The notes under the pieces: generated by a model
The model's input: only the letters and a program-made list of their open reading frames with translations
Told to the model about the DNA's origin: nothing
Database searches by the model: none
Assembly: GCA_905178155.1 (NCBI GenBank)
Contig: CAJINV010000001.1
Location: forward strand, 12,011,832-12,075,831
Origin: Amoebophrya sp. A120
Taxonomy: Eukaryota > Protista > Dinoflagellata
DNA: 64,000 nucleotides
Reading direction: 5' to 3'
Shown here: positions 1 to 64,000 of the stretch, piece by piece
Position numbering within the stretch: the first letter of the stretch is position 1
Layout of the letters: each line of letters begins with the position of its first letter
Translations under genes and position numbers: made by a program

Positions 1-4
1 CTCA

Positions 5-2550
5 ATGCAGAAGAAGGTCAAGATATTGACTGGAGAATACGTCATATCGCGCACCGCACATGACCTCCGATCCTCGCAAAATCCTTCTAGGTACAGATCG
101 GAGCAGTCCTCGTCGCCCGCTGGTACTCCGGTCGCCCAGCCGTTTCTATTTGCGGAAGCGGAGCCCGCGACGGGCGGCCCTACCAGTAGCGAGAACGAAG
201 AGATTTCTCCGGAAGGGGACGAGCCTGATGAGCACATGGAAGCTTATCGTGATGCGGGTTCTCACAACTTTCGAGCCTCGGGGATAGAGGAAGGCGTGCA
301 GGGAGACGTGCGAGGTGACTTTTTGCGCACGTATGAGTCCGCGCTTCGCAATTTGCCGAGCAACAAGCGCCTGCTTGCCGAGCACTGGGACGTGCAGAAC
401 AACAACGAGCCGACGTCTCGAGCCTCCGCGGCGCAGAATCTTTTTGTGGGCGAAGAGGAACTACAACTGCAGAAGCCAGTCGCACTGCCACGCAGCAGCC
501 TGTTCGCAGAACAGGACCAAGAAGGACTGCAGAACGTGGAGGAGGAGGACTCCGTTGAGAATGACGTTCTTTCACAACAGGACGGAGTAGAAACGGATGA
601 GCAAAGACATGCGTCCTCTAGTGACAGCCAGCGGGTTGCGTCGAGAAAATCCTCCTCCCAGACAGGTTCTGGGGATGAAGGCAAAGGAAACGAAGCGGGA
701 GCCGGCGAGACTCCGTTTGTACCAGAGGAGCAGGCCCCTGACACGAGCGACAGAAAGCCGGGACAGTCTACTTCGGAGGGGCTCTCTTCGCGGATATTGA
801 AGGAGAGCCGTCGGAACAAAAACGCCAGCGCCCAGAAGCTGAGCCAGCGATCTTTGATGGAGGTTCCCGCCAAGTTCCGCACGGGTTTGGCCTTCCGCGT
901 GCCCACTTGCAGAGGGATCGATGCCACCAAAGCTGCTTCCAGTGGCGCGGTGGAAATGACACGGCGAGCAAGTTCCTCCCTGGTGGCGCAAACGCTGCAG
1001 CTGGTTGCAGAGGACAAGGCTTTTCTGCCTTTCTCGACGAAAAAGATGCTGGCCCGCGACTTCCGAACCGATCTGGCGCAGAAGCAGGATTCTCTACCGG
1101 CCGCGATGTTGCACGATCGACGTGACTTGGTCGCGAAAATGGGCGAGAACCTGGACAACGTGATCCCGTGGAAGCAGGCAACCTGGGAAGACAAGCTGAA
1201 AACCGCGACCGCGGACCAGTTTGTGTCGAATTCAAAGAAGTTGCGCAGTCTGATGCACGAACGCGAGGTGCAGGCCATGGGCAGTGACACTTCAACGAAC
1301 CAATGTCCCTGGCCGCTCGCCGAGCAGGCGGCGTGTCTGCAGCAACAGAACGCCGATGTCTGTCTGGCCAACAGCGAGCTGCCGTACGGGCCGCTTCGCC
1401 ATGCTGCCACCTTCGAGGGTGTGCACACAAGCTTAGTGTCCCGCTGCGTGGAGCATCCGAAGCTGCCGTTCGTCGGCACGGTAAGCGACGATAACACGTG
1501 GAAAATTACCGCAATCGAGTCGGGCGAAGTCGTCTTGACGGGCGCCGGTCACAAAGGCTGGGTCACGGACTTGGCTTTCCATCGCTGGGGCAATGTGGTG
1601 GTCACAACGGGTGTCGATCACTGCGTCAAATTGTGGAGCTTGCAGGAAGGTCTTCAGACAGAAAATGTTTTTTTTTTGATGCACGAAGAACGTTCGTTAA
1701 CATTAGTTACCATCGGTGCGACCTTGTGACGTCAAATGAAGATCAGCATCTTCCCTAATATGATTTTGCGCTTCGATCAGGTCGTTGCGTACACACTTTC
1801 GTCCCGGAAAATTGTCGAAATTTGTGGGCTTGTGCGGCGCACGACTTCTCGGATTTCTTTGCAGTCGCCGGCGACGACGGCGTGGCACGCGTTTACGACA
1901 TGGTGACAAGGAAGTTGCGGCAAAGCATGCGCGGACACGTGGGCGCGATTACGTCGTTGGTGTTCGAAAATTTTGGGAACCTACTCACCACGTCTTCCAA
2001 CGACAAGACGGCCTCCTTTTGGGACATGCGATCAGGAATTTGCGTCAAGACCCTACAAGGTGATGTGTGTCTTGTGCAAGTGACGCGTTAGTGGCGATGA
2101 CAGCATGAAATGTTTAGATATACCGCGTGCTTTTGTGTGTCCAAACCGAAATCAAAGAAAAGATGAAATACGATGCTTTATTCAGGTCACGTGGCCCCTC
2201 TAAACGCGGTCTCCTACGCTCCTGACAACCACTACGTGGTCACGGCAGACGAGGGCGGCAACTGTCGCATCTGGGACGTTCGCATGGCGCGGGAAACGCT
2301 TCGAATCGATTGCGGGCACACCGCCGCCCACGTGGCAAGGTTCGACTGTTCGGGCAAGAGCGTCGCCATCGGCTCCGGCGATGGAACGGTGCTGTTATTC
2401 GATGTGGAGCGGCAATGCTTCCTGCAGTCCTGCGACAAAGGAGATCCGTGCAGTGTAAATGATTTGTTTTGGAGCCGGGGCAACCAGAACCTAGTCACTG
2501 TCACGGCGAACGGATCGGTCGTTACCTGGAAGTCGTCTGCTCGGAAGTAG
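5..2550 (+). CDS. PF20/SPAG16-like WD40-repeat protein (flagellar central-apparatus family); exons 5-1649, 1781-2059, 2186-2550; may extend 5' of the window
   Basis: Three ORFs join in frame via GT-AG introns 1650-1780 and 2060-2185. C-terminal WD repeats (HPKLPFVGTVSDDNTWK, GHKGWVTDLAFH, GHVGAITSL..DKTASFWDMRSGICV, RFDCSGKSVAIGSGDG) resemble PF20/SPAG16 by recollection. Acidic low-complexity N-terminus. Confidence 0.8.
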
Positions 2551-3478
2551 CGGTGTCAGATGAATGGGGTTGCCATCACGTGTCATTTCTGGAACCTGGC
2601 AGCACAGTATGCCGAAGCTCCACTTCCAGCCAGTTAGATTTGAAAAATTTCGTTTCGTAAATTAATTTTGGAATGATCATGAACCAAATGCACAAGATTT
2701 GCGTCCGCTCTTGGGCGGACAGGGGATTCGAACTACCTTGTATGATTACATGTACTTTGGAAGAGGATGAAGTTTCAAGATTACAAAGTAGTTTGCACCG
2801 TGACCACCGTGAAGCGACACGGAAGCTTTCGAGCATCTCAAGTGAAAGTGTGTGCAATGCTACCGATCTTCATGTCTGTCTGTCTGTCATCGGTTTTCTC
2901 GGAAAGAGCGAGAGCCTCGGTCCATCTGCATTTCGGGCAAGTATTTATGTCTTTCTTGTCCACTACAAATATCGGCGAAACTTGTTTCGGTAATAAGATT
3001 GGAACGATTCTTTCTCCTAGAAAAAGCACACGAAGAAGGGAATAAAAGCCCGTCATGAGGACAGGGTGGATCTGAAGTGTATCGGTTCTTTCGGTCACAT
3101 TTATTTCGCTGATCCGTATGTGAAGCCGGAAACAAAAACAAAGCAGTGACTCGCTCTGAAGATGAACTATTGCGTACAATGATTGTACCCGACTTGATGA
3201 CGTCTCAAGTGTAGAAAAGTCACATTGATCCACATAGAAGAAGATCACTAGTCCTTAACCCGATGACCATTTCTCTAGAAAACTACGCAAAATATTTTCA
3301 CGGGCGCAAAAATGTCTCCGAGGGAGACTGATAAGTTACCTTTTACCAATCAAAAAAGCGTTGTCTGTGGGGCGACGTTCGCTTTGGTAGCGTATAGATA
3401 CATAGAAATACTTAACTGGTTTTGATAGTTTCTGTTCCACTTCACAGCACAGAAAAACCAACCTTACCCGCTGCGACC

Positions 3479-6400
3479 ATGTCGCGTGGTGCAGACCCAC
3501 GACAGGTGTCGTCCGACGTGGGGCTGTGGATGTACATGAACAGGACTGAACGGCGTAACCAGCTCGAGCCCCTGGACTATGACACCATCAATACTTGGCG
3601 AGACAGTGCGGGCATGGCCGAGGCACCGCCCTCCCCCGGCCCGCCACCAGTTTCCCCGCGCAACGGGGAGCAAGATCAGACGAACCTTTATTACGGTGGT
3701 GCAGAACAAAACTACTCCCCGTTCCTCGGCGCGGAGATGGAGCTGGAGCGGCAACAGACGGCCACCGTGCATAACCTTCCAGACGAGGTTGTTGCCTACA
3801 AGGAGCGGTCCGGTTCGTCGCTGGAGCCGTCGCCGACCAACGCCACCGCGACCGCCCGGCGGTCCCCGGTAAACGAGCAATTCGTGATCATGGACCCCGC
3901 AGCCGCGGTGAAGCGCAGAATAGAGCAGTTCAGTGGCGGAGACTACTTGCCCGGCCCGCGGCCGCTTACCTACAAGGACGGCATGGTGGCAGACAAGAAG
4001 ACGGGGCACTTGTATGTGCCCACCGCCTTGGATAAGAAGCTGGCGCGGCAACAGAGGAAGGAACGAAAACGGTGGGAGGAGACGGGCAGCTTGCACCAGC
4101 GTATCACGATGCAAAACTACCGGGACTTTGTCAATCCCGAGGAGGACAGGGCGCTGGTGCGGATGAGCAAGCGACGCGACATGCGCGAGGCTGTGCGGGG
4201 CGGGCATCTGGTGGATGCGAGAGATCTGTTTTTCCTGGGTCCCGCGGATTTGAAAAAGAAGTCTGATTTGGCTAAGCCTGGGATGATGCAGCGCATCCAG
4301 CGCAAGTCGACGCCAGAGGCGGATAGGGAAGAGAATTCTAGTACCAATACAGGAAGTGGAAATGTTAAAAGGAAGTCCTTCGGAGGTGGAAGCGATAATC
4401 AACACACCACCGAGGACATGGTTGCTATTCAGACCCCAAATGAAAAAGACCAGCAGGCCAAGAACACGAATCCGAATCTGAGTATGTACCCGGTTTATTC
4501 GGTGCGCGATTCGCAGGCGCAGCAGTACAACGTGCACAGCGGCGCGAATCTTTGGTCCGAGGCAAACAACTTCACGTCGTCGCTGATGCCACAAGATGGG
4601 GATTACGGCTACATAGACGACGAAGAGGAAGAGGACTACATATTGGACTCTGCTGCGCAAAAGATGAACATGGCAGCCGATTCCGCGGTTGGCGAGGACG
4701 ACTCTGACACTGACTTTGACGATGAGTTCTTCGCGCAAGAAGAGCCAAACTCCCAAGGTGGTCAGCCAGCGAGTTACGAGGTGCGATTGCAGGAGCAGAT
4801 GCGACAGCAGCGCCGGATGGAACTATGGGAGGCGCAGCGACGCCAGGAGTACCTGAACCTGCACAATGAGGTCCACCGGGAGGTTTTTGAATACGAGAAC
4901 CGGGGGCCGCGCAGTTACGAAAAGCAGCTGCGGCAGATGGAGGAAGACCGTTTTGCCGCTCTGCAGCGTGAGGCCCAGCAGCGAAACCAGTACGCCGCCT
5001 TATTTCAGCAGTTGGACGACGTGGAGCCGGCGCAGCCACTGCCGCCGAGTATCAACTGTAAAAATGTCTGGGTCTGGAAGATTGCCAGGTTTGTCATGCA
5101 TGTTTTGCATGACCCCTGACGTCTGTGATGCATGCCCTAGCATCACAGATTTTGTGAGGGCTACCTGATGCCTATACCGCATGACAAATGCTCTTTCAGT
5201 GCAGCAAAACTTGGACTCTCTTTCTTGCTGCTCATGCAATACAGATTTTTTTACAATCCAAAACCAGCATGACAAATTGGATTCTTCCAGACCCAGACAT
5301 TTTTACAGTTGATACCGAGCTACGAGGAGCGATTGTCGAGACTGCAGCAAGACTACGACAAGTTGGAGCTGAAACGGCAACAGGATTCCTCGTCCCGCAT
5401 CACGGATTTAAACGAGGCGATGCGGCACCATGAGGAGAAGCAGCCGGACAGTTTTGAGGACCGGCTCCGCCGCCAGGAGGAGCGGGACGCGCGAAAACGC
5501 GAGAACGTCCTGCGCGGGCGGGGCGGCGGGGCCGCGGGTGGCGCAGGTGTAGGCACCGGTGGTGGTGGTCACGAGAACATTTCTTATCCACTATCAGAGA
5601 CAAGTACGGGTGGGGGTGGACAAACCGGCTTGTCATCAACCGGTTCGCGTAGCCGCGCCCATCGTGCCTTCGATCTTCCGAGTAGTGCTTCGCCGCCACA
5701 ACTTGGAGCAGCGACTGTGAAAAATGCAGCACCAGGATTAGCAGCAAATAAGCAAGGTAGACCACCGGGCTCGCCGCTCCGGTGGTTTGAGGAGCCACAC
5801 GACCCGATTCCTGCCCGTCCGCCAAGCCTGAAGGTGCCCGACAAGTTGCCGTCCAACAATATTGTGTTGTCTCCGTCGACGGAATTGATTCACGACGGGG
5901 TGGTGACGAAAAAGCAGATTCAGATGCGGAATAGCGAACAAGAGCGGCCGTCGCTGGACGATTGGCACCCGTTGTGGCGCACGCCGACAATCCCGCTGGA
6001 CGAAGACGTGCTGAATTCGGAGGAGAATTCGCCTTTCCAAAAGCCGCAGGTGTACAACGGGGGTGCAGGAGGAGATACGGCGGGGAGTAGTAGCAACACC
6101 GGGATGAACATAAATTACAACCCATTCGAGGTGGGCCTGCTCGAGCCGAACACCGAGTCAACCGGGAACCAGACGTACAATACGGTCACGCACACGCCGA
6201 TGCCTTCCGAGCCGCGGACCATCCAAATTGCAGGCCGCATGGGAACTACGAACACCCCGACGACTTCGGCGTGGACCTCGGCGGAAACGGCAGCGACTAG
6301 TGGTCGTTCCTCGCCGGGCTCCAGGACGACCGGGATGATGAAACAAGAGAGAAACAGCAAGAAGCTGCAGGCTGTTCCCACCGCGGAACAGCTGCTCCAG

Positions 6401-6835
6401 ATGCGGGACGACGAGGAGGTCGTGCAGGACTACGTGCAGTCCGAGGATCAGGACTTCATCACGCCGCACGTGCAGCAGCATCTGCACAGCGGGAAGACGA
6501 AGCGGAGCTCGTTACCGGATTCGCAGGACCACGCGTGCCTGCGCGGGTCCTCCGATGCCTACTTCTCGGAGGCGAGCGGCGGTAAAATAAACAAGGGCGT
6601 GGCTTCTAAGGGCGCTGGGTCGAAGAGCAGCGCGAGGTCCGCGGGATCCAAATCGAAATCTGGAACATCTTCATCCTGGGTCCGCTTAAACTCAGAACAG
6701 CAGCTTAATGTCCCGGAAAGCGTAGCGCACACGGGCGACACTATGAACCTGTACAGCTCGCGAACAGATGTGAAAAACAGTAGAAAGTCTTCAAGATACA
6801 GCACGGCGTGCTGTGGCTGCGGACCCATGGATTAG
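3479..6835 (+). CDS. Hypothetical ~1030-aa coiled-coil/low-complexity protein split by a non-canonical inverted-repeat intron; exons ~3479-5049, 5320-6835
   Basis: ORFs 3422-5119 and 5309-6835 are in the same frame. Removing 270 nt (element plus one CCGAG) gives ...QPLPPSYEERLSRL.... C-terminal CCGCG cysteine cluster. Confidence 0.75.
5050..5314. mobile_element. Introner/MITE-like element copy 1 (265 bp)
   Basis: Perfect 32-bp TIR TATCAACTGTAAAAATGTCTGGGTCTGGAAGA (5050-5081 / 5283-5314); 5-bp direct repeat CCGAG at 5045-5049 and 5315-5319; in-frame stop inside at 5117-5119. Confidence 0.95.
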
Positions 6836-7940
6836 CGATACCTCGGTTACAGGTTTTTTAAGTGTTACTACAGCTTCCTGGTTGTGGTGTTGCAGGTTGC
6901 GCGGAGGAATTATTCTTCATGTTCAACATCTCGCTGCAATGTAAGCGAAGTCGTTTTGACTCGGGCACATAAGGAAGGAGAAAAATGATATGGTGCGCCG
7001 ATAGCGATAGCACTGAATGTGGTTTATTGTGTCGTTGATACGACCCCACAAACGACACAACGTTATATCGATTTTTTTTGTGGTGTGATGAATATAATAA
7101 TCGCAAACTAGAAAATCCGAAGCACTTGCTTCTCTAGCCATAATACTTACTTAACTTTTTTTTGATGCGCTGTCTGAAATATGTAGCTATCACGATTGCA
7201 CCTACAACCCTGTATATGATCTGTATCTGCTCCCCCTCTCTCTCTCCCTGTGGAGTACCGGGTAGATGACAGCTTGTATTTCCGTCATTTTTCTGGTCAT
7301 GTTCTGTCCAAGGTGGATCGAATAGGAAACAGAATCTTGACGGCTACAGTAGCATTTCGCGCCTTGTGTACCGCATATTAAAATTGCGCAGCACGAATAG
7401 CCAGAAGTAGTAGAGACACGGAAATATGCTTGTATACCAGAGGTGAGCTTGAGCCATAGCAGGTAGGTATTCTGAGGATGCGTGTCGACAGGGGTAGGTT
7501 GCAAAAAACAATTTTGGATATCAAGCAATGTATTATGTTTTGCTCGCCCGTCATCTTTTTGAAAAAAAGAGGTAGTTTTGCTTCGCATGCTACCGTCAAA
7601 TTTTGATGCGTTCTATGCGGGCAGGGAGAACAGCTCATGTGTCGTCGTAGGGCTTGGCTCGGTCGTTACACACTGGCATCCGCTCTTCCCGAGTACTGCG
7701 GAAAAGTAGGTTCACAAGCCTTAGTCGTGTTTGGGAAGGGAAAGACAATCTGAATCGTTTATCGTCGTGTCCCTAAATGGCGTCCGCGTTGGTCGTTTCA
7801 CCTAGTTTCGTGAATTTGGTTTGCGCAAGCCTGTGCCTATTCGTTGGTGTTGTGGTTTTGTGTCTTCTAGTGGGCCGTTTGGAGACATCACTTACTGTGT
7901 TTTTTTGAATAGCACCTGTCATGATTTTCTTCTGCACCTG

Positions 7941-10900
7941 ATGGCAACTACGCGGGAGCGGAGATTTTTGCAGCGCAGCCCGGCTGCGGCGCTGAGCTTC
8001 GAAGAGGAACTGCGATTGTTGCGGCAGCGGCGGTGGCCACAGATGCCTCAAGGGGGCTCCTGGAATCCGAGGTGCTTGTCCATTCCGTGGAGCGCGACAA
8101 AAAACTTCACTTCGTCCTCCGGAGCCCTCTACCACTCCCCTCCGCGTCGCGCTATGCTTTTTATGCAGAACGAAGGTGCCCCCACCCCGTCTGAGTCTGA
8201 CTACTCCAAGCTGTCTGCGGTTGGGAGAGTTCAGGACGGTTACACTGTTTTTCCTGAGGAGGTAGTCCGAGGCACCGGCACAGCCTCTTCGACAGTGGAA
8301 GACCCGGCGCAGCAGGAAGGTCGCGCAGCCGCCGGAGCAGCGTCGGGTGTGAACGTATCCGTGCGCTCGTCTGCTGCGGAACACATGAACGACTTTGTCG
8401 GGCGGGGGTCCTCCGAAATTCACAGCTACGAAACATATCCCGAGACAGCACTAAAAACACTCGACGTGGCACAAAAATCGTCCGAGAGCACTCATGCTCC
8501 TCCACAGTCCACTGAAGATGCACAGGCCTCAGTCCAATCGTTGCGCGCGGGTCTTGCCGAGCGGAGGGATCGCGAGGACGAGAACGGAAGTGCAACGACT
8601 GGGAAAATAAACAAAGATGACGCCAGCGCGGCGGGTATCATTGACGAGTCAGAGCACGAAGAAGACCAAGACGTAGACGGCACAGGTTCGCCACGACAAG
8701 GTCCGGATAACACGACTCCAGAAGTCGTGGACGAGTTGGTTAGAAGGGATGCAGAGGACGATGAAGGCATCGTTGACGAGATGGATCCGGAAATGGACGA
8801 GGCTGAGGCAGTCGAGAACGCGGGGGATGACGGCTTTGTCGGGGAAGATGTCGACCAGGAGGATGTTGATAACGACGAGCCAAACGAACCTTCGGTTGTC
8901 GAGGATTACGAAGATGCTGATGAAATTTTGCCGCAACCGGGCGACGACGGCACAGATCGCGACGGAGACGAGGAGGAAGCGCGGCGAACCCGGGAACAGA
9001 AGCGCAGCTTTTATTTGCAGAGTGCCGATGGACAGATCCAGGCGCTCGGCGACGACGCGATAAAAGCGAAGCTTGCCGCGCCTTTGTTCGGTCGGGACGC
9101 CGGGGGATGCAGTGATAGTCTGATCGTTCCGGCAAAGTGCGTCCGAAATTGGTTTTTTTGTGCTCCCAGTCGTCAGCAGATGCTCGCAGACCACAACCTT
9201 CCAGCGACTCGGGGCTGGAAGCTAACTGGTGAGGGAGCGCCACGGGCTTTCGAAAGTTCTCTCCTGTCGTTGGGAACTGTCGAAGGTGACAGAAGCTGCT
9301 CGTTCGCGTACCAATCTCGGCAGAAACTGCTCGACCGCATGGGCTCGGTGCTAGAGCACGTCGTTCGCAGTGACAATGGCATCGCGCACGGAGAGCATGC
9401 AGCCAATTTTGCGGAACGGCCAACCGTTCTAGGGGGTCGGGGAGAGTATCCGTGCCCATCGGTGCGCCGCATCACGCGATCACTCGGCAATGGACAAAAC
9501 GGATTTGCGTCTCCAGTGGAATTGTCACCCTCGCACTCGCGCCGCCTTCGCACTTTGATGCATGATTCCCATGACAGGAATCTTAACCCTGATGAAAAAG
9601 GTGACGGTGACGTGACAGAAAACGCTCAAACGGGGGCGACGTGGTCTCCGTCCACCATGGTGGACGCGAAAGCTGCTGATGCCCGCTCAGTGTGGCCCCT
9701 GGAAAGGCAGGCGCGTGCTTTGCAGAAGCTGCACAGGGAGCAGCTGGGCGAGTTTTGCAAGCGCAACCAGGAAGGAAAATTCGCTTTGTCATCCTTGTTT
9801 GATTCGCCCGACGATCGCAACAACGCCGAGCCCGAAGACAGCGAAAACACCGCACGCGACCGATGCGAGAAGCGGCGCCGAAAAATTAGCTCTTGGACGG
9901 TGCCTGAACAGGTATTGAACCACTCCGCAATCACAGTGTTCCAAGAACATCCGACTGAAAGCGCGATGGTATTCGGCACCGAGTCCGGGAATTGGCACGT
10001 AGCGAGGAGGGCAAGGGGGACCTCGTCGGAACAAGAAGACACAGTCGACGATGTGGCATCTTCGAAGGATGACGAGGCGAAGGGGGAGAAAGACCAGTAC
10101 ACGGTGTCTTTCACCCGGCAACACGCGCACCACGCCCCGGTCACGTCCCTCTCGTGCCACCCTCGCGGAAGAGTTTTACTCACAGCATCAGCCGATAGAT
10201 GTCTCCACCTATGGGATTTTCCAACAGAAGGAGAGCTAGAGGGTAAGATTCGAAGGATAGAAATGAGGATAGGTAGGATAGAAATCGATGTCGTACCTTC
10301 TCCACATGCTCGTCTTTTGTTTCAACGCAAGGGAAAGAAACAGTCTCACGACAATTCATGCGGCACAAGTGATTGTGAATCTCAACCCAACCTTTATCGA
10401 TCTGGCACAGGTGCTTCAACCGTGGAGGAAGGACACCAGAAACTCCCACGAGACCCGGTCCTTTCCCACGCTTCGGCGCACATGTCTCACTGTACGGCAT
10501 TTCACGACTTCTCTGATTTTTTCGCCTCTGCCGACAGCGACGGGAACATCCGTGTTTGGGATGTGAATCGTGGGTTCACGCGGGGGCCCTGTGTGACCAT
10601 TTTCGGGCACAAGGCCGAAGCGCGGTCAGTTTGCTTCGAGCACTTCGGAAACGAGATGGTGTCCGCCAGCGGCGACGGAACCGTTTCCCTGTTGGACATG
10701 CGTAGCGGCCTGTGTGTTGCAACGTGGGAACATGCGGAGGTTTCCTCTTCTATTAGGAGCCGCATCCCGCCTCAAAGCCAGTCGCGCGGACAGACCAGAG
10801 AAGACCACCTTCGAGTTGCTTCAGCCGCGCGATATGGTAAAAAGCATCAGCTCCCGCTGTCGTCGCTGAAGATGCCGGTGGAGTTCGAGGGCGTTAACCA

Positions 10901-11291
10901 TGCCTGTTTTTCGCCATCTAACGACTTGATTCTGTCCACCGCGGTCCAAGGGACCTGTCGACTGTGGGACAGACGGTTCGTGCGCAACAAACAGGAGCTC
11001 ATACGCCTCGACTGCGAAGGGAGCCCCGCTTTTAAGGCGTGTTTCGACTGGGGCACCATGGGGACGAGAAATCAGGTCGCCGTGTGCTGCCCCAGGGAAG
11101 TATTGGTTTTCGACATTCGGGAGCAAACTTTCCTTGGAGCGCTCGCGGTCCCAAGAAGTGCGACTTTGCCTTCAAGCAAACGGTTCTCCGATGTTGGCTT
11201 TTTCAAAGAAAATCGTAGCCTCACAGCAACGTGCGGAAACAGTTTCGTTTTCTGCGATCCCCTGCAAATGAGGCTTGATGAATCAGAATAA
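7941..11291 (+). CDS. Second, more divergent PF20/SPAG16-like WD40 paralogue; probable stop-free GT-AG intron 10243-10410
   Basis: Shares motifs with the 5-2550 gene (HDFSDFF, FE[HN]FGN, DMRSG[LI]CV, WPLERQARALQ vs WPLAEQAACLQ, LR[TS]LMH). First plausible ATG at 7941. Confidence 0.75.
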   Translation: MATTRERRFLQRSPAAALSFEEELRLLRQRRWPQMPQGGSWNPRCLSIPWSATKNFTSSSGALYHSPPRRAMLFMQNEGAPTPSESDYSKLSAVGRVQDGYTVFPEEVVRGTGTASSTVEDPAQQEGRAAAGAASGVNVSVRSSAAEHMNDFVGRGSSEIHSYETYPETALKTLDVAQKSSESTHAPPQSTEDAQASVQSLRAGLAERRDREDENGSATTGKINKDDASAAGIIDESEHEEDQDVDGTGSPRQGPDNTTPEVVDELVRRDAEDDEGIVDEMDPEMDEAEAVENAGDDGFVGEDVDQEDVDNDEPNEPSVVEDYEDADEILPQPGDDGTDRDGDEEEARRTREQKRSFYLQSADGQIQALGDDAIKAKLAAPLFGRDAGGCSDSLIVPAKCVRNWFFCAPSRQQMLADHNLPATRGWKLTGEGAPRAFESSLLSLGTVEGDRSCSFAYQSRQKLLDRMGSVLEHVVRSDNGIAHGEHAANFAERPTVLGGRGEYPCPSVRRITRSLGNGQNGFASPVELSPSHSRRLRTLMHDSHDRNLNPDEKGDGDVTENAQTGATWSPSTMVDAKAADARSVWPLERQARALQKLHREQLGEFCKRNQEGKFALSSLFDSPDDRNNAEPEDSENTARDRCEKRRRKISSWTVPEQVLNHSAITVFQEHPTESAMVFGTESGNWHVARRARGTSSEQEDTVDDVASSKDDEAKGEKDQYTVSFTRQHAHHAPVTSLSCHPRGRVLLTASADRCLHLWDFPTEGELEGKIRRIEMRIGRIEIDVVPSPHARLLFQRKGKKQSHDNSCGTSDCESQPNLYRSGTGASTVEEGHQKLPRDPVLSHASAHMSHCTAFHDFSDFFASADSDGNIRVWDVNRGFTRGPCVTIFGHKAEARSVCFEHFGNEMVSASGDGTVSLLDMRSGLCVATWEHAEVSSSIRSRIPPQSQSRGQTREDHLRVASAARYGKKHQLPLSSLKMPVEFEGVNHACFSPSNDLILSTAVQGTCRLWDRRFVRNKQELIRLDCEGSPAFKACFDWGTMGTRNQVAVCCPREVLVFDIREQTFLGALAVPRSATLPSSKRFSDVGFFKENRSLTATCGNSFVFCDPLQMRLDESE

Positions 11292-12046
11292 TGAAGTTCG
11301 ATGATCATGATGGGTTTTTTTGGAAAATGGGTCCTTTGTCAAAATTTTGGAGCGCCTTGGCTATCCAAAATGATGAATAACGGCAACGACTCTGGAAGCA
11401 GAAGCAAAACCTTGCAAGCGAACAAGGCTTGTTTCTTCGCTCTATGAAAAAGTTAGACGTTGCTTTTTCGTTGTGATCGTACAAACCGTGATGGCAAATC
11501 GGGTCGTGTAAAGCTTCGTGAATCGTTGAACTGACACAAAAGCTCCTCTTGATCGTGTTAGAAAATTGACTGCGTGGCGCAATGAAGGATGGAACATCAG
11601 CAATCCAATTCCAAGCCGCAGGTCATAAGACAGTCGGTCGTATGATGGATTATCAGGACACATGGTCGTACTCTCTCACTCTCTGACAAGGAAAATGTCA
11701 AATCTTCAAATGCGTGGTCAGTTTGCTTCGTGGCAATGAGAACAACGACATAAGAACATCAAGAACGGCCGGCGCGAGCGGGTATGCTCGTTTTGTTGAT
11801 GGTCTGCAATTGTTATGTGTAGATGTAGTGTGCTCGTCCAGATTTTCAATTTTTTTTGTTTTCTAACACAGACAGTCTCAAAGTGACGCACAGTCCCCAT
11901 GGCGTCTGCGGTTGTTTCTCACCGCGTGGATTGGTGCGTTGGAACGAGCACAACTCCGGGTCTGCATCCTGCCGCAGGGACGTTAGCTCTCGTATGTCAC
12001 CATCCCAGCGACAAGCAATCCTAGTCGGTTCACGACGAGGGTAACA

Positions 12047-15000
12047 ATGTCTTCGGGGATGAAGCGGTCTGGCGGCACTCCGCAGCGAAGCCTGGCCGCG
12101 GAGCACGCCACCCCTGGACCGGAGAGCCAGTACGCCCAGGTTTCTTCACGCGCACCGGAACAGCAGGGGAGTTCTACTCCTCCGCCGGTGGTTCGCGTGC
12201 CGCCGCTACTGGCGGCGCTGTCGGCGGCACAGGCGGACCACCTCCAACGGGTCAACTTTATGGGACTGGATGTGGATGAGCCGGGGCGTAATTCCCCCAC
12301 GCCGTCGGGCGCAAGCGCACGTGCTCGACCCGGACAGACGGACAAAAACTGCATGCCCGACAGTCTGCGACGCCGGATCGACCGCCGGGTGTCGTTTGTG
12401 GTGGAGAGTCCGCGGTCCATGATTTCGACGACGCCCATGCCGAGTCACCCACTGAACTCCGTGCTCAGCGATCGCAGCTCCGGTAGCGCGCGGGGAGCCG
12501 GAACCGGTCCGCAGCAGCAGGTATCCATTCCCAGTACGAGCACTCTGGTACCGCCACCGTCTCCAGGGACGGCAGGCGCGCCGTCGCGTAACTACACTGC
12601 GGCTGGATCATCGGTCTTTGGTTCTGCTGCGCCGCTGCAGGAGGGCGGAAATTCGACCGTAGGAACTGGCTCCATGACGAAACCAGGCGCCCAGTTGGTC
12701 AGGGACACAAGTGACGACAGTGCTGCAAGCGGTTTCCTCCTCGAACCATCGATGGTGCTGTCACCCGACCACGTTGTCGGCAGCCGCAACTCAGCGTCTG
12801 TCATGCCGCCGCAGGGCCAGCAACCCTTTTCGGTTTCCTCGTTCGCTCGCGAGCCCCTTGAGCTGGATCAGGCAGGTGATCCGGCCACGACGGAACGACA
12901 GCCCGAGCCCGGCACAGAGCGGCACCAGGAAAGTCTGTTGCACAGTAAGATTGCTTCCAGCATGCTGCGGTCCTTTGGGTCGAAGCGGGTTCTGCGGCGA
13001 TCGTCCGGGGCGTTGCGCATTGACACGAGCTCGAACTCGCCACCTAAAGAGAACGACGGCGTATCCCGGTCCGGGCAGCACAACAATGCGCAAAAGTCAG
13101 CGGATGACCGAACCAGCATGTTGCGTCGCGCCTCCCCATCGCGGGCGGCGGAGCTCGAGAAGGGCCGCAACGGCCGGAAACCGATGCTGTCTCCAGCCGC
13201 GTTCGCGTTTCGCGACCCCGACCACCCGATGCCGGACCGGAACGCCCTTGCCACCACGCCGGTGCGATCAGTGGCGGGTGGTGTCCGAACACCCGGTAGT
13301 GGCGGAGTTGCTGCAGGAGGTTCATCTTTGAAAAGGGCGAGCACGCTGGCGTCTTCGGCCTCCCCCTTGGTCGGTGCGGCGCAGCCGGGAGCTTTTTTGC
13401 AGTCGAGCCCGCTGGTGGGAGAGATGAACTACCTCGGATCGCCTGCAGTTACTAGCGCCGCCACTGCCGACGATGAATCAAAAAGTTTCCGTCGGGGGAG
13501 CCCGTTGACTTCCTTCACGCTCGGCACCTCTCTCAAAGCGCATGCCACGCGCTTGTCCACGGCCACAGGCAAGCGACGGGTACCTGCGCCAACCTTGGGT
13601 CCGGGAGAGAGCTTTAAAGTCCCCGCTCTGGCAGGGGCGTTCCGTACCAACGTGAAGACACGATCTGCCGGAACGAGCTTGGCGCAAGCTTTTGTTGACG
13701 ACGCAGGAGCAGCTGCACGCACGCCGGAGACACCAAAAAGAGCGGCGGCCGGGGGAGTCACAACAGTTGCGGTCGAATTAGCTGCGGAATCAAGTTCGCC
13801 AAAGATTCGGGTATGGATTTATTCGTTTGACTATGCAGTACGGACTGCTCCTACAACACATTTAGTTCTGGTTTCGAGAACATGCGTTCTTCGTGTTTTT
13901 GGATTCGAGTATTTAGATCGCTTTCTTATCGACCTGGAAATTTCACAACTGAAAAAATCACCGGACAGCGCGTCTCGCGAGACACGGCAGAGCAGCAGTC
14001 TTCGAAAGTTTCGAGCATCGGGTCTGTTCGTGAGGTGGAGCGGGAGTTGGAAGCCGCGAGAGCCATTGTGACCAGTACTCCACCTGGGGTGGCGGTGATC
14101 CGGATGGCGCTACCGCAGACTCCGGGCGGCGGGATTCTTGGGGACGTCATGCTGCAGCCACCTGTGACCACTTCGTCCAGCAAAGACTCCTTTTTGAGCC
14201 AAAAGGACGAAGAAGATTTTCTCGCTGATGAACGGGAGGGGCCAAAAAAGAACAAAAGTGAGGAGGTTACCGTGGTGTCCACAGGACATCAAATGACGCA
14301 ACAGGCAGAGTCTGCTTTTTTTGCGGGAAAAGACGGTAGCCCGCTGGATCGTGCAGGAACGCAACAGGACAAGGCGGTCACGACATCCAGCAAAACAAGT
14401 TCAGTGCATGACGAGGTTCCGTCTGGTCCAATGATGAAGAGTCAGAAGATTGACGACGCAGAAGAAATACCAGGCGATCTTGCAACGATGAAGAGTCAGA
14501 TCGGCGGAGGAGCTGGCCCTTCGTCGATGTTGGGCGCGAGCTTGCCTATCTCTCCAGTCGGTTCGGTTGGGCGTTCCGGGAGTCCGTTCGACGAAGAAGA
14601 CTACGGAGATGTCGCTGCGACCACGGTGGACGAAATCATTCTCGCTGGGGCAACCGCGGCGGACACGCGACAGACAGGGCTCAACAGAGATGGCACCGGC
14701 GCGGCGGCGCAGGAACTGGACGACCTTGACTTCAGCGGCGACGAAGGTGGTGCACAAAACAAACGTTCTCGAGACGGGGGTCTGTGGTTGAAACAAAGCG
14801 GCGGGGCGGGAGTGGCGGAAGTCGTGGGGGGTTCGGGTTCGCGGCGCGGCGCCGATCGGACCCCGCCAAAGAACAGAGCGCAAGAAATTGACGAGGCGGA
14901 GTCGTTTTCGGCTACCTGGGATCCAGCGACCATGGAGGACGACTTGGCTGCCGCTGCGCGATCTGCGTCCGAGCTCTTCTCGCACGACAGCGGTGAGTCT

Positions 15001-18000
15001 TCTAACAAGCCGTCAGGAACGGATACCTCGCAGCAAACGCCCCCGTCCCGCCAGCGACCGCCGCACGGCGTTAGTACAAGCGGACCAGTGCCAGATCATG
15101 GAGGTTACAAGACGCCCCCACCTCCAGTGTCGAAGTCGCAAACTGGTGCTGGCAGGTCTTCCAGCAAAAATTCAGGAGAAAAGTACTATCGGGAACAACA
15201 CCAAACCACGAGTGGCAGTCCCAAGGGATCTGCACGGCATCCGCACCATGCGCACGGTGGATCTACCCCCGAATCCTTTTCTGCGCGTTCGGGTAAGCTC
15301 CTGCAGCTCGCAGCCCAACGCTACCCAGGCTCCACGTCTACTGGAGGTCGTGGGTTGCAAAAATGGAACGACCAAAGCGGTGCGGCGTACCAGCGAAATG
15401 TTTTTGCGTCGGCTACCTGGCCAGCAAGCGGCACTGCGCTCAGCACGTCGAGCAAAGGCACCATCCAAGAAGACCAGTTCTATCTGGAGCAAGCGCCCGT
15501 GGCGAAGCGGTCGGCGCGAGCGGAGCACAAACCTACGAATAGTGCTATGGTGGCTGGTATTAACGACCCGTCGGGGCAATTGAACCCGCCGAAATCGGTG
15601 CCTTTGCTGCATCGGGATCGCAGCGGCAGCAGTGGCGGCAAAGGTGGGAAGCCGCGGAGCCAAAGCCGGGAACAGTACCGTGAGGAATTGGAATCTCCCC
15701 CGCGAGGGGAAGGGTCACCTTCAAATACGAGGGTGCAACAGCTACTGCACCATCAAATCCTGCACGGTACCATCATGTCCAGCGAGCAGCAAATGCAGCT
15801 TCAAACGAAAGCCTCGAGCCCGCGACCGCCCTCCACGTCCCAACCCGGCTCAGGAAACAAGCGGGGCATGATGCCAATAGAACTACCTGGAGTCGGGGGC
15901 ACATCGTCTACAGCACCAGGAGTACTACAGCAGTCTGCTCCGCCATCTTCCTCGCACGCAGGACCGCATGCCGTGAATGCAGGGCCAGGCGCTTCACTGC
16001 TCAGTTCCGCGGCTTTCCCGGTGGTGGTGGGGGGGTCCGGAACAGCTGGGCCCGGCGCGAGCCAGTCGCTGCTGGCGGGATCTTCATCCGCTCTGTATCT
16101 GCAAATGTCTTCGCTGGAAAATCTTGCGCCGCTCGTGCCATCAGGCACGATTCAACAGCAAGACCAAATACAGTTGGGATCACACAGTTCGTCCGGAGCA
16201 ACGGCATCAGCTGCGCACGCGGCGATGGCGTCCAGCCTGGCAGCGAGTCTGGCTGCATCCAAAGTGGGCGCCGCTCGTCTGAGTCCGGTGCAGTCTCCGG
16301 ATCCCATGGTACGAAGCGGTATGCCTGGCGTCGGCCATCCGCGCGTGCCGCCACTGCAGCTCGGTAGTCGGGATTCTCGCCGCGGTGCCAGGGTGGCCAG
16401 TCTGAAGCAGACCGCGGGGCTTTCCGACGCAAAGGCGCCCGCGAAGCGTGGATTTTGGCGGGAAATTACCGCCGCCAATTTGATGAACCGCGATCATCGC
16501 GGGGCTCCGCCGCCATCGCAACATCCAAACATTGCCAGTGCGGCCGCTGCCTTCCTCCGGAAACAGGGATCTGGGGCAGCGGCGTCCGCATCGTCGCCCT
16601 TCCCGGGCGACCAGGCGGGGCCTCGGTCCCGGTCTCCGAACTCGCGGGAGGACACGAGTTCGCAGAGTCCGCGGAGCGCCCGCGATCGATCACGCGGGCG
16701 GAGGAGCCGAAGTGGGCAACGAGGAGGCAACGTCGGGCAATCCGAAGACGTCAACAAGAGCAGCAGTTCGACCGGACGAGGGTCTTCCGGTCGCAGACCA
16801 ACGTCGGGATCCAGCCGCGACACGAGTGCGCTGCGGACACGATCGGCGTCCGCACGGGAGCCGCAGCGTGCGGCACGGTCCTCCGCGAGTCTTCGCGAGG
16901 CCGCCGCGGGGCTCATCCAGCTTCATACCAGCGCATGGGAAAACCTGCCGCACTGGGCGCAGGGAGAAACCGTGATGGCGCGCAGCGAGACGCGGTCCTC
17001 GGGGTCGCCCAGTACGGGACGGTCCTTACTGTCGGGGCGCAAGTCTTCGGACGGGGTCGACAAGACCGGGCAACCACATCTTCGGTCCCCCTCTCCCCCT
17101 GCGATCCACCCCAAAAGCGCGGTGAGCGCGCCAGCAGCGGCAGTGAGCGCGTTTGCGCAGCAGTTGGAAGAGACTGGGCGCTACGACGACCGGTCGTCCG
17201 CCTTGCTACGAAGCATGTTGGCCGTCTACGACCGTGGGGGGCCACCCGCGGTGCTGTCACGAACGGTAACGCGCGAAGACCAGGGTGGGATCTCGTCCAC
17301 GAGTGGGGCCTCCTCCTCCAGTACTTCGGGCGCCGTGGTGTCCAGTAAGGTCGACTCCTCACGCAACCAAGACCGGACGCCGGGTGGCCGCGCCGAGGGC
17401 ATTTCGAGCAGCAGCTCCAGTTCGTCGAGCTCCTCTTCGTCCACGCCGCCGGGCGGCCAGCGGAGCGACCGATCAAGGGAGCGCAGCCAGCGGGGAGAAA
17501 AGAGGAAGGCTGAGATGCCGATGAACCAGCAGCAGTCGGTTGGCCCGTACGGTGGGGGAGTAGCATCATCGGGCTTGTCCGTTGACGCCTTTGTCGAGCG
17601 ATTGTATCGGCCGAGGTCCGGCCAGTCTCTATCGCCTCGGAGCCAGCAGCAGCGGCACGGGGAGCGCCAGCTGCCACTGGATCACTCCTTGCCGGTCATC
17701 ACCTCCGCGCAAGACGGGTCGCCATCGGGCTTTGTTCTAGCGGGAGTCATCTCACCAGACGGTACTAAGGCCCCGCATCAACTTGGGGTGTCCGCGCCCG
17801 GCAAGATGCGGTCTGATTCTGACGGGGGTGCCTTCATCTCGTCAGATCCCGACAGCGGCGGCGGAGCCTCGGGGCAAGCGGAAAGTGCGAGCCCAACTAG
17901 CAGTCGGAAAGTTGTGCGCCCGCCGCGCCGCGACGAGTCGGACATCAACATTCGAGCGGAGCGCGTACCCCATGGCACCCTCCTAGACCCGGACGCAGGC

Positions 18001-20977
18001 GGGCATGATGAACGCGCTTTACTCGCGCGTTCCCGGCTGGGACCTGCCTTTGGCCGTGGCGAGGGATCCGCGTCTATGCTTCTGGGCACGGGCGACGAAA
18101 CCGGTGAGGAGCACCCCGACGGCATTATGGTGCAGGACGATTCCTCTGCAACCGATCAGGAAGGCCGGGGCGCATCCGAGATGCAGGACGCTGTGCAGCG
18201 CGACATTTCCATGAGTCCCGACATGTACGAGCAGTTTTTTTACAACAAGGCACTGGCGGTCGGGAAGAACGCACCCATCCCGCTCAGCCGCTTTCCTTTC
18301 GTGGGTCGCCGGCTCGCGTTCCCGCCCGTAGTGGTCTACAGCTACTACGCCTGCACCCTAGTTTTGCTCGCGTTGCTGCTTGCGCTGGCCGTGGATGAAG
18401 TGCTGCCTTCGGTCTTGTTCGCGTGCTCCTTCGCTGCGGTTGTCGCTCTAGCCTCTGCGGCAGCGGCTCTCGCCACCGCAACGACGCAAGCGTCCGCGCT
18501 GACAGCAATTTCCCTGGTGCGCCCGTCCAAAAGCTCGGGGAACGGGCAGAAGCTGGTCGCGGCCCTGAGCTCCGGCACCATGTGGCAGAGCGAGGCACTG
18601 GCGACCATGTTCGTGTTGCTAGTTTCCGGCGCATTGTTCGGAATTACATACGCGGAGCGGGAAAAAAGTAAGTTTCCCGGCAGCCCGGGACTCTCGGCAT
18701 TTGCACACGTCGTGCTCTTTCTCTGGTTACTGTTCACAATAGTCCTGCTTGTCTCCGGGACAGTGCTGGTATCCATCCTTGCAAAAGTGCAGCGGGCCAA
18801 CACGCAGCTCTGGAAAAAGTACCTTCTCACATCGCAGTCCGGCACCGCGGCAGCACCAGACGAACAATCGCGGACGACAGGCGGCGCGCCTCGGTTTTCA
18901 CAACCTTCATCCCGGACGATGAGGCTGGAAGAAGACCACGCCATGCAACAGAATGCGAACTTCAGTTTGGTTGGCACAAACGCTTTTAGCGTTGTGCCCG
19001 CAGCAAGTGCAGGAACTGCGGGACCACGGGCTTCCCCTGGGCCAAACACGCCCGCTGTAGAAGGAGTCGAGCCGGCGTTGCCCCCGTCATCTTCCCCGCC
19101 AACGGGAATGACCGCTGGCAGGACGGCTGCCACGGGGATGCACCGATCAAGCGCTGCCGAGGGTATTCTTTCTGCATTTGACCGGTACCGGGCGGAGACT
19201 AGTGGAGGTGATAATACACACCCACAACCTCCCTCAACGTATTCGACCCTATCGCAGCAAGCCCAGCAACAGTCGCTTATGGAAAATATTAACGGCGCAG
19301 ATGACCAATTCCAATTCGAAGGCCAGCACCGAGCAGACGAGCCGGCACACGATTCTGCGAGGATGCGTGATCAGCTGAACGCAACGTGGCGATCGGACAG
19401 CATGCCTCTGCGCGTGGTGGAAATCCCGCTTTCGGCGGGTCAGGAGCACAACCAGAATGGGCTGCGTCTCGACCAGCGGGAGAACGGCAGTTATGGCGTT
19501 TTCCAGAACAGCCGCGGCAGTTACAGTCCGGGGGGAGGTCACCAGCACGCCATAAACAGTTTGGAGAGCAGAGTGCCCAGCCTGGTACCTGCCGCGGGTG
19601 CAGCAGGCGGATCTACTGTGTCGAATGCCTCTACAGGCGGGGCTACGTTCCTGGCGGGAGCAAGTGCGATGTCAAGTAACACACTTATGACATCGACAGC
19701 GGCTGGCGGTCGTGGCAGAAGTGGTGCTAGCCTATCTGAAGTCGGTCTGGAACTACAGCAGTTATCAGCAGCAGATCGGCATCAAGTAGAGCAGCTGCAA
19801 TCTAATGTTTATCCAGTTCACCTGCAACCAGGGCAACAACAGCCGCGCCAGAGTCGTTATGTTTCGGGAAGCGCAGGTCAGCGGGCGACGGCTAAAACCT
19901 TTATCCGCGGCGCACCAACGTCATTTTTCGCTGCAAACGCCAAGCAGCTTCAATCGCTGATGGAGCAGAACTATCAGATGTAAAAATGTCTGGGTCTGGA
20001 AGAGTCATGCTGTTTTTGCATGACACAGAAGGTCTGGCATGGAAGCTCTAGCATTAGAGGTTTCGAGAAGCTTCCGCAATGCCGAATCCGCATGACAAAT
20101 CCCCCACTTTGGTGACAGAAAGTGGGCAGCTTTTGCTACCCATGCATGAGAGATTTTTCTGTGTTCTGAAATGTGCATCACAGATTCGGATTCTTCCAGA
20201 CCCAGACATTTTTACATTTGATAAGAACGGAGCGGTCATGGTCTTGTCTTTGTCTGCGGCGGTCACCTATCAAATGCAAAAATGTCTGGGTCTGGAAGAT
20301 TGCGAGATTTGTCATGCTTGTCTGGCATGACTAAAAAGTTTGTGATGCGTGTCCAAGAAGAGACCCTTTTGCCTGTCATGCAAAAACGCAGTTTGTGTTT
20401 GTCATGCGAAAAACGCAACACAAAGAAGCGCAGATATTTGTTTCTCATGCTTCGCTGTGCATTACAGAGCATTCACTATTCCCAACGCAACATTACAAGT
20501 TTCCAGACCCAGACACTTTTACATTTGATATCACCATCATGAACCTCCTGGCCCTCGCGATCGTCACAGGAGAGACTAAGTATGGGACTGCGAAGGTATT
20601 TTCGTCTTTTCAACACTCATCATTCATAGAATTCGAAAGTACTATTTGCGCTGAAGCCAATTCCACCAATAGCCATGAACCCTTGATGAAAGAGTCAACA
20701 GAAAACAACTACGGGATGCAAATCAACACTCAACTTTTCTCAGTATCACTTCTTCGTGCTTTTTTTCCTGTACGTTGAGTGGACGATCTTGTTTGCGGTC
20801 CTGTGCAAGTTGCTGCGTGAGCTGATCATGTTGACGGCCGACATGCGGGCGGTGGATCCAAGTCTTGGCCTGTCGCTGTTTGGGCATAAGGTGGACGCCA
20901 GCGCCTTTCGCCGCACCGTCGCCTTGCCGATACTCACACTGCTCGTCGCGATTATGGGCAGCCTGCTGTCCTCGTGA
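12047..20977 (+). CDS. Large Ser/Gly-rich multi-pass membrane protein of unknown function; exons 12047-13810, 13969-19971, 20229-20267, 20536-20595, 20744-20977
   Basis: GT-AG introns 13811-13968 and 20596-20743 plus two TIR elements. Spliced C-terminus reads MEQNGAVMVLSLSAAVTIMNLLALAIVTGETKYGTAKYHFFVLFFLYVEWTILF..., giving continuous hydrophobic helices; more TM segments at ~18330-18790. Confidence 0.7.
19972..20223. mobile_element. Introner/MITE-like element copy 2 (252 bp)
   Basis: 32-bp TIR with 1 mismatch (19972-20003 / 20192-20223); TSD AGAAC at 19967-19971 and 20224-20228. Confidence 0.95.
20268..20530. mobile_element. Introner/MITE-like element copy 3 (263 bp)
   Basis: 30-bp TIR with 2 mismatches (20268-20297 / 20501-20530); TSD TCACC at 20263-20267 and 20531-20535. 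Confidence 0.95.
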
Positions 20978-21671
20978 GGAAACTAGCTACTGGCAAAAGC
21001 GGTGCAGCCGTCTGCAGCCAGTCACCTCGTGTGATGAATCTGAAGCGAAACTATTTTTGATGAGAATGCACTAATCAGGCACAATATTTTCTTGAAATCG
21101 TCGATATTATCTTGCTTTTACTACACTACTCATACCTACGCCATGTACGATATGCGTCTTTCCTTTTTTTCGTGTCATCTACACGTACGAAGACCTTGTT
21201 TCGAATTCAACAACTTGAACTTCATGATTCATTTTTCATCGAACAGAGTATTGAGTCCAAATGTAATTTTTTTGGCATCTTTTCGCTGTAGATCAGGAAT
21301 TTATTGGTTTTGGACACGACCACAAATGACTTTGACGAAGAGCATCTTTTGCACGTATTCTTGTTTTGGCATGGATTTCATACATTAGAAAATTGGAAAT
21401 TATGAAAACGACACACACACCCCGAACCGGGTTGTACCAGATTGTGCGTCGGACGGTCGTATCGTCGTCGTATTTGGGGTTTTGTTTACAGATTATGAGT
21501 TCGTGTAACTGCAGATACAGTTTGCGGCTTTTTCTTCGTTCCATCCTGTCTGGCTGACACGCGTTGAGACATACTGCTCGACTGCCACGAGGCTTAGAAA
21601 ATAGATTAGGACTGACGAGAGAATGCTGACAAACGTGCGAAGAGAGCACCATTGCAACTTCATCACGAAAA

Positions 21672-22421
21672 ATGAGTCATTGCACGAGTTGGATTCCGTT
21701 GCTCATTTGGACGGCATCCACGACCCTGTCAAGCGTGCTTCCAACGACATTTGCGACAGAGACGAATCGCGTCGTTGACGGTGTGCACGTGATAACGCTG
21801 GATCCCGAGGGAGACCGATTTCGAAGTTTTCGCGAGAACAACGAGCACTTGTTCCCGCGCAGCGACGTCGGCCCAAGTACTCCATCTACACCAGGAGCGT
21901 CAGCAGACAGAGAAAAAAATCCGGCGGTGGAAGCCGTGCGTGGGGTGAACGGCTGGCGTTTAGACATGGAAACGTTGGTAGAGCGGGGTGTCGTGAGCCG
22001 CGAAATGGCGGAGCGCACGGCGTATTTCCAGACTCCCGGTCGGGCGGGGTGTTTGCTGAGTCACCTCAAGACTTGGCGCCGGATCGTCAAAAGAGCAGAG
22101 AGGAAAAAACGAAAGCAGCAGAACCCCCGGGAGAACAACAAGGAAGACATGCAGCTCCACCTTGTCCTGGAAGACGACGCCATCACGAGCCCGTTTATTC
22201 TCAGGGTTTTTGAAGTCGTGCCGAAATTCATTCGGTTGCTAGCTGAGAAGAAGCACAACCTCGATTTTTTGCACTGCGGCCCTAACCTTGACGGCATGGT
22301 GATTTCCGAGCCCCCGGGGGGTGGCCTGAGCACGGTGTTGTTTGCCCCTCGTGTTTCAAGCCAAATCTACCGGCACCATGCTGGAGGTCACTGCGCCTCC
22401 GGGATATTCGTTCCTCCCTGA
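21672..22421 (+). CDS. Glycosyltransferase family 25-like protein with signal peptide (C-terminal part apparently truncated or frameshifted)
   Basis: GT25-type motifs HVITLDPEGDRFRSF, GCLLSHLKTWRRI, LVLEDDA, LDFLH; hydrophobic N-terminus. Confidence 0.7.
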   Translation: MSHCTSWIPLLIWTASTTLSSVLPTTFATETNRVVDGVHVITLDPEGDRFRSFRENNEHLFPRSDVGPSTPSTPGASADREKNPAVEAVRGVNGWRLDMETLVERGVVSREMAERTAYFQTPGRAGCLLSHLKTWRRIVKRAERKKRKQQNPRENNKEDMQLHLVLEDDAITSPFILRVFEVVPKFIRLLAEKKHNLDFLHCGPNLDGMVISEPPGGGLSTVLFAPRVSSQIYRHHAGGHCASGIFVPP

Positions 22422-23277
22422 CGCTGGCTCTGAAGCGGAGAGCCAACTGGTTGCGGCTGGTGAAAAAGGTGTGTCTTGTCCAGAGTCCTTGATTCGAGAT
22501 TCAAGCTTGCCCATGTTGAAGAGTCACGTCGAAAGTCCATGCACCGTGACGCTGACAACTATTGCTGAGGAGTCGATGATGGAACAACCATCCGCATCTT
22601 TGCAGGTTGCGAAAACCAATGGTGACGTCGACGGGGCAGCGGCGGGAGGAGGAAAAAGCAAAGAGGCAGGCAGTACCAGTGAATCCGACACGGCCAAACC
22701 GAGCGCCAAACCACCGCAGAAGGCGCAAACCATCCGTCTGGACCTGAGCGACAAGGTAACGCCGAGCAGACCTCCGCGAAGTGTGTGTTGGCTCGCGCGA
22801 GGAAGCGAGAGTGACTGGTATGAGAAGAACAAAAACTCCAAGCTTTGTCTGATTAGGCACCCCCGCACCTACCATCTGACTGTTGCGGTCGCGGCGCCGC
22901 CGGGCCTCTGTGAGGGTAATTTAGAGCGGAGTGAGATTGGGTTTGACCTGTCCGAGCTGCGCTGCAAAGAGGATCCCGGGTTCTGGAGTTACACCGTCAA
23001 GGGCGCGGCTGCCGCGACCACGGTGCGCGCAAGAGCTCACCGGCGGGTGATGAAAGCCCGCTCCGTCGTCGACACTTTTGATACAGACAGTTTCGTGACG
23101 GGTGCCAGTACGTCTTGCGGTATCTCTCGACCGTGCCCAGCAGACAAGCCCTACTGTCGGGCAGAAATTGACGGCGCTTGCACCTCGGAGCCGGAGTGGC
23201 ACGGCATACCACTGCAGAGAATGGACCGCCCGGCTGGGGTGGATGCTGGGGGGAGCCTGCAAGAGACAGCGAAATGA
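22342..23277 (+). CDS. Hypothetical Cys-containing ORF overlapping the GT25 ORF in another frame; could be a downstream exon or a separate gene
   Basis: 311-codon open frame with coding-like composition; C-terminal CGISRPCPADKPYC..C motif; no clear intron linking it to 21672-22421. Confidence 0.45.
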   Translation: MPLVFQAKSTGTMLEVTAPPGYSFLPDAGSEAESQLVAAGEKGVSCPESLIRDSSLPMLKSHVESPCTVTLTTIAEESMMEQPSASLQVAKTNGDVDGAAAGGGKSKEAGSTSESDTAKPSAKPPQKAQTIRLDLSDKVTPSRPPRSVCWLARGSESDWYEKNKNSKLCLIRHPRTYHLTVAVAAPPGLCEGNLERSEIGFDLSELRCKEDPGFWSYTVKGAAAATTVRARAHRRVMKARSVVDTFDTDSFVTGASTSCGISRPCPADKPYCRAEIDGACTSEPEWHGIPLQRMDRPAGVDAGGSLQETAK

Positions 23278-24352
23278 GCCAGGTCCTGCGGGGGTTTCTC
23301 GTGGCCTGACAAAAAAGTTTTGTAATTAAGCAACATCATAATTTATCAAGGGAAGCAGTCCAGTGCTTATACTTTCTGTTGCCGAGGTCAGTTCCTGGGT
23401 GGTAGAATCGACGCTACTGAAGCGGGATTTGTTCTAGCAGCGTTTGTTGGATGAAGTGGAGGCTTCACAAAGCAATGAAAATTTGTTTCAATCCCAAACT
23501 AACTCAAGGAACAAGCGGCCCTATTTCACTTCAGGGTGCATCATCGCTAGCAAAGTCTTTCCCAGTGTAGAGAACGCCGGCGAGGAGCGAGCGATTCAGC
23601 ATCGAACTAAAGAAATTCTGCTACCATGTTTTTTTTTTTGTTCGACAGAAAATCTGGATCCTTTCATGCACACGAAAATCGTCATTCCTACTTCTTGCTC
23701 TTCCAATTACGCGTTGGTTATCCAGCAGAGATCTTTTGTGAACCGAATCATGTCATTGCAAATCTCTTGCCAAAGAAGATCATTTTTCGATAAAATTCAG
23801 CGCGATCTATGCAACAGAAAATTCATATTTGCCTGAGCCTTGAGCTTGATCTCGACAAGGTCTTAGTTTGGTCGTTGAATTTCAGATCTTCTGTATGTTT
23901 CTTCTTTTTCTTGGTCTCGACGGGTATTTTCATTTTGACAAAAGGCGCCAACAGGAGGTTTTGGTTTACTTAGTCAGTCAAACGAAAGAGAACAAAGGCG
24001 TACTAGCATTTAGTACGCTCGCCTCTGATCCAGCAGATGACCGTAGCAGATTGCAATGAGACGTCGCTGTACAACTGAGTCAATGTCGGTGGTTCGGCGT
24101 CAGACTTTGAAGCGAGCACTCTTGTGCCAGTGCGCGGATAGTTTATATCGGGAAGAGAAAGTATCTTGAAAGTCTTAGTCAAAGTCACAGTAGTTCGTAG
24201 AAAGCAGCCTATTAAGCGCGACGCCATCAAACCAACCATACCATGACGTTGAGCCGCGAAGATGCAGATTTTTGTGTCGATAACGAACCGCGTTGAGACG
24301 AGACAACGGTCGCCGGACGAGCTGTTCCTAGAACTCTACAACCGACCGAAAA

Positions 24353-27300
24353 ATGTCTTCGCCGACCCCGCCTCCCGGTAGTGTCGGCAAGATATGGGGG
24401 CCGAAAAAGCCTCCTTCCCCGACGGAGCAGAACTACCCCTTGCTTCCTGGGGCGACAAGCGTTGCACCGTCTTCATGGCCGGCATTGTCCTCTTCGTCGC
24501 ACGCCGGCACACCGGGCGAAAAGAGCGGCGAGGAGAGGCAAGCTGCAGCCGAACAGAGTGGATCCGCCGAAGACCCGGAGGGAGAACGGGCAGCAACTCC
24601 AAATGCCGGCTTGGGAGATGAAGAAACTGCTCATGAGTCTGTCGCAGACGTGGAACATCATAATGCAGACCCATCGTTGCCTCCGAAGATGGCCTTTGCG
24701 CCTCTGTCCCGGGTAAATTCGGTGACGAGCTCTTCTAACGAGCAGCTGTCACGGGTCGGGTCCAAGACGGAGTCACTCGCCGGCGGCAGCACGCCCGGCG
24801 AGGCAAGCCGAGACCCGGGGGACCAGCGTGTTGTTTCAGCAGGCCATGATCCGTCATTGGTGCGGCCGCAGCAGGAGCCCGGCAGTGACGCATTGATGTC
24901 GCAGCAGTCAGACTACCCGGGAACAACCGAAGTAGCAGCCTCGGGTGATGGGCTTCTGGACATTACCGTCGCCACTTTCGGACAGTTGCAAACAGCAGGG
25001 AGCGCGACCACTAGGGAAGAAAGTCAAGACCGTCTTCTTGTTCCGGGGCAGGAGTTGTCGCAAATCCGCCTGACACAGCTGTCCTCAGGCCACGAGGTGG
25101 AAAGCCTGAACTCTTTCGACGGGCGGCGGTCGCGAATCTCTGACAGATCGGAGTCGACGCCCGCAGTGTTGACCGTGCGCGTGATCCCACCGCCGGAAGA
25201 CGCCGCTGACAGTACTCCCAACCACGACGGCACTGCCTCACAGCAGGATGAACCGTCCACAGAGATCAGGCCCTCGACTGTCTTGAAGCACGCCGAAACG
25301 GTGTCATCGGGCAGTTCCAACACCGAGCCAACCGCCTTTGACGGGAAGTCGTATGCCGCCCGGGCGGGTAAGCAGCCGGAAATTGATGTGATGGGGCGAG
25401 TGGACAGTTTTCCGGCGCTTGGCTTCCCCGCCGCGCCGTCGAAGCGGGCCAAGGCCAAAACCGTGGGAGGTGCGAATGCGGCCGGGGTGCAGCGCACCGG
25501 GACGCGATCGACCGCTGCGACCAACGATAGTACGATCACGGCAAGCTCCCAACAGGCGTCCCCCGGGCAGCCATCAAGCTCGGCGTCGTCCTCGCGTCGC
25601 GGGTCGGGGCGGCAGAGCCGCAATCCGTATTCGGGTACGCCATCTTCCGAGCGCGTGTCCGTTGCGTCAAATCCGGAGCAGGCCTCGATCCAGAATATCA
25701 TCAAAGACTTCGAGCCGGTTACCGGGTTTGCGGGGCAGTTCGTCTCCGGGCAAGTGGTGTCCACGGGCAGCATTTACGGGGGTCCGAAAAACGAGCGCTC
25801 CACTTTCTGGGGGCCGGCACAGGGCAGAACGTCGTCGCGAGACGACCAGCACAGCGACAACGCGTCGGCGCTCGACGAGGTCTGCGGCGGAACGCCAACG
25901 CCACATAGAGACCAACCGTCGCCCGGCACCGTCAGTACTAGTTCTGCAGCCGGAAGTGGGGTCGTCGTGGGCCACCAACTTGCGGCCAACAAGCCGCCGG
26001 TGATGCTGGTGCCGAATCCGCTTCCACTGGAGATGATGGGCGCGGACCCAGCGTTGTGCGACCGACCGTTGAACAAGTTTTTAGTGCAGAGGTTGGAGCG
26101 GACGTTTGAGGACCTGAAGCTTGGGCACTACCTACCCGGGGTCCGCGCGGCCTGCAACGTGACCGAGGAAAGAAAGCGACCGACGTGCAGACAGCTGTGC
26201 GAGCGGCTTCAGATGAAGCCTATGGAAGTCCGGCGGCTGGAGCGATCCCTGGACACGTTCCTGAAATCAGACGACTACCTCTCTTCCATGCCGTATTTGC
26301 TCGACAAGTCGAAGTTGTACAAGTACGAGCGCGCTGCAGAGACGTATTTGCTGCAGCGACGCGCGGAAAAGGGCTACGACGACGGAGACGAGCGGCCGTT
26401 CTTCTTGCGCCTGTACTGCCAAACCCGGGACGGCGACGCTGAGCGCGAGCGGGAAGTGCGGAGCTTCATGCAGCATCTAGGTTTGAAGCCGCTGGAAAAG
26501 AAGCGGCTGGATACCGAGCTGCAGTCCCTTGCGAAAAGAATCACTCGCAACACGAGCCGCCAGGGGTCCATTCGGGATTTGGGAACCTTTCCAATAGCCT
26601 ACGGCGGGCCACCAACATCTTCAGGTAATAAGCTGGACGCCGAGGATTCGAACCCGTCGTCCTCATCGGGAGCAGCCCCCGGCGTCGGATACAACAACCC
26701 CTCCGCGGCCTCCAGCTCGAGCAGTGCTTCGCGGGGCAGGTCCCAGCTGGCCACGGCCCGCACGAACTCCGAAACCTGGAAGCAGCTGATGGTGCCGCCG
26801 CGGGCGCTTTTGCCGCAGCATGAGGAGCAGAACGACGACAGCCGCATGCGAGTATCGGACATCGTCTCCGAGGCACTGGGCTACGAGGACGAAATGCAGA
26901 GCGAAGACGCCACGCAGGTTCAGATTCCCATCAACAACGGGGGTGCCTTTTTGTCCGGAGGTGGTTTCGGCAACATGCAGTCGAAGTTCCCAGGGATGAG
27001 CCCACCGCTGAAGGCGCTCGGACCCATTCCGGAAGACGAGGACAGTGACTCCTCCGACGGCGAGGACAGCACGTCGGGCACGCCTTCCCCAGGGAGCATG
27101 AGCCCGCCCGTGCGCGCATCTTTCAGCCGACCGCGCATCAAACACGCTCGCAACCCGCTGGACGCGTTCGTGCTGTACGGCGCCGGATCTTCGTGCAACG
27201 GCAAAACTTCCGAGCTGCCACTGCTTGACCACCACCCAGATGGCGACGCGGCTGCCAAGCCTTTTCAAGGACTGCCTGCACACCACATCGAGCGTGAGCA

Positions 27301-30300
27301 CCTGGACGCAGAGTACTCGCACGAGCACAGCGACGCTTCCTCCGATGCCGACACCGAAATGATGACGCATTTGGACATGCTGGAGGAGCAGCAGCGGGAA
27401 AAGGACATCCAAGCCCAGACGGAAACGCTGGCGGATCGGTTGGCGCGCATCGCGAAGCAAAACTCGCAGCCGCTGCTGTTTCCAACCTTCTCCCAGCTAG
27501 GTGTGGGCGTCGGGCCCGTCGGTGGAACGAAGGACGGTGACCCGGAGGCGCCGAAAACTCCATTTGAGGGGGAGCACGACCACGCGGCACCAGGGTCGTC
27601 TTCTTCAGAGCATGACTGCAGCGCGACAGCGAGAGGAGACGGAGGTGATTTTCACGGAACAGTTGGCGGCCACGGTGTGAGAAATGGTGTCTTTGTTTAC
27701 CCGCAGCAGCCCAGAAGTTTGGTGCGCATGATGAGCGCGGAGCACGCTTCTTCCCCGCGGAACCGACCTGAAATGGAACTGGCTTACGAGGAGGATGCGG
27801 GGAATGAGGCTTCCGGGTCCGACAGTTCTTCTGACGATGACGGTGGGCCGGGCCTCGCGCTCACCCGCAGCACCACGATACGCACGAGGAGCAACGGGGT
27901 CCGCAGTGGCAACAAGTCGCAAATCGCTCCCCTGTTCGGTGCGCAGACCATTGGCTCCGCGGGAAATTCTCCGCGGTTCTCCACGACCAGGTCCAAGCAG
28001 CGTGCGCCCGGGTTCTTTGGCACGGGCACCGGCAAGACATCAAGCACCAACGCCCCCGCGCCCATTTCCGACATTGAGGAGCGGCTCCATCGACACATCT
28101 CGTTGCAGCATTTGGGCACCACAAGTAGTTCCGCATCTGCCTCTCCGGCTTCGGGTGGTGATGGAAGCGAGGTAAACGTCGCTGGTGCGATGGTGATCGA
28201 AGGTAAAGTTGATCAGGAAGAACAAGCTGGAAGTGCCTTCTCTCCCTCGTTCAATGCCGACGCATCACCGGAAACAAAAGTGGCGCAAGGTACTTGTGCA
28301 GTTGTGCGTCCGCCTCGAGAGTCTGTTCACCTCCAGCTGAAAGCGCTACCGGAAATCGAAGAGGACCAGAGCGGAAGAACTCCTACTTCAGCGCGGCAGC
28401 ACGCTGGTCTCTTTTCTTCATTGCACGAACAGACGTTGCCACTGTTTGGCCCACCAGCAACTGGATCTTCTACTGCAAGACAAGTTTCGCCGCGAACTTC
28501 AGCTAATGTTGCTGCAGAGGCACACAACAACGGGGGGCCACCCTCATCGCCGGAAGACATGCCAACTTTTGGCAGCATGTTCCTCCCGGGTAGCAATGGA
28601 GTGCAGGTACCGCGATCTAGTGCGGCGGAACACAATCTGCATAACGTCTTCTCGAACGAGAGCGCAGGGAGTCATGTGCTGCAAGCCGCTTCGTCGCCGC
28701 TGGAGGTGCCGCACTACCCGGCATCGTCGCCGTTGTATCCCAACTTCATGGACTTTCAAAGCGCGAGCCGCTCCGCGACGCCGACGTCCTCCAGTAGTAG
28801 CAGTTCTGAGATTCACATTTCGCAACACCCAGCACAGGTTCCCGTTCCCGAACCGAGACGCAAGCACAGCGGGTTTCGCTCATCAAATGTGTCTCCCCGA
28901 GGGGTCACCAGCGCGGTTGTGCACACACCGGCGCCCCCGGGGGCGGCCCTTCCGGGGAGCAATGCCCCGACGCCGAACACGGACGTGAGCAATAGTGGTT
29001 TTCCCTCATTGTACCAGCACCCGTATAGCTCGCCTGAAAACATCAATACCGTGCCTGCAGGAACAAGTGCTACGGCTAGCAGTGCTCGGCTAACTTCTTC
29101 TGGCGGCGTTGGTGCAGTCCGCGGTACGGCGGCAACGCGCGATGTTGTGGTTACCCCAGTCGAGCAAGTGTCCGGCGACCACAGTTTGCATCACCACAAA
29201 AGCGGCGCGAAGTCGAGCGGACGCACGCGGCGGCACTCGCGGCACCACCACCAGGTCGACCGGAATATGGAGCAAGAGCTTTTTGGCGCGGCGGAGGAAC
29301 TGTTGCGGGAGTTCCAGCCCGAGCCCACTCCGGCAATCGACTATTTCGGCTTCGGAGAAGTGATGATGAGCCCCGCGGTGTCCGCGAAGTCCTGCAGCCC
29401 CTTGACCACGCAGAGTGGTGGTCCTCAAGGGGCCCCGCTGCTCCACCACCACCACTCCGGTAGTATGATTCCCCCGGCGGCGGGAGGCAAAGGCGCCAAC
29501 TTGCACTACCGAGATCCTCAACATGTGCTGTCGCACCCCGTACAACACCAGCACTACGGTATTCGCAAGGGCTCGAGCGCAGACAACCTGGTCCTCACGC
29601 ACAACTCGGGTCGCGCGAGCACGAGTCCGACTGCGGCAGTAACTACACGCACGGATGTTCATCTTGTGGACAATTATGCGTCAACGTCTTCAGCACTGGA
29701 TCTCCAGCACCCGGGCCTCCAGGAGCAGCAGCTCCAAGTACCGCTGTGCACGACCGCAGACATACAGCGTGACCAGAGTGGTATCAGCGCTTACTCGGGT
29801 ACCTTGTCCAGCGGCAACAGTGGCTCCTCGGAGCAGGTTGCGCACCCCGCTGAGCAGGCACAGACTGTGCCGAGTTTAACCACGCTGCCTAGCAGCAGTG
29901 ATCCGCAGCACGCGCCGCTTGTTTCCTGCGGGGGGACAGCAAGCAGTGAGTCACAGCTCGGCCCAGACTTGGGTGCACCTTTGGCAGCTGCAGCTTCTGC
30001 TGGAACCAGCACTCTTCAACAGATGGACTTATCATGTGCGGCTAATACTTTGTTTGGCAGTGGCGCGCTGACGAGCAGCAGCCAGCAGTCCGGCGCTAAC
30101 ACGCGCACACCTTCAAACCAGCAGCACAATGACCAATACCTCCTGCCCTCCTCGGAGCAGCACGCTGCCCCTGCGTCGGCTGCTACCCCATCGATCAATA
30201 TCAACATTGTCGGCGCCTCCCAGCTTCCACTCGCAAACCACACCGGGGAGCAAACCCCTGTGCTGATGGGAACGAGCGAACGCGACGTGACTCCCGCTAC

Positions 30301-33300
30301 TCCCGCTTTCCAGTACGGCGACGGCGCCACGCACCGGAGTCGTCGGGAGTCGATGCCCAACATCGTCACCCCGAACCCGCCCGCACAGAAGCGGTCCAGT
30401 TGCCGCAGAGGGTCCGTCGTGTTCACCCCACAGCCGAAGGGCCGCACCTCGCAGCACGGCGGTGACATCATGTGTGCTCACCCCCCCGTGGTTCATCCGG
30501 GGCCGCGCACAAGCGCCAGGTCTATCCAACAACAAGTAGCAAATTTTCCGAACAGCGCTGTGCAGGGTGTTTCGTCCGCGCTGTTCGCGGATCAGCTCGG
30601 CGACCTCGACAACCACGGCGTCGTGGTGCACAGCAGTCGGGGGTCCGCCCCCGATGCGCCGCCTCTATCCACCGGGGAGCAATTCGCACAACAGGACGAC
30701 CCTAAAAATGTCAGCAGTAGTACATCAGAGCAACAGAAAGAAAACCCTAGCGGCCGCGTCGCTTTGATGGGACCCACGACGACCGAAGGTGGTACGAAAA
30801 AACCTGGTTTGTGCATCAGTGCGAAGTTCGTGATGCCATCAAATAATGAAAATCAAAATGACTCTAGATCTAGTTCGAGCTCCTCTTCCGCCTTTGCGGG
30901 AGCAGTAGAACACCAGCACGCTAGTAGAGAACCAGGTCAACAACCGCTCAACAATTATATCCCAGGGGTAGACAAAGACACCACCAGCGCCAACACCGTG
31001 AAGACCCCGCGCAGCAGCAGGAGACAAGATCATCACTCGAAGGGAACGACTGCCACCAACAGGGGAGCGCCGACCGGTCGCAGGGGGTCGATGCACCAAA
31101 TGCACCACCACAACCACCACGTATCGGAGGAGGACCAGCTGAGGAACGAGCGACAATCGAACGTGATGTACAAAAACATCAACCAGCAGATGCAGCAGAT
31201 GGAACTGGACTCGCAACAGAACCACTTGAACTATTTTGAGGAGACCGGGGCGCCGCCCGAGGACGAGCCGCGCGATGCGGAGTGGGAGAACGAGACGATG
31301 TTTTTGCAGTCGGACACCTCGGGTGTCCGGACCCAGGTGCGAACTGCGCTCGACGAACTAAAGCGCTTGGTAGACGCCCACGGGATCCGGAACAAGACCA
31401 GCAATAAACTACTAGAACTACCCGGGACGAGCAGTAGCAGTAGTTCCAAGTCGCAGACGGACGTCGAGCAAGAGCAGGATCTGAATTTGGGCACGACGAT
31501 CGCGCAGCTCGAAAAGGCCATCGCCCGCTGCCGGGCGCTGGAGGAGGAGTTTATTGTGCAGAAGGACATCGACCACGAAGACATGCTGCACGACCGGCAG
31601 CAAACGGGTTCGTCCTTGGGCTTCTCAACTCACGGGTCGTGGAGTCCGGCAGTTCCGGAGCAGTCCGCCGTGCCGTTACTGGCTGAGCAGAGTGCAAGAA
31701 GTAACGCGAGCAAGAAGAGTAACCGCTCCGGCCGCGGTGCTGGGGAGCAGTCGTTTCAGGTGCTTCGAACCGCCACTGCGACGACCACACCGGCTGTTAA
31801 CGTTCCGCAGACGCGCAGATCGATGACGAATGGGGTCGGAAATACCGTGACAAACAGCGCAGCCAGCGCAAGCGATCTTTTGCCCTTGACCAGATCTTCG
31901 CGGCGCTCTTCATACTGCAGCGTGGCAGCGCGGGGAATGCTACACCATCACCACCCGTGGCGGTTTAACTCCGTGCTCGCAGCGGCTCAGGGATTGCTCA
32001 GCACGCTACACGAGCGCCGTTCCGTTTTGCAGCAGGAAATTTTGCTTGTGTCGCGACTGTGCAAGAAGCGCCTGACCGTTGCCGCAGACGATGCGCGCAA
32101 AACCCTTGCGGATTTCGAACGTGTTGACGACCTGGGCTGCATCACCGCAGATGGAACTTCTACAGCGGCAGCACAAGAAAGTAGTGGCCTTCATGAAAAT
32201 GGGCCTAATGCTGATACAGTTGCTTCAAAAGAAGAGAGTCGTAACACCTACCGGCTCGAACCTGAATTGCTGGAACTTCTAAAGGACGAGTTCCAGGAAG
32301 CGAGCTGCCTCGTCCCCGGAACGTCTTCCGCGCAGTTGGATTATTTTCAGCACAGACGCAACAAGGTTAATACCGCTTTCGGGGACCACCTCCACCCTGC
32401 GCACCACAACAACTCGCCACGGAATACAACATCCCACACCCCGTCGTCCAGGCGTTCGACCATGGAGAAGTTCCCCTCGTTGCCGTCCGCCCCGACGCTG
32501 AACCGCGACCGGTCGTTGCTGCCGTCGTTGAGCGAAAACAAGAGCCCACTCGGAACCGACATGATATCGGACGAAGAGGGCGGATCAGCATCTTCTTCCG
32601 CGGCTGCGGGGCGGGAAGTAGAGGAACATCTGAAGTGGGACCCGAGGCGCATGACGGTCGACTTAGACGACGCCGAAGCAGCGCGCATGGTGCAACATGT
32701 TGGAGGAGGTGCAGCAGGAGCTCCTGGGCAGCAGCAGCAAGCTGTTGGGCAACAACATAGTGGATCTACTTGTTTGTACAACTGCAACGAGCGACCGGAC
32801 ATTTCCCCGGTTCATTCGATGCGCGAGTCGCACGGCTCTGAGCAAGACCTGGAGCATGACACGAACCTTGCCGAACAGGAGTACGGAGTCGCGCACCTTC
32901 CACACAGGAGGATGCATACGTCCTCTCGCAAGGTGATCCTTACAGAAGAACAGCAAATAACTGCTGAAGACGCGGAGCAGGGCACCATTTACCCACCGTC
33001 CTTGCCCCATTTTGCACCTCCTCGACGGAAGGGAAGTACTGGCACCACTCGGGGGACCGCCGCGGCCCAGCCGGGCGATGAAGCGGCACACGACCTTTCG
33101 GGCAGCGGAACGCTGACCCCCGCACACAATGCCTCGCGCGACTCTCGTGGCCACAGCCAAGAGGTGGATGCATTGACCTTTGTCGGGCAGCGATCGTGCA
33201 TGCCCACGCCGAGAAGAGGCAGCGCCAACAACGGGGCGCAGCCAAAGAGAATGGCGAAGGCTGCTTCGCATCCGGCGAATGGAAATGGCTGCAAGAAAGG

Positions 33301-34105
33301 AGAAAACAGTAAAGAGAGCAAACAGCAGAACTTTTGTCCCCTGCGGTTCGGGGAGAAGGCAGCTATGATTGCGGAGGAAGGTAACGGTATGAATGATGCC
33401 GCAGAAGGTGTAAATTTGTCAGAGGACGTGGTGGGGTCCATAGTGAGAACGCTGCCGACGTCGAGCAGTCAACCCACGGTACAAATAGCTCCCTCCAAGA
33501 ACTGCAAAGCGAACGGCTTATCCATGGGAAAGACAGCTACGACCGGCGCGACGCCTGGCGCGGCGAGGGCAATTTTCGGGGAGGGAGAGATGGCTGCCCC
33601 GCTACTGCCCGCAAGAATGAGTCCAGAAACGAAGGAGAACCTCACGAGGAAGCTGGAACGATGCTCCTTTACGGACGCGGCGGAGGAGTTGGAAAGCAAG
33701 GTGGCCCAGATGGAGAGCCTCGGTTTGAAGAATGCGATTCCCCTGGAGGTCGAGCAGGAGCACAAGTCGCTCATTTCGCAACTGAAGCGGGCGGCCGCGC
33801 GCGACCTGCACTTGCAAGAGCTTCAGCGGGTGCAGGACGTTCTTGGGGACGTGCGGAAGCAGTGCAACGAGTGGTACGCGGAGCACGGAGAGCAGTTTCT
33901 GGCGGAGTCCTTGCTTCCCCCGGATTTGCAACAGACTGCGGCGCAGTTTCGAAGTTGGCGCGCCAGCCAAGGAGCATCGACTACTTCGGCGTCTATTCTG
34001 GACCACGTGCACCGGTTTGCCGAGGCAAATGCGAGGAATCCGGGTACGGGTACCAGCCAGGAGCACACCAACGAAGAATTCAAACACGAAGAAGCACCAT
34101 CTTGA
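24353..34105 (+). CDS. Giant (3250 aa) intronless low-complexity protein with two SAM-like helical motifs
   Basis: Uninterrupted 9.75-kb ORF; motifs LCERLQMKPMEVRRL and FMQHLGLKPLEKKRL (~26090-26530); C-terminal coiled coil. Confidence 0.8.
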   Translation: MSSPTPPPGSVGKIWGPKKPPSPTEQNYPLLPGATSVAPSSWPALSSSSHAGTPGEKSGEERQAAAEQSGSAEDPEGERAATPNAGLGDEETAHESVADVEHHNADPSLPPKMAFAPLSRVNSVTSSSNEQLSRVGSKTESLAGGSTPGEASRDPGDQRVVSAGHDPSLVRPQQEPGSDALMSQQSDYPGTTEVAASGDGLLDITVATFGQLQTAGSATTREESQDRLLVPGQELSQIRLTQLSSGHEVESLNSFDGRRSRISDRSESTPAVLTVRVIPPPEDAADSTPNHDGTASQQDEPSTEIRPSTVLKHAETVSSGSSNTEPTAFDGKSYAARAGKQPEIDVMGRVDSFPALGFPAAPSKRAKAKTVGGANAAGVQRTGTRSTAATNDSTITASSQQASPGQPSSSASSSRRGSGRQSRNPYSGTPSSERVSVASNPEQASIQNIIKDFEPVTGFAGQFVSGQVVSTGSIYGGPKNERSTFWGPAQGRTSSRDDQHSDNASALDEVCGGTPTPHRDQPSPGTVSTSSAAGSGVVVGHQLAANKPPVMLVPNPLPLEMMGADPALCDRPLNKFLVQRLERTFEDLKLGHYLPGVRAACNVTEERKRPTCRQLCERLQMKPMEVRRLERSLDTFLKSDDYLSSMPYLLDKSKLYKYERAAETYLLQRRAEKGYDDGDERPFFLRLYCQTRDGDAEREREVRSFMQHLGLKPLEKKRLDTELQSLAKRITRNTSRQGSIRDLGTFPIAYGGPPTSSGNKLDAEDSNPSSSSGAAPGVGYNNPSAASSSSSASRGRSQLATARTNSETWKQLMVPPRALLPQHEEQNDDSRMRVSDIVSEALGYEDEMQSEDATQVQIPINNGGAFLSGGGFGNMQSKFPGMSPPLKALGPIPEDEDSDSSDGEDSTSGTPSPGSMSPPVRASFSRPRIKHARNPLDAFVLYGAGSSCNGKTSELPLLDHHPDGDAAAKPFQGLPAHHIEREHLDAEYSHEHSDASSDADTEMMTHLDMLEEQQREKDIQAQTETLADRLARIAKQNSQPLLFPTFSQLGVGVGPVGGTKDGDPEAPKTPFEGEHDHAAPGSSSSEHDCSATARGDGGDFHGTVGGHGVRNGVFVYPQQPRSLVRMMSAEHASSPRNRPEMELAYEEDAGNEASGSDSSSDDDGGPGLALTRSTTIRTRSNGVRSGNKSQIAPLFGAQTIGSAGNSPRFSTTRSKQRAPGFFGTGTGKTSSTNAPAPISDIEERLHRHISLQHLGTTSSSASASPASGGDGSEVNVAGAMVIEGKVDQEEQAGSAFSPSFNADASPETKVAQGTCAVVRPPRESVHLQLKALPEIEEDQSGRTPTSARQHAGLFSSLHEQTLPLFGPPATGSSTARQVSPRTSANVAAEAHNNGGPPSSPEDMPTFGSMFLPGSNGVQVPRSSAAEHNLHNVFSNESAGSHVLQAASSPLEVPHYPASSPLYPNFMDFQSASRSATPTSSSSSSSEIHISQHPAQVPVPEPRRKHSGFRSSNVSPRGVTSAVVHTPAPPGAALPGSNAPTPNTDVSNSGFPSLYQHPYSSPENINTVPAGTSATASSARLTSSGGVGAVRGTAATRDVVVTPVEQVSGDHSLHHHKSGAKSSGRTRRHSRHHHQVDRNMEQELFGAAEELLREFQPEPTPAIDYFGFGEVMMSPAVSAKSCSPLTTQSGGPQGAPLLHHHHSGSMIPPAAGGKGANLHYRDPQHVLSHPVQHQHYGIRKGSSADNLVLTHNSGRASTSPTAAVTTRTDVHLVDNYASTSSALDLQHPGLQEQQLQVPLCTTADIQRDQSGISAYSGTLSSGNSGSSEQVAHPAEQAQTVPSLTTLPSSSDPQHAPLVSCGGTASSESQLGPDLGAPLAAAASAGTSTLQQMDLSCAANTLFGSGALTSSSQQSGANTRTPSNQQHNDQYLLPSSEQHAAPASAATPSININIVGASQLPLANHTGEQTPVLMGTSERDVTPATPAFQYGDGATHRSRRESMPNIVTPNPPAQKRSSCRRGSVVFTPQPKGRTSQHGGDIMCAHPPVVHPGPRTSARSIQQQVANFPNSAVQGVSSALFADQLGDLDNHGVVVHSSRGSAPDAPPLSTGEQFAQQDDPKNVSSSTSEQQKENPSGRVALMGPTTTEGGTKKPGLCISAKFVMPSNNENQNDSRSSSSSSSAFAGAVEHQHASREPGQQPLNNYIPGVDKDTTSANTVKTPRSSRRQDHHSKGTTATNRGAPTGRRGSMHQMHHHNHHVSEEDQLRNERQSNVMYKNINQQMQQMELDSQQNHLNYFEETGAPPEDEPRDAEWENETMFLQSDTSGVRTQVRTALDELKRLVDAHGIRNKTSNKLLELPGTSSSSSSKSQTDVEQEQDLNLGTTIAQLEKAIARCRALEEEFIVQKDIDHEDMLHDRQQTGSSLGFSTHGSWSPAVPEQSAVPLLAEQSARSNASKKSNRSGRGAGEQSFQVLRTATATTTPAVNVPQTRRSMTNGVGNTVTNSAASASDLLPLTRSSRRSSYCSVAARGMLHHHHPWRFNSVLAAAQGLLSTLHERRSVLQQEILLVSRLCKKRLTVAADDARKTLADFERVDDLGCITADGTSTAAAQESSGLHENGPNADTVASKEESRNTYRLEPELLELLKDEFQEASCLVPGTSSAQLDYFQHRRNKVNTAFGDHLHPAHHNNSPRNTTSHTPSSRRSTMEKFPSLPSAPTLNRDRSLLPSLSENKSPLGTDMISDEEGGSASSSAAAGREVEEHLKWDPRRMTVDLDDAEAARMVQHVGGGAAGAPGQQQQAVGQQHSGSTCLYNCNERPDISPVHSMRESHGSEQDLEHDTNLAEQEYGVAHLPHRRMHTSSRKVILTEEQQITAEDAEQGTIYPPSLPHFAPPRRKGSTGTTRGTAAAQPGDEAAHDLSGSGTLTPAHNASRDSRGHSQEVDALTFVGQRSCMPTPRRGSANNGAQPKRMAKAASHPANGNGCKKGENSKESKQQNFCPLRFGEKAAMIAEEGNGMNDAAEGVNLSEDVVGSIVRTLPTSSSQPTVQIAPSKNCKANGLSMGKTATTGATPGAARAIFGEGEMAAPLLPARMSPETKENLTRKLERCSFTDAAEELESKVAQMESLGLKNAIPLEVEQEHKSLISQLKRAAARDLHLQELQRVQDVLGDVRKQCNEWYAEHGEQFLAESLLPPDLQQTAAQFRSWRASQGASTTSASILDHVHRFAEANARNPGTGTSQEHTNEEFKHEEAPS

Positions 34106-35151
34106 TCCTCAACAGAAAGCGTGTGAAGAAAGAAGGAGGTGGAATCCGAATCTTCGAACCGAGTCTTCCGATTGGATTACAAGCGACGGGAACGCTTGTA
34201 AAACAAACGACGGGAACTCTATTTTCCATTGAAAAGAGACTGGAAGATCAGCGTGGCGACAAAATATATATAAATTCTTATGCAGCCTGCGATCTCTAAC
34301 TCTATCTCTTCGTGAGTACTAGTAGCACGACACCTTCCCTCACGAACACGACATAGATCTACTTAACAAGTTGCTTCTAAATGTGATTTCGACATATCAT
34401 ATGATGAAATATCCAAGCCTGCGACCGCCCGCAAATGAAAAGTGAGAATTACCAGCGACATTCTATTGTGTTTCGTTTCTTGTCTTTGCGCATTCTCGCC
34501 TGCAATTTGGACATTTCTGAGGCGTTCAGCAAGCGGCGTGAATGAACAACGAAAGATCGAAGCCAAAACACAGCAGTGCTCGGCGAATCATCACAGCGAC
34601 CCAAAGAAAGGAAAGATTGCACCACTCGGAGGATCTCCGGAAGAGTGAAGGATCGATAGTTGTTAGTTCCATTCTGTTCGAAACTACATACCCATACACA
34701 TCCAACCAAAGTGAAGGGCATGAATGCGAACGATCGTAGCGTCAACCTGTTGAAGTAGAAACCTGTCTACAAACGTTCCACGTTGCAATTACGTTTGTCA
34801 CTTGCTCCCGACAAGAACTACTTGACATGTGGTCCCTCCTTGCGTCGCGTTTTTGATGTTGTCTCAACGTTTTGTATGAAATGGCAACGCCTCGTCTGGA
34901 ACACGATAATTTTTCAGGACATTGGTGGAACATAGTGGAGGTGCGAGATGCGCTTGTTGTTTTTTGTTGCTCTTGTACGTATGATCGGAGATGATCCGTA
35001 CTGCTCGCTATGTCTACTGGCTATGTGTTGAGATTTAGCATGTTCTCGCTTATAGAGGTAGCGAAGTACACCAGCATCAATTACAACTTTTTCTGACTTC
35101 TACGTTAACGTAAAAATAAGTTTTATTTCGCAGTCAAGTCTTTGTGTTGGT

Positions 35152-35187
35152 CATGCAGTGTAAGCAAACATGCAGTGTAAGCAAACA
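35152..35187. repeat. Tandem duplication of 17-bp unit CATGCAGTGTAAGCAAA (2 copies)
   Basis: Read directly; lies ~85 bp upstream of the 35272 ATG. Confidence 0.85.
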
Positions 35188-35271
35188 AAGTGAACACATA
35201 ATCTATCTTCAGCGTATGGGGATATTAAAATCGGACGGCGTACTAGTATCAAGGATGCGATCGCGACGACT

Positions 35272-38200
35272 ATGAGGGCGGAAGCTTTAAGGAGTCACGA
35301 GCAGCAGGCACAGGTCGCTGAAATTTGCGCCGCGCTGCGTGCTGCGAAACTAGAGGCTCTTGTCGGTACCATTTCTCCGTCATTCGTGGCACAGCATGGG
35401 ACCGACCCGGTGGCGATCTGCGAGGCCTTGCATTTGAAGCAGCTTCAGCGGAAACGGTTTTTGCAGGCATGCCGGACACCCCTCGCGACCACCGCAGCGT
35501 ACGTAGAAAATAACACAGCTGCGGGCACAGCCACAGCCGGCGGTGGCGTCGGACATCCCGTGGCGTTCTCACACATGATGCGGATGACATCGCACTCCGC
35601 CTCAACCACCATTCCGCAGTCGACGGCCTCCTGCGTCTCCGCGCATAGCCGTCACCATTTTTTCTATGATGACACAGAGGCTGGTGCACATGATCATGAC
35701 CAAGAAACTGTGCCTCCAGAAGATCATGATGAGCACGTAACACATTCTGGATGGCGGGAGGAGGAGGTGCATGGCCACGACGTGTACGAGAAAAACAAAA
35801 AGCACGTCGCAAGACTTACGGTGGCAGCCTTGAGTGCCTTGCGGAAGACTACTAGTAGTGGCTCCAAGAATCGTAAGGGGAATCATCGCGATGCGTCACC
35901 CGGCGACCACACGACTGCTACTCCGGCGTCCAGCCCGGCGACAGGGGAATTCGAAATTGAACTCAGAGCACGAGACGTCGGGTTCGGCTCCTTTGCTGCT
36001 GCAGGAGGACCACCAGCCTGTGCTGCTACTACAACTGGTTCTTTGAATCAGCAAGAAAATGCAGTAGAAATGAAGCAACGAGCAGATGACTCTTCAATCA
36101 AACATCCGGAAGCTGCAATCATGCCAGATTGTAGTTCGACCATTTCTCTTGGCATGGCGCCCCCGCTCCTCCGAGAACAAAACGAGGAAAGCGAAAAACC
36201 TACTGCGCCCGGCGATGCTCCTGTTGCCTCTTTGACGAGGACCGCAGGTCCGTCGCAGATTTCTTCGTTTTGCGTCCTTCGGAAAAGACTTGACTCAGTG
36301 ATGAAAAGCCTGCCCAACCATCATTCCGACAACGAGGCGACGAAATTGATGGTGCGTAGGCTCCGGGCGGTTTTGCTGAAGGAGGAGAAAAAGTTGGAAA
36401 CGCTGGAACACGCGGTCAGTGTGAATCTGGAGCTGGCCGTCCAGGCCTGTGCAACCGACCAGCACGCTGTCGTGCGGGCACCATCGGCGAATACGACCAC
36501 GCTGCACGATTGCCAGGCGGAATTGCTCGAAAAGATTCAAAATGTAGAGAACGCTCTGGCATTGAAAAAGTCCGCAAAACAGACGCCGAAGGGGGGAGAC
36601 AGAACGACTCGATATGATCCTCGCGGATGCGATGATCCGGCTCGGCGTCGGCCGGAGCAAGATGCGGTCGCTGCGGATGCCGAAGCTGTTCTTCGGCAGT
36701 TGACGTCTGTGGACTTGCTGGCTCTTGCGGCAAATTTTTCGAGCAGAGAGGACGACCGTGCTGTGCCGCTCGAACAACGGTTGGACCGACTGACTGACGG
36801 GCTTCAAGAAGTCGGTTGCTGCGAAAGCAATCAGAACGAGCTGCACCTTCTTGTGACCTCAACCCTGCCGACGGAAGCAGCAGGAGGTCATGCTTTTGAT
36901 TCAAACCAAAGTTGTGACAAGTTGGGCAGCATCCGTAGTGCTTCAAGCTGTGCCTGCACTGATTTACTCACAAAACACGCCAAAGAGCTGCACGAGCGCA
37001 TCTCTGCGACACGGGAACAAATTCGGATGGCGCTGCAAGATGACAGGCATGGTGATACAGAGACCGCACTAGAGGGAATCCGATTGAACATGCCTATAGC
37101 GCTACGCTACCCTCGATTCCGCGCACGCGCTGCGGACCGGGAGCTGGCCGATGCGCTCTTGCAAAGTTACTTTTCTGCCACCGGGCACGTGGCCGCGTTT
37201 GCGGAGTTTTGTTTAAACGGCGAAGCTGAGGCAGCTGTTGCACATGAAGATGCTCAGAAAGACCACAATACGTCCCCACCTCCGCGGCCTGAAGATACTA
37301 CCGCGACCAATCGGGCCGCACTTTTGCAGCGCGCCTGGGCACGGCACCAGAGCCTCAGAGACAACTTTCGCCCTCCCACAACAGCGGGCGTTCTTTCCGG
37401 CACAAACTCCAGTACTCGAAAACAGTTAGAGAAAGCTGTATTTGCGAGATTGGCCAGGGTACATGCGAGCAGAAGCGGAAGCAGACAGAACTCCATAGCA
37501 TTCTCGCCGGCGAAAGAACAGGGTTCCATGCGGGCCGCGCTCGGGCAGTGGCTTTGGCTCGCCATGTTTCGACCAGAAGAGTTCTTGCAGCAGCTTCCAG
37601 CTACGTGGTTGGAACAAACGCAGGATCAAGCAGAACAACATCTCTTTTCTGGCATAACGCAAGATCGTGTAGTTGAAAAAGGAGAAGGAGAAGCACAGAA
37701 AGATACTACGAGCGCCTGCTCTTCGTCAGTCCCTTTCCCTACCGCGCCGGACATTTCCTGGCCCGGATTCTGGCGCGAGGTCACAGTGAACGTGCGTGGC
37801 GCCACGTTGTCGAGTAAGGAGGGCGAAGAGGCGTACTTTCGAGAAGTTGCCCATGGAAGTGCAAGTGCCGCGTCTGAGTTGGAAGATACTTTCCGATGTT
37901 GCCCTTCAGTGAAAAATCCTGGAAAACTACGTAATACGGTTCACGAAAGAACCAGTGAAGATGCGGACGTCGAGCCCTGGAAGAGCAGCGGGGCTGCCAT
38001 TTCGTCATCTTTGCCGGCTTCTCAAACAAAAGCAGCTTTTGCGGCTGTGCTCGTGCTCCGGAGACTTTGCGAACGATCGTCGCCCGAGTTGAAAACCACA
38101 GCAGCCGATCTGGTTGATCTTCTGCGCAGTCTATGTTTGATTTTGCCGTCTTTCGTTACAACTTGCTGTCTCACCTCCAACGGACTCGCTGCGATGCGGA

Positions 38201-41200
38201 CCCTGCTGCTATCGTCATCGAGCAGCAAGAGTGGCAGGCTGCGGCAAGAAACCGAGGGCTTTGATTCATCTGAAGGAGCTGCAGTTGCGACCACCGGCGT
38301 CGAGCCCTCTCTGACAAAAGGAAAAGAAAAAGTATTAAGCAGCTCTTTCTCGCATCAAGAGGAGGGAGGAACTTGTTCTGCTTTTTCCAAAAAAAATGCA
38401 GGCTTTTTTGAGCAGGGTGCAGATGCGTGCATTGGACAGAAAATCCTTCTTGCGTGGACCAATTTCGTACTCAACAACGGGCACCTGCAAGAAATCGAAA
38501 CCGCCGAAAAGCGGTTTATTGAGGAGCAGGAAGCTGCCGTACAACTCGCCACCGCGCTGCAAACCGCTGTCGCCACCTCCCCAAAGGTGATGCGCAATTT
38601 ACACGATGAACTGAAGCTAGACCATGTCTCGTCCTCGCAGCGGGATCATGCCGAAGCAAGTGGTGAAGTGCATCACTCCGCGCACGCCAGCTCTGGTGAC
38701 GAACAAGTCAACATGATGCATGCGGCTCTAGTTGCGTATCATGCGGTTTCCCCGAAGAGATTCTTCGAACACAAGCTGCACCGGGCTTCGTCGCTCATGT
38801 CGCTTGTGCCACTCGTCATTCGGCTGCTACGGACCTACACGGACACATCTTCAGAAACGGAGGCGCTGCTGGATAGTTTGGTCCGATCGCACGAGAAGGG
38901 CGTCCCGCGCGGGCGTGCGCAAAAGCATCTGATAGAGGATGCCGCAAAGTGGGTCCAGACTGTGGCACTGCCTGCGTGTCACTTCCGCATCCCCGCAGCA
39001 AGGACTACTGCAAAGTCCGAGTCAAAAATCTGGCTTTTCCAAAATAAAATACCAACGCCTGCTAGCGTTCGTGCGGCGCAGAAGTTGCTCACAAAGATTC
39101 TCGACAGTTGTAACAAGCAGCTGCAGACGACAGTTACTGTTGCCCGGGCATCCCGAGCCGTTCAGCTCTCCTTGCGAAATGACGTTAGCCATCCGCATCT
39201 GAGCGAGGACGTGTCCGCCGTGCAGGAGGCCGCTTTTTGGGTGCTCGACTTTCTTCCGCGGCGACTAGCACTGGAGGATGGCCAGCTCGCTACAGCTCTA
39301 TCGGCACTAAATTGGGTTACAGTTGTCTCTGGTACAACGACAAACCAAGAACGTGCATGGCAAACGGAACAAAGAAATGAAGAGGCAGTTGTGACGTCGT
39401 CGGCCTCCCGGAGAGGAAATCTTCACAACGACGCCGCGCAAGACGACGACTCAGACGTCGCACCGTCGCCAGCGTCCTCCAGTTTCTCACATGTAGTGGA
39501 CACCACGATGCACCAGCACCTCCTACCCCGACAGGTGAGTCGCGAAGTTAAAGCGCGGCAGACGCAGATTATCGGAGGTGCAACGCCGGCGGTGCGGGAT
39601 GAAACTGATTCGACTCCGCGATTATCGCCTACCATGGATCCTTTCTCGGGTCGGATTTCCCTGGGTGAGGGTAGCGGCAGCAGCTGCAGCCCGGAGCCGC
39701 GACGAGGAGGTCCTTCGGGGCTGGCGAGGAGTTTCCCAAAAGCCTCCGCGGAACAGATCTTTGCGCCGCTTCGTGGTTCCATTAGTCAGGACGATATCAA
39801 AAGCAAAAAGGCGCCTGCAACTTTTACGCAGCTACACGATCCGCACGTGGTGGTGCGTCAGTTCGAAGAGGTTCTATCGCTGCTCCCAGAGGTCGCGGGG
39901 CACCAACGACAGACTCGTGATGTTGTTGTTGAGATGGCGGATTTATTTGTGCAGAAGAACAATAAGCTATTCCCGGATAGCCAGCCTGGTATTCGGGTAG
40001 CGGAGGAGTATGTTGCAGTTGTTCGTCCGGCGCTTGACCGGATGAGCGAGTCCTTGCAGAAAGCCATCCGCAAGGGAACCGTGGCCGCACTGCAAGCGGG
40101 TCTCGATCGCTACCGGCGGAAACTGTACAAAGTCGCACAGGGGACACTCTTCGTACAACTGAAGATGGAAAGTGCAAGAACATCTGCCGAACACGGAAGA
40201 GATGTTTCGGAGGACCAAGAACCATGTTCGAAGAAAGGGGACGCTGAGCACGAGCAACAAATTATCCACCCGCAGAAAAAAGCTACCACATTTGCAATGA
40301 AATTGAATTATGAAAAAATTAAGAGATACACTTCAAAAAAATCTTGTATAACGGCTGAACCAGCATGCTGAGGGCGCATTCGTGTCACATCATTAAATTC
40401 ATTTTCGAATTGAAAAGGTGTTATGCTAGTAGATTTTTTCTGTGGGATACAAGTCGAAAGTTGTTTTTTCCGACCCAGAAGCCAGAGCTTTGATCAGCGG
40501 ACACAAGCTGCGGACCAAAGTATGACATTCAGCTTTCCACCAGTGTATGAGCAAGCCGATACCATGTTGCGGCAAATGGTGCAGAGTCGGCTAACCGCCC
40601 AGGCAGCGCTGACCCGTGCCATGGAATCGCGCGACGCAGAGCAGCTCCGCGCCGCACTCAACCGCGCGCGCGTCGTCGGCTTGGAGCCGGAATTTTGCGA
40701 ACCCGCGATGACCATGTTGGAGCATGGCACTGCCCAGGACGGGAAGATGCAAGTAGCCAGCACCGACGCCGCGTTAGCAGGCCGGCAAGAAGAGTCGCAT
40801 CCCGCACAAAGCGGGACGGACGAGGACTCGGAAACAGATGAGCTGGCTCGACAAGAAAATGAGGACCGAGCAGCACGCTTGCAACGAAAACTGGAAAAAG
40901 GCCCGCAGAAATGGAGCTACCAGGCGCCCGGCATGACGGCGGCTCAGAAAAGCCGGCTGACGCAACACTACCGAACTGTCGCTGCCCAGTACCAACAAGG
41001 AAACAACCCGAAGAAACAAGCACTTGAACAAGACGACACTGCAGAAGCAGAAGATGCTGAAACCGCTATGGACGCCGACACCACGGCTCTCTTCACTTCG
41101 ACAACTCCAATTGCCGACCCTGCCCTACCGGGAGGAGACCGGGGTGCGCAACGCACTGGCTTGATGCATCATCAGGTGAGCCGATTTCTGTTTGAAGTAC

Positions 41201-42808
41201 TACATAAATAAATTTGATGCACGTTGCCATCGGACTGATGAAGAATGTGCTGACGACGTTTTGCTCTTGTAAGTTTGCTGCTTGAGGAGCGCGACATGAT
41301 GAATTTGAAAACTGCAGGTGATTGACGCGAAGCCGCGCAGAAAAGCAAAGGGAAGAATTGGCGACGCCACGATTTCCATCGAGCCGAGTGAGTCTCCTGA
41401 TTTGCACCGTTCCAGACCGCCTTCGGCACGCAGTTCTTCAGCGACGGTCTTTGCTCATTTCAGCAGCGCGGGAGGAGCGTTGCAGCGTAGCGAGTCCAGC
41501 GTGCCGAGTAACAATGCCTTGGACCACGTCGTCGGAGACAAAGCTAGTATGGCGAATAAAGGAAACATAGGCGAGGGCATCGGCGTGGAGGCGGTGTCAC
41601 CGCCCACACAAAATCATGCCGCTTCGGTTTTGCCGACCGACGATCCTTTCACATTCCCGTCACTCGGCCCGATCGGTGGGTCCTCTTCTAGCACAACTAC
41701 TTTCGGGCGCGGCAATACGAGCTCCTACAGCTCGCAGTTTCAGCAGCGCCTACAAAGCCAGCCGCTCGACAGGTCCCCGCGCGACCAAGTGGAGTTGTTT
41801 TCCTTCCGTCCCATGATCACCGTCCCCGCTCGCCGTTGCTTTCTGCACCTCGACTCGCACCTGCAGCTCGAGGCTGGATGGTGGGGCATGCGTGTGCTGC
41901 AGGCGCACCAGGCCGACCTCCGCCGTGGGGACACCATTGCGACGATTGGGCGCGAATCGCTGCAAGGATTTGAAGACTTGGCGGAGCTGCAACGCCTGTT
42001 TGAGGAAAACTATTGTTCAGACCTCACCCCGATCATCGTGTATCCCGAGGCCAAACTCGAGGGGGTGATACCGCACGGCATTTGCCAGCGCGGACTCCCG
42101 GACGACTTCTACGAGGATTTGGAGGCCTGGCAGGACGGTTACCAGGTCGACGCAGAAGTGGTGATGGCGGAAGACTACGCAAATTCCGCCGGGTACAATA
42201 GCTGCCCGCATATTTTTAACAATGGTGAGCAAGCCAGTGTGCTGACCGCGCACAGCAGCAGCGGCGTCCTCTCGACGTCGCACCTCCACGAGAGCAGCTG
42301 GAGTAGCAGAGAGGAGCAGGTGGACCACAATATGTCTTTTTCGCTTAACAACTCGGCTGCCTCCTGCTCCTCGTCGTCCCGCTCCCAGGGCGGAGGAACG
42401 GCAGGTGGACACCTGCAGCAGCACGATCTGCTGGTGGTGCGTGGCTGCGAACAGGCTCTGAATGCGGGCGTCGAGGAACTGACGCACCTTGTGGAGCACT
42501 ACTTTTGCGGCTCCCCGTTGTCCTGCTCGTCGGTTTCCAATGATGCGGCCAGTCGGAAAATTTCCCCCTTGACAAACAGTTCGAACCACCCCGTGATCAT
42601 ACTCCAGCGGGCTGCCACCACCGCGGGGGGGAGTGCCACGGGTAAAAAAACGGCGGCTCACCAGTTTTGTCCCGCTCCCACAGCGGCACCAAAATCCGCT
42701 TCCAGTCCCGTACCTATTCCTGCGGATCCGCGGAAGGTTGTTCTCGACGCAGATACTACTTCCGGTGTGTTCACCCAGAGCGAGGGGCCACACGAGGAAG
42801 AAGAGTAG
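35272..42808 (+). CDS. Large hypothetical protein with N-terminal SAM-like motif and C-terminal PDZ-like segment; exons ~35272-40152, ~40552-41175, 41318-42808 (first intron boundaries uncertain)
   Basis: ORFs 35272 and 40423 share a frame; clear phase-0 GT-AG intron 41176-41317; ICEALHLKQLQRKRF (SAM-like); GMRVLQAHQADLRRGDTIATIGRESL (PDZ-like). Could instead be two genes. Confidence 0.6.
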
Positions 42809-44252
42809 AATGTGTGGCGCAACGACAAGATCAGATGTCAAATTTTGCAATCACGAGAAGCGAGCCGACGAAGTGAAGTGTGGCGACGACAACTTCTGGA
42901 TAACCAATTTTTTGCTTTTGCGTTTATATCGCGTTTCCCTTTTGCTTTTCCGATTCTAATTCGATGTTGTGTTGATAGGATACTAGCATCAATCGCCCGC
43001 ATCAGCAATAGCATGCGCTTTCTTTTTTCTATTTCTCGCTACAGGTTGCGTTCGAAGTGATACTTCTATCTAAGTACGATGAAGTAGCACAGTGCAACGC
43101 ATTCATTTCTGACGAGAGTAACTAACAATTGGGGAGAACGTACAAATACAAAAGTTTCCCTTTCACATCGATATTTACAAAGTGGAAAATTTCTATCGCA
43201 TTCCAAGATAATATCTGTGGCAGTGGCTGCAACAGACCCTCGCGCTGAACTGATATACGACGAGCCGATGTTTTTTTTGCCGATTCTGCATACAAATAAC
43301 ATCATCTATCATCGGCTGTTGCCTGTACCTGCCGCGCGCTGCGATTTTTCATTTGTAGTTGCAGATAAGCCCTTTTGGCCATGTATATGTCTCACATAGA
43401 TAGTCTCCGGACACGCATGAGTTTATGTCTTCGGGGCCGTTCAGTTCTTCATCAGTCACAGGGGCAAGCGCTTCAAGGTTGCAGCGCTCGCCGCTGCAAT
43501 TGCGACTAGTGCGTTGATAATTGAAGCGAGATAAATCTAACGAAATGCTCATCATGTGTTATAGATCAGTGTGAGCTGCCGAAAATAAAAAATACTACGA
43601 AAGATATATGGGGTTCGTTACAAGCGTTATATAGAGATGATTCATTGAAATTTCAATTTCTTAGATAAGATATTTATAAAAACCGTAAAGAACAAATTGT
43701 GCGATAGCACGTTTTTTTCCAACGGATTCCAAACGAGTTTGTTTGATCTTAATGGGTTTAAATCATGTGGATGCGTATGCACATGATGAAAGAAAGCGAA
43801 AATAATGAGATAGAGCTTCTTGGCGAGAAACAAGATAGTGACAGACAAAAGACAACAGGGTCTTGCGACATTACTTAGTCTATTTGTTATTGTTCTTCGC
43901 AATAGCTCTTGCATTCCGGTTTCTGGCGTTCTGTGTCAGCAGGTATTTTTCGTTCTTGAATTTAATTCTGTGTCTGGTTCTCCTGGTCCTGGGCCTAGAG
44001 GCCGGTGTCGTCGTGAAGCGTATTCAATGGAAGCAAATGTCGCGTTAATGTGTGGTCTTGGCTGCTTCTATCCAGTACAGTCTATGAACCTTACCTATGC
44101 AGCATCTCGAAGTCGGTCGACAAAGGCATCGGCTTTCAGCACTAAACTTCAGAAGGAACGCGGGTCCTTTGGAAAAATGTCCATGTTAAAAAAATGACGG
44201 AGTTAGACGCTCAATTTCTTTTGCTGCGGAGCGAAGTTCTTGCAAAGAGAAG

Positions 44253-45363
44253 ATGGTGCATGAAGACAATGCTACGGTGATGCGAGGTTCCCCACAGACC
44301 ACGATTGCATCTGAGGAAGCACGAGAAGGAGATTATAGCGTTGCCGAGAAGCCCGTGCACGATCAGATCGAAGTAACGATCGACATTGAAAAGAAAACCA
44401 GCAGCAGCATTCCCGTGGGCGACAATAACATTCAGCGAGGTTTGCCAATTCCGACCCCACAGCGAGAGGGACCACTGCTCCTTCCGAAGGTGGAACAAAT
44501 CGGGCACATTGATCCGATGAAATTGACGCGCGAGCAAGCTTTCTGCAAGTATGGGACGCTTCCTGGGAATGCTAGTACTGCAGAGCACGCTTATTTTCTC
44601 GGAGCCGGGAACAAAGCAGCGAGCGAGGGCGAACGCGAAGCTGATTCAGCAGGTGCAAGAACGAAGAATCGCCGAAGCAGAAGAGCCTGGTGCGGTTCGG
44701 CAGTAATCACGCTGGGAATTATTGCCGTGGTTCTGTGGTTGATGGCGGCGGTGCTGCTTTTGTGGTACGAGGTCCACAACCCAGCACCTGATGATGAAAA
44801 TCTCCTTGACAACTTTGATGCAGCCGAGTGGGAGAATGTCGGTCTTGACGATCTCGACAACCTCAACCTCAACGGAACCGGATATCACAGCGAAATGTTG
44901 ATGAGTCAAACCACCTTTGTAACCTACATAGTACAATGACAATGAGGATAAACATAATTGATAACTGCACCTGCACGTGCATGGTAGGCATGTATGGTCG
45001 AAAAAAAAAAGCGAGGACAGCTTTGGAGTTGCGTGGCATGTTAAACAGCAGCACCAGTTTTTCGCATGTTCAATACTACTAGCCTGAAGAAACAAAAAAT
45101 GAATCGGTGCAACATCTGCAAAGCGACAGCAACTGAACGCTCCCGTAATGGCTCTCCATTTTCGCGTCAATACTGAAAGTGAAACGAACGAGAATGCCAC
45201 CACCGTTGCACCCCCCGCTCCCGTAATGCTCTTGAATGGCGACAACGGGAACGGCGGCGTTTTCATCAATGGAGGCCCGGGACTCTACTTCAGCGTGAGC
45301 AATGAGACGTTCGTGAATCTGTTGCAGCTTGCCAACAATTTTAACCAGACTCTGAATTTGTGA
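44253..45363 (+). CDS. Hypothetical single-pass membrane protein; exons 44253-44918, 45130-45363
   Basis: Basic RRSRR followed by hydrophobic AVITLGIIAVVLWLMAAVLLLWY; phase-0 GT-AG intron 44919-45129 joins the 45148 ORF. Confidence 0.6.
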
Positions 45364-46747
45364 CGGACAGGAAGTAGAGACAATCGCCAATGCGCAGCAG
45401 TTCTTTCCGAAGAAACTAGTCTGAGGATGAACGTGCGACCAATACAAGGGCGCCATTTATGTTGGACGAAAATTGGAGTATGAAGACGAAGAGGGATAAG
45501 AATTGTTTTCGGGTGGTCCGTCGTGATGTTGGCGTGGGAAATCCCAGACCTCGCAGCGTTGATGTGGTGAAATATATTAGACCGCTTGCTGTCAAAGTCA
45601 ATGTCAACTTTTATTGTTCTAGTTCCTGCATCACCTTCGCGAAGTAGTAAGTACTCTAATTTTGCGAATATAGTTTTGCTTAGCTTAGGTCCGATCCCTC
45701 TGCTTTTTCTTCGTCGCACTTTCCTTCGCGCGCCAAGGAAAAGTCCGCAGCTTGAAGCGTTTGCGAAATACTTGAGAATACTTATATAAACGAATGCATA
45801 AAGTTAAAGTAGTTGAGAAAGGTTTTCTGTGCCACAACGGACCCAGAGGACGCAAGCAACGACCCGTGAAGAAATTTTGATGTTCTCGGTTCTCGTACAA
45901 TGAAGTTGGAAAGGCGTTTGCGCGTTTATTCAGCGAAATTAGTGTTACTGGTCAGAAGCAAAGTACTCAGTAGACCACAATATGGAATAACAGTACAGAT
46001 AAAAATTTGAACCTCAATAAAGATTTCTCTCGGTTCGATAAAAAAAAACCCGACAAATTATATCGGTTGATACCAAGAAGAAGCCAACAAGAACTTGCTG
46101 TGCAGAGTACTACTTAGCAGTGAACGAAGAATGCCACGACGTACGACCGCCATTCAATTTTGCATTTCGTCCATGATGCTTTGATTCCAGCGGTGACAAC
46201 ATGATGATGTGTGTGAGCACGACGACGCCTGGTTCAACCAAGCATGATTTATACTAGCAATAGTGCAAACAAGTCCAGTTAGTTTCGTACGACCAGTCGC
46301 ATCACACGCAAGCAAAAACAGCTGGACGTACACGCAGCTGTGGTTGTACTGGTCAGGAAGCTGTACGTTTTGAAGAATTACGTTTTGAAGGATAAGGAAA
46401 GAGAACGTTTACACTGTCGTAGAACTGCTTGACGTCCTAATGCTACGGTAGAGGCTAAAGAATTGACAAGGAAATATATAAGTAAGTTTATCACTGCTCG
46501 TCGTCATCTCCGCTGTACGTACCACCACCAAGAGTCAATCCAACATCTCGTTTTCAAGAAATCACGACTCCTCCATTGCTGCAGCCACCACCAATTTTGC
46601 AACCTCAACGCACCCGCTCCCTCCGCGCAACTACACCAAGTCCTTGCACTTGTGTACTAGTACGCAGCTGTGTTTTACTAAGTCTTCAGACCACATCTCA
46701 ACAGGCACAGCTTTTCTTAACACCTCCACCCGGGAGTCTGTAGTTGA

Positions 46748-47734
<987 letters not shown>

Positions 47735-49704
47735 GTTGCGGGGCGTTCTAAAACTCACTCTTCATTTGCAGCTGCAAGAACACCAGAATTTTTCTACGTA
47801 TGGAAAAACCGCGCGGCATGAAACTTCTGCACGCGGTGAAAATAGTTTTAGGAAAAATGTTTGCTAATGCATCCTCCCGCGACCACGACCAGCTTTTGAT
47901 GAAACGGAAATTATGCAAAGTTCATCTTTTTCTGTCACGACTAACACTAAATTTATTGTCTAACTATAGCAAAACTTAACTTGTCATGATTTATCAGTCT
48001 GCTACAACTTAAACCGTTTTTAGTATCACAATACGCATTTGGAATAGGTCGATACGTCGGCTGTAAAAGTGTCAATTGCTAAAAGTCAAGTCTACTACAT
48101 TAGATCTCTTACTAAAACCGTAAGAAGGACATAAATCGTATGCTACATCCAACAGAAGCTCCCCCCAAAATGCCGGCTGCCGCAGCAGTGCTTGATCTTA
48201 TGATTGCGAAGCAGCACGGTATCGATTTTTTAGCTCTCTTGTATCCACCCACATTTTTGTTGCCCCCCACGAGTAGAAATTAATTTGGACGACGGCGACG
48301 TGCGACCACTTCCACCCCCGGATAAAAGCGACACGACGACACTCGCGCAGCTGCCTCGAAAACGGAAGTGGAGGAACAGAAGATTGCACACTGTCGGGAT
48401 CTTCGATTCCAGCTATTTCCCAGCGGACAGAAGGTCGGGCTTTGGTGCAACAGCCACGTAGTTGTAGCTTCCGAGATCAGGAGGAAAATCTAGCACCAGC
48501 AGTATCGCGAGGAAACAAGGAAGGCCGCAGAGTAAGTTCACTAGGCTTGTTCGATCTTCTCGACTACGACTTTTTACCCCCCACCTTACAGGAGTTTTTC
48601 GAAAAAAAACCGCGATCCAAATTATAATCGGACGATGTTGGTCTCCCCTGATATTCAACACATCACGACCTCCCTGACTGCTAATGCTATTCTTTGGCTT
48701 GCACAACTCATTTTTCCCGTCCTCTCGCAGGGCGATGTTTGATGTTGCACCAGGACTAGTACGATAATTGTCTCCGCGTCGGCGTTGCTCCTGCACGACG
48801 TGCAATCGAGGCAGGGCGCCCTTGCTCTTCCTGCCACTTCTGGAATTCATTTGATGTTCCACTTTGGCGAAACGATCCAACAAGCAGATTCACCTGAATG
48901 ATCACGAAACGCGATGACGATCGTAGACATCAAGACTCCTTGACGGGATGCTGCACCAGTGAAGAAGCGCGCAGATGAAGATCTAGTTCTACTTTGTTAA
49001 GTTTCGTGACCGGACTCGGATTTGAAAAGATCTACTACGTAGTTGACGGAGAAAGTTCAGACGCTCTAGTTATTTTTCGCTTGGGTGCATTGACGAGATT
49101 GGTTCTTGCGATCCTAATTTATTCTGGTGTCGACCCGTAGTTCTGCGTGTATGGTATCCTTCATTCGCTTCACGCCAAAGATCATTTAGTTTTTGCTACT
49201 GCGTTGATCATCCCGCTCGGGATTTCAACTTGTATCATCGATCACACATGCTAAATTGTCTACTGAGCCTGTAGTGGTCTGACTAGGAGCTGGAGCATCT
49301 TTGCCATGAATATGTTTTAAAGATAGCGCACAGTTGTTGCGGTGGTCTTTTTTTAAAAATAATTTTACTCGAGTCGGGGTCTTTGTTGGGACCGCCGGTC
49401 AGAAGAAATATTACGGCAAATAGAGACATCGGAATAGTTTGGTGTTACATCTGCATTTTATTTTTCTGTACGATAGTAATTAACCGCTTTGGCTATGGTT
49501 ACGACGTGCGTGAGGTTAGCTGTCACAGCTTTGGAACTTTGAGCGAAACGCGAAAAGGCGCGAGCAAGCGAAACACGCGAAGCACGCAAGCGCGGCATCT
49601 TGTGCCGGCCCCGCTGTGCCTACGTCGGGATTGCATTGCGAGCGCCAGTTTTTACGTATCGAGGGGCGCGACAGGCCTCACGCGCGTTCATGTATCTATT
49701 TGCT

Positions 49705-50691
49705 TTATTTCTTTCTCTTTTTAGCCGGTGCGGAGTGGCTGGGAGATGCTCCAGCAGCGTCTTTGAGCTGTATGGACTTCAGCAGACACGGGAGCGGGGT
49801 CGCTTTCGGATTAAGAAAGCACTCCGCTTCATAGTGCATCACGCTGTGCATCGTCTTCCAACCACCAATCTTCTGGACGGTTTCCCGGACCGTTCCACCG
49901 AGTAGGAGTGCCTGGGCGCCACCTTTTCGGAGTCCGTGGAGGCAGAGGAGGTCGCGACTGCGGCCTTCCGCAATGCGTTGCACCTTCGCCTTCCGGGTGA
50001 GGAACTTCCAGGTCGTGCGGTACTGCGCAACCGATAGCCGCGCGTCGCCGCCGTCCTTGGTGAGTCGTTGCGCGGCCTCGACCGGGCACACGACGGGGTT
50101 TGCTGGGTCCGCCACGAGTCGCACGGTTCGCCCGACCCCTTCTGGGTCCGTTTTCGTGCGATCTACTTCGAAGACAACCTCATGGCCGCCCTTGGTCTTC
50201 TCGACCCCGATGGTGGCGCGGACGAGCTCCTCGGGCCGCCACACAAGGCGGAACTGGCAGACCGCCATGTCAACGCAGGCCAACTCGTCCACGGTGGTGG
50301 CCGCCTTCTGCATGCTCTCGAGCATGCTCGCGGCGACCGGCTCGTAGCTCTCCGCCGCGCGGTCCCTCTTGAGGGCGTTGTTGATCAGCGTCGCGTAGGC
50401 CTGCTCCCCGAGGGAGAGCTCGTGATGCCGCAGCCGGTTCTCGGTGCGGACATGGGACACGTAGGCCGTCGCCGTGTTCGCGGCCATTTCCCCGGTGTGA
50501 ACCTTCACGCCCAGCCTGGCGGCAAAAAGCTCCAGGTTTGTAATCGACAGCGGGAAATCGACGAGGCCGCGAGCGGAGCACATCTGCTCATACTCCTGCA
50601 CCGCGGATGCCCTTGCGCTCGACGTCGCCTTCGCGTGCATCTGGCCCCGGAGCATGTCCAGGGCGGTGCCATCGTCGATCGCGTCCGACAT
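49705..50691 (-). CDS. Tyrosine recombinase (phage-integrase fold; DIRS/Ngaro/Crypton-type), 328 aa from the ATG at 50691
   Basis: Catalytic set R (VWRPEEL), K (RTKTDPEG), HxxR (HGLRKGGA), W (IGGWKT), Y (SVMHY); N-terminal core-binding-like domain (FPLS..LELFAA..ATAYVSHVR); C-terminal PAKKRKK; intronless and GC-rich. Confidence 0.9.
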   Translation of the reverse strand: MSDAIDDGTALDMLRGQMHAKATSSARASAVQEYEQMCSARGLVDFPLSITNLELFAARLGVKVHTGEMAANTATAYVSHVRTENRLRHHELSLGEQAYATLINNALKRDRAAESYEPVAASMLESMQKAATTVDELACVDMAVCQFRLVWRPEELVRATIGVEKTKGGHEVVFEVDRTKTDPEGVGRTVRLVADPANPVVCPVEAAQRLTKDGGDARLSVAQYRTTWKFLTRKAKVQRIAEGRSRDLLCLHGLRKGGAQALLLGGTVRETVQKIGGWKTMHSVMHYEAECFLNPKATPLPCLLKSIQLKDAAGASPSHSAPAKKRKK

Positions 50692-50874
50692 CTTTATCTC
50701 GTTCCGGGAGGGTGGGCGGGGAACGAGAAACCAAAAGGCCCGCACGTCGTTGCCCGGAGCGGTGTCGTCTCCGTTAGCTGGCAGCGCTTAGCCTCATTTT
50801 GCTATTGATAAAAGGGACGGACGCAAAATATCAATTAAAAATTGCAACCAACTAATTCACTTTTGGAGTGGAAA

Positions 50875-53800
50875 ATGTGCAGAAAATCGACCACCGGGTC
50901 TGGCTCTCGAGCGCGCCATCGTATGATGGTTGCCTCAATAGTTTTTGCGGGCTGCCGTGGGATCTTTTTCCAGAGCGGAATTTTTTTTGTCGACGCCGTC
51001 GCTTTCGTGGCTCCGCACAAGGTCAGCAAAAAGAGGTCGTCTACGGAAGGCGAGGAGCTCGCGACTCCGAAGACACGACCAATCGTCTGGGCGGACGTAA
51101 AGGAAGATGACGAAGAGGAACCAGCTCCAGTGCAACAGCCATCAAGCGTACAAGGAGTTCAGGCGTCGCAAGAGGAACGCACTTCATTTGCGCAACAAGG
51201 GCCTGCAAATAATAATAACGCAAATGCAGTATTTTTACCGACACCAGAAGCTGCAGCCACAGTTCCTCCCCCGCCCGCACCCTATGTGCGTTCGGCCGGC
51301 ACAGAAGGGCACGAATATGGACAGTGCGCGCTTCTGCATTGTAAGTACGCGGCAAAAGTAAGGGGGTGCAAAGACGGGGCAAACTGCGTGCGGTGCCATC
51401 TATGCCCGAGGGACGTTGGTAAACCGAGCACGTCGGAATCGTCGTGGTCCTGGAACAAATCAAAAAGGAGCTATGCGACAAGATGGTACAACAACGACCA
51501 GTGCGCCGGAGGACCATGCTGGGCTGCTGAGGGCGGTAGTCGAAACGTCAAGACCCGCGGGGGCCCAGCTGGAGGTGGTTCTGGTTCGTCCTCCTCCGGA
51601 AGTGGCGTTATGAGGGTCGATTGACCATAACCATTCAGCCCATTTAAGCCATTCGCAAAAAATGAAAAGCAAAACCGTAGGGGCTTGCTCTCCGGGGTCT
51701 TTTCCTGGGGGCAGGCTGGTTGCAAGTATAGACCTACCCCTCGGCGCTGCGGAGCCTGTCTTCCTCGTCCCCGAACTTCGGGGCGTGGTCTCGCGGCTAA
51801 GCGGCGGGCTCCGCGTCATGGCACGGCAAAATAACCGAAAATGACAAGGAGCCGAGCTGGAACGAGGGGACTTGTTGATGAACAATTACCGGCGTAGCTA
51901 CTTCGTTTTGACTAAATTCGGACCATTTTTCGTTGTTGCAAAGTTGCGCGCTTCGGGTCGTCTTTTCGATTTCGGCCGCCCGGCGCGGCGAGAGAATTTG
52001 TTGAGAGAGGAAAAAATGCAGCGCCTTTCAGGCCAGAAAAAAAAAAATCTAGCTCAAAGCGCGCGCTGGCCATTCGGGCCATTCGAGCCATTCGCGCGGG
52101 CCGCCAGGGAGCGGCCGGCGCACCGTTCAGGGGCAGTCCATTCGACCCATTCGCGCGCGCGAACGGCCCGAATGGGCTGAATGGATCGAATGGACCTAAC
52201 GGCCTGAATGGCTCGAGTTTTCGGTCCATTTAGGCCGGCCCGGTGGGCCGCTCGATCCATTCGGGCCCTGCGAATGGGCCGAATGGGTCGAGTGGCTCGA
52301 ATGGATTTCCGGTCGTTTTTCGAATGGATTGAATGGCCCGCGGCTGAACGGGCCCGCGCGCCGGCTGGGCCGGCCTAGTCCGAAGGCCTGGCAGTCTGGC
52401 CGGAAGCGCTGTGGTGGAGGGCCGGGCGCCTCGTTTGCGTCATATTTTTTTGCCTGCTGGCAGGATGACGGAATCGAAAATGCCATAGAAGCGGAGGGGA
52501 GCATTGGCTGGCGTAGCTGGCATCTTGCGCTGCGTGCGCGTGGGCCCTTTGCTCCGGCCGAGCCTCGGGTCGTCGTTTCGCCACCATCGCGTCTCGGCTT
52601 GGATTCGCGGGAGTTGTGCGAGGGGTGGCGCACCAGGTCCCAGGTGGAGATAATCTGGAGCAGCATTGCTGTCGGGCTCCGTGGAGATGAATGGCCGAAA
52701 TGTTCAGCAGTGCCACGACCGGGAACACAGATGGCGGAGAAGCTGGCCCCGCGACCATTCTGGCTCAAGTTGGTTTGCATGGAAATTTTTTTTTTTTTCT
52801 TCAATGGTCTAAATGGCTCGAATGGTTCTGGTTCGTCCTCTTCCGGAAGTGGTGCACAACGATTGTTCCCCACAGACAGCAGAAAAATCGGATTCGGATC
52901 GCTGGCCAGTCACCCGAGCAACAGGGCAGCTGTGGACCGAAAGGAGCGGAGTGATGCTGCAGACGCGACGCCTCCGAACGCGGACACTGCATCGACGAGG
53001 ACCAGTCTGCCTTCCAAGGGCTCGTTTTCTTCAATTTCGGAGTTGTACGATCCCGACCGAGCAGACCGGGCGTGGCAGAAGAAACAAGTGCGTCGTGGTG
53101 GTAATCGTGGCAGAGGAGGACGGGGGCGCGGTAGAGATAATCCGTGTGCAGAAGGAACAGAAGCCTCTTTGTCCGACGACGCCTCTCCCACTGAGGAACA
53201 ATGGCAAGAAGACCCTGCATTCCGGGAATCGGAATCGGCAATGCAAGCATTTCCGCCAGGCGACTTCGTTTCCGCAATGGAATCGGACGAAACTACTTTG
53301 CCAGTCTCGATGGTGTGGGTTGGTGCTGATGGCACTTGTGTTGTGTCTCCCGCCTCGCCCGGCGAATGCGAACAGTTCGGGTTTGCACTAACTAGTGCAC
53401 CAGAACAGATGCAAATGATGGAATCACAGTCGTGTTATTTCGTTCCGGCACAGACGAGCGGCGATATGCAGAACTGCTGGAGCCCGGCGGATTATGATCA
53501 AAGCGAAGAGTATGGTTCCATATCTTGCGCCGCTGTTCCTGTTGTTGTACCCGATGCGCCCTGCTATGCACTCGCAGATGCTGTGGCGCAAGGGGTTCAT
53601 GTTGACAAAGACTACTTGCAACGACAAAAGGAAGAGGAATGGAGCAAATTTGCTTTCCAGGGCGGCCCACAGTCCGGGCTGACAGGTGGGTGTTTTGTTC
53701 CGCCACCTCCGGTTCCGGTTGCGCAAGCGCGACGTGAAGGGGCGGACTCGGTGGGATTCATTTCTCAGCTTCCCTTTCGTCCGACAGAAGGTGCAGGGGC

Positions 53801-54944
53801 TCTTCCACCGTCACCCTTTTCGCCCGAGATATCGGGAGTAGTACCGGTCCTGCTACCATTCTACCAGTTTGATGAAACCGCTACTACTCCTACATACACA
53901 AGCCATCATGGGAGTATGACGGTCCCTGACGACTTGCGAGCAGAAGGAGCGTCGGAGCGACTTCGCGACACGAGATCTGCCACTGCCGGTACAGCTATGT
54001 CTTTACTTTTTTGATTTTAAAGTGGAAAAATTCGTACTCGTAGTCGAAACAAGGTTCTCGAGCACGCAAAAATAAAGTGGATTGATCCCACAAAAATCAT
54101 CATTGAACAGGCCACTCTGCTCTTGCTGAGCAAGTCAGCCCATCCCCCGAAGTCGGGCAGCCCAGTGACGAATCTTCTCTGGAGGCCCTATTTCCACCGT
54201 CAGCTTCTTCTGGTGCTTCTTCGACAACCGAGACGTTTCACCAGACGAGACAGTATTTTTTTCTTCAGTACCTTCGATCGAGACGACGGCTTTTGTATAA
54301 GTATACCTCCTAGAAGTAGAAGTTTGATATTTTTGTCAGTTGAAAAAAGCCACCTAGACACCGAAGCAAAAGTTGAATTTCGAAGTGCAAAATGTACTTA
54401 CAGCACGAGCTCATCTGACGGGGAAGAGGGTGACCTGGGTGTCCCTGGCACACCGAAAGGCATTTCTTTGCGGGCCTGGGCGGAGATCAACGGGGAGTCG
54501 ATGAGCAGACAAAGACAAGCTGTACAGCCCACCACCGGAAAAATGGCCAGCCAAGGACATGTGAGCGAGGCGATCACGTCAAAGCCTGGACGAGTTGCTC
54601 ACGACATAACGTGTGCTACTACTCGTGAAGATCATTCTAAGAGCGGGAGACCACGGCGCAAACAAGCCATCTTGCGGCGGACCCGAAGTGAGAGCCGTTT
54701 CGATCGGCAGCCACTCCGGCTGGAGAGTCGTGACGCCGAAGCGATCGAAGGCGCAGCGCAAGCAATCGCGGCTCCAGCAGAGAGTGGAGGATCGGTGCGC
54801 ACTAGCAGCCGGCGTGCGGACCGTAGAAGCGGTGGGTTGGGGGATCCGAATGCAGAAGACTCGGACTCCGGGTATGGTTCGCTCAGGGGTTACAATCTCA
54901 ACGTTATCCTGAAAATCGAGATCTCTACCGGAAATGCTGCATAA
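50875..54944 (+). CDS. CCCH-type zinc-finger protein interrupted by a 1247-bp insertion; exons ~50875-51605, 52853-53988, 54111-54252, 54404-54944
   Basis: HEYGQCALLHCKYAAKVRGCKDGANCVRCHLC motif; GSGSSSSGSG encoded on both sides of the insertion; GT-AG introns 53989-54110 (phase 1) and 54253-54403 (phase 2) join in frame; RGG stretch at ~53090-53135. Start codon uncertain. Confidence 0.65.
52068..52350. repeat. Inverted arrays of a ~9-bp unit CCATTCGnn / nnCGAATGG
   Basis: e.g. GGCCATTCGGGCCATTCGAGCCATTCG (from 52068), CCATTCGCGCGCGCGAACGG palindrome (~52147-52166), CGAATGGGCTGAATGGATCGAATGG, CGAATGGGCCGAATGGGTCGAGTGGCTCGAATGG. Confidence 0.9.
52749..52769 (+). other. Degenerate dinoflagellate spliced-leader (DinoSL) relic
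   Basis: CCGCGACCATTCTGGCTCAAG matches CCGTAGCCATTTTGGCTCAAG at 17/21 positions (14/15 at the 3' end); followed ~17 nt later by a T-tract. Confidence 0.55.
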
Positions 54945-57144
54945 GCATAAAATCTGTACCCGGTCCTCTCCCGACAGAAATTCCCATGCGACGTTCTCGA
55001 GCCCAAAACTACACTACAATCTGGCGTAATCAATGTGTATTGCGAAAATCGCAAAGCTCTAGGTTCTCACCTCCCGAAAATCCAGATTTCCTTCATAACG
55101 TTTGAGATTGTAACACTTGAGATCGTGATACCAGCATGGACACGGGAGACGAGCTCAAACCCGAAAACACATTGAACCCACACATGCCGGAGCTTCGAGA
55201 TCACATGCAAGTGCAAAGCATGACGTAACATGCGAGCATCACGAGCAAGAAGTTCTCTCTCTGCCTGGCCATCCGCTAAGAAAGTCAAAATTGCACCACC
55301 TCATATTTAGCAGGCTGAACAGAATTAAAAATCGCGGAATGTATAATTTCCGTATTACTCGTCGTCGTCGTCGTATAGTACAGCTGCGGTTGGATGTAGT
55401 TACTATTGGAACGGGACTAAAAAAATAAGGGATAAGCCAGACAAGAAGCTTGCCACAGTTGAAACCACCTGTCGCGCTACTTCGTTTATTAGTACTTGAA
55501 CGCGCTTTTTTTTTGTTTATAGTTTAAGTTCAAGTTGCGGAGTGGCCAACGTTACAGGATACGATAGTTTGCATGTGCGCAAGACGCATGTTGTGCGGCT
55601 GTATTGCGAAATTTCTACAAGGTGATGCGCACTTGCAGCTGTCGAAGCAATGGCAAAGGTCTATTTGCGCTATCTAAGCGCGATGAAGAAAGTCCATGTA
55701 GATATGGAACAGTGATGTAGTAGAGGTGTAAACACAGATAATCTCTTCGGAGCGACGGTTTCCGATAGAGAACCAGCCATATGATCACATCATAACCGCG
55801 CGGAACTGAAAGAAACTGTGAAAGACCACCCCCGCCCTGGTGCCACTGGATTTGCCTTCTTAAACGAATGGCCACGTTGACTTTCTATGTCTCACCGCTA
55901 GGTGGAGCTTTGCTGTTTTGCTTTTGTGGCGAGGGGCGGGTAGGGCGGACGATTGCAGCAATGCCGAGCAGAAGAATAGGTTTACTATGTTGATCTTGGT
56001 TGTGAGAATTACGAATTATCTTTGCGAAGTAGACAATGATGACACCAGAAATGACCGTCCGGCCGGCGCTGGCCGGGCGCAAAACAAATACTTTTTACTT
56101 ACGTACTTTTTTAATGAATTTTCTACGTGCAATTAATGAGCAGCGGCGCTTGTTTAATACGTGCTGACACGCAGAGGCAGAGGACTTGATACGCAAATTA
56201 TACCGATTCCGAGGCCGACAGACGTGCTTATAAAAATGAGAACGAGGAAGAGGGGTCTGACCTAATATCCATCTTCTAGTGCCACCACCGTACTTTGAAG
56301 AACATATGCCGCACTTTTGAGCTCGCACTTAATCTTGTTTTGATGTTTTGTGCCGGGAGATCACAAATCTCATCGCGTAGCAACACGAAAGACAAAGCTG
56401 CTGTCGCTTTTGATGCATGACCGATTCGTCGACGTATCTAGTGAACCGGATGCCAGGATGGATGTTAGGCTCATACATGATGATCATCGCACGGGAACTG
56501 CATAAAGAGGACTAGATATATAGTGAAAAGCACATAACGCGGAAGCATAAGAACCATCAAGCACCCAACTGTGACTTGCGATCAGAAGACTTCGACTTGC
56601 AAAAGCGTCTCCGCGAGTGGCAAGACTTCCAAAACGGAAACAAACATGAAGAACATTCGCTGCATCGTCCGAATCAATTGTATGAATAGATAAATCTGCA
56701 ACTACAAGCGACATTGTATGTGTTTCACGTCCATAACCATATCAGCTCTCCGCGCCACTCTTCTCACTGGATGCATTTTCCTCTAACTTTGATTATGTAT
56801 GATGTCCGTGTTCACTCCGCGTGAAGCTGGTTTTTCGGCCGAGAGAGCAAAGCACTGCGTTGATTCGAGAGCTGGTTTCATTGATATTTTTTGATCATGT
56901 CGTCGTTCTCGATCGGCTCGTGTTCGGCCGCTGTGTGTGACATAGATAGGCGCAATTTCCTCCTTCCTTTTCTACACCATTTCTATAAAAACAAATGGAA
57001 AACACAGCTCGTGTTTTATATTAACAGCTGAAATAAAAAAGATTAGATCTGTTTGATGTACCATCAGATACTACTCACCAAGTCGTTGTAAAAGTTGTTG
57101 CATTTATTGTTCAATTCCAGTTTTGTCGTTTACGACTACGAGAA

Positions 57145-59294
57145 ATGGAGCCGGGCAGTGAGTTGCGGGCGCGACGGCGCGGGCTTCGCGACATTTCTAA
57201 CACGCCTTCGGTGCCTGGAATCCAGACTCCGTTGCACGGCAAAAGTAGTCAGTTCGACACCCCAGCGAAAAAGCGACCGCGCATTGCGGCAGGGACGCCG
57301 GGGCCCAGTTACAATGTCCAACCGATGCGGAATGACAACCTCAAGAGCGGGTTTGCGAAGAAGCCGCCTGTGGCTGCAGATCCTGTCCTACCGCAACAAC
57401 CGGGACGGAGAGCGCTGGGAACGCCAGGCCCAAGCTACAACACGAATATCCAGAAGAACAACACTAACAATGTAGCCGCTGCTACGGCCTCCATGAATCA
57501 GCCGTACCCCGCCCCGCATGATAACTTGTCCAAGAACAGAGCTGATCAACAACAAGGGCAGCAGCTGCAGCAGCCGCCCGCGTCTTTTCAGCCGCGATTG
57601 CAAGAGCCCGTCGTGCCGGTAGTGCCGTCGAGTTCCTCCTTTTCGAAGCTGGTGGCCGCAAAGCAGGCTGAAAATCCGTTCTGCATCACAACCGGCTCGT
57701 CTTCACAAATTCGGCAACCGCTGCAGAGTGGTGTAGCACCGTTTCTTCACACGAACACAAATAGCACATCTGGGGCTGGACTGTCTTTTGCCGACCGGTT
57801 AGTGCAACAGCGTGAAGCACAAAAATCTGCTCGGGGCGCTAACCCGGCAACCCCGCCACGAAACAGCAACAAAGTTTTCGCCAAGATTGATGAGCCCCAG
57901 CGGAAACCTGGAACGCCGGGTCCAAGCTACCGATGCGCGTCGCCGGGAGGAAAAGTGAAAGCTGGGAGTGGAACGCCTGCCTTTGGCAATCGCGGGGGCA
58001 CGCAACCGACGTTGCGAGACCGAGTGATCGCGGTACGTATAAATGATATAACTTTTCTGCATGATGTTAATGCACCTAACCAGTCTACATCACTTGCGCT
58101 TGCCTGCGTCTTGTGGATGTCCCCGCGGCACGCAAAGATGAAAAGTGCTTGTTTTTCAGGATTCGAAAACTATCAATCAACATTTCCATTGAGGTTGCAT
58201 CAGGAACCAAATTGGAATCGAAGGTGGATGTGTGGAAGACTTCTTCATCCTCTGACTTCCGGTTTGCACCGGACCAATCGAACGCCGTACGGTTTGCTCC
58301 TTCATCTGCGGGTTTTCCTGGACTAGCACCAGCACCGGGTAAGACTACAGCTGCTGCCGCAGTGCAACCACACGAGAAACGGCCAGTCAACCACGTAGTA
58401 GCCCAAGAAGTCCCCGGTCTGCTGGCGCACCACACGCCCGGTCGCTATGCTGGCCTAGTCGAGCATCCACATCCGGGTCTCGCGCTGCAGCCACAGCAAC
58501 TCGTGCTGCCGAAACGGCACGAGCAGCGCAACATTGGTGCGGCTTCTGGCCTTGTCCAGTCCGCAAAAGAACAAGTTCCAGAGCCTAGACACAAGAACTC
58601 TCGCGCCGCCGGCCCAGGAGGGCCCGCTGCAGCACCGACGAGCAGCACGCCATTCAGTCCCTTCAGTGCCGTGCAAGAAGTGGAGGAGCCGGTTTTTACG
58701 TTTTCCTCGGAGGAGGATGAAGACGAGGTCAAGCTCCGGAACACCGGCCGCGCGTACGAAGGTACCGGAAGCAAGAAGTACATGAAGGCGATGAAAACGA
58801 CTGACATGCAGCGAAGTGTTCACTTCGCAAACACGTTTGAGAGCAAGGAGTTTCTGGTGCAAGAAGAGGAACCTCTTTTTGCGGACGACGGAGATATTAA
58901 AGATGGTCCGATTCAAACCTTCACTGACAATCGCACGGAAGACGAGAAGCGCGAAGCCGCTCTAGGGCGACCACTCATTCCGGCTGTGGACCTGACCGGC
59001 TTGGAAAAGCGGCGTCTGTCGCAGGTCCTGGGCAAGCTCTTCCCGAACGATCCAGCGAGCCCGGACTTCGCGTTCCAATCTCCCGTGGGCAGGACTCACA
59101 AGAAAAGCCGGTCATCTGCAGCGCACCCGCAGGGCGGGGAGGCTGTGCGTCGTCCGGGGGAAATGAATTTGTTTTTGGCGTCGAATGGGCACCAGCAATC
59201 GCTGCAGATCCCGTCACCGAGATTCATCGACGACGACGGTGAGGAGGAAAATTTCGCAAACTTGAACTTCGAGCGCTCACCCGCCCTTTTCTAG
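57145..59294 (+). CDS. Hypothetical Pro/Gln-rich protein with three GTPGPSY repeats; exons 57145-58032, ~58194-59294
   Basis: Two overlapping 393-aa ORFs joined by donor GTACGT at 58033 and an in-phase AG at 58193 (acceptor less certain). Confidence 0.65.
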
Positions 59295-60159
59295 GATGAG
59301 GGCGGGAATCAAACGACAGATAGTACTGTCTGATGCAGTTGTTGCAGGCACAAAAAAAAATTATGCACTTTGCTTCAGGATCCAGAATCAATATCAAAAC
59401 ACGTGTCCACCTTGGGACTCTATTAACGCTGAACTGATAGACTGTATTTCTCTGATTCCTTCTGAAAACCAAACCGTGAAGGCCGTCTCGGTCTCCTACA
59501 GACAGCTAAGTATGCTCGCCAGCATGGCTTATGGGCTCGTCCAACGTGCGAGTAGGACACAGACGAATCAGCCTCAGCGACTCAGTCTCACTCCTGTGTT
59601 TGCTGAGCTTCCTCGTCAAAACATGTTCCCACGTCCTCGACTTGCTATTTGCTTCAGTCTTATGAGCCGCGTGCGCATGAAAATGGATTGGTGTTAATTA
59701 TGATAGAGGAGCCTTAATATTAGAGGAACTTTGTGTTGAGCGTGAGCTTTCTTATCTAAAATGCGAAGAAAAGGAAAGTGGCACTCCGGCTGTCCGGGGT
59801 TTCAGGCTACTTCGGTTTTCTTGCGGCTAAGTGAAGCATGCACAGCGTAAAAGCTGCTACGCATCTGCAGCACGGAGAGTGCGAGTGTGAACTAATTCTG
59901 GGCGAGTTGCTGACGTCTCAGGGGTTTATGCATTATGGCAATGTTGGCGCCGAGGCGTCGCTGACTTACTCGCGAGTCTGCTCCAAAAAATTCGCGATTA
60001 GTGATAGCTAGCGCTATTCATAGGTAGTTGCCTATCTTCTCGGTACGGTCGAAAGACTGGTTCTGAAAGCATTGGTGCCGCAGCAGGTCAAACTACGTCT
60101 TTCCGCTCTCGCTTCTCTTGCTCTGTGCTTTGTCTTCTGGAGGAAGGCGGCTCCTCGCG

Positions 60160-61212
60160 ATGTCGCGAAGTGTCGAGCATCCTGGTGCGCTGGTGACGAG
60201 GCGCCGACCGCTGCTGCTACAACTCGCCTTTACGGTCGCTGCACTGGGGAACGTTGTGCTAGATGCGGACACGGCAGACCGGTATTCGCCCGAGAGTCAT
60301 GATTCGGCCGGTTCGGATCGCGCGCGGCCGAAAAGAGCAACGAGGGGGGGGGACGGAAGTCCATCCCGGCCGTGTTTACGCACCCTCCGCCAAGCTCTTT
60401 ATATCCAAATGGAAAATTTGCTACGCGGCGGAAACTCTACTTCCAGCGGTTTCCACGAAGGTACTTATGTACGGTGTGAGCACCTCCTCCTACTTATTCT
60501 CTTTCTGCGGTGCTTCTTTTTCACTTGTTGGATTTGCTGCTACCACACTGCTAGAGTTTTAGCAAGAGAGTTTCCTGCCGCCTCCCCCGATGGTAATATT
60601 TATGGCTTTCGTTAAGTTTTTTATATCGTGATCTTCATCGTAAAAATGGCCACGCAGTTGTACTCCCTTCAAGTTGAAGAATTTTAAAAGAGGTTGTTGA
60701 GCATATACTAGTAAACTTCTCCCATTCATCATTTCGATTTCCCAATAAGGTACGCAAGTTTTGCAGATGTCAGTGTGAAGAACGCGGCTGGCGGAAGGTG
60801 GAAGGACAAGAGCCCCCGTTTGCCTGTTTCGACCCAGCGGCTTCTCAAAGAGGCGGATGCATTGGCTGCCACGCGCTCAATCGCGAGGCAGGCCCATGCG
60901 GTTGCGGACGGCATGGCCGACAGAATCCAAGTAGACTACAATTTGACGGAGTACGAGGTTGTAGTGATGACGCGGACTTTCTCCTTGACCGGGAACGTTT
61001 TTTTCCTGAACAATTTCCTGTACTCTCCCGATCGCTCGTTTTTGCAAGCGTTCAAATTTTTCGACGTCGACCGCAGTGGCGACGTGGACGTTACGACGGA
61101 GTGGGCATCGCGCGGTTGTCCGCTTGACACGGACCGGAACGGCGATGGTCGAGTCGACGACAACGAATTCCAGCAGTTTTGCTCCGTGCCAGATGCGCCT
61201 ATGCAAATGTAG
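60160..61212 (+). CDS. Secreted or membrane EF-hand protein; exons 60160-60460, 60767-61212
   Basis: Hydrophobic N-terminus; phase-1 GT-AG intron 60461-60766; EF loops DVDRSGDVDVTTE and DRNGDGRVDDNEF. Confidence 0.7.
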
Positions 61213-61510
61213 CAAATGCTTGCGTCTCGGTCTGGAAGTAGGGATTTTCAGCAGAAGAAAATTGGAGTGCTGGGCGCGTTGCAGTTTCCTAGCAACTGAA
61301 ATACGGATACGCAGTGTGACTGGGCGAAAATACCACGTATGCTGCTGATGCAGAGTAAGAGCTAGAAGGGTTGGTGTGCAAAACGAAGCGCCTTTTGCGT
61401 TTGTAGTAATGCGCAGCAAACAAGAGCTCGTACTCAACCTCAATCAAGCCCATGTCCTTGAGTTTTGCATTTTGCAATGAATTTATCCAATTTTCGAGAC
61501 TCAGTCTCAG

Positions 61511-62041
61511 ATGGATTTGCATTTGGCGTTGATCTTGATGCCGTCGTCTTCGTCGTCAGCAGGAGGCGCTCTATTCGCCGGCGCCTCGAGCACACTGGAA
61601 ACAGAACCACGCGAAGATACACGAGTCGTGGACACTGCGCACGACTACCTGCAGTGGCGGTTTCGTGATAAAAACTTTGCCGCAGACCGCCAAGGTGAAC
61701 TGCAGCCAGAAAAACTCAACAGGATCCGCGAAAGAGCGAAGGTGCTCTACGAAGAAGGAGCGCAGAGACGAGCGGTGGAAGAGGACTCCGGTTGGAAAAT
61801 CACCAGCGAAGACAGGCGGCAGAAGATTTTCGATGCCATGGATCAAGCACGGACTCTAGATACCCTAGACGACGTGGCTAGGATGAATGAGATGAACGGG
61901 GGAGAGGAACAACTAACTACCTTTTCTAACTTTGGCAGTGCCCCAGAGGAGAAGAAGGGAAACGAGAAAGGCTGGATTTCAAGGTGCTTGGGAAGGTGCT
62001 TCGAGAGGCGCAGGAATGACGAAGAGCCACTCCTACCGTGA
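61511..62041 (+). CDS. Hypothetical 176-aa protein with signal-peptide-like N-terminus
   Basis: Single ORF with coding-like composition; MDLHLALILMP start; C-terminal EEPLLP. Confidence 0.6.
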   Translation: MDLHLALILMPSSSSSAGGALFAGASSTLETEPREDTRVVDTAHDYLQWRFRDKNFAADRQGELQPEKLNRIRERAKVLYEEGAQRRAVEEDSGWKITSEDRRQKIFDAMDQARTLDTLDDVARMNEMNGGEEQLTTFSNFGSAPEEKKGNEKGWISRCLGRCFERRRNDEEPLLP

Positions 62042-63375
62042 GGGGATGTCGGACGCTAACGACCTCCCCGTCCTTCAACCTGAGGAGATGATTCTGGGGC
62101 GGGCACTGGGGAAGCGCCTGGAGGTATTAGTGGCCTGCCGAATCCCACACCGCTGTTGCCATTAACCTAGAGTAGTAGAGGGAGGGAAGGAGCTGGAGCT
62201 CATACAATGCAAGATCTAGGTCTATCTCTGGGTCTGCGATCACGATGGATAGCAAAAGAAGAAATTGATGAAAATCTTCACTGACAAATGTATGGTGACT
62301 GAGACTGAGAGCCACAAAGAGTTACCCTTTTTTTAAAATCAATCAGTTTCTCATTCTCCAAGAGATTTTGAAATACGGACGGATTGTCATTAAACACTTG
62401 TATTTTTCAGAAGGAGTCACATTGTACAATTTAAGATAAAGATACTCGAACTCGTACTCGGGCCGGGGTACAGGCTTGTTGCATATTTCAGTACATACAA
62501 ACTAGAAACACAAGCATAGCTCTGCCTCTGTCCAGCAGTCCTTGCAGAGATGATACTTACAGTATAAAAAAGAGTAGACGACGAGATAATTGTCGACCGA
62601 TGGAAAGTGTAGAAATGTCGCTTCCACCAGGGAGATGATGAGGGTCCTTCAGATAGACAGAAAAAAGTATTTTGCTACCGCTTTCTGTTCTATTGATTCC
62701 CGTTTGGGTTCCAAGATGATTTTTTGAATGTGTCGCTGATTCATTTCATTCGCTTGCGATCTGATCATTTTTCTGAGGACAGACTACAACCATAAACGTA
62801 AAGCGGTATAGGAACATCTGGATCTGGTCCAAGAACTCCGAGATCATGATAACGATCGTAGCCCCTATGTTTTCATGCGGTGCTCTTTTTATGATACATT
62901 CGCTCAAAACGTAAGATCTTGGTCCACCGGATTTCTGAAACCTGTAGTAAGGACTAACTGTGTCTGTGGTCGCGGACAACGCAGCGAACTTATCGGGTAA
63001 CTACTACAGCAATAAATATGATCTATGAATAAATTCATTTCATCAGCGACTAGCGAACGGAAATAATTTTTCTTTGCGCGGAAAACAGATTTAATAGAAA
63101 TACGGTGACAAGTGATTTACCTTAAATTTCTGTAGAACAGATACACGAACATCATGCCAGCCCGCGCCAAGAAATACATTTTCAGCAAAAAAGCAGAAGA
63201 AAACGAAAAGACATGGCCACGCTTAGAAAACAGTGCAGCACCTCGCACTGTGGAAGAACATGACAGTAAAACAATCTGATCTTCGGCGACTGCAGCTTCG
63301 GAATAAACCGACGGACGAGGGATTTTGTCGGAAGGGATTAATCGACTAAGTCATCAATTTTCCCAAGATGGCGTT

Positions 63376-63697
63376 TATGAATCGAAAATTCATTTGGCTG
63401 GGTCTGGAAGACTGCAGGTTTCTCTTCGATGCCATTCGTACATCGCCAAACATTCTGCTTTGCAGGAAGGAGGAGCAAAAGCTGTTAGTTTTTTTTTGGC
63501 GGAGATTTATGGATTTGTCATGCAGAATGGGCCTCCAGTGAGTGTGCATCAGTATCTGCATTCGCAAAGCCAAAAAGCCTTGCTAGAACCTGTGATGCCA
63601 CGCTATGCATTGTAGACTTTGTGCGGGGATGAGATGAAAATCCGCATCACACAAAGGATCTGCACTCTCCCAGACCCAGACATGTTTGCGGTGGATA
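63376..63697. mobile_element. Degenerate copy 4 of the introner/MITE family (~322 bp)
   Basis: CTGGGTCTGGAAGA at ~63398-63411 and CCCAGACCCAGACATGTTTGCGGTGGATA ending at 63697; flanks GCGTT (63371-63375) and GCGTC (63698-63702); same internal TTTGTCATGC / GCATCACA motifs. Confidence 0.8.
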
Positions 63698-64000
63698 GCG
63701 TCTTCATCCTCGCTTCCCGGAACCGGGAATAAGCGATCGAGTGCGAATTATCCTCAATGAAAACTACGTACCCACCCCATTGTTCTCAAGACAGTTAGGA
63801 ATTCTGCAGGGCAAATCAAGAATCTCTGTGAGTAGTGCACCATTACAAGTGTGGGTCCACAGGATAGAAGACATGCTTCGCTTACGTGGCCGCATCACTA
63901 AGCCAGTTCCGTATTCTGATTCGAATTCCCAAGCGCTTGTGATTTCGATTCGAGTATGCAAGGGGCGCTTGTGATTTTGATGGATTGTTTTCTATGGCGA

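Follow-up and report, generated by a model that had tools for sequence, protein, structure and literature searches.

What sets the junctions of an intron that displays no recognizable splice dinucleotides, and what determines that its two ends are joined to each other rather than to those of a neighbouring twin? Tens of thousands of non-GT-AG introns are removed in Amoebophrya; in every ordinary copy, the target site duplication (TSD) masks the true cut site (PMC7789003). The window (the whole 64-kb stretch of Amoebophrya sp. A120 DNA analysed here) contains a locus where both questions meet, since two introner elements with terminal inverted repeats (TIRs) flank an exon of 39 nt inside a gene with predicted transmembrane (TM) helices. 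The features of this locus, together with two further members of the same family, are as follows.

5050..5314 (no strand): introner element 1, TSD CCGAG, 270-nt removal, located in another gene; same family.
13831..19971 (+ strand): upstream coding stretch, a stop-to-stop ORF of 2,050 codons (ORF list, hydropathy, transcript contig).
19967-19971 (+ strand): left TSD of element 2, AGAAC, the last 5 nt of the upstream coding stretch.
19972..20223 (no strand): introner element 2, 252 nt, TAT..ATA ends, TIRs of about 35 nt (31/32 paired); joint 19966>20224 in run X1.
20224..20228 (+ strand): right TSD of element 2, AGAAC, an exact 5-nt match to the left copy.
20229..20267 (+ strand): 39-nt micro-exon GAVMVLSLSAAVT, first half of predicted TM helix 5, kept in the contigs of runs X1, X2 and X4.
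20263-20267 (+ strand): left TSD of element 3, TCACC, the last 5 nt of the micro-exon (from the sequence).
20268..20530 (no strand): introner element 3, 263 nt, TAT..ATA ends, TIRs 28/32 paired; joint 20262>20531 in run X1.
20531..20535 (+ strand): right TSD of element 3, TCACC, an exact 5-nt match to the left copy.
20536..20595 (+ strand): 60-nt exon, second half of predicted TM helix 5 (transcript contig, hydropathy).
20596..20743 (+ strand): canonical GT..AG intron, 148 nt (X1 joint; unbroken in X5 contig 20507-21999).
20744..20977 (+ strand): last coding exon, 77 aa and stop, predicted TM helices 6 and 7 (ORF, transcript contigs, hydropathy).
63385..63697, approximate (no strand): fourth family member, degenerate and reduced to its TIR cores; the ends are decayed and lack an exact 5-nt TSD (TIR match).

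Elements 2 and 3 were separated by 44 nt and each was bounded by an exact 5-nt repeat, a match that would arise by chance with a probability of about 1e-3 per element when the register is fixed. The excision unit was composed of the element and one TSD copy, i.e. 257 nt for element 2 and 268 nt for element 3. Element 3 can be read in six equivalent registers (TC..TA, CA..AT, AC..TC, CC..CA, CT..AC and TA..CC), none of which displayed a GT or an AG end. Those of element 2 offered an AG end (AA..AG) or a GA start (GA..AA), never both together, and no register with U2 spliceosomal ends (GT/GC/GA..AG) was found in either element. On the antisense strand, the CT..AC register of element 3 (20267-20534) becomes GT..AG and could be wrongly annotated by aligners as a canonical intron of the minus strand; the predominant A120 intron classes include CT-AC, with 2% in Table S4 of PMC7789003.

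The arms of the two elements were interchangeable, all combinations displaying 28-32 pairs out of 32. The left arm of element 2 (L2) paired with the right arm of element 3 (R3) at 28/32 positions, as many as between element 3's own arms, and R2 paired with L3 at 31/32. The outer span (19972-20535) measures 564 nt, a multiple of three; the six registers in which the exon could be skipped are all in frame and yield four distinguishable junctions (TCACC, ACACC, AGACC and AGAAC). When aligned, the interiors of the two elements scored close to shuffled controls, slightly higher in one orientation and slightly lower in the other. Most of this layout had been proposed in a sequence-only reading of the stretch, namely two introners around a 13-codon exon, removal lengths of 257 and 268 nt that rebuild a TM segment, complementarity of the outer arms, an outer span divisible by three and dissimilar outer TSDs; coordinates and exact TSDs agreed with it on each of these points. 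Two features came in addition, i.e. the antisense GT..AG reading of CT..AC and the canonical intron 20596-20743, which completes the gene.

Elements 2 and 3 are ordinary members of the introner elements (IEs) published for Amoebophrya sp. A120, whose published families number 1,954. A WD40 ORF of the window was 100% identical over 231 residues to a protein labelled Amoebophrya sp. A120, and none of the other 68 matches exceeded 45%. As described in Farhat 2021 (PMC7789003), A120 IEs carry inverted repeats together with direct repeats of 3-5 nt, and the inverted repeats consist of TAT, then seven less-conserved bases, then a run of A. All five features of the class were found in the window's twin elements. 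Like element 1, they started with TAT, seven variable nucleotides and at least three A, as in the published IE definition. Their inverted repeats joined the intron ends, with 31/32 paired positions in element 2 and 28/32 in element 3, and direct repeats within the 3-5 nt range (AGAAC and TCACC, respectively) occurred at the exon/intron boundaries. Repetition was apparent from three intact copies and one degenerate copy in the 64-kb window and from a very high summed depth in the DNA-like run X5. Finally, removal was recorded by the 257- and 268-nt joints with non-canonical ends, observed in cDNA-derived contigs.

Amoebophrya introners are treated as established by Gozashti et al. 2025 (PMC12130899) and likewise accepted in reviews PMC11453091 and PMC11282704. 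According to Farhat 2021 (PMC7789003), non-canonical introns exceed 60% of those with RNA support in A120 and U1 snRNA was undetected; the position of the intron border (Fig. 3 legend) and the splicing mechanism were left unexplained there. Its main text does not mention skipping and refers to alternative splicing only in a reference; its sections 11, 12 and 16 do not discuss adjacent elements with competing stems, and the figures may show adjacent examples (PMC7789003). Our literature search, for the most part confined to journals outside subscription, retrieved no paper on adjacent introners with micro-exons, nor on a register test based on twin junctions.

Of ten sequencing runs listed, eight were compared with the stretch. 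Removal of the two elements was followed in the transcript-like assembled contigs of four of these, from one sample (X1 to X4), a type of data in which rare isoforms are dropped. These runs are not recorded as RNA; they were taken as such because their contigs skip GT..AG introns that X5 holds unbroken, and because one contig ends in an A run. The spliced inclusion form, with 257 and 268 nt removed and the 39-nt exon kept, was present in three of the four runs (X1, X2 and X4) and was the main contig in each of them; X3 is ambiguous on this point. In X1, a contig of 3,866 nt (depth 54.7) lacked both excision units as well as the 148-nt GT..AG intron. Its joints were 19966>20224, 20262>20531 and 20593>20742 (cut +2), and it displayed no differences from the window over 17500-19966. 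Since the second joint is 20262>20531, the nearby GT at 20262 was unused. According to the record coordinates of X2 and X4, the sequence joining 19966 to 20742 amounts to exactly 102 nt (39+63), as in X1, which corresponds to inclusion. A 564-nt skip was absent from the seven joints listed for X1, in assembled contigs that would hide rare isoforms, and exon skipping at this locus is at most rare. The spliced contigs pass the in-frame stop at 19981-19983 that a retained element 2 would introduce, and they join the downstream exons to the upstream ORF, contrary to the two outcomes that the sequence-only reading had named against itself. Transcript contigs of the host gene ended at about 21370-21412.

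Both elements are present in DNA, since one X5 contig (5290-20000) extends into element 2 and another (20507-21999) begins within element 3 and leaves it. Summed X5 depth amounted to 53,705 and 151,041 in the element bins versus about 43 in unique sequence, a ratio above 1,000 that indicates a high copy number and is not itself a copy number. X5 joints recorded as 'skips 40-51' were attributed to other loci and rejected as exon deletions; their intervening sequence is unspecified and X5 joints are dominated by paralogs. The raw RNA runs X8, X9 and X10 provided 97, 1 and 0 reads, respectively, all partial and inside the elements, and constitute no test of skipping. At 20192-20223, about 89 raw RNA reads of X8 matched the right TIR only and continued into foreign flanks, and thus belong to another family copy that was unspliced in the X8 library.

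At the protein level, the upstream ORF displayed four predicted TM helices (near 18330-18800), then a low-complexity loop of about 390 aa between TM4 and TM5. Removal of 257 and 268 nt placed the micro-exon in frame and rebuilt a single hydrophobic segment (KD 2.31); by hydropathy scan, the spliced product contained seven such segments, the micro-exon providing the first half of the fifth. The downstream 148-nt GT..AG intron was spliced in exactly the frame restored by both excisions. When the exon was skipped, the fifth segment (predicted TM5) vanished from the scan, which therefore argues against a useful skip isoform. Retention of either element led to a stop within 3-19 codons and to the loss of three TM helices.

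Searches with the separate exons of the host protein gave 0 Pfam families, 0 homolog matches and no atlas match at or above 0.9, and a single-sequence model of TM1-4 (pLDDT 62, pTM 0.40) matched generic helical bundles only. The general layout is reminiscent of 7TM channels of the GR/OR/DUF3537 type, among them the insect GR/OR-like ones, a likeness that no search supported. Channels of this type are characterized by seven TM helices, a long IL2, a TM7 motif and a length of about 350-500 aa (PMC7746228). The host protein displayed seven predicted segments and a long loop after TM4, but its ORF is far longer.

The sequence-only reading had suggested that competing stems could form, and folding of the region agreed with this. 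The 611-nt region was far more structured than its shuffled counterparts (z -11.5; 0/20 shuffles folded as well), and the form predicted at equilibrium, with P about 1.0, was a nested one in which an outer L2-R3 stem and an inner R2-L3 stem place the exon in a loop. Its ensemble energy was -252.4 kcal/mol versus -242.0 kcal/mol for two separate hairpins. The nested form was ahead by 8-15 kcal/mol in all six flank/temperature settings, which represents 3-6% of the total and is near model error. Prefix folding gave P(L2-R2) = 1.0 for transcripts ending at 20215-20290, and the equilibrium switched to R2-L3 once the left arm of element 3 existed (P 0.64 at 20305, 0.96-1.0 from 20320). After removal of element 2, element 3 was predicted to fold on itself. 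On these models the competing nested stem is credible on thermodynamic grounds, yet the main transcript does not reflect it, which speaks for partner choice being governed by more than pairing at equilibrium. The nested fold being more stable and inclusion nevertheless dominant, either first-come pairing or TSD checking is therefore called for. The only Rfam match, a sub-threshold one to the hairpin MIR7504 over the R2-exon-L3 stem (34.7 bits versus a cut-off of 83), was discarded as structural chance.

We consider it probable that the locus results from two independent insertions, each removed via its own terminal stem and not via dinucleotides, with the order of synthesis picking the partners. 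Two elements of about 260 nt likely inserted independently in a membrane-protein gene, by a cut-and-paste reaction that would have involved a transposase. Their junctions would be measured from the terminal stem instead of being read from dinucleotides, and the order of synthesis would set the pairing partners. The stem of element 2, of about 35 bp, would close some 70 nt before the left arm of element 3 is complete; element 2 would then be excised or kinetically trapped, so that element 3 pairs with itself, and skipping would be a rare error and not a regulated isoform. This model needs fast excision or slow refolding because the equilibrium fold switches to R2-L3 as soon as the left arm of element 3 exists. 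Euglenid nonconventional introns are removed after the conventional ones (PMC11282704); late removal of this type, if valid here, would argue against fast excision.

The family was further examined by a census with a 30-nt TIR pattern, which yielded 140 distinct loci in 18 of the 64 parts of a metagenome collection and stands in for a whole-genome count; all of the 79 loci listed came from one related assembly (JACKZZ01), which may not be the window's strain. The 159 complete elements had a median length of 262 nt. TAT..ATA ends occurred in 150 of them and an exact 5-bp TSD, the fixed length in this family, in 132, leaving 27 copies without one. In the 132 exact-TSD elements, considered in both orientations, a GT-AG register was possible in 13/264 and neither GT nor AG was available in 82/264 (31%); element 3 is therefore typical of the family. 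Its lack of GT and AG ends, which the sequence-only reading had singled out, is thus real in all six registers without being special. Strand was called for 66 of the 107 elements tested, and in comparison with flanking 5-mers their TSDs were not enriched in possible splice sites, either GT donors (29 elements, p 0.90) or AG acceptors (37 elements, p 0.18).

Close neighbours were frequent in this family. Gaps below 130 nt were recorded in 20/77 cases (29-122 nt), with a smallest gap of 29 nt and none below 25 nt. After correction for locus length, this is a 2.5-3.2-fold excess over longer distances (p 9e-4 to 5e-5), possibly inflated by uneven gene density and locus choice. An insertion preference combined with a minimum exon size could account for such short-range clustering. 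Tandem duplication or local hopping was rejected as its source, since close neighbours resembled each other no more than randomly paired elements did (n=11, p 0.34). The open frame after excision was kept in 7/9 testable twins, and the nested fold was the lower one in 8/11 complete twins no more than 300 nt apart in the + orientation (7/11 in the - orientation). One locus (L104:1-932) contained three consecutive family elements with gaps of 29 and 39 nt. Another (L052:4001-5031) displayed two nearby elements that both had the TSD GGCGG, the sole non-adjacent TSD match and a matched-TSD control, although an element-like stretch may intervene. Long copies (324-1255 nt) among the 140 loci, a partial sample, contained no transposase that would designate an autonomous element, their longest stop-free stretch being 156 aa; the longer copies L036, L037, L054, L056, L005 and L072 (481-1255 nt) were likewise devoid of long ORFs. 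The TIR was not found in viral contigs.

Stem-directed removal in order of synthesis has to be weighed against a machinery that checks TSDs, i.e. that requires the stem to be flanked by identical 5-mers and for which the nested outer stem would be a dead end even if formed. TSD matching predicts the same inclusion-only result, and the present data cannot separate it from the kinetic model. It would explain why only inclusion was observed in spite of a nested fold predicted to be more stable in 6/6 settings, and it agrees with the exact TSDs kept in 132/159 family copies; however, such TSDs are expected anyway from young insertions and from the coding frame, and 27 copies, which may or may not be spliced, lack an exact one. 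We know of no enzyme that matches repeats at the RNA level, and on the whole this explanation appears rather unlikely. More improbable still is the structure-driven alternative splicing put forward in the sequence-only reading, in which the nested fold competes in vivo and produces an appreciable in-frame isoform lacking 13 residues. No skip was present among the seven X1 joints listed, X2 and X4 display inclusion, and half of a predicted TM helix would be lost. A minor form could escape assembled contigs, folding predicts the nested form at equilibrium and all six skip registers preserve the frame, but frame preservation is a one-in-three chance and was not enriched among twins: spacers of at most 130 nt were multiples of three in 8/20 cases (p 0.64 versus one third), a small sample in which some spacers may be non-coding.

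The junctions might also be artefacts of reverse transcriptase switching template across hairpins with direct repeats. Direct repeats and secondary structure are known to give false non-canonical introns (PMC4176328), TSD-matched (inclusion) products only would be expected here as well, and the main text of Farhat 2021 (PMC7789003) mentions neither template switching nor direct RNA. We nevertheless hold this to be very improbable: three runs have the joined form as their main contig, its canonical downstream intron is spliced in the frame that both excisions restore, a retained element would cut off three TM helices, and non-canonical introns form the majority of the RNA-supported ones in A120 (PMC7789003). 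Least credible of all is the composite transposon carrying the micro-exon, which had been proposed from the sequence as well. Although a transposase could in principle take the outer ends, the arms being interchangeable, each element has its own TSD, the outer flanks (AGAAC versus TCACC) form no TSD at any length of 2-8 nt, and the interiors are close to shuffled controls. An outer TSD was likewise found in 0/43 complete twin pairs, and the exon core, single-copy in the window, had no match in a partial search of the 140 family loci. The locus is no new system, and both regulated skipping and composite mobility are unsupported.

Its value as a test of stem versus TSD, as anticipated in the sequence-only reading, lies in the unmatched outer TSDs: any skip read reports its register, and the frequency of skipping tells a mechanism based on the stem alone from one that checks TSDs. 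A broader proposal is possible but doubtful, namely that the machinery is blind to sequence, measures from the stem and commits co-transcriptionally, so that close twins would leak rare exon-skip products whose hybrid junction reveals the cut register. If it were true, a TCACC, ACACC, AGACC or AGAAC junction would for the first time show directly in which register this splicing reaction cuts. The locus and many similar twins provide ready-made tests, and a comparison of twins whose TSDs match with twins whose TSDs do not would distinguish between the two leading mechanisms, i.e. removal in order of synthesis and TSD checking.

Among known systems, the published A120 IEs (PMC7789003) share with elements 2 and 3 the organism, inverted repeats starting with TAT, 5-bp direct repeats, a size of about 260 nt, non-canonical ends, the lack of an internal transposase and RNA-supported removal; the TIRs described here are about 32-35 nt long versus motifs of 8-20 nt in that study. 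Euglenid nonconventional introns (PMC11282704, PMC12501133) resemble the elements by non-GT-AG ends, terminal pairing that joins the ends, frequent direct repeats blurring the junction, a probable MITE origin and an unresolved mechanism. They differ in that they depend on a CAG..CTG motif of constant spacing and on a pyrimidine|purine junction, in contrast to the long TIRs and unbiased TSDs encountered here (PMC11282704). The euglenid arrangement of CAG (+4..+6) and CTG (-8..-6) was absent from our elements: CAG occurred at +4 in element 2 only, without a matching CTG, and elements 1 and 3 displayed CAA. MITEs and other non-autonomous TIR DNA transposons share TIRs, fixed-length TSDs, many copies, short size and absence of coding sequence. 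Introners of Micromonas and Aureococcus are also short, TIR-bounded, devoid of coding capacity and flanked by a fixed TSD, but use canonical splice motifs, which the elements described here do not (PMC7789003).

In the remainder of the window, a general scan for inverted and direct repeats gave 30 candidates versus 11 in each of three shuffles, and the strict test (TAT..ATA ends and a 5-bp TSD) was passed by elements 1-3 only. Element 1 displayed perfect 32-nt TIRs and interrupts a coiled-coil-like ORF whose frame is restored by the 270-nt removal; a contig piece of run X3 begins at 5315, consistent with its excision. No tRNA was found in the 64-kb window. Canonical GT..AG introns occurred in two WD40 genes, at 2060-2185 (126 nt) and 10243-10410 (168 nt), the latter being in frame and stop-free, so that it reads through in ORF scans. 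Finally, short imperfect repeats with CCATTC/GAATGG-like units, some direct and some inverted, were clustered at 51570-52860, together with a 30-nt direct repeat whose copies lie 1,247 nt apart.

What the first reader, a model, noticed from the sequence alone, without database searches (positions are those of the whole stretch)
51576..52852. 1247-bp insertion with a 30-bp att-like direct repeat inside a zinc-finger exon, next to the recombinase
Seen: a 30-bp duplication (29/30 identical) of coding sequence (GSGSSSSGSG). Deleting 1247 nt fuses ORF 50842 to ORF 52329 in frame, and downstream canonical introns remain intact. Imperfect TIRs are present, and the right arm (GAATGGTTCTGGT) runs into the duplicated target, so the target resembles the element end. 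A 30-bp duplication is far longer than typical DDE TSDs. Inference: homology- or site-directed integration such as tyrosine recombinases perform, possibly by the YR 0.9 kb away, producing a second and larger class of removable intron-like element. The link to the YR rests on proximity only. A canonical alternative exists (GT 51602 to AG 52875 is also in frame).
Basis: partly seen in the sequence, partly recalled or inferred. Interest (0 to 1): 0.8.

Follow-up and report, generated by a model that had tools for sequence, protein, structure and literature searches.

The report
Clipped transposon spliced as non-canonical intron
A 1.2-kb jumping-gene remnant inside a gene of the marine parasite Amoebophrya is missing, to the exact base, from that gene's transcript assemblies although it has no normal splice acceptor; its 30-base flanking repeat likely arose when DNA repair overwrote one end with host sequence, and likely not through the neighbouring recombinase, which lies in a separate mobile element.

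Summary
The repeat is real (29/30, extending to 30/32) and both junctions are in DNA contigs at single-copy depth. The window is Amoebophrya sp. A120. Transcript contigs (3 of 3 runs, one sample) skip exactly 51607-52853 (GT..GT) and keep the left copy's bases, which argues against a reverse-transcriptase artefact. The insert belongs to a small multicopy family with imperfect inverted ends. Three other copies have unrelated left flanks. Another copy's right end runs at least 17 nt further and mirrors the left end (13/17). So this copy lost its right tip, and the 'att-like' repeat is a 10-bp element/host microhomology plus 22 bp of duplicated host sequence. The recombinase is real and Cre-like but sits in its own multicopy Crypton-like element with AATTAA at both ends, itself spliced out of the same gene's 5' UTR. 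YR-driven integration is not supported. Verdict: a known kind (non-canonical introner) with an unusual repaired end, useful as a natural mutant for the unsolved Amoebophrya splicing mechanism. This scan noted similar signal-free transposon introns in other dinoflagellate DNA.

The parts
51607..52853 (+). Segment skipped in transcript contigs, 1247 nt, ends GT..GT (a cut one base further right, TT..TG, fits as well)
   Evidence: joint 51606>52854 in X3, X5 and X4; matches public protein P0061
51608..52832 (.). Element body: non-coding member of a small multicopy family with imperfect inverted ends; right tip (17 nt or more) missing
   Evidence: other copies leave the window sequence before 51605, 51607, 51608 and behind 52832; variant contigs 80-99% alike; no Pfam hit in its two longest frames
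51608..51656 (+). Left inverted arm with three CCATT units 9 nt apart
52787..52832 (+). Right inverted arm (three AATGG units), clipped at 52832
52070..52340 (.). Internal cluster of the same 9-nt units in both orientations
51576..51607 (+). Left (exonic) copy of the 32-bp duplication; its bases are the ones kept in RNA
51576..51585 (+). 10-bp host sequence identical to the element's sub-terminal right arm (microhomology)
   Evidence: another copy matches the window through 52832 and then continues with element sequence; the 10-mer occurs only at 51576 and 52823 in the window
52833..52854 (+). 22 bp of duplicated host sequence in place of the family's right tip plus a short target duplication; 2 differences from the left copy, both at synonymous third positions
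   Evidence: codon reading from the sequence
50875..51606 (+). Host coding exon 5' of the insert; CCCH-like spacing at 51340-51399
52854..53987 (+). Host coding exon 3' of the insert
49478..50838 (.). Separate 1361-bp Crypton-like element, AATTAA at both ends (49478-49483, 50833-50838), multicopy
   Evidence: other copies leave the window before 49478 and behind 50838, 2 contigs each
49705..50691 (-). Intact 328-aa tyrosine recombinase ORF (R152, K180, H252, R255, W278, Y287)
49468..50814 (+). GT..AG intron in the host 5' UTR that removes most of the YR element (host GT 10 nt outside, element AG 24 nt inside)
   Evidence: joint 49467>50815 in X3 and X5; first ATG 60 nt downstream

Best explanation
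The 1247-nt segment is a non-coding member of a small multicopy inverted-repeat element family and is skipped exactly in transcript contigs; it likely entered by ordinary transposase insertion with a short (about 3-5 bp) target duplication, and microhomology-driven repair likely replaced its right tip with host sequence, producing the 32-bp repeat. Shown: repeat, both DNA junctions, RNA joint, unrelated left flanks of other copies, longer right end in another copy, separate ends of the YR element. Inferred: a broken or stalled right end annealed at the 10-bp match 32 bp upstream of the insertion point (on the same chromosome or on an empty allele) and copied host DNA through the insertion site. 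Also inferred: the transposase is a DDE-type enzyme encoded elsewhere, and removal is by the relaxed Amoebophrya splicing machinery, cutting at the element's left end and at the far end of the right-hand repeat copy without an AG.
For: RNA joint 51606>52854 at depth 38.1, 19.6 and 29.7 in X3, X5, X4; the X3 and X5 contigs also skip three GT..AG introns; contigs inside the insert reach only 2-3.6. Left-copy bases are kept at both differing positions (0 other letters over 50815-51606). Family left end at 51607/8 with three other, mutually unlike flanks. A 17-nt continuation behind 52832 in X1 and X7 mirrors the left terminus at 13/17, a score reached at 4 of about 128,000 positions of the window and found here in the exact mirror register. 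A match of 10 nt or more between the last 40 nt of the arm and a random 50-nt host stretch occurred in 4 of 1472 draws, so a junction inside such a match points to homology-guided joining. Full-length element (about 1242) plus 5 equals 1247, and the three small introners in the window have 5-bp duplications. A120 has 65% non-canonical introns with 3-5 nt repeats (PMC7789003). Its introner families show 3' GT and TG ends (family 2: 80 and 354 of 9716) and, where given, duplications of 2-11 bp (PMC12130899 Dataset S2).
Against: The right flanks of other copies could not be seen, so their duplication lengths are unknown. Only one other right end was seen, and it stops at a contig end, so 17 nt is a lower bound. 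No transposase was found; a copy with 4596 extra letters at 51832 could not be read. The two arms are imperfect and carry 9-nt repeats, unlike the near-perfect arms of the small introners. All RNA support is contigs from one sample whose RNA status is a guess by the tool. The in-register spacing (17+5) is left to chance or selection in this reading.
Confidence: 0.65

Rival explanations
1. End-targeted insertion: the family's transposase bound the host sequence as a look-alike of its own right end, joined the left end at the normal end-plus-spacer distance, and host repair resolved the right end through the homology, as in targeted insertion of IS911 next to its own inverted repeats.
For: The 22 host bases beyond the microhomology equal a 17-nt tip plus 5 nt. 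The host match extends to 14 of 18 columns. A single-end transfer plus branch migration model exists for IS911, IS30 and IS26 (PMC7986276 passages).
Against: Three other copies show no such look-alike in the 28-30 nt upstream of their left ends. The register would arise by chance in roughly 1 of 4 to 1 of 10 such events (my estimate) or by selection for a spliceable, in-frame product. The bacterial model does not by itself duplicate the target.
Confidence: 0.13
2. The family makes long target duplications (32 bp or more) as a rule, and this copy later lost its tip by deletion between the two 10-bp matches.
For: It gives the same final structure. Long or variable duplications are known for other element classes (Dualen and R9 LINEs, Replitrons; PMC9977147 and PMC10288648 passages). 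Right flanks of other copies were not visible.
Against: Those precedents are not inverted-repeat elements. Reported A120 introner duplications are 2-11 bp. It does not explain why element plus 5 equals 1247.
Confidence: 0.12
3. The neighbouring tyrosine recombinase integrated a circular form of the insert at an att-like site.
For: The YR is intact, multicopy and Cre-like. The junction lies in shared homology. One low-depth X8 contig joins an internal part of the element through 46 unseen letters to the left end, which could be read as a circle.
Against: No common target among four left flanks, and an intact mirrored right end exists elsewhere. The YR element has its own 6-bp ends, shared by other copies, as described for Cryptons (PMC3212892, PMC9977147 passages). 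No similarity between the two elements. No empty-site joint in X1, X7, X8 (contigs show presence, not absence). The 46 letters fit 18 + 28 letters of two other loose ends, which suggests a nested copy (inference).
Confidence: 0.04
4. The RNA joint is not splicing: it comes from reverse-transcriptase template switching across the repeat, or from cells that lack the insertion.
For: Long direct repeats plus strong structure favour template switching (PMC4176328 passages). The RNA sample differs from the DNA sample, and all RNA runs laid with signal are one sample.
Against: A switch made after copying the right repeat would carry its T bases; the contigs carry the left copy's C at both places (inference from the direction of reverse transcription). 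The joined form outweighs insert-bearing contigs about tenfold. The RNA sample holds this copy: X4 has 51588-51756 unspliced with 0 differences (only 20 nt on the exon side), X3 has 51899-52085 and X5 has 52622-52789 with 0 other letters.
Confidence: 0.06

Closest known systems
Non-canonical introns / introner elements of Amoebophrya sp. A120 (Farhat et al. 2021, PMC7789003; Gozashti et al. 2025, PMC12130899)
   Same: Same organism; inverted arms, repeat at the exon/intron borders, non-AG 3' end, removal of element plus one repeat copy restoring the frame; multicopy.
   Different: About five times longer than the typical 240 nt; repeat 32 bp rather than 3-5 (2-11 in Dataset S2); lacks the TAT-7-AAA end motif; right tip missing, so the 3' cut lies 21 nt beyond the last element base. 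Family 103 of Dataset S2 (27 copies, about 1.19 kb, 16-nt TIR, 3-bp TSD) is of similar size but could not be compared, as no sequence was shown.
Crypton DNA transposons (Kojima and Jurka 2011, PMC3212892; CryptonF-1_cRei, PMC9977147)
   Same: Applies to the neighbouring 49478-50838 element: YR only, 6-bp direct repeat at both termini, no terminal inverted repeats, 5' UTR insertion.
   Different: Does not apply to the 1247-nt insert. The YR shows only a weak PF00589 hit and no further Crypton domain in Pfam. It is removed from the host transcript as a GT..AG intron; the two Crypton introner families in Dataset S2 are in Tetraparma and Pelagomonas.
Targeted insertion of IS911/IS30/IS26 next to their own inverted repeats (review PMC7986276)
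   Same: One end joined next to an end-like target, the other resolved by host recombination.
   Different: Bacterial; needs near-complete end identity; not described as duplicating the target; here only a lead.
Microhomology-mediated end joining / template switching (1-16 bp homology; described in PMC9977147)
   Same: Junction lies within a 10-bp perfect homology.
   Different: Here it produced a duplication beside a transposon end rather than a simple deletion.

Membership tests
Amoebophrya introner element | Removed from mRNA with frame restored | tested here: met
   (contigs of one sample; public protein agrees)
Amoebophrya introner element | Repeated in the genome | tested here: met
   three other left ends and variant contigs in X1
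Amoebophrya introner element | Inverted repeat joining the two intron ends | tested here: inconclusive
   sub-terminal arms pair; family termini mirror at 13/17; this copy lacks the right tip
Amoebophrya introner element | 3-5 nt direct repeat at the borders | tested here: not met
   32 bp here; other copies not measurable
Amoebophrya introner element (A120 type) | End motif TAT, seven bases, then AAA | tested here: not met
   met by the three small elements, not by this insert
DDE TIR transposon (non-autonomous) | Cognate DDE transposase in a full-length copy | not testable with these tools
   no genome held; the 4596-nt extra segment could not be read
DDE TIR transposon (non-autonomous) | Constant short target duplication in intact copies | not testable with these tools
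   right flanks of other copies not shown
YR site-specific integrative element (insert) | Common target core across copies | tested here: not met
   four unlike left flanks
YR site-specific integrative element (insert) | Recombinase gene inside, or ends shared with the YR element | tested here: not met
YR site-specific integrative element (insert) | Precise DNA excision or circles | tested here: inconclusive
   no empty-site joint in X1, X7, X8; contigs drop rare forms
Crypton (neighbouring element) | Tyrosine recombinase as the only enzyme, catalytic residues present | tested here: met
   (Cre 3crx, E 2.9e-9, TM 0.68; model pLDDT 92)
Crypton (neighbouring element) | 4-6 bp direct repeat at both termini, no TIR | tested here: met
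   AATTAA at both ends, other copies match through both; only a short sub-terminal inverted match
Crypton (neighbouring element) | Placement in a described subgroup (F, S, A, I) | tested here: inconclusive
   no subgroup domain in Pfam; no tree with reference Cryptons was made; one distant relative carries a reverse transcriptase (P0029)
Crypton (neighbouring element) | Excision as a circle | not testable with these tools
   no such joint in X1

The most novel reading that the evidence does not exclude
A eukaryotic transposase inserted next to a host look-alike of its own end, in exact register, and Amoebophrya removes the product by choosing the 3' cut where the intron's end repeats the end of the 5' exon, needing neither an AG nor paired transposon tips. 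That would be a repeat-guided splice rule explaining why any duplicating insertion becomes an intron in this lineage. Next to it sits an intact, unannotated Crypton-like recombinase element that is itself an intron.
Probability: 0.15. Interest if true: 0.75.

Novelty: new variant of a known kind. Interest (0 to 1): 0.42.

Why it matters
How Amoebophrya removes tens of thousands of signal-free, transposon-derived introns is stated as open in PMC7789003 (sections 10, 16). In typical copies the hairpin base and a 3-5 nt repeat coincide, so their roles cannot be separated. Here the right tip is gone, the repeat is 32 bp and carries two marker differences, and an in-frame GT-AG option is passed over. 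The locus therefore fixes the cut to within one base and separates 'hairpin tip', 'distance from the arm' and 'repeat identity' as rules. The adjacent element adds an intact YR-coding intron-forming element in an alveolate; the catalogue read lists none for A120. It is not evidence for a new recombinase-driven class of introns at the 1247-nt insert.

Tried and rejected
No whole genome is held, so no genome-wide copy search was possible. No RNA holder is on record. An exact 28-nt left-end pattern found 0 matches in metagenome contigs. The word-based protein search found no YR relative, not even the ORF itself, which suggests it is unannotated; the full HMMER search found 59 at E up to 0.001. 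The single-sequence fold of the YR failed (pLDDT 38); the alignment-based one worked. 36 loci with YR relatives (35 metagenome, 1 viral) share no DNA similarity with either element and are single copies, so their ends could not be defined. Rfam: 0 matches at E up to 0.1 in 49300-53000. Pfam: nothing meaningful for the host protein or the insert frames. File 3 of PMC12130899 was the wrong dataset. No look-alike of the insert and no notes on this genome in earlier scan findings. Rejected: assembly overlap; canonical GT51602-AG52875 as the main form; composite YR-plus-insert element (single-copy exon lies between); Replitron (direct terminal repeats; this family has inverted ends).

Full report
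Observation. It runs two bases further, to 30/32. The longest exact repeat in 200 shuffles of the 7-kb region was 16 nt; here there are 18 exact plus 11 after one mismatch. Run X1 has contigs across both junctions with no differences, at depths 47.9 and 43.5 beside a flank depth of 42.5, so this is not an assembly overlap. X1's kind is not on record and it may be the source sample; I read it as DNA because it covers all introns evenly.

Organism. The exon upstream of the insert is 100% identical to a public protein labelled Amoebophrya sp. A120 (P0061, 856 aa). Three small elements in the window (5050-5314, 19972-20223, 20268-20530) have near-perfect inverted ends starting TAT, seven bases, AAA, and 5-bp duplications. 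That is the A120 introner signature in PMC7789003 (section 11).

RNA. Contigs of X3 and X5 and X4 all join 51606 to 52854, skipping 1247 nt with ends GT..GT; a cut one base further right fits as well. These are 3 of 3 such runs laid, but one sample, and the tool only guesses that they are RNA. The X3 and X5 contigs also skip three GT..AG introns, as mRNA would. The joined form has depth 19.6-38.1; contigs inside the insert reach 2-3.6. So the public gene model already treats the insert as an intron. The two repeat copies differ at 51594/52841 and 51606/52853, and the RNA carries the left copy's C at both. Reverse transcriptase reaches the right copy first, so a template switch through the repeat (PMC4176328 passages) should carry the right copy's T bases; it does not. 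An empty allele is unlikely because low-depth contigs of this very copy are in the RNA sample (X4 51588-51756, X3 51899-52085, X5 52622-52789). The X4 piece has only 20 nt on the exon side, below the tool's bridging standard. AG dinucleotides at 52848, 52874, 52878 and 52881 are not used in the contigs; rare forms would be dropped. Raw RNA run X9 gave 0 reads and is no test.

The family. In X1 the insert is covered by variant contigs 80-99% alike, at summed depth mostly 120-260 (summed depth is not a copy number). Three other left ends leave the window sequence before 51605, 51607 and 51608, with flanks unlike each other and unlike this target. The family's left end is therefore 51607/8 and it has no common target. 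In X1 and X7 (same sample) another copy matches through 52832 and continues with 17 other letters to a contig end. Their reverse complement matches 51608-51623 at 13 of 17. That score is reached at 4 of about 128,000 positions in the window, and here it falls in the mirror register. So the first 10 bp of the right 'repeat' are element sequence that happens to equal host 51576-51585, and this copy lacks a right tip of 17 nt or more. A match of 10 nt or more between the arm's last 40 nt and a random 50-nt host stretch occurred in 4 of 1472 draws. The remaining 22 bp are duplicated host DNA, and 22 equals 17 plus 5. Both differences between the copies are synonymous third positions, which would fit copying from another allele (inference; about 1 in 10 by chance). 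One X1 contig carries 4596 extra letters at 51832, and one X8 contig joins 52203 through 46 unseen letters to 51607; neither could be read. The right flanks of other copies were not visible, so the family's normal duplication length is unknown.

The recombinase. ORF 50691-49705 (minus) has a weak PF00589 hit below cut-off (E 4e-4), 59 relatives at E up to 0.001, and R152, K180, H252, R255, W278, Y287. Its model (pLDDT 92) matches Cre (E 2.9e-9, TM 0.68). Of 10 relatives looked up, 3 carry names: Diplonema papillatum, Perkinsus olseni and Amoebophrya AT5.2. Other copies in X1 match the window from 49478 and up to 50838, 2 contigs at each end; AATTAA stands at both places. That is the Crypton layout of 4-6 bp terminal direct repeats (PMC3212892 passages; PMC9977147 passages). 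X3 and X5 join 49467 to 50815 (GT..AG). The RNA keeps 24 nt of the element's end, so this is splicing and not an empty site; the first ATG is 60 nt downstream. The YR element and the insert share nothing beyond chance, and single-copy exon lies between them. Proximity is the only link.

Mechanism. Most likely (0.65) an ordinary transposase insertion with a short duplication, then repair that annealed the right arm at the 10-bp match and copied host DNA through the insertion site. The transcript is then cleared by the lineage's relaxed splicing. The insertion and repair steps are inferred. Rivals: end-targeted insertion as for IS911 (0.13; PMC7986276 passages), a family with long duplications (0.12), RT artefact or empty allele (0.06), YR att integration (0.04).

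Known ground. PMC7789003 reports 65% non-canonical introns in A120 with 3-5 nt repeats and an unknown splicing mechanism (passages; sections 10, 11, 12, 16; supplement passages and part 3 of 5); 'recombinase' occurs 0 times in its main text and supplement. In Dataset S2 of PMC12130899 I read all 58 A120 rows, not the A25 rows. Duplications, where given, are 2-11 bp; 3' GT and TG ends occur; none is finally classed as Crypton, although families 86 and 93 carry Crypton labels in intermediate columns. The two final Crypton families are in Tetraparma and Pelagomonas. No sequences were shown, so this insert may be one of the listed families (family 103 is of similar size), and one supplementary file was not searched. 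Searches for Amoebophrya with Crypton, with introner and tyrosine recombinase and with splicing mechanism since 2021 returned no paper describing this locus type or a Crypton in Amoebophrya; subscription journals are largely missing from the library.

Verdict. Observation confirmed; removable intron-like element confirmed; YR-att integration not supported. New variant of a known kind, interest 0.42. Its value is as a natural mutant for the splicing rule, and for the intact Crypton-like intron next door.

Noticed in passing
window 49478-50838: Intact multicopy Crypton-like tyrosine-recombinase element with AATTAA ends, removed from the host 5' UTR as a GT..AG intron; the ORF was not found in the protein collection, so probably unannotated. 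Shorter derivatives sharing its ends appear as loose ends at 49653, 50721, 50758.
   Followed up: yes
window 51832 (run X1, 4820-nt contig): Another family copy has 4596 extra letters here: a candidate autonomous element or a nested insertion.
   Followed up: no
window 52139-52203 and 51607-51687 (run X8), 52155-52192 (run X7): A contig joins the internal repeat cluster through 46 unseen letters to the left end, and another leaves at the same place; probably a copy nested in a related repeat.
   Followed up: partly
window 5050-5314, 19972-20223, 20268-20530: Three related 250-265 bp introners with long inverted ends and 5-bp duplications; two lie 44 bp apart. Their splicing was not tested.
   Followed up: partly
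window 51594/52841 and 51606/52853: Both differences between the repeat copies are synonymous third positions; the second is a CpG to TpG type change.
   Followed up: partly
window 49510-49530 and 50776-50797: Short sub-terminal inverted match inside the YR element, a candidate recombinase binding pair.
   Followed up: no
window 46953-47276: EF-hand (centrin-like) coding fragment.
   Followed up: no
protein P0029: A distant YR relative of 1409 aa also carries a reverse transcriptase domain, hinting at a link of this YR group to DIRS-like elements.
   Followed up: no
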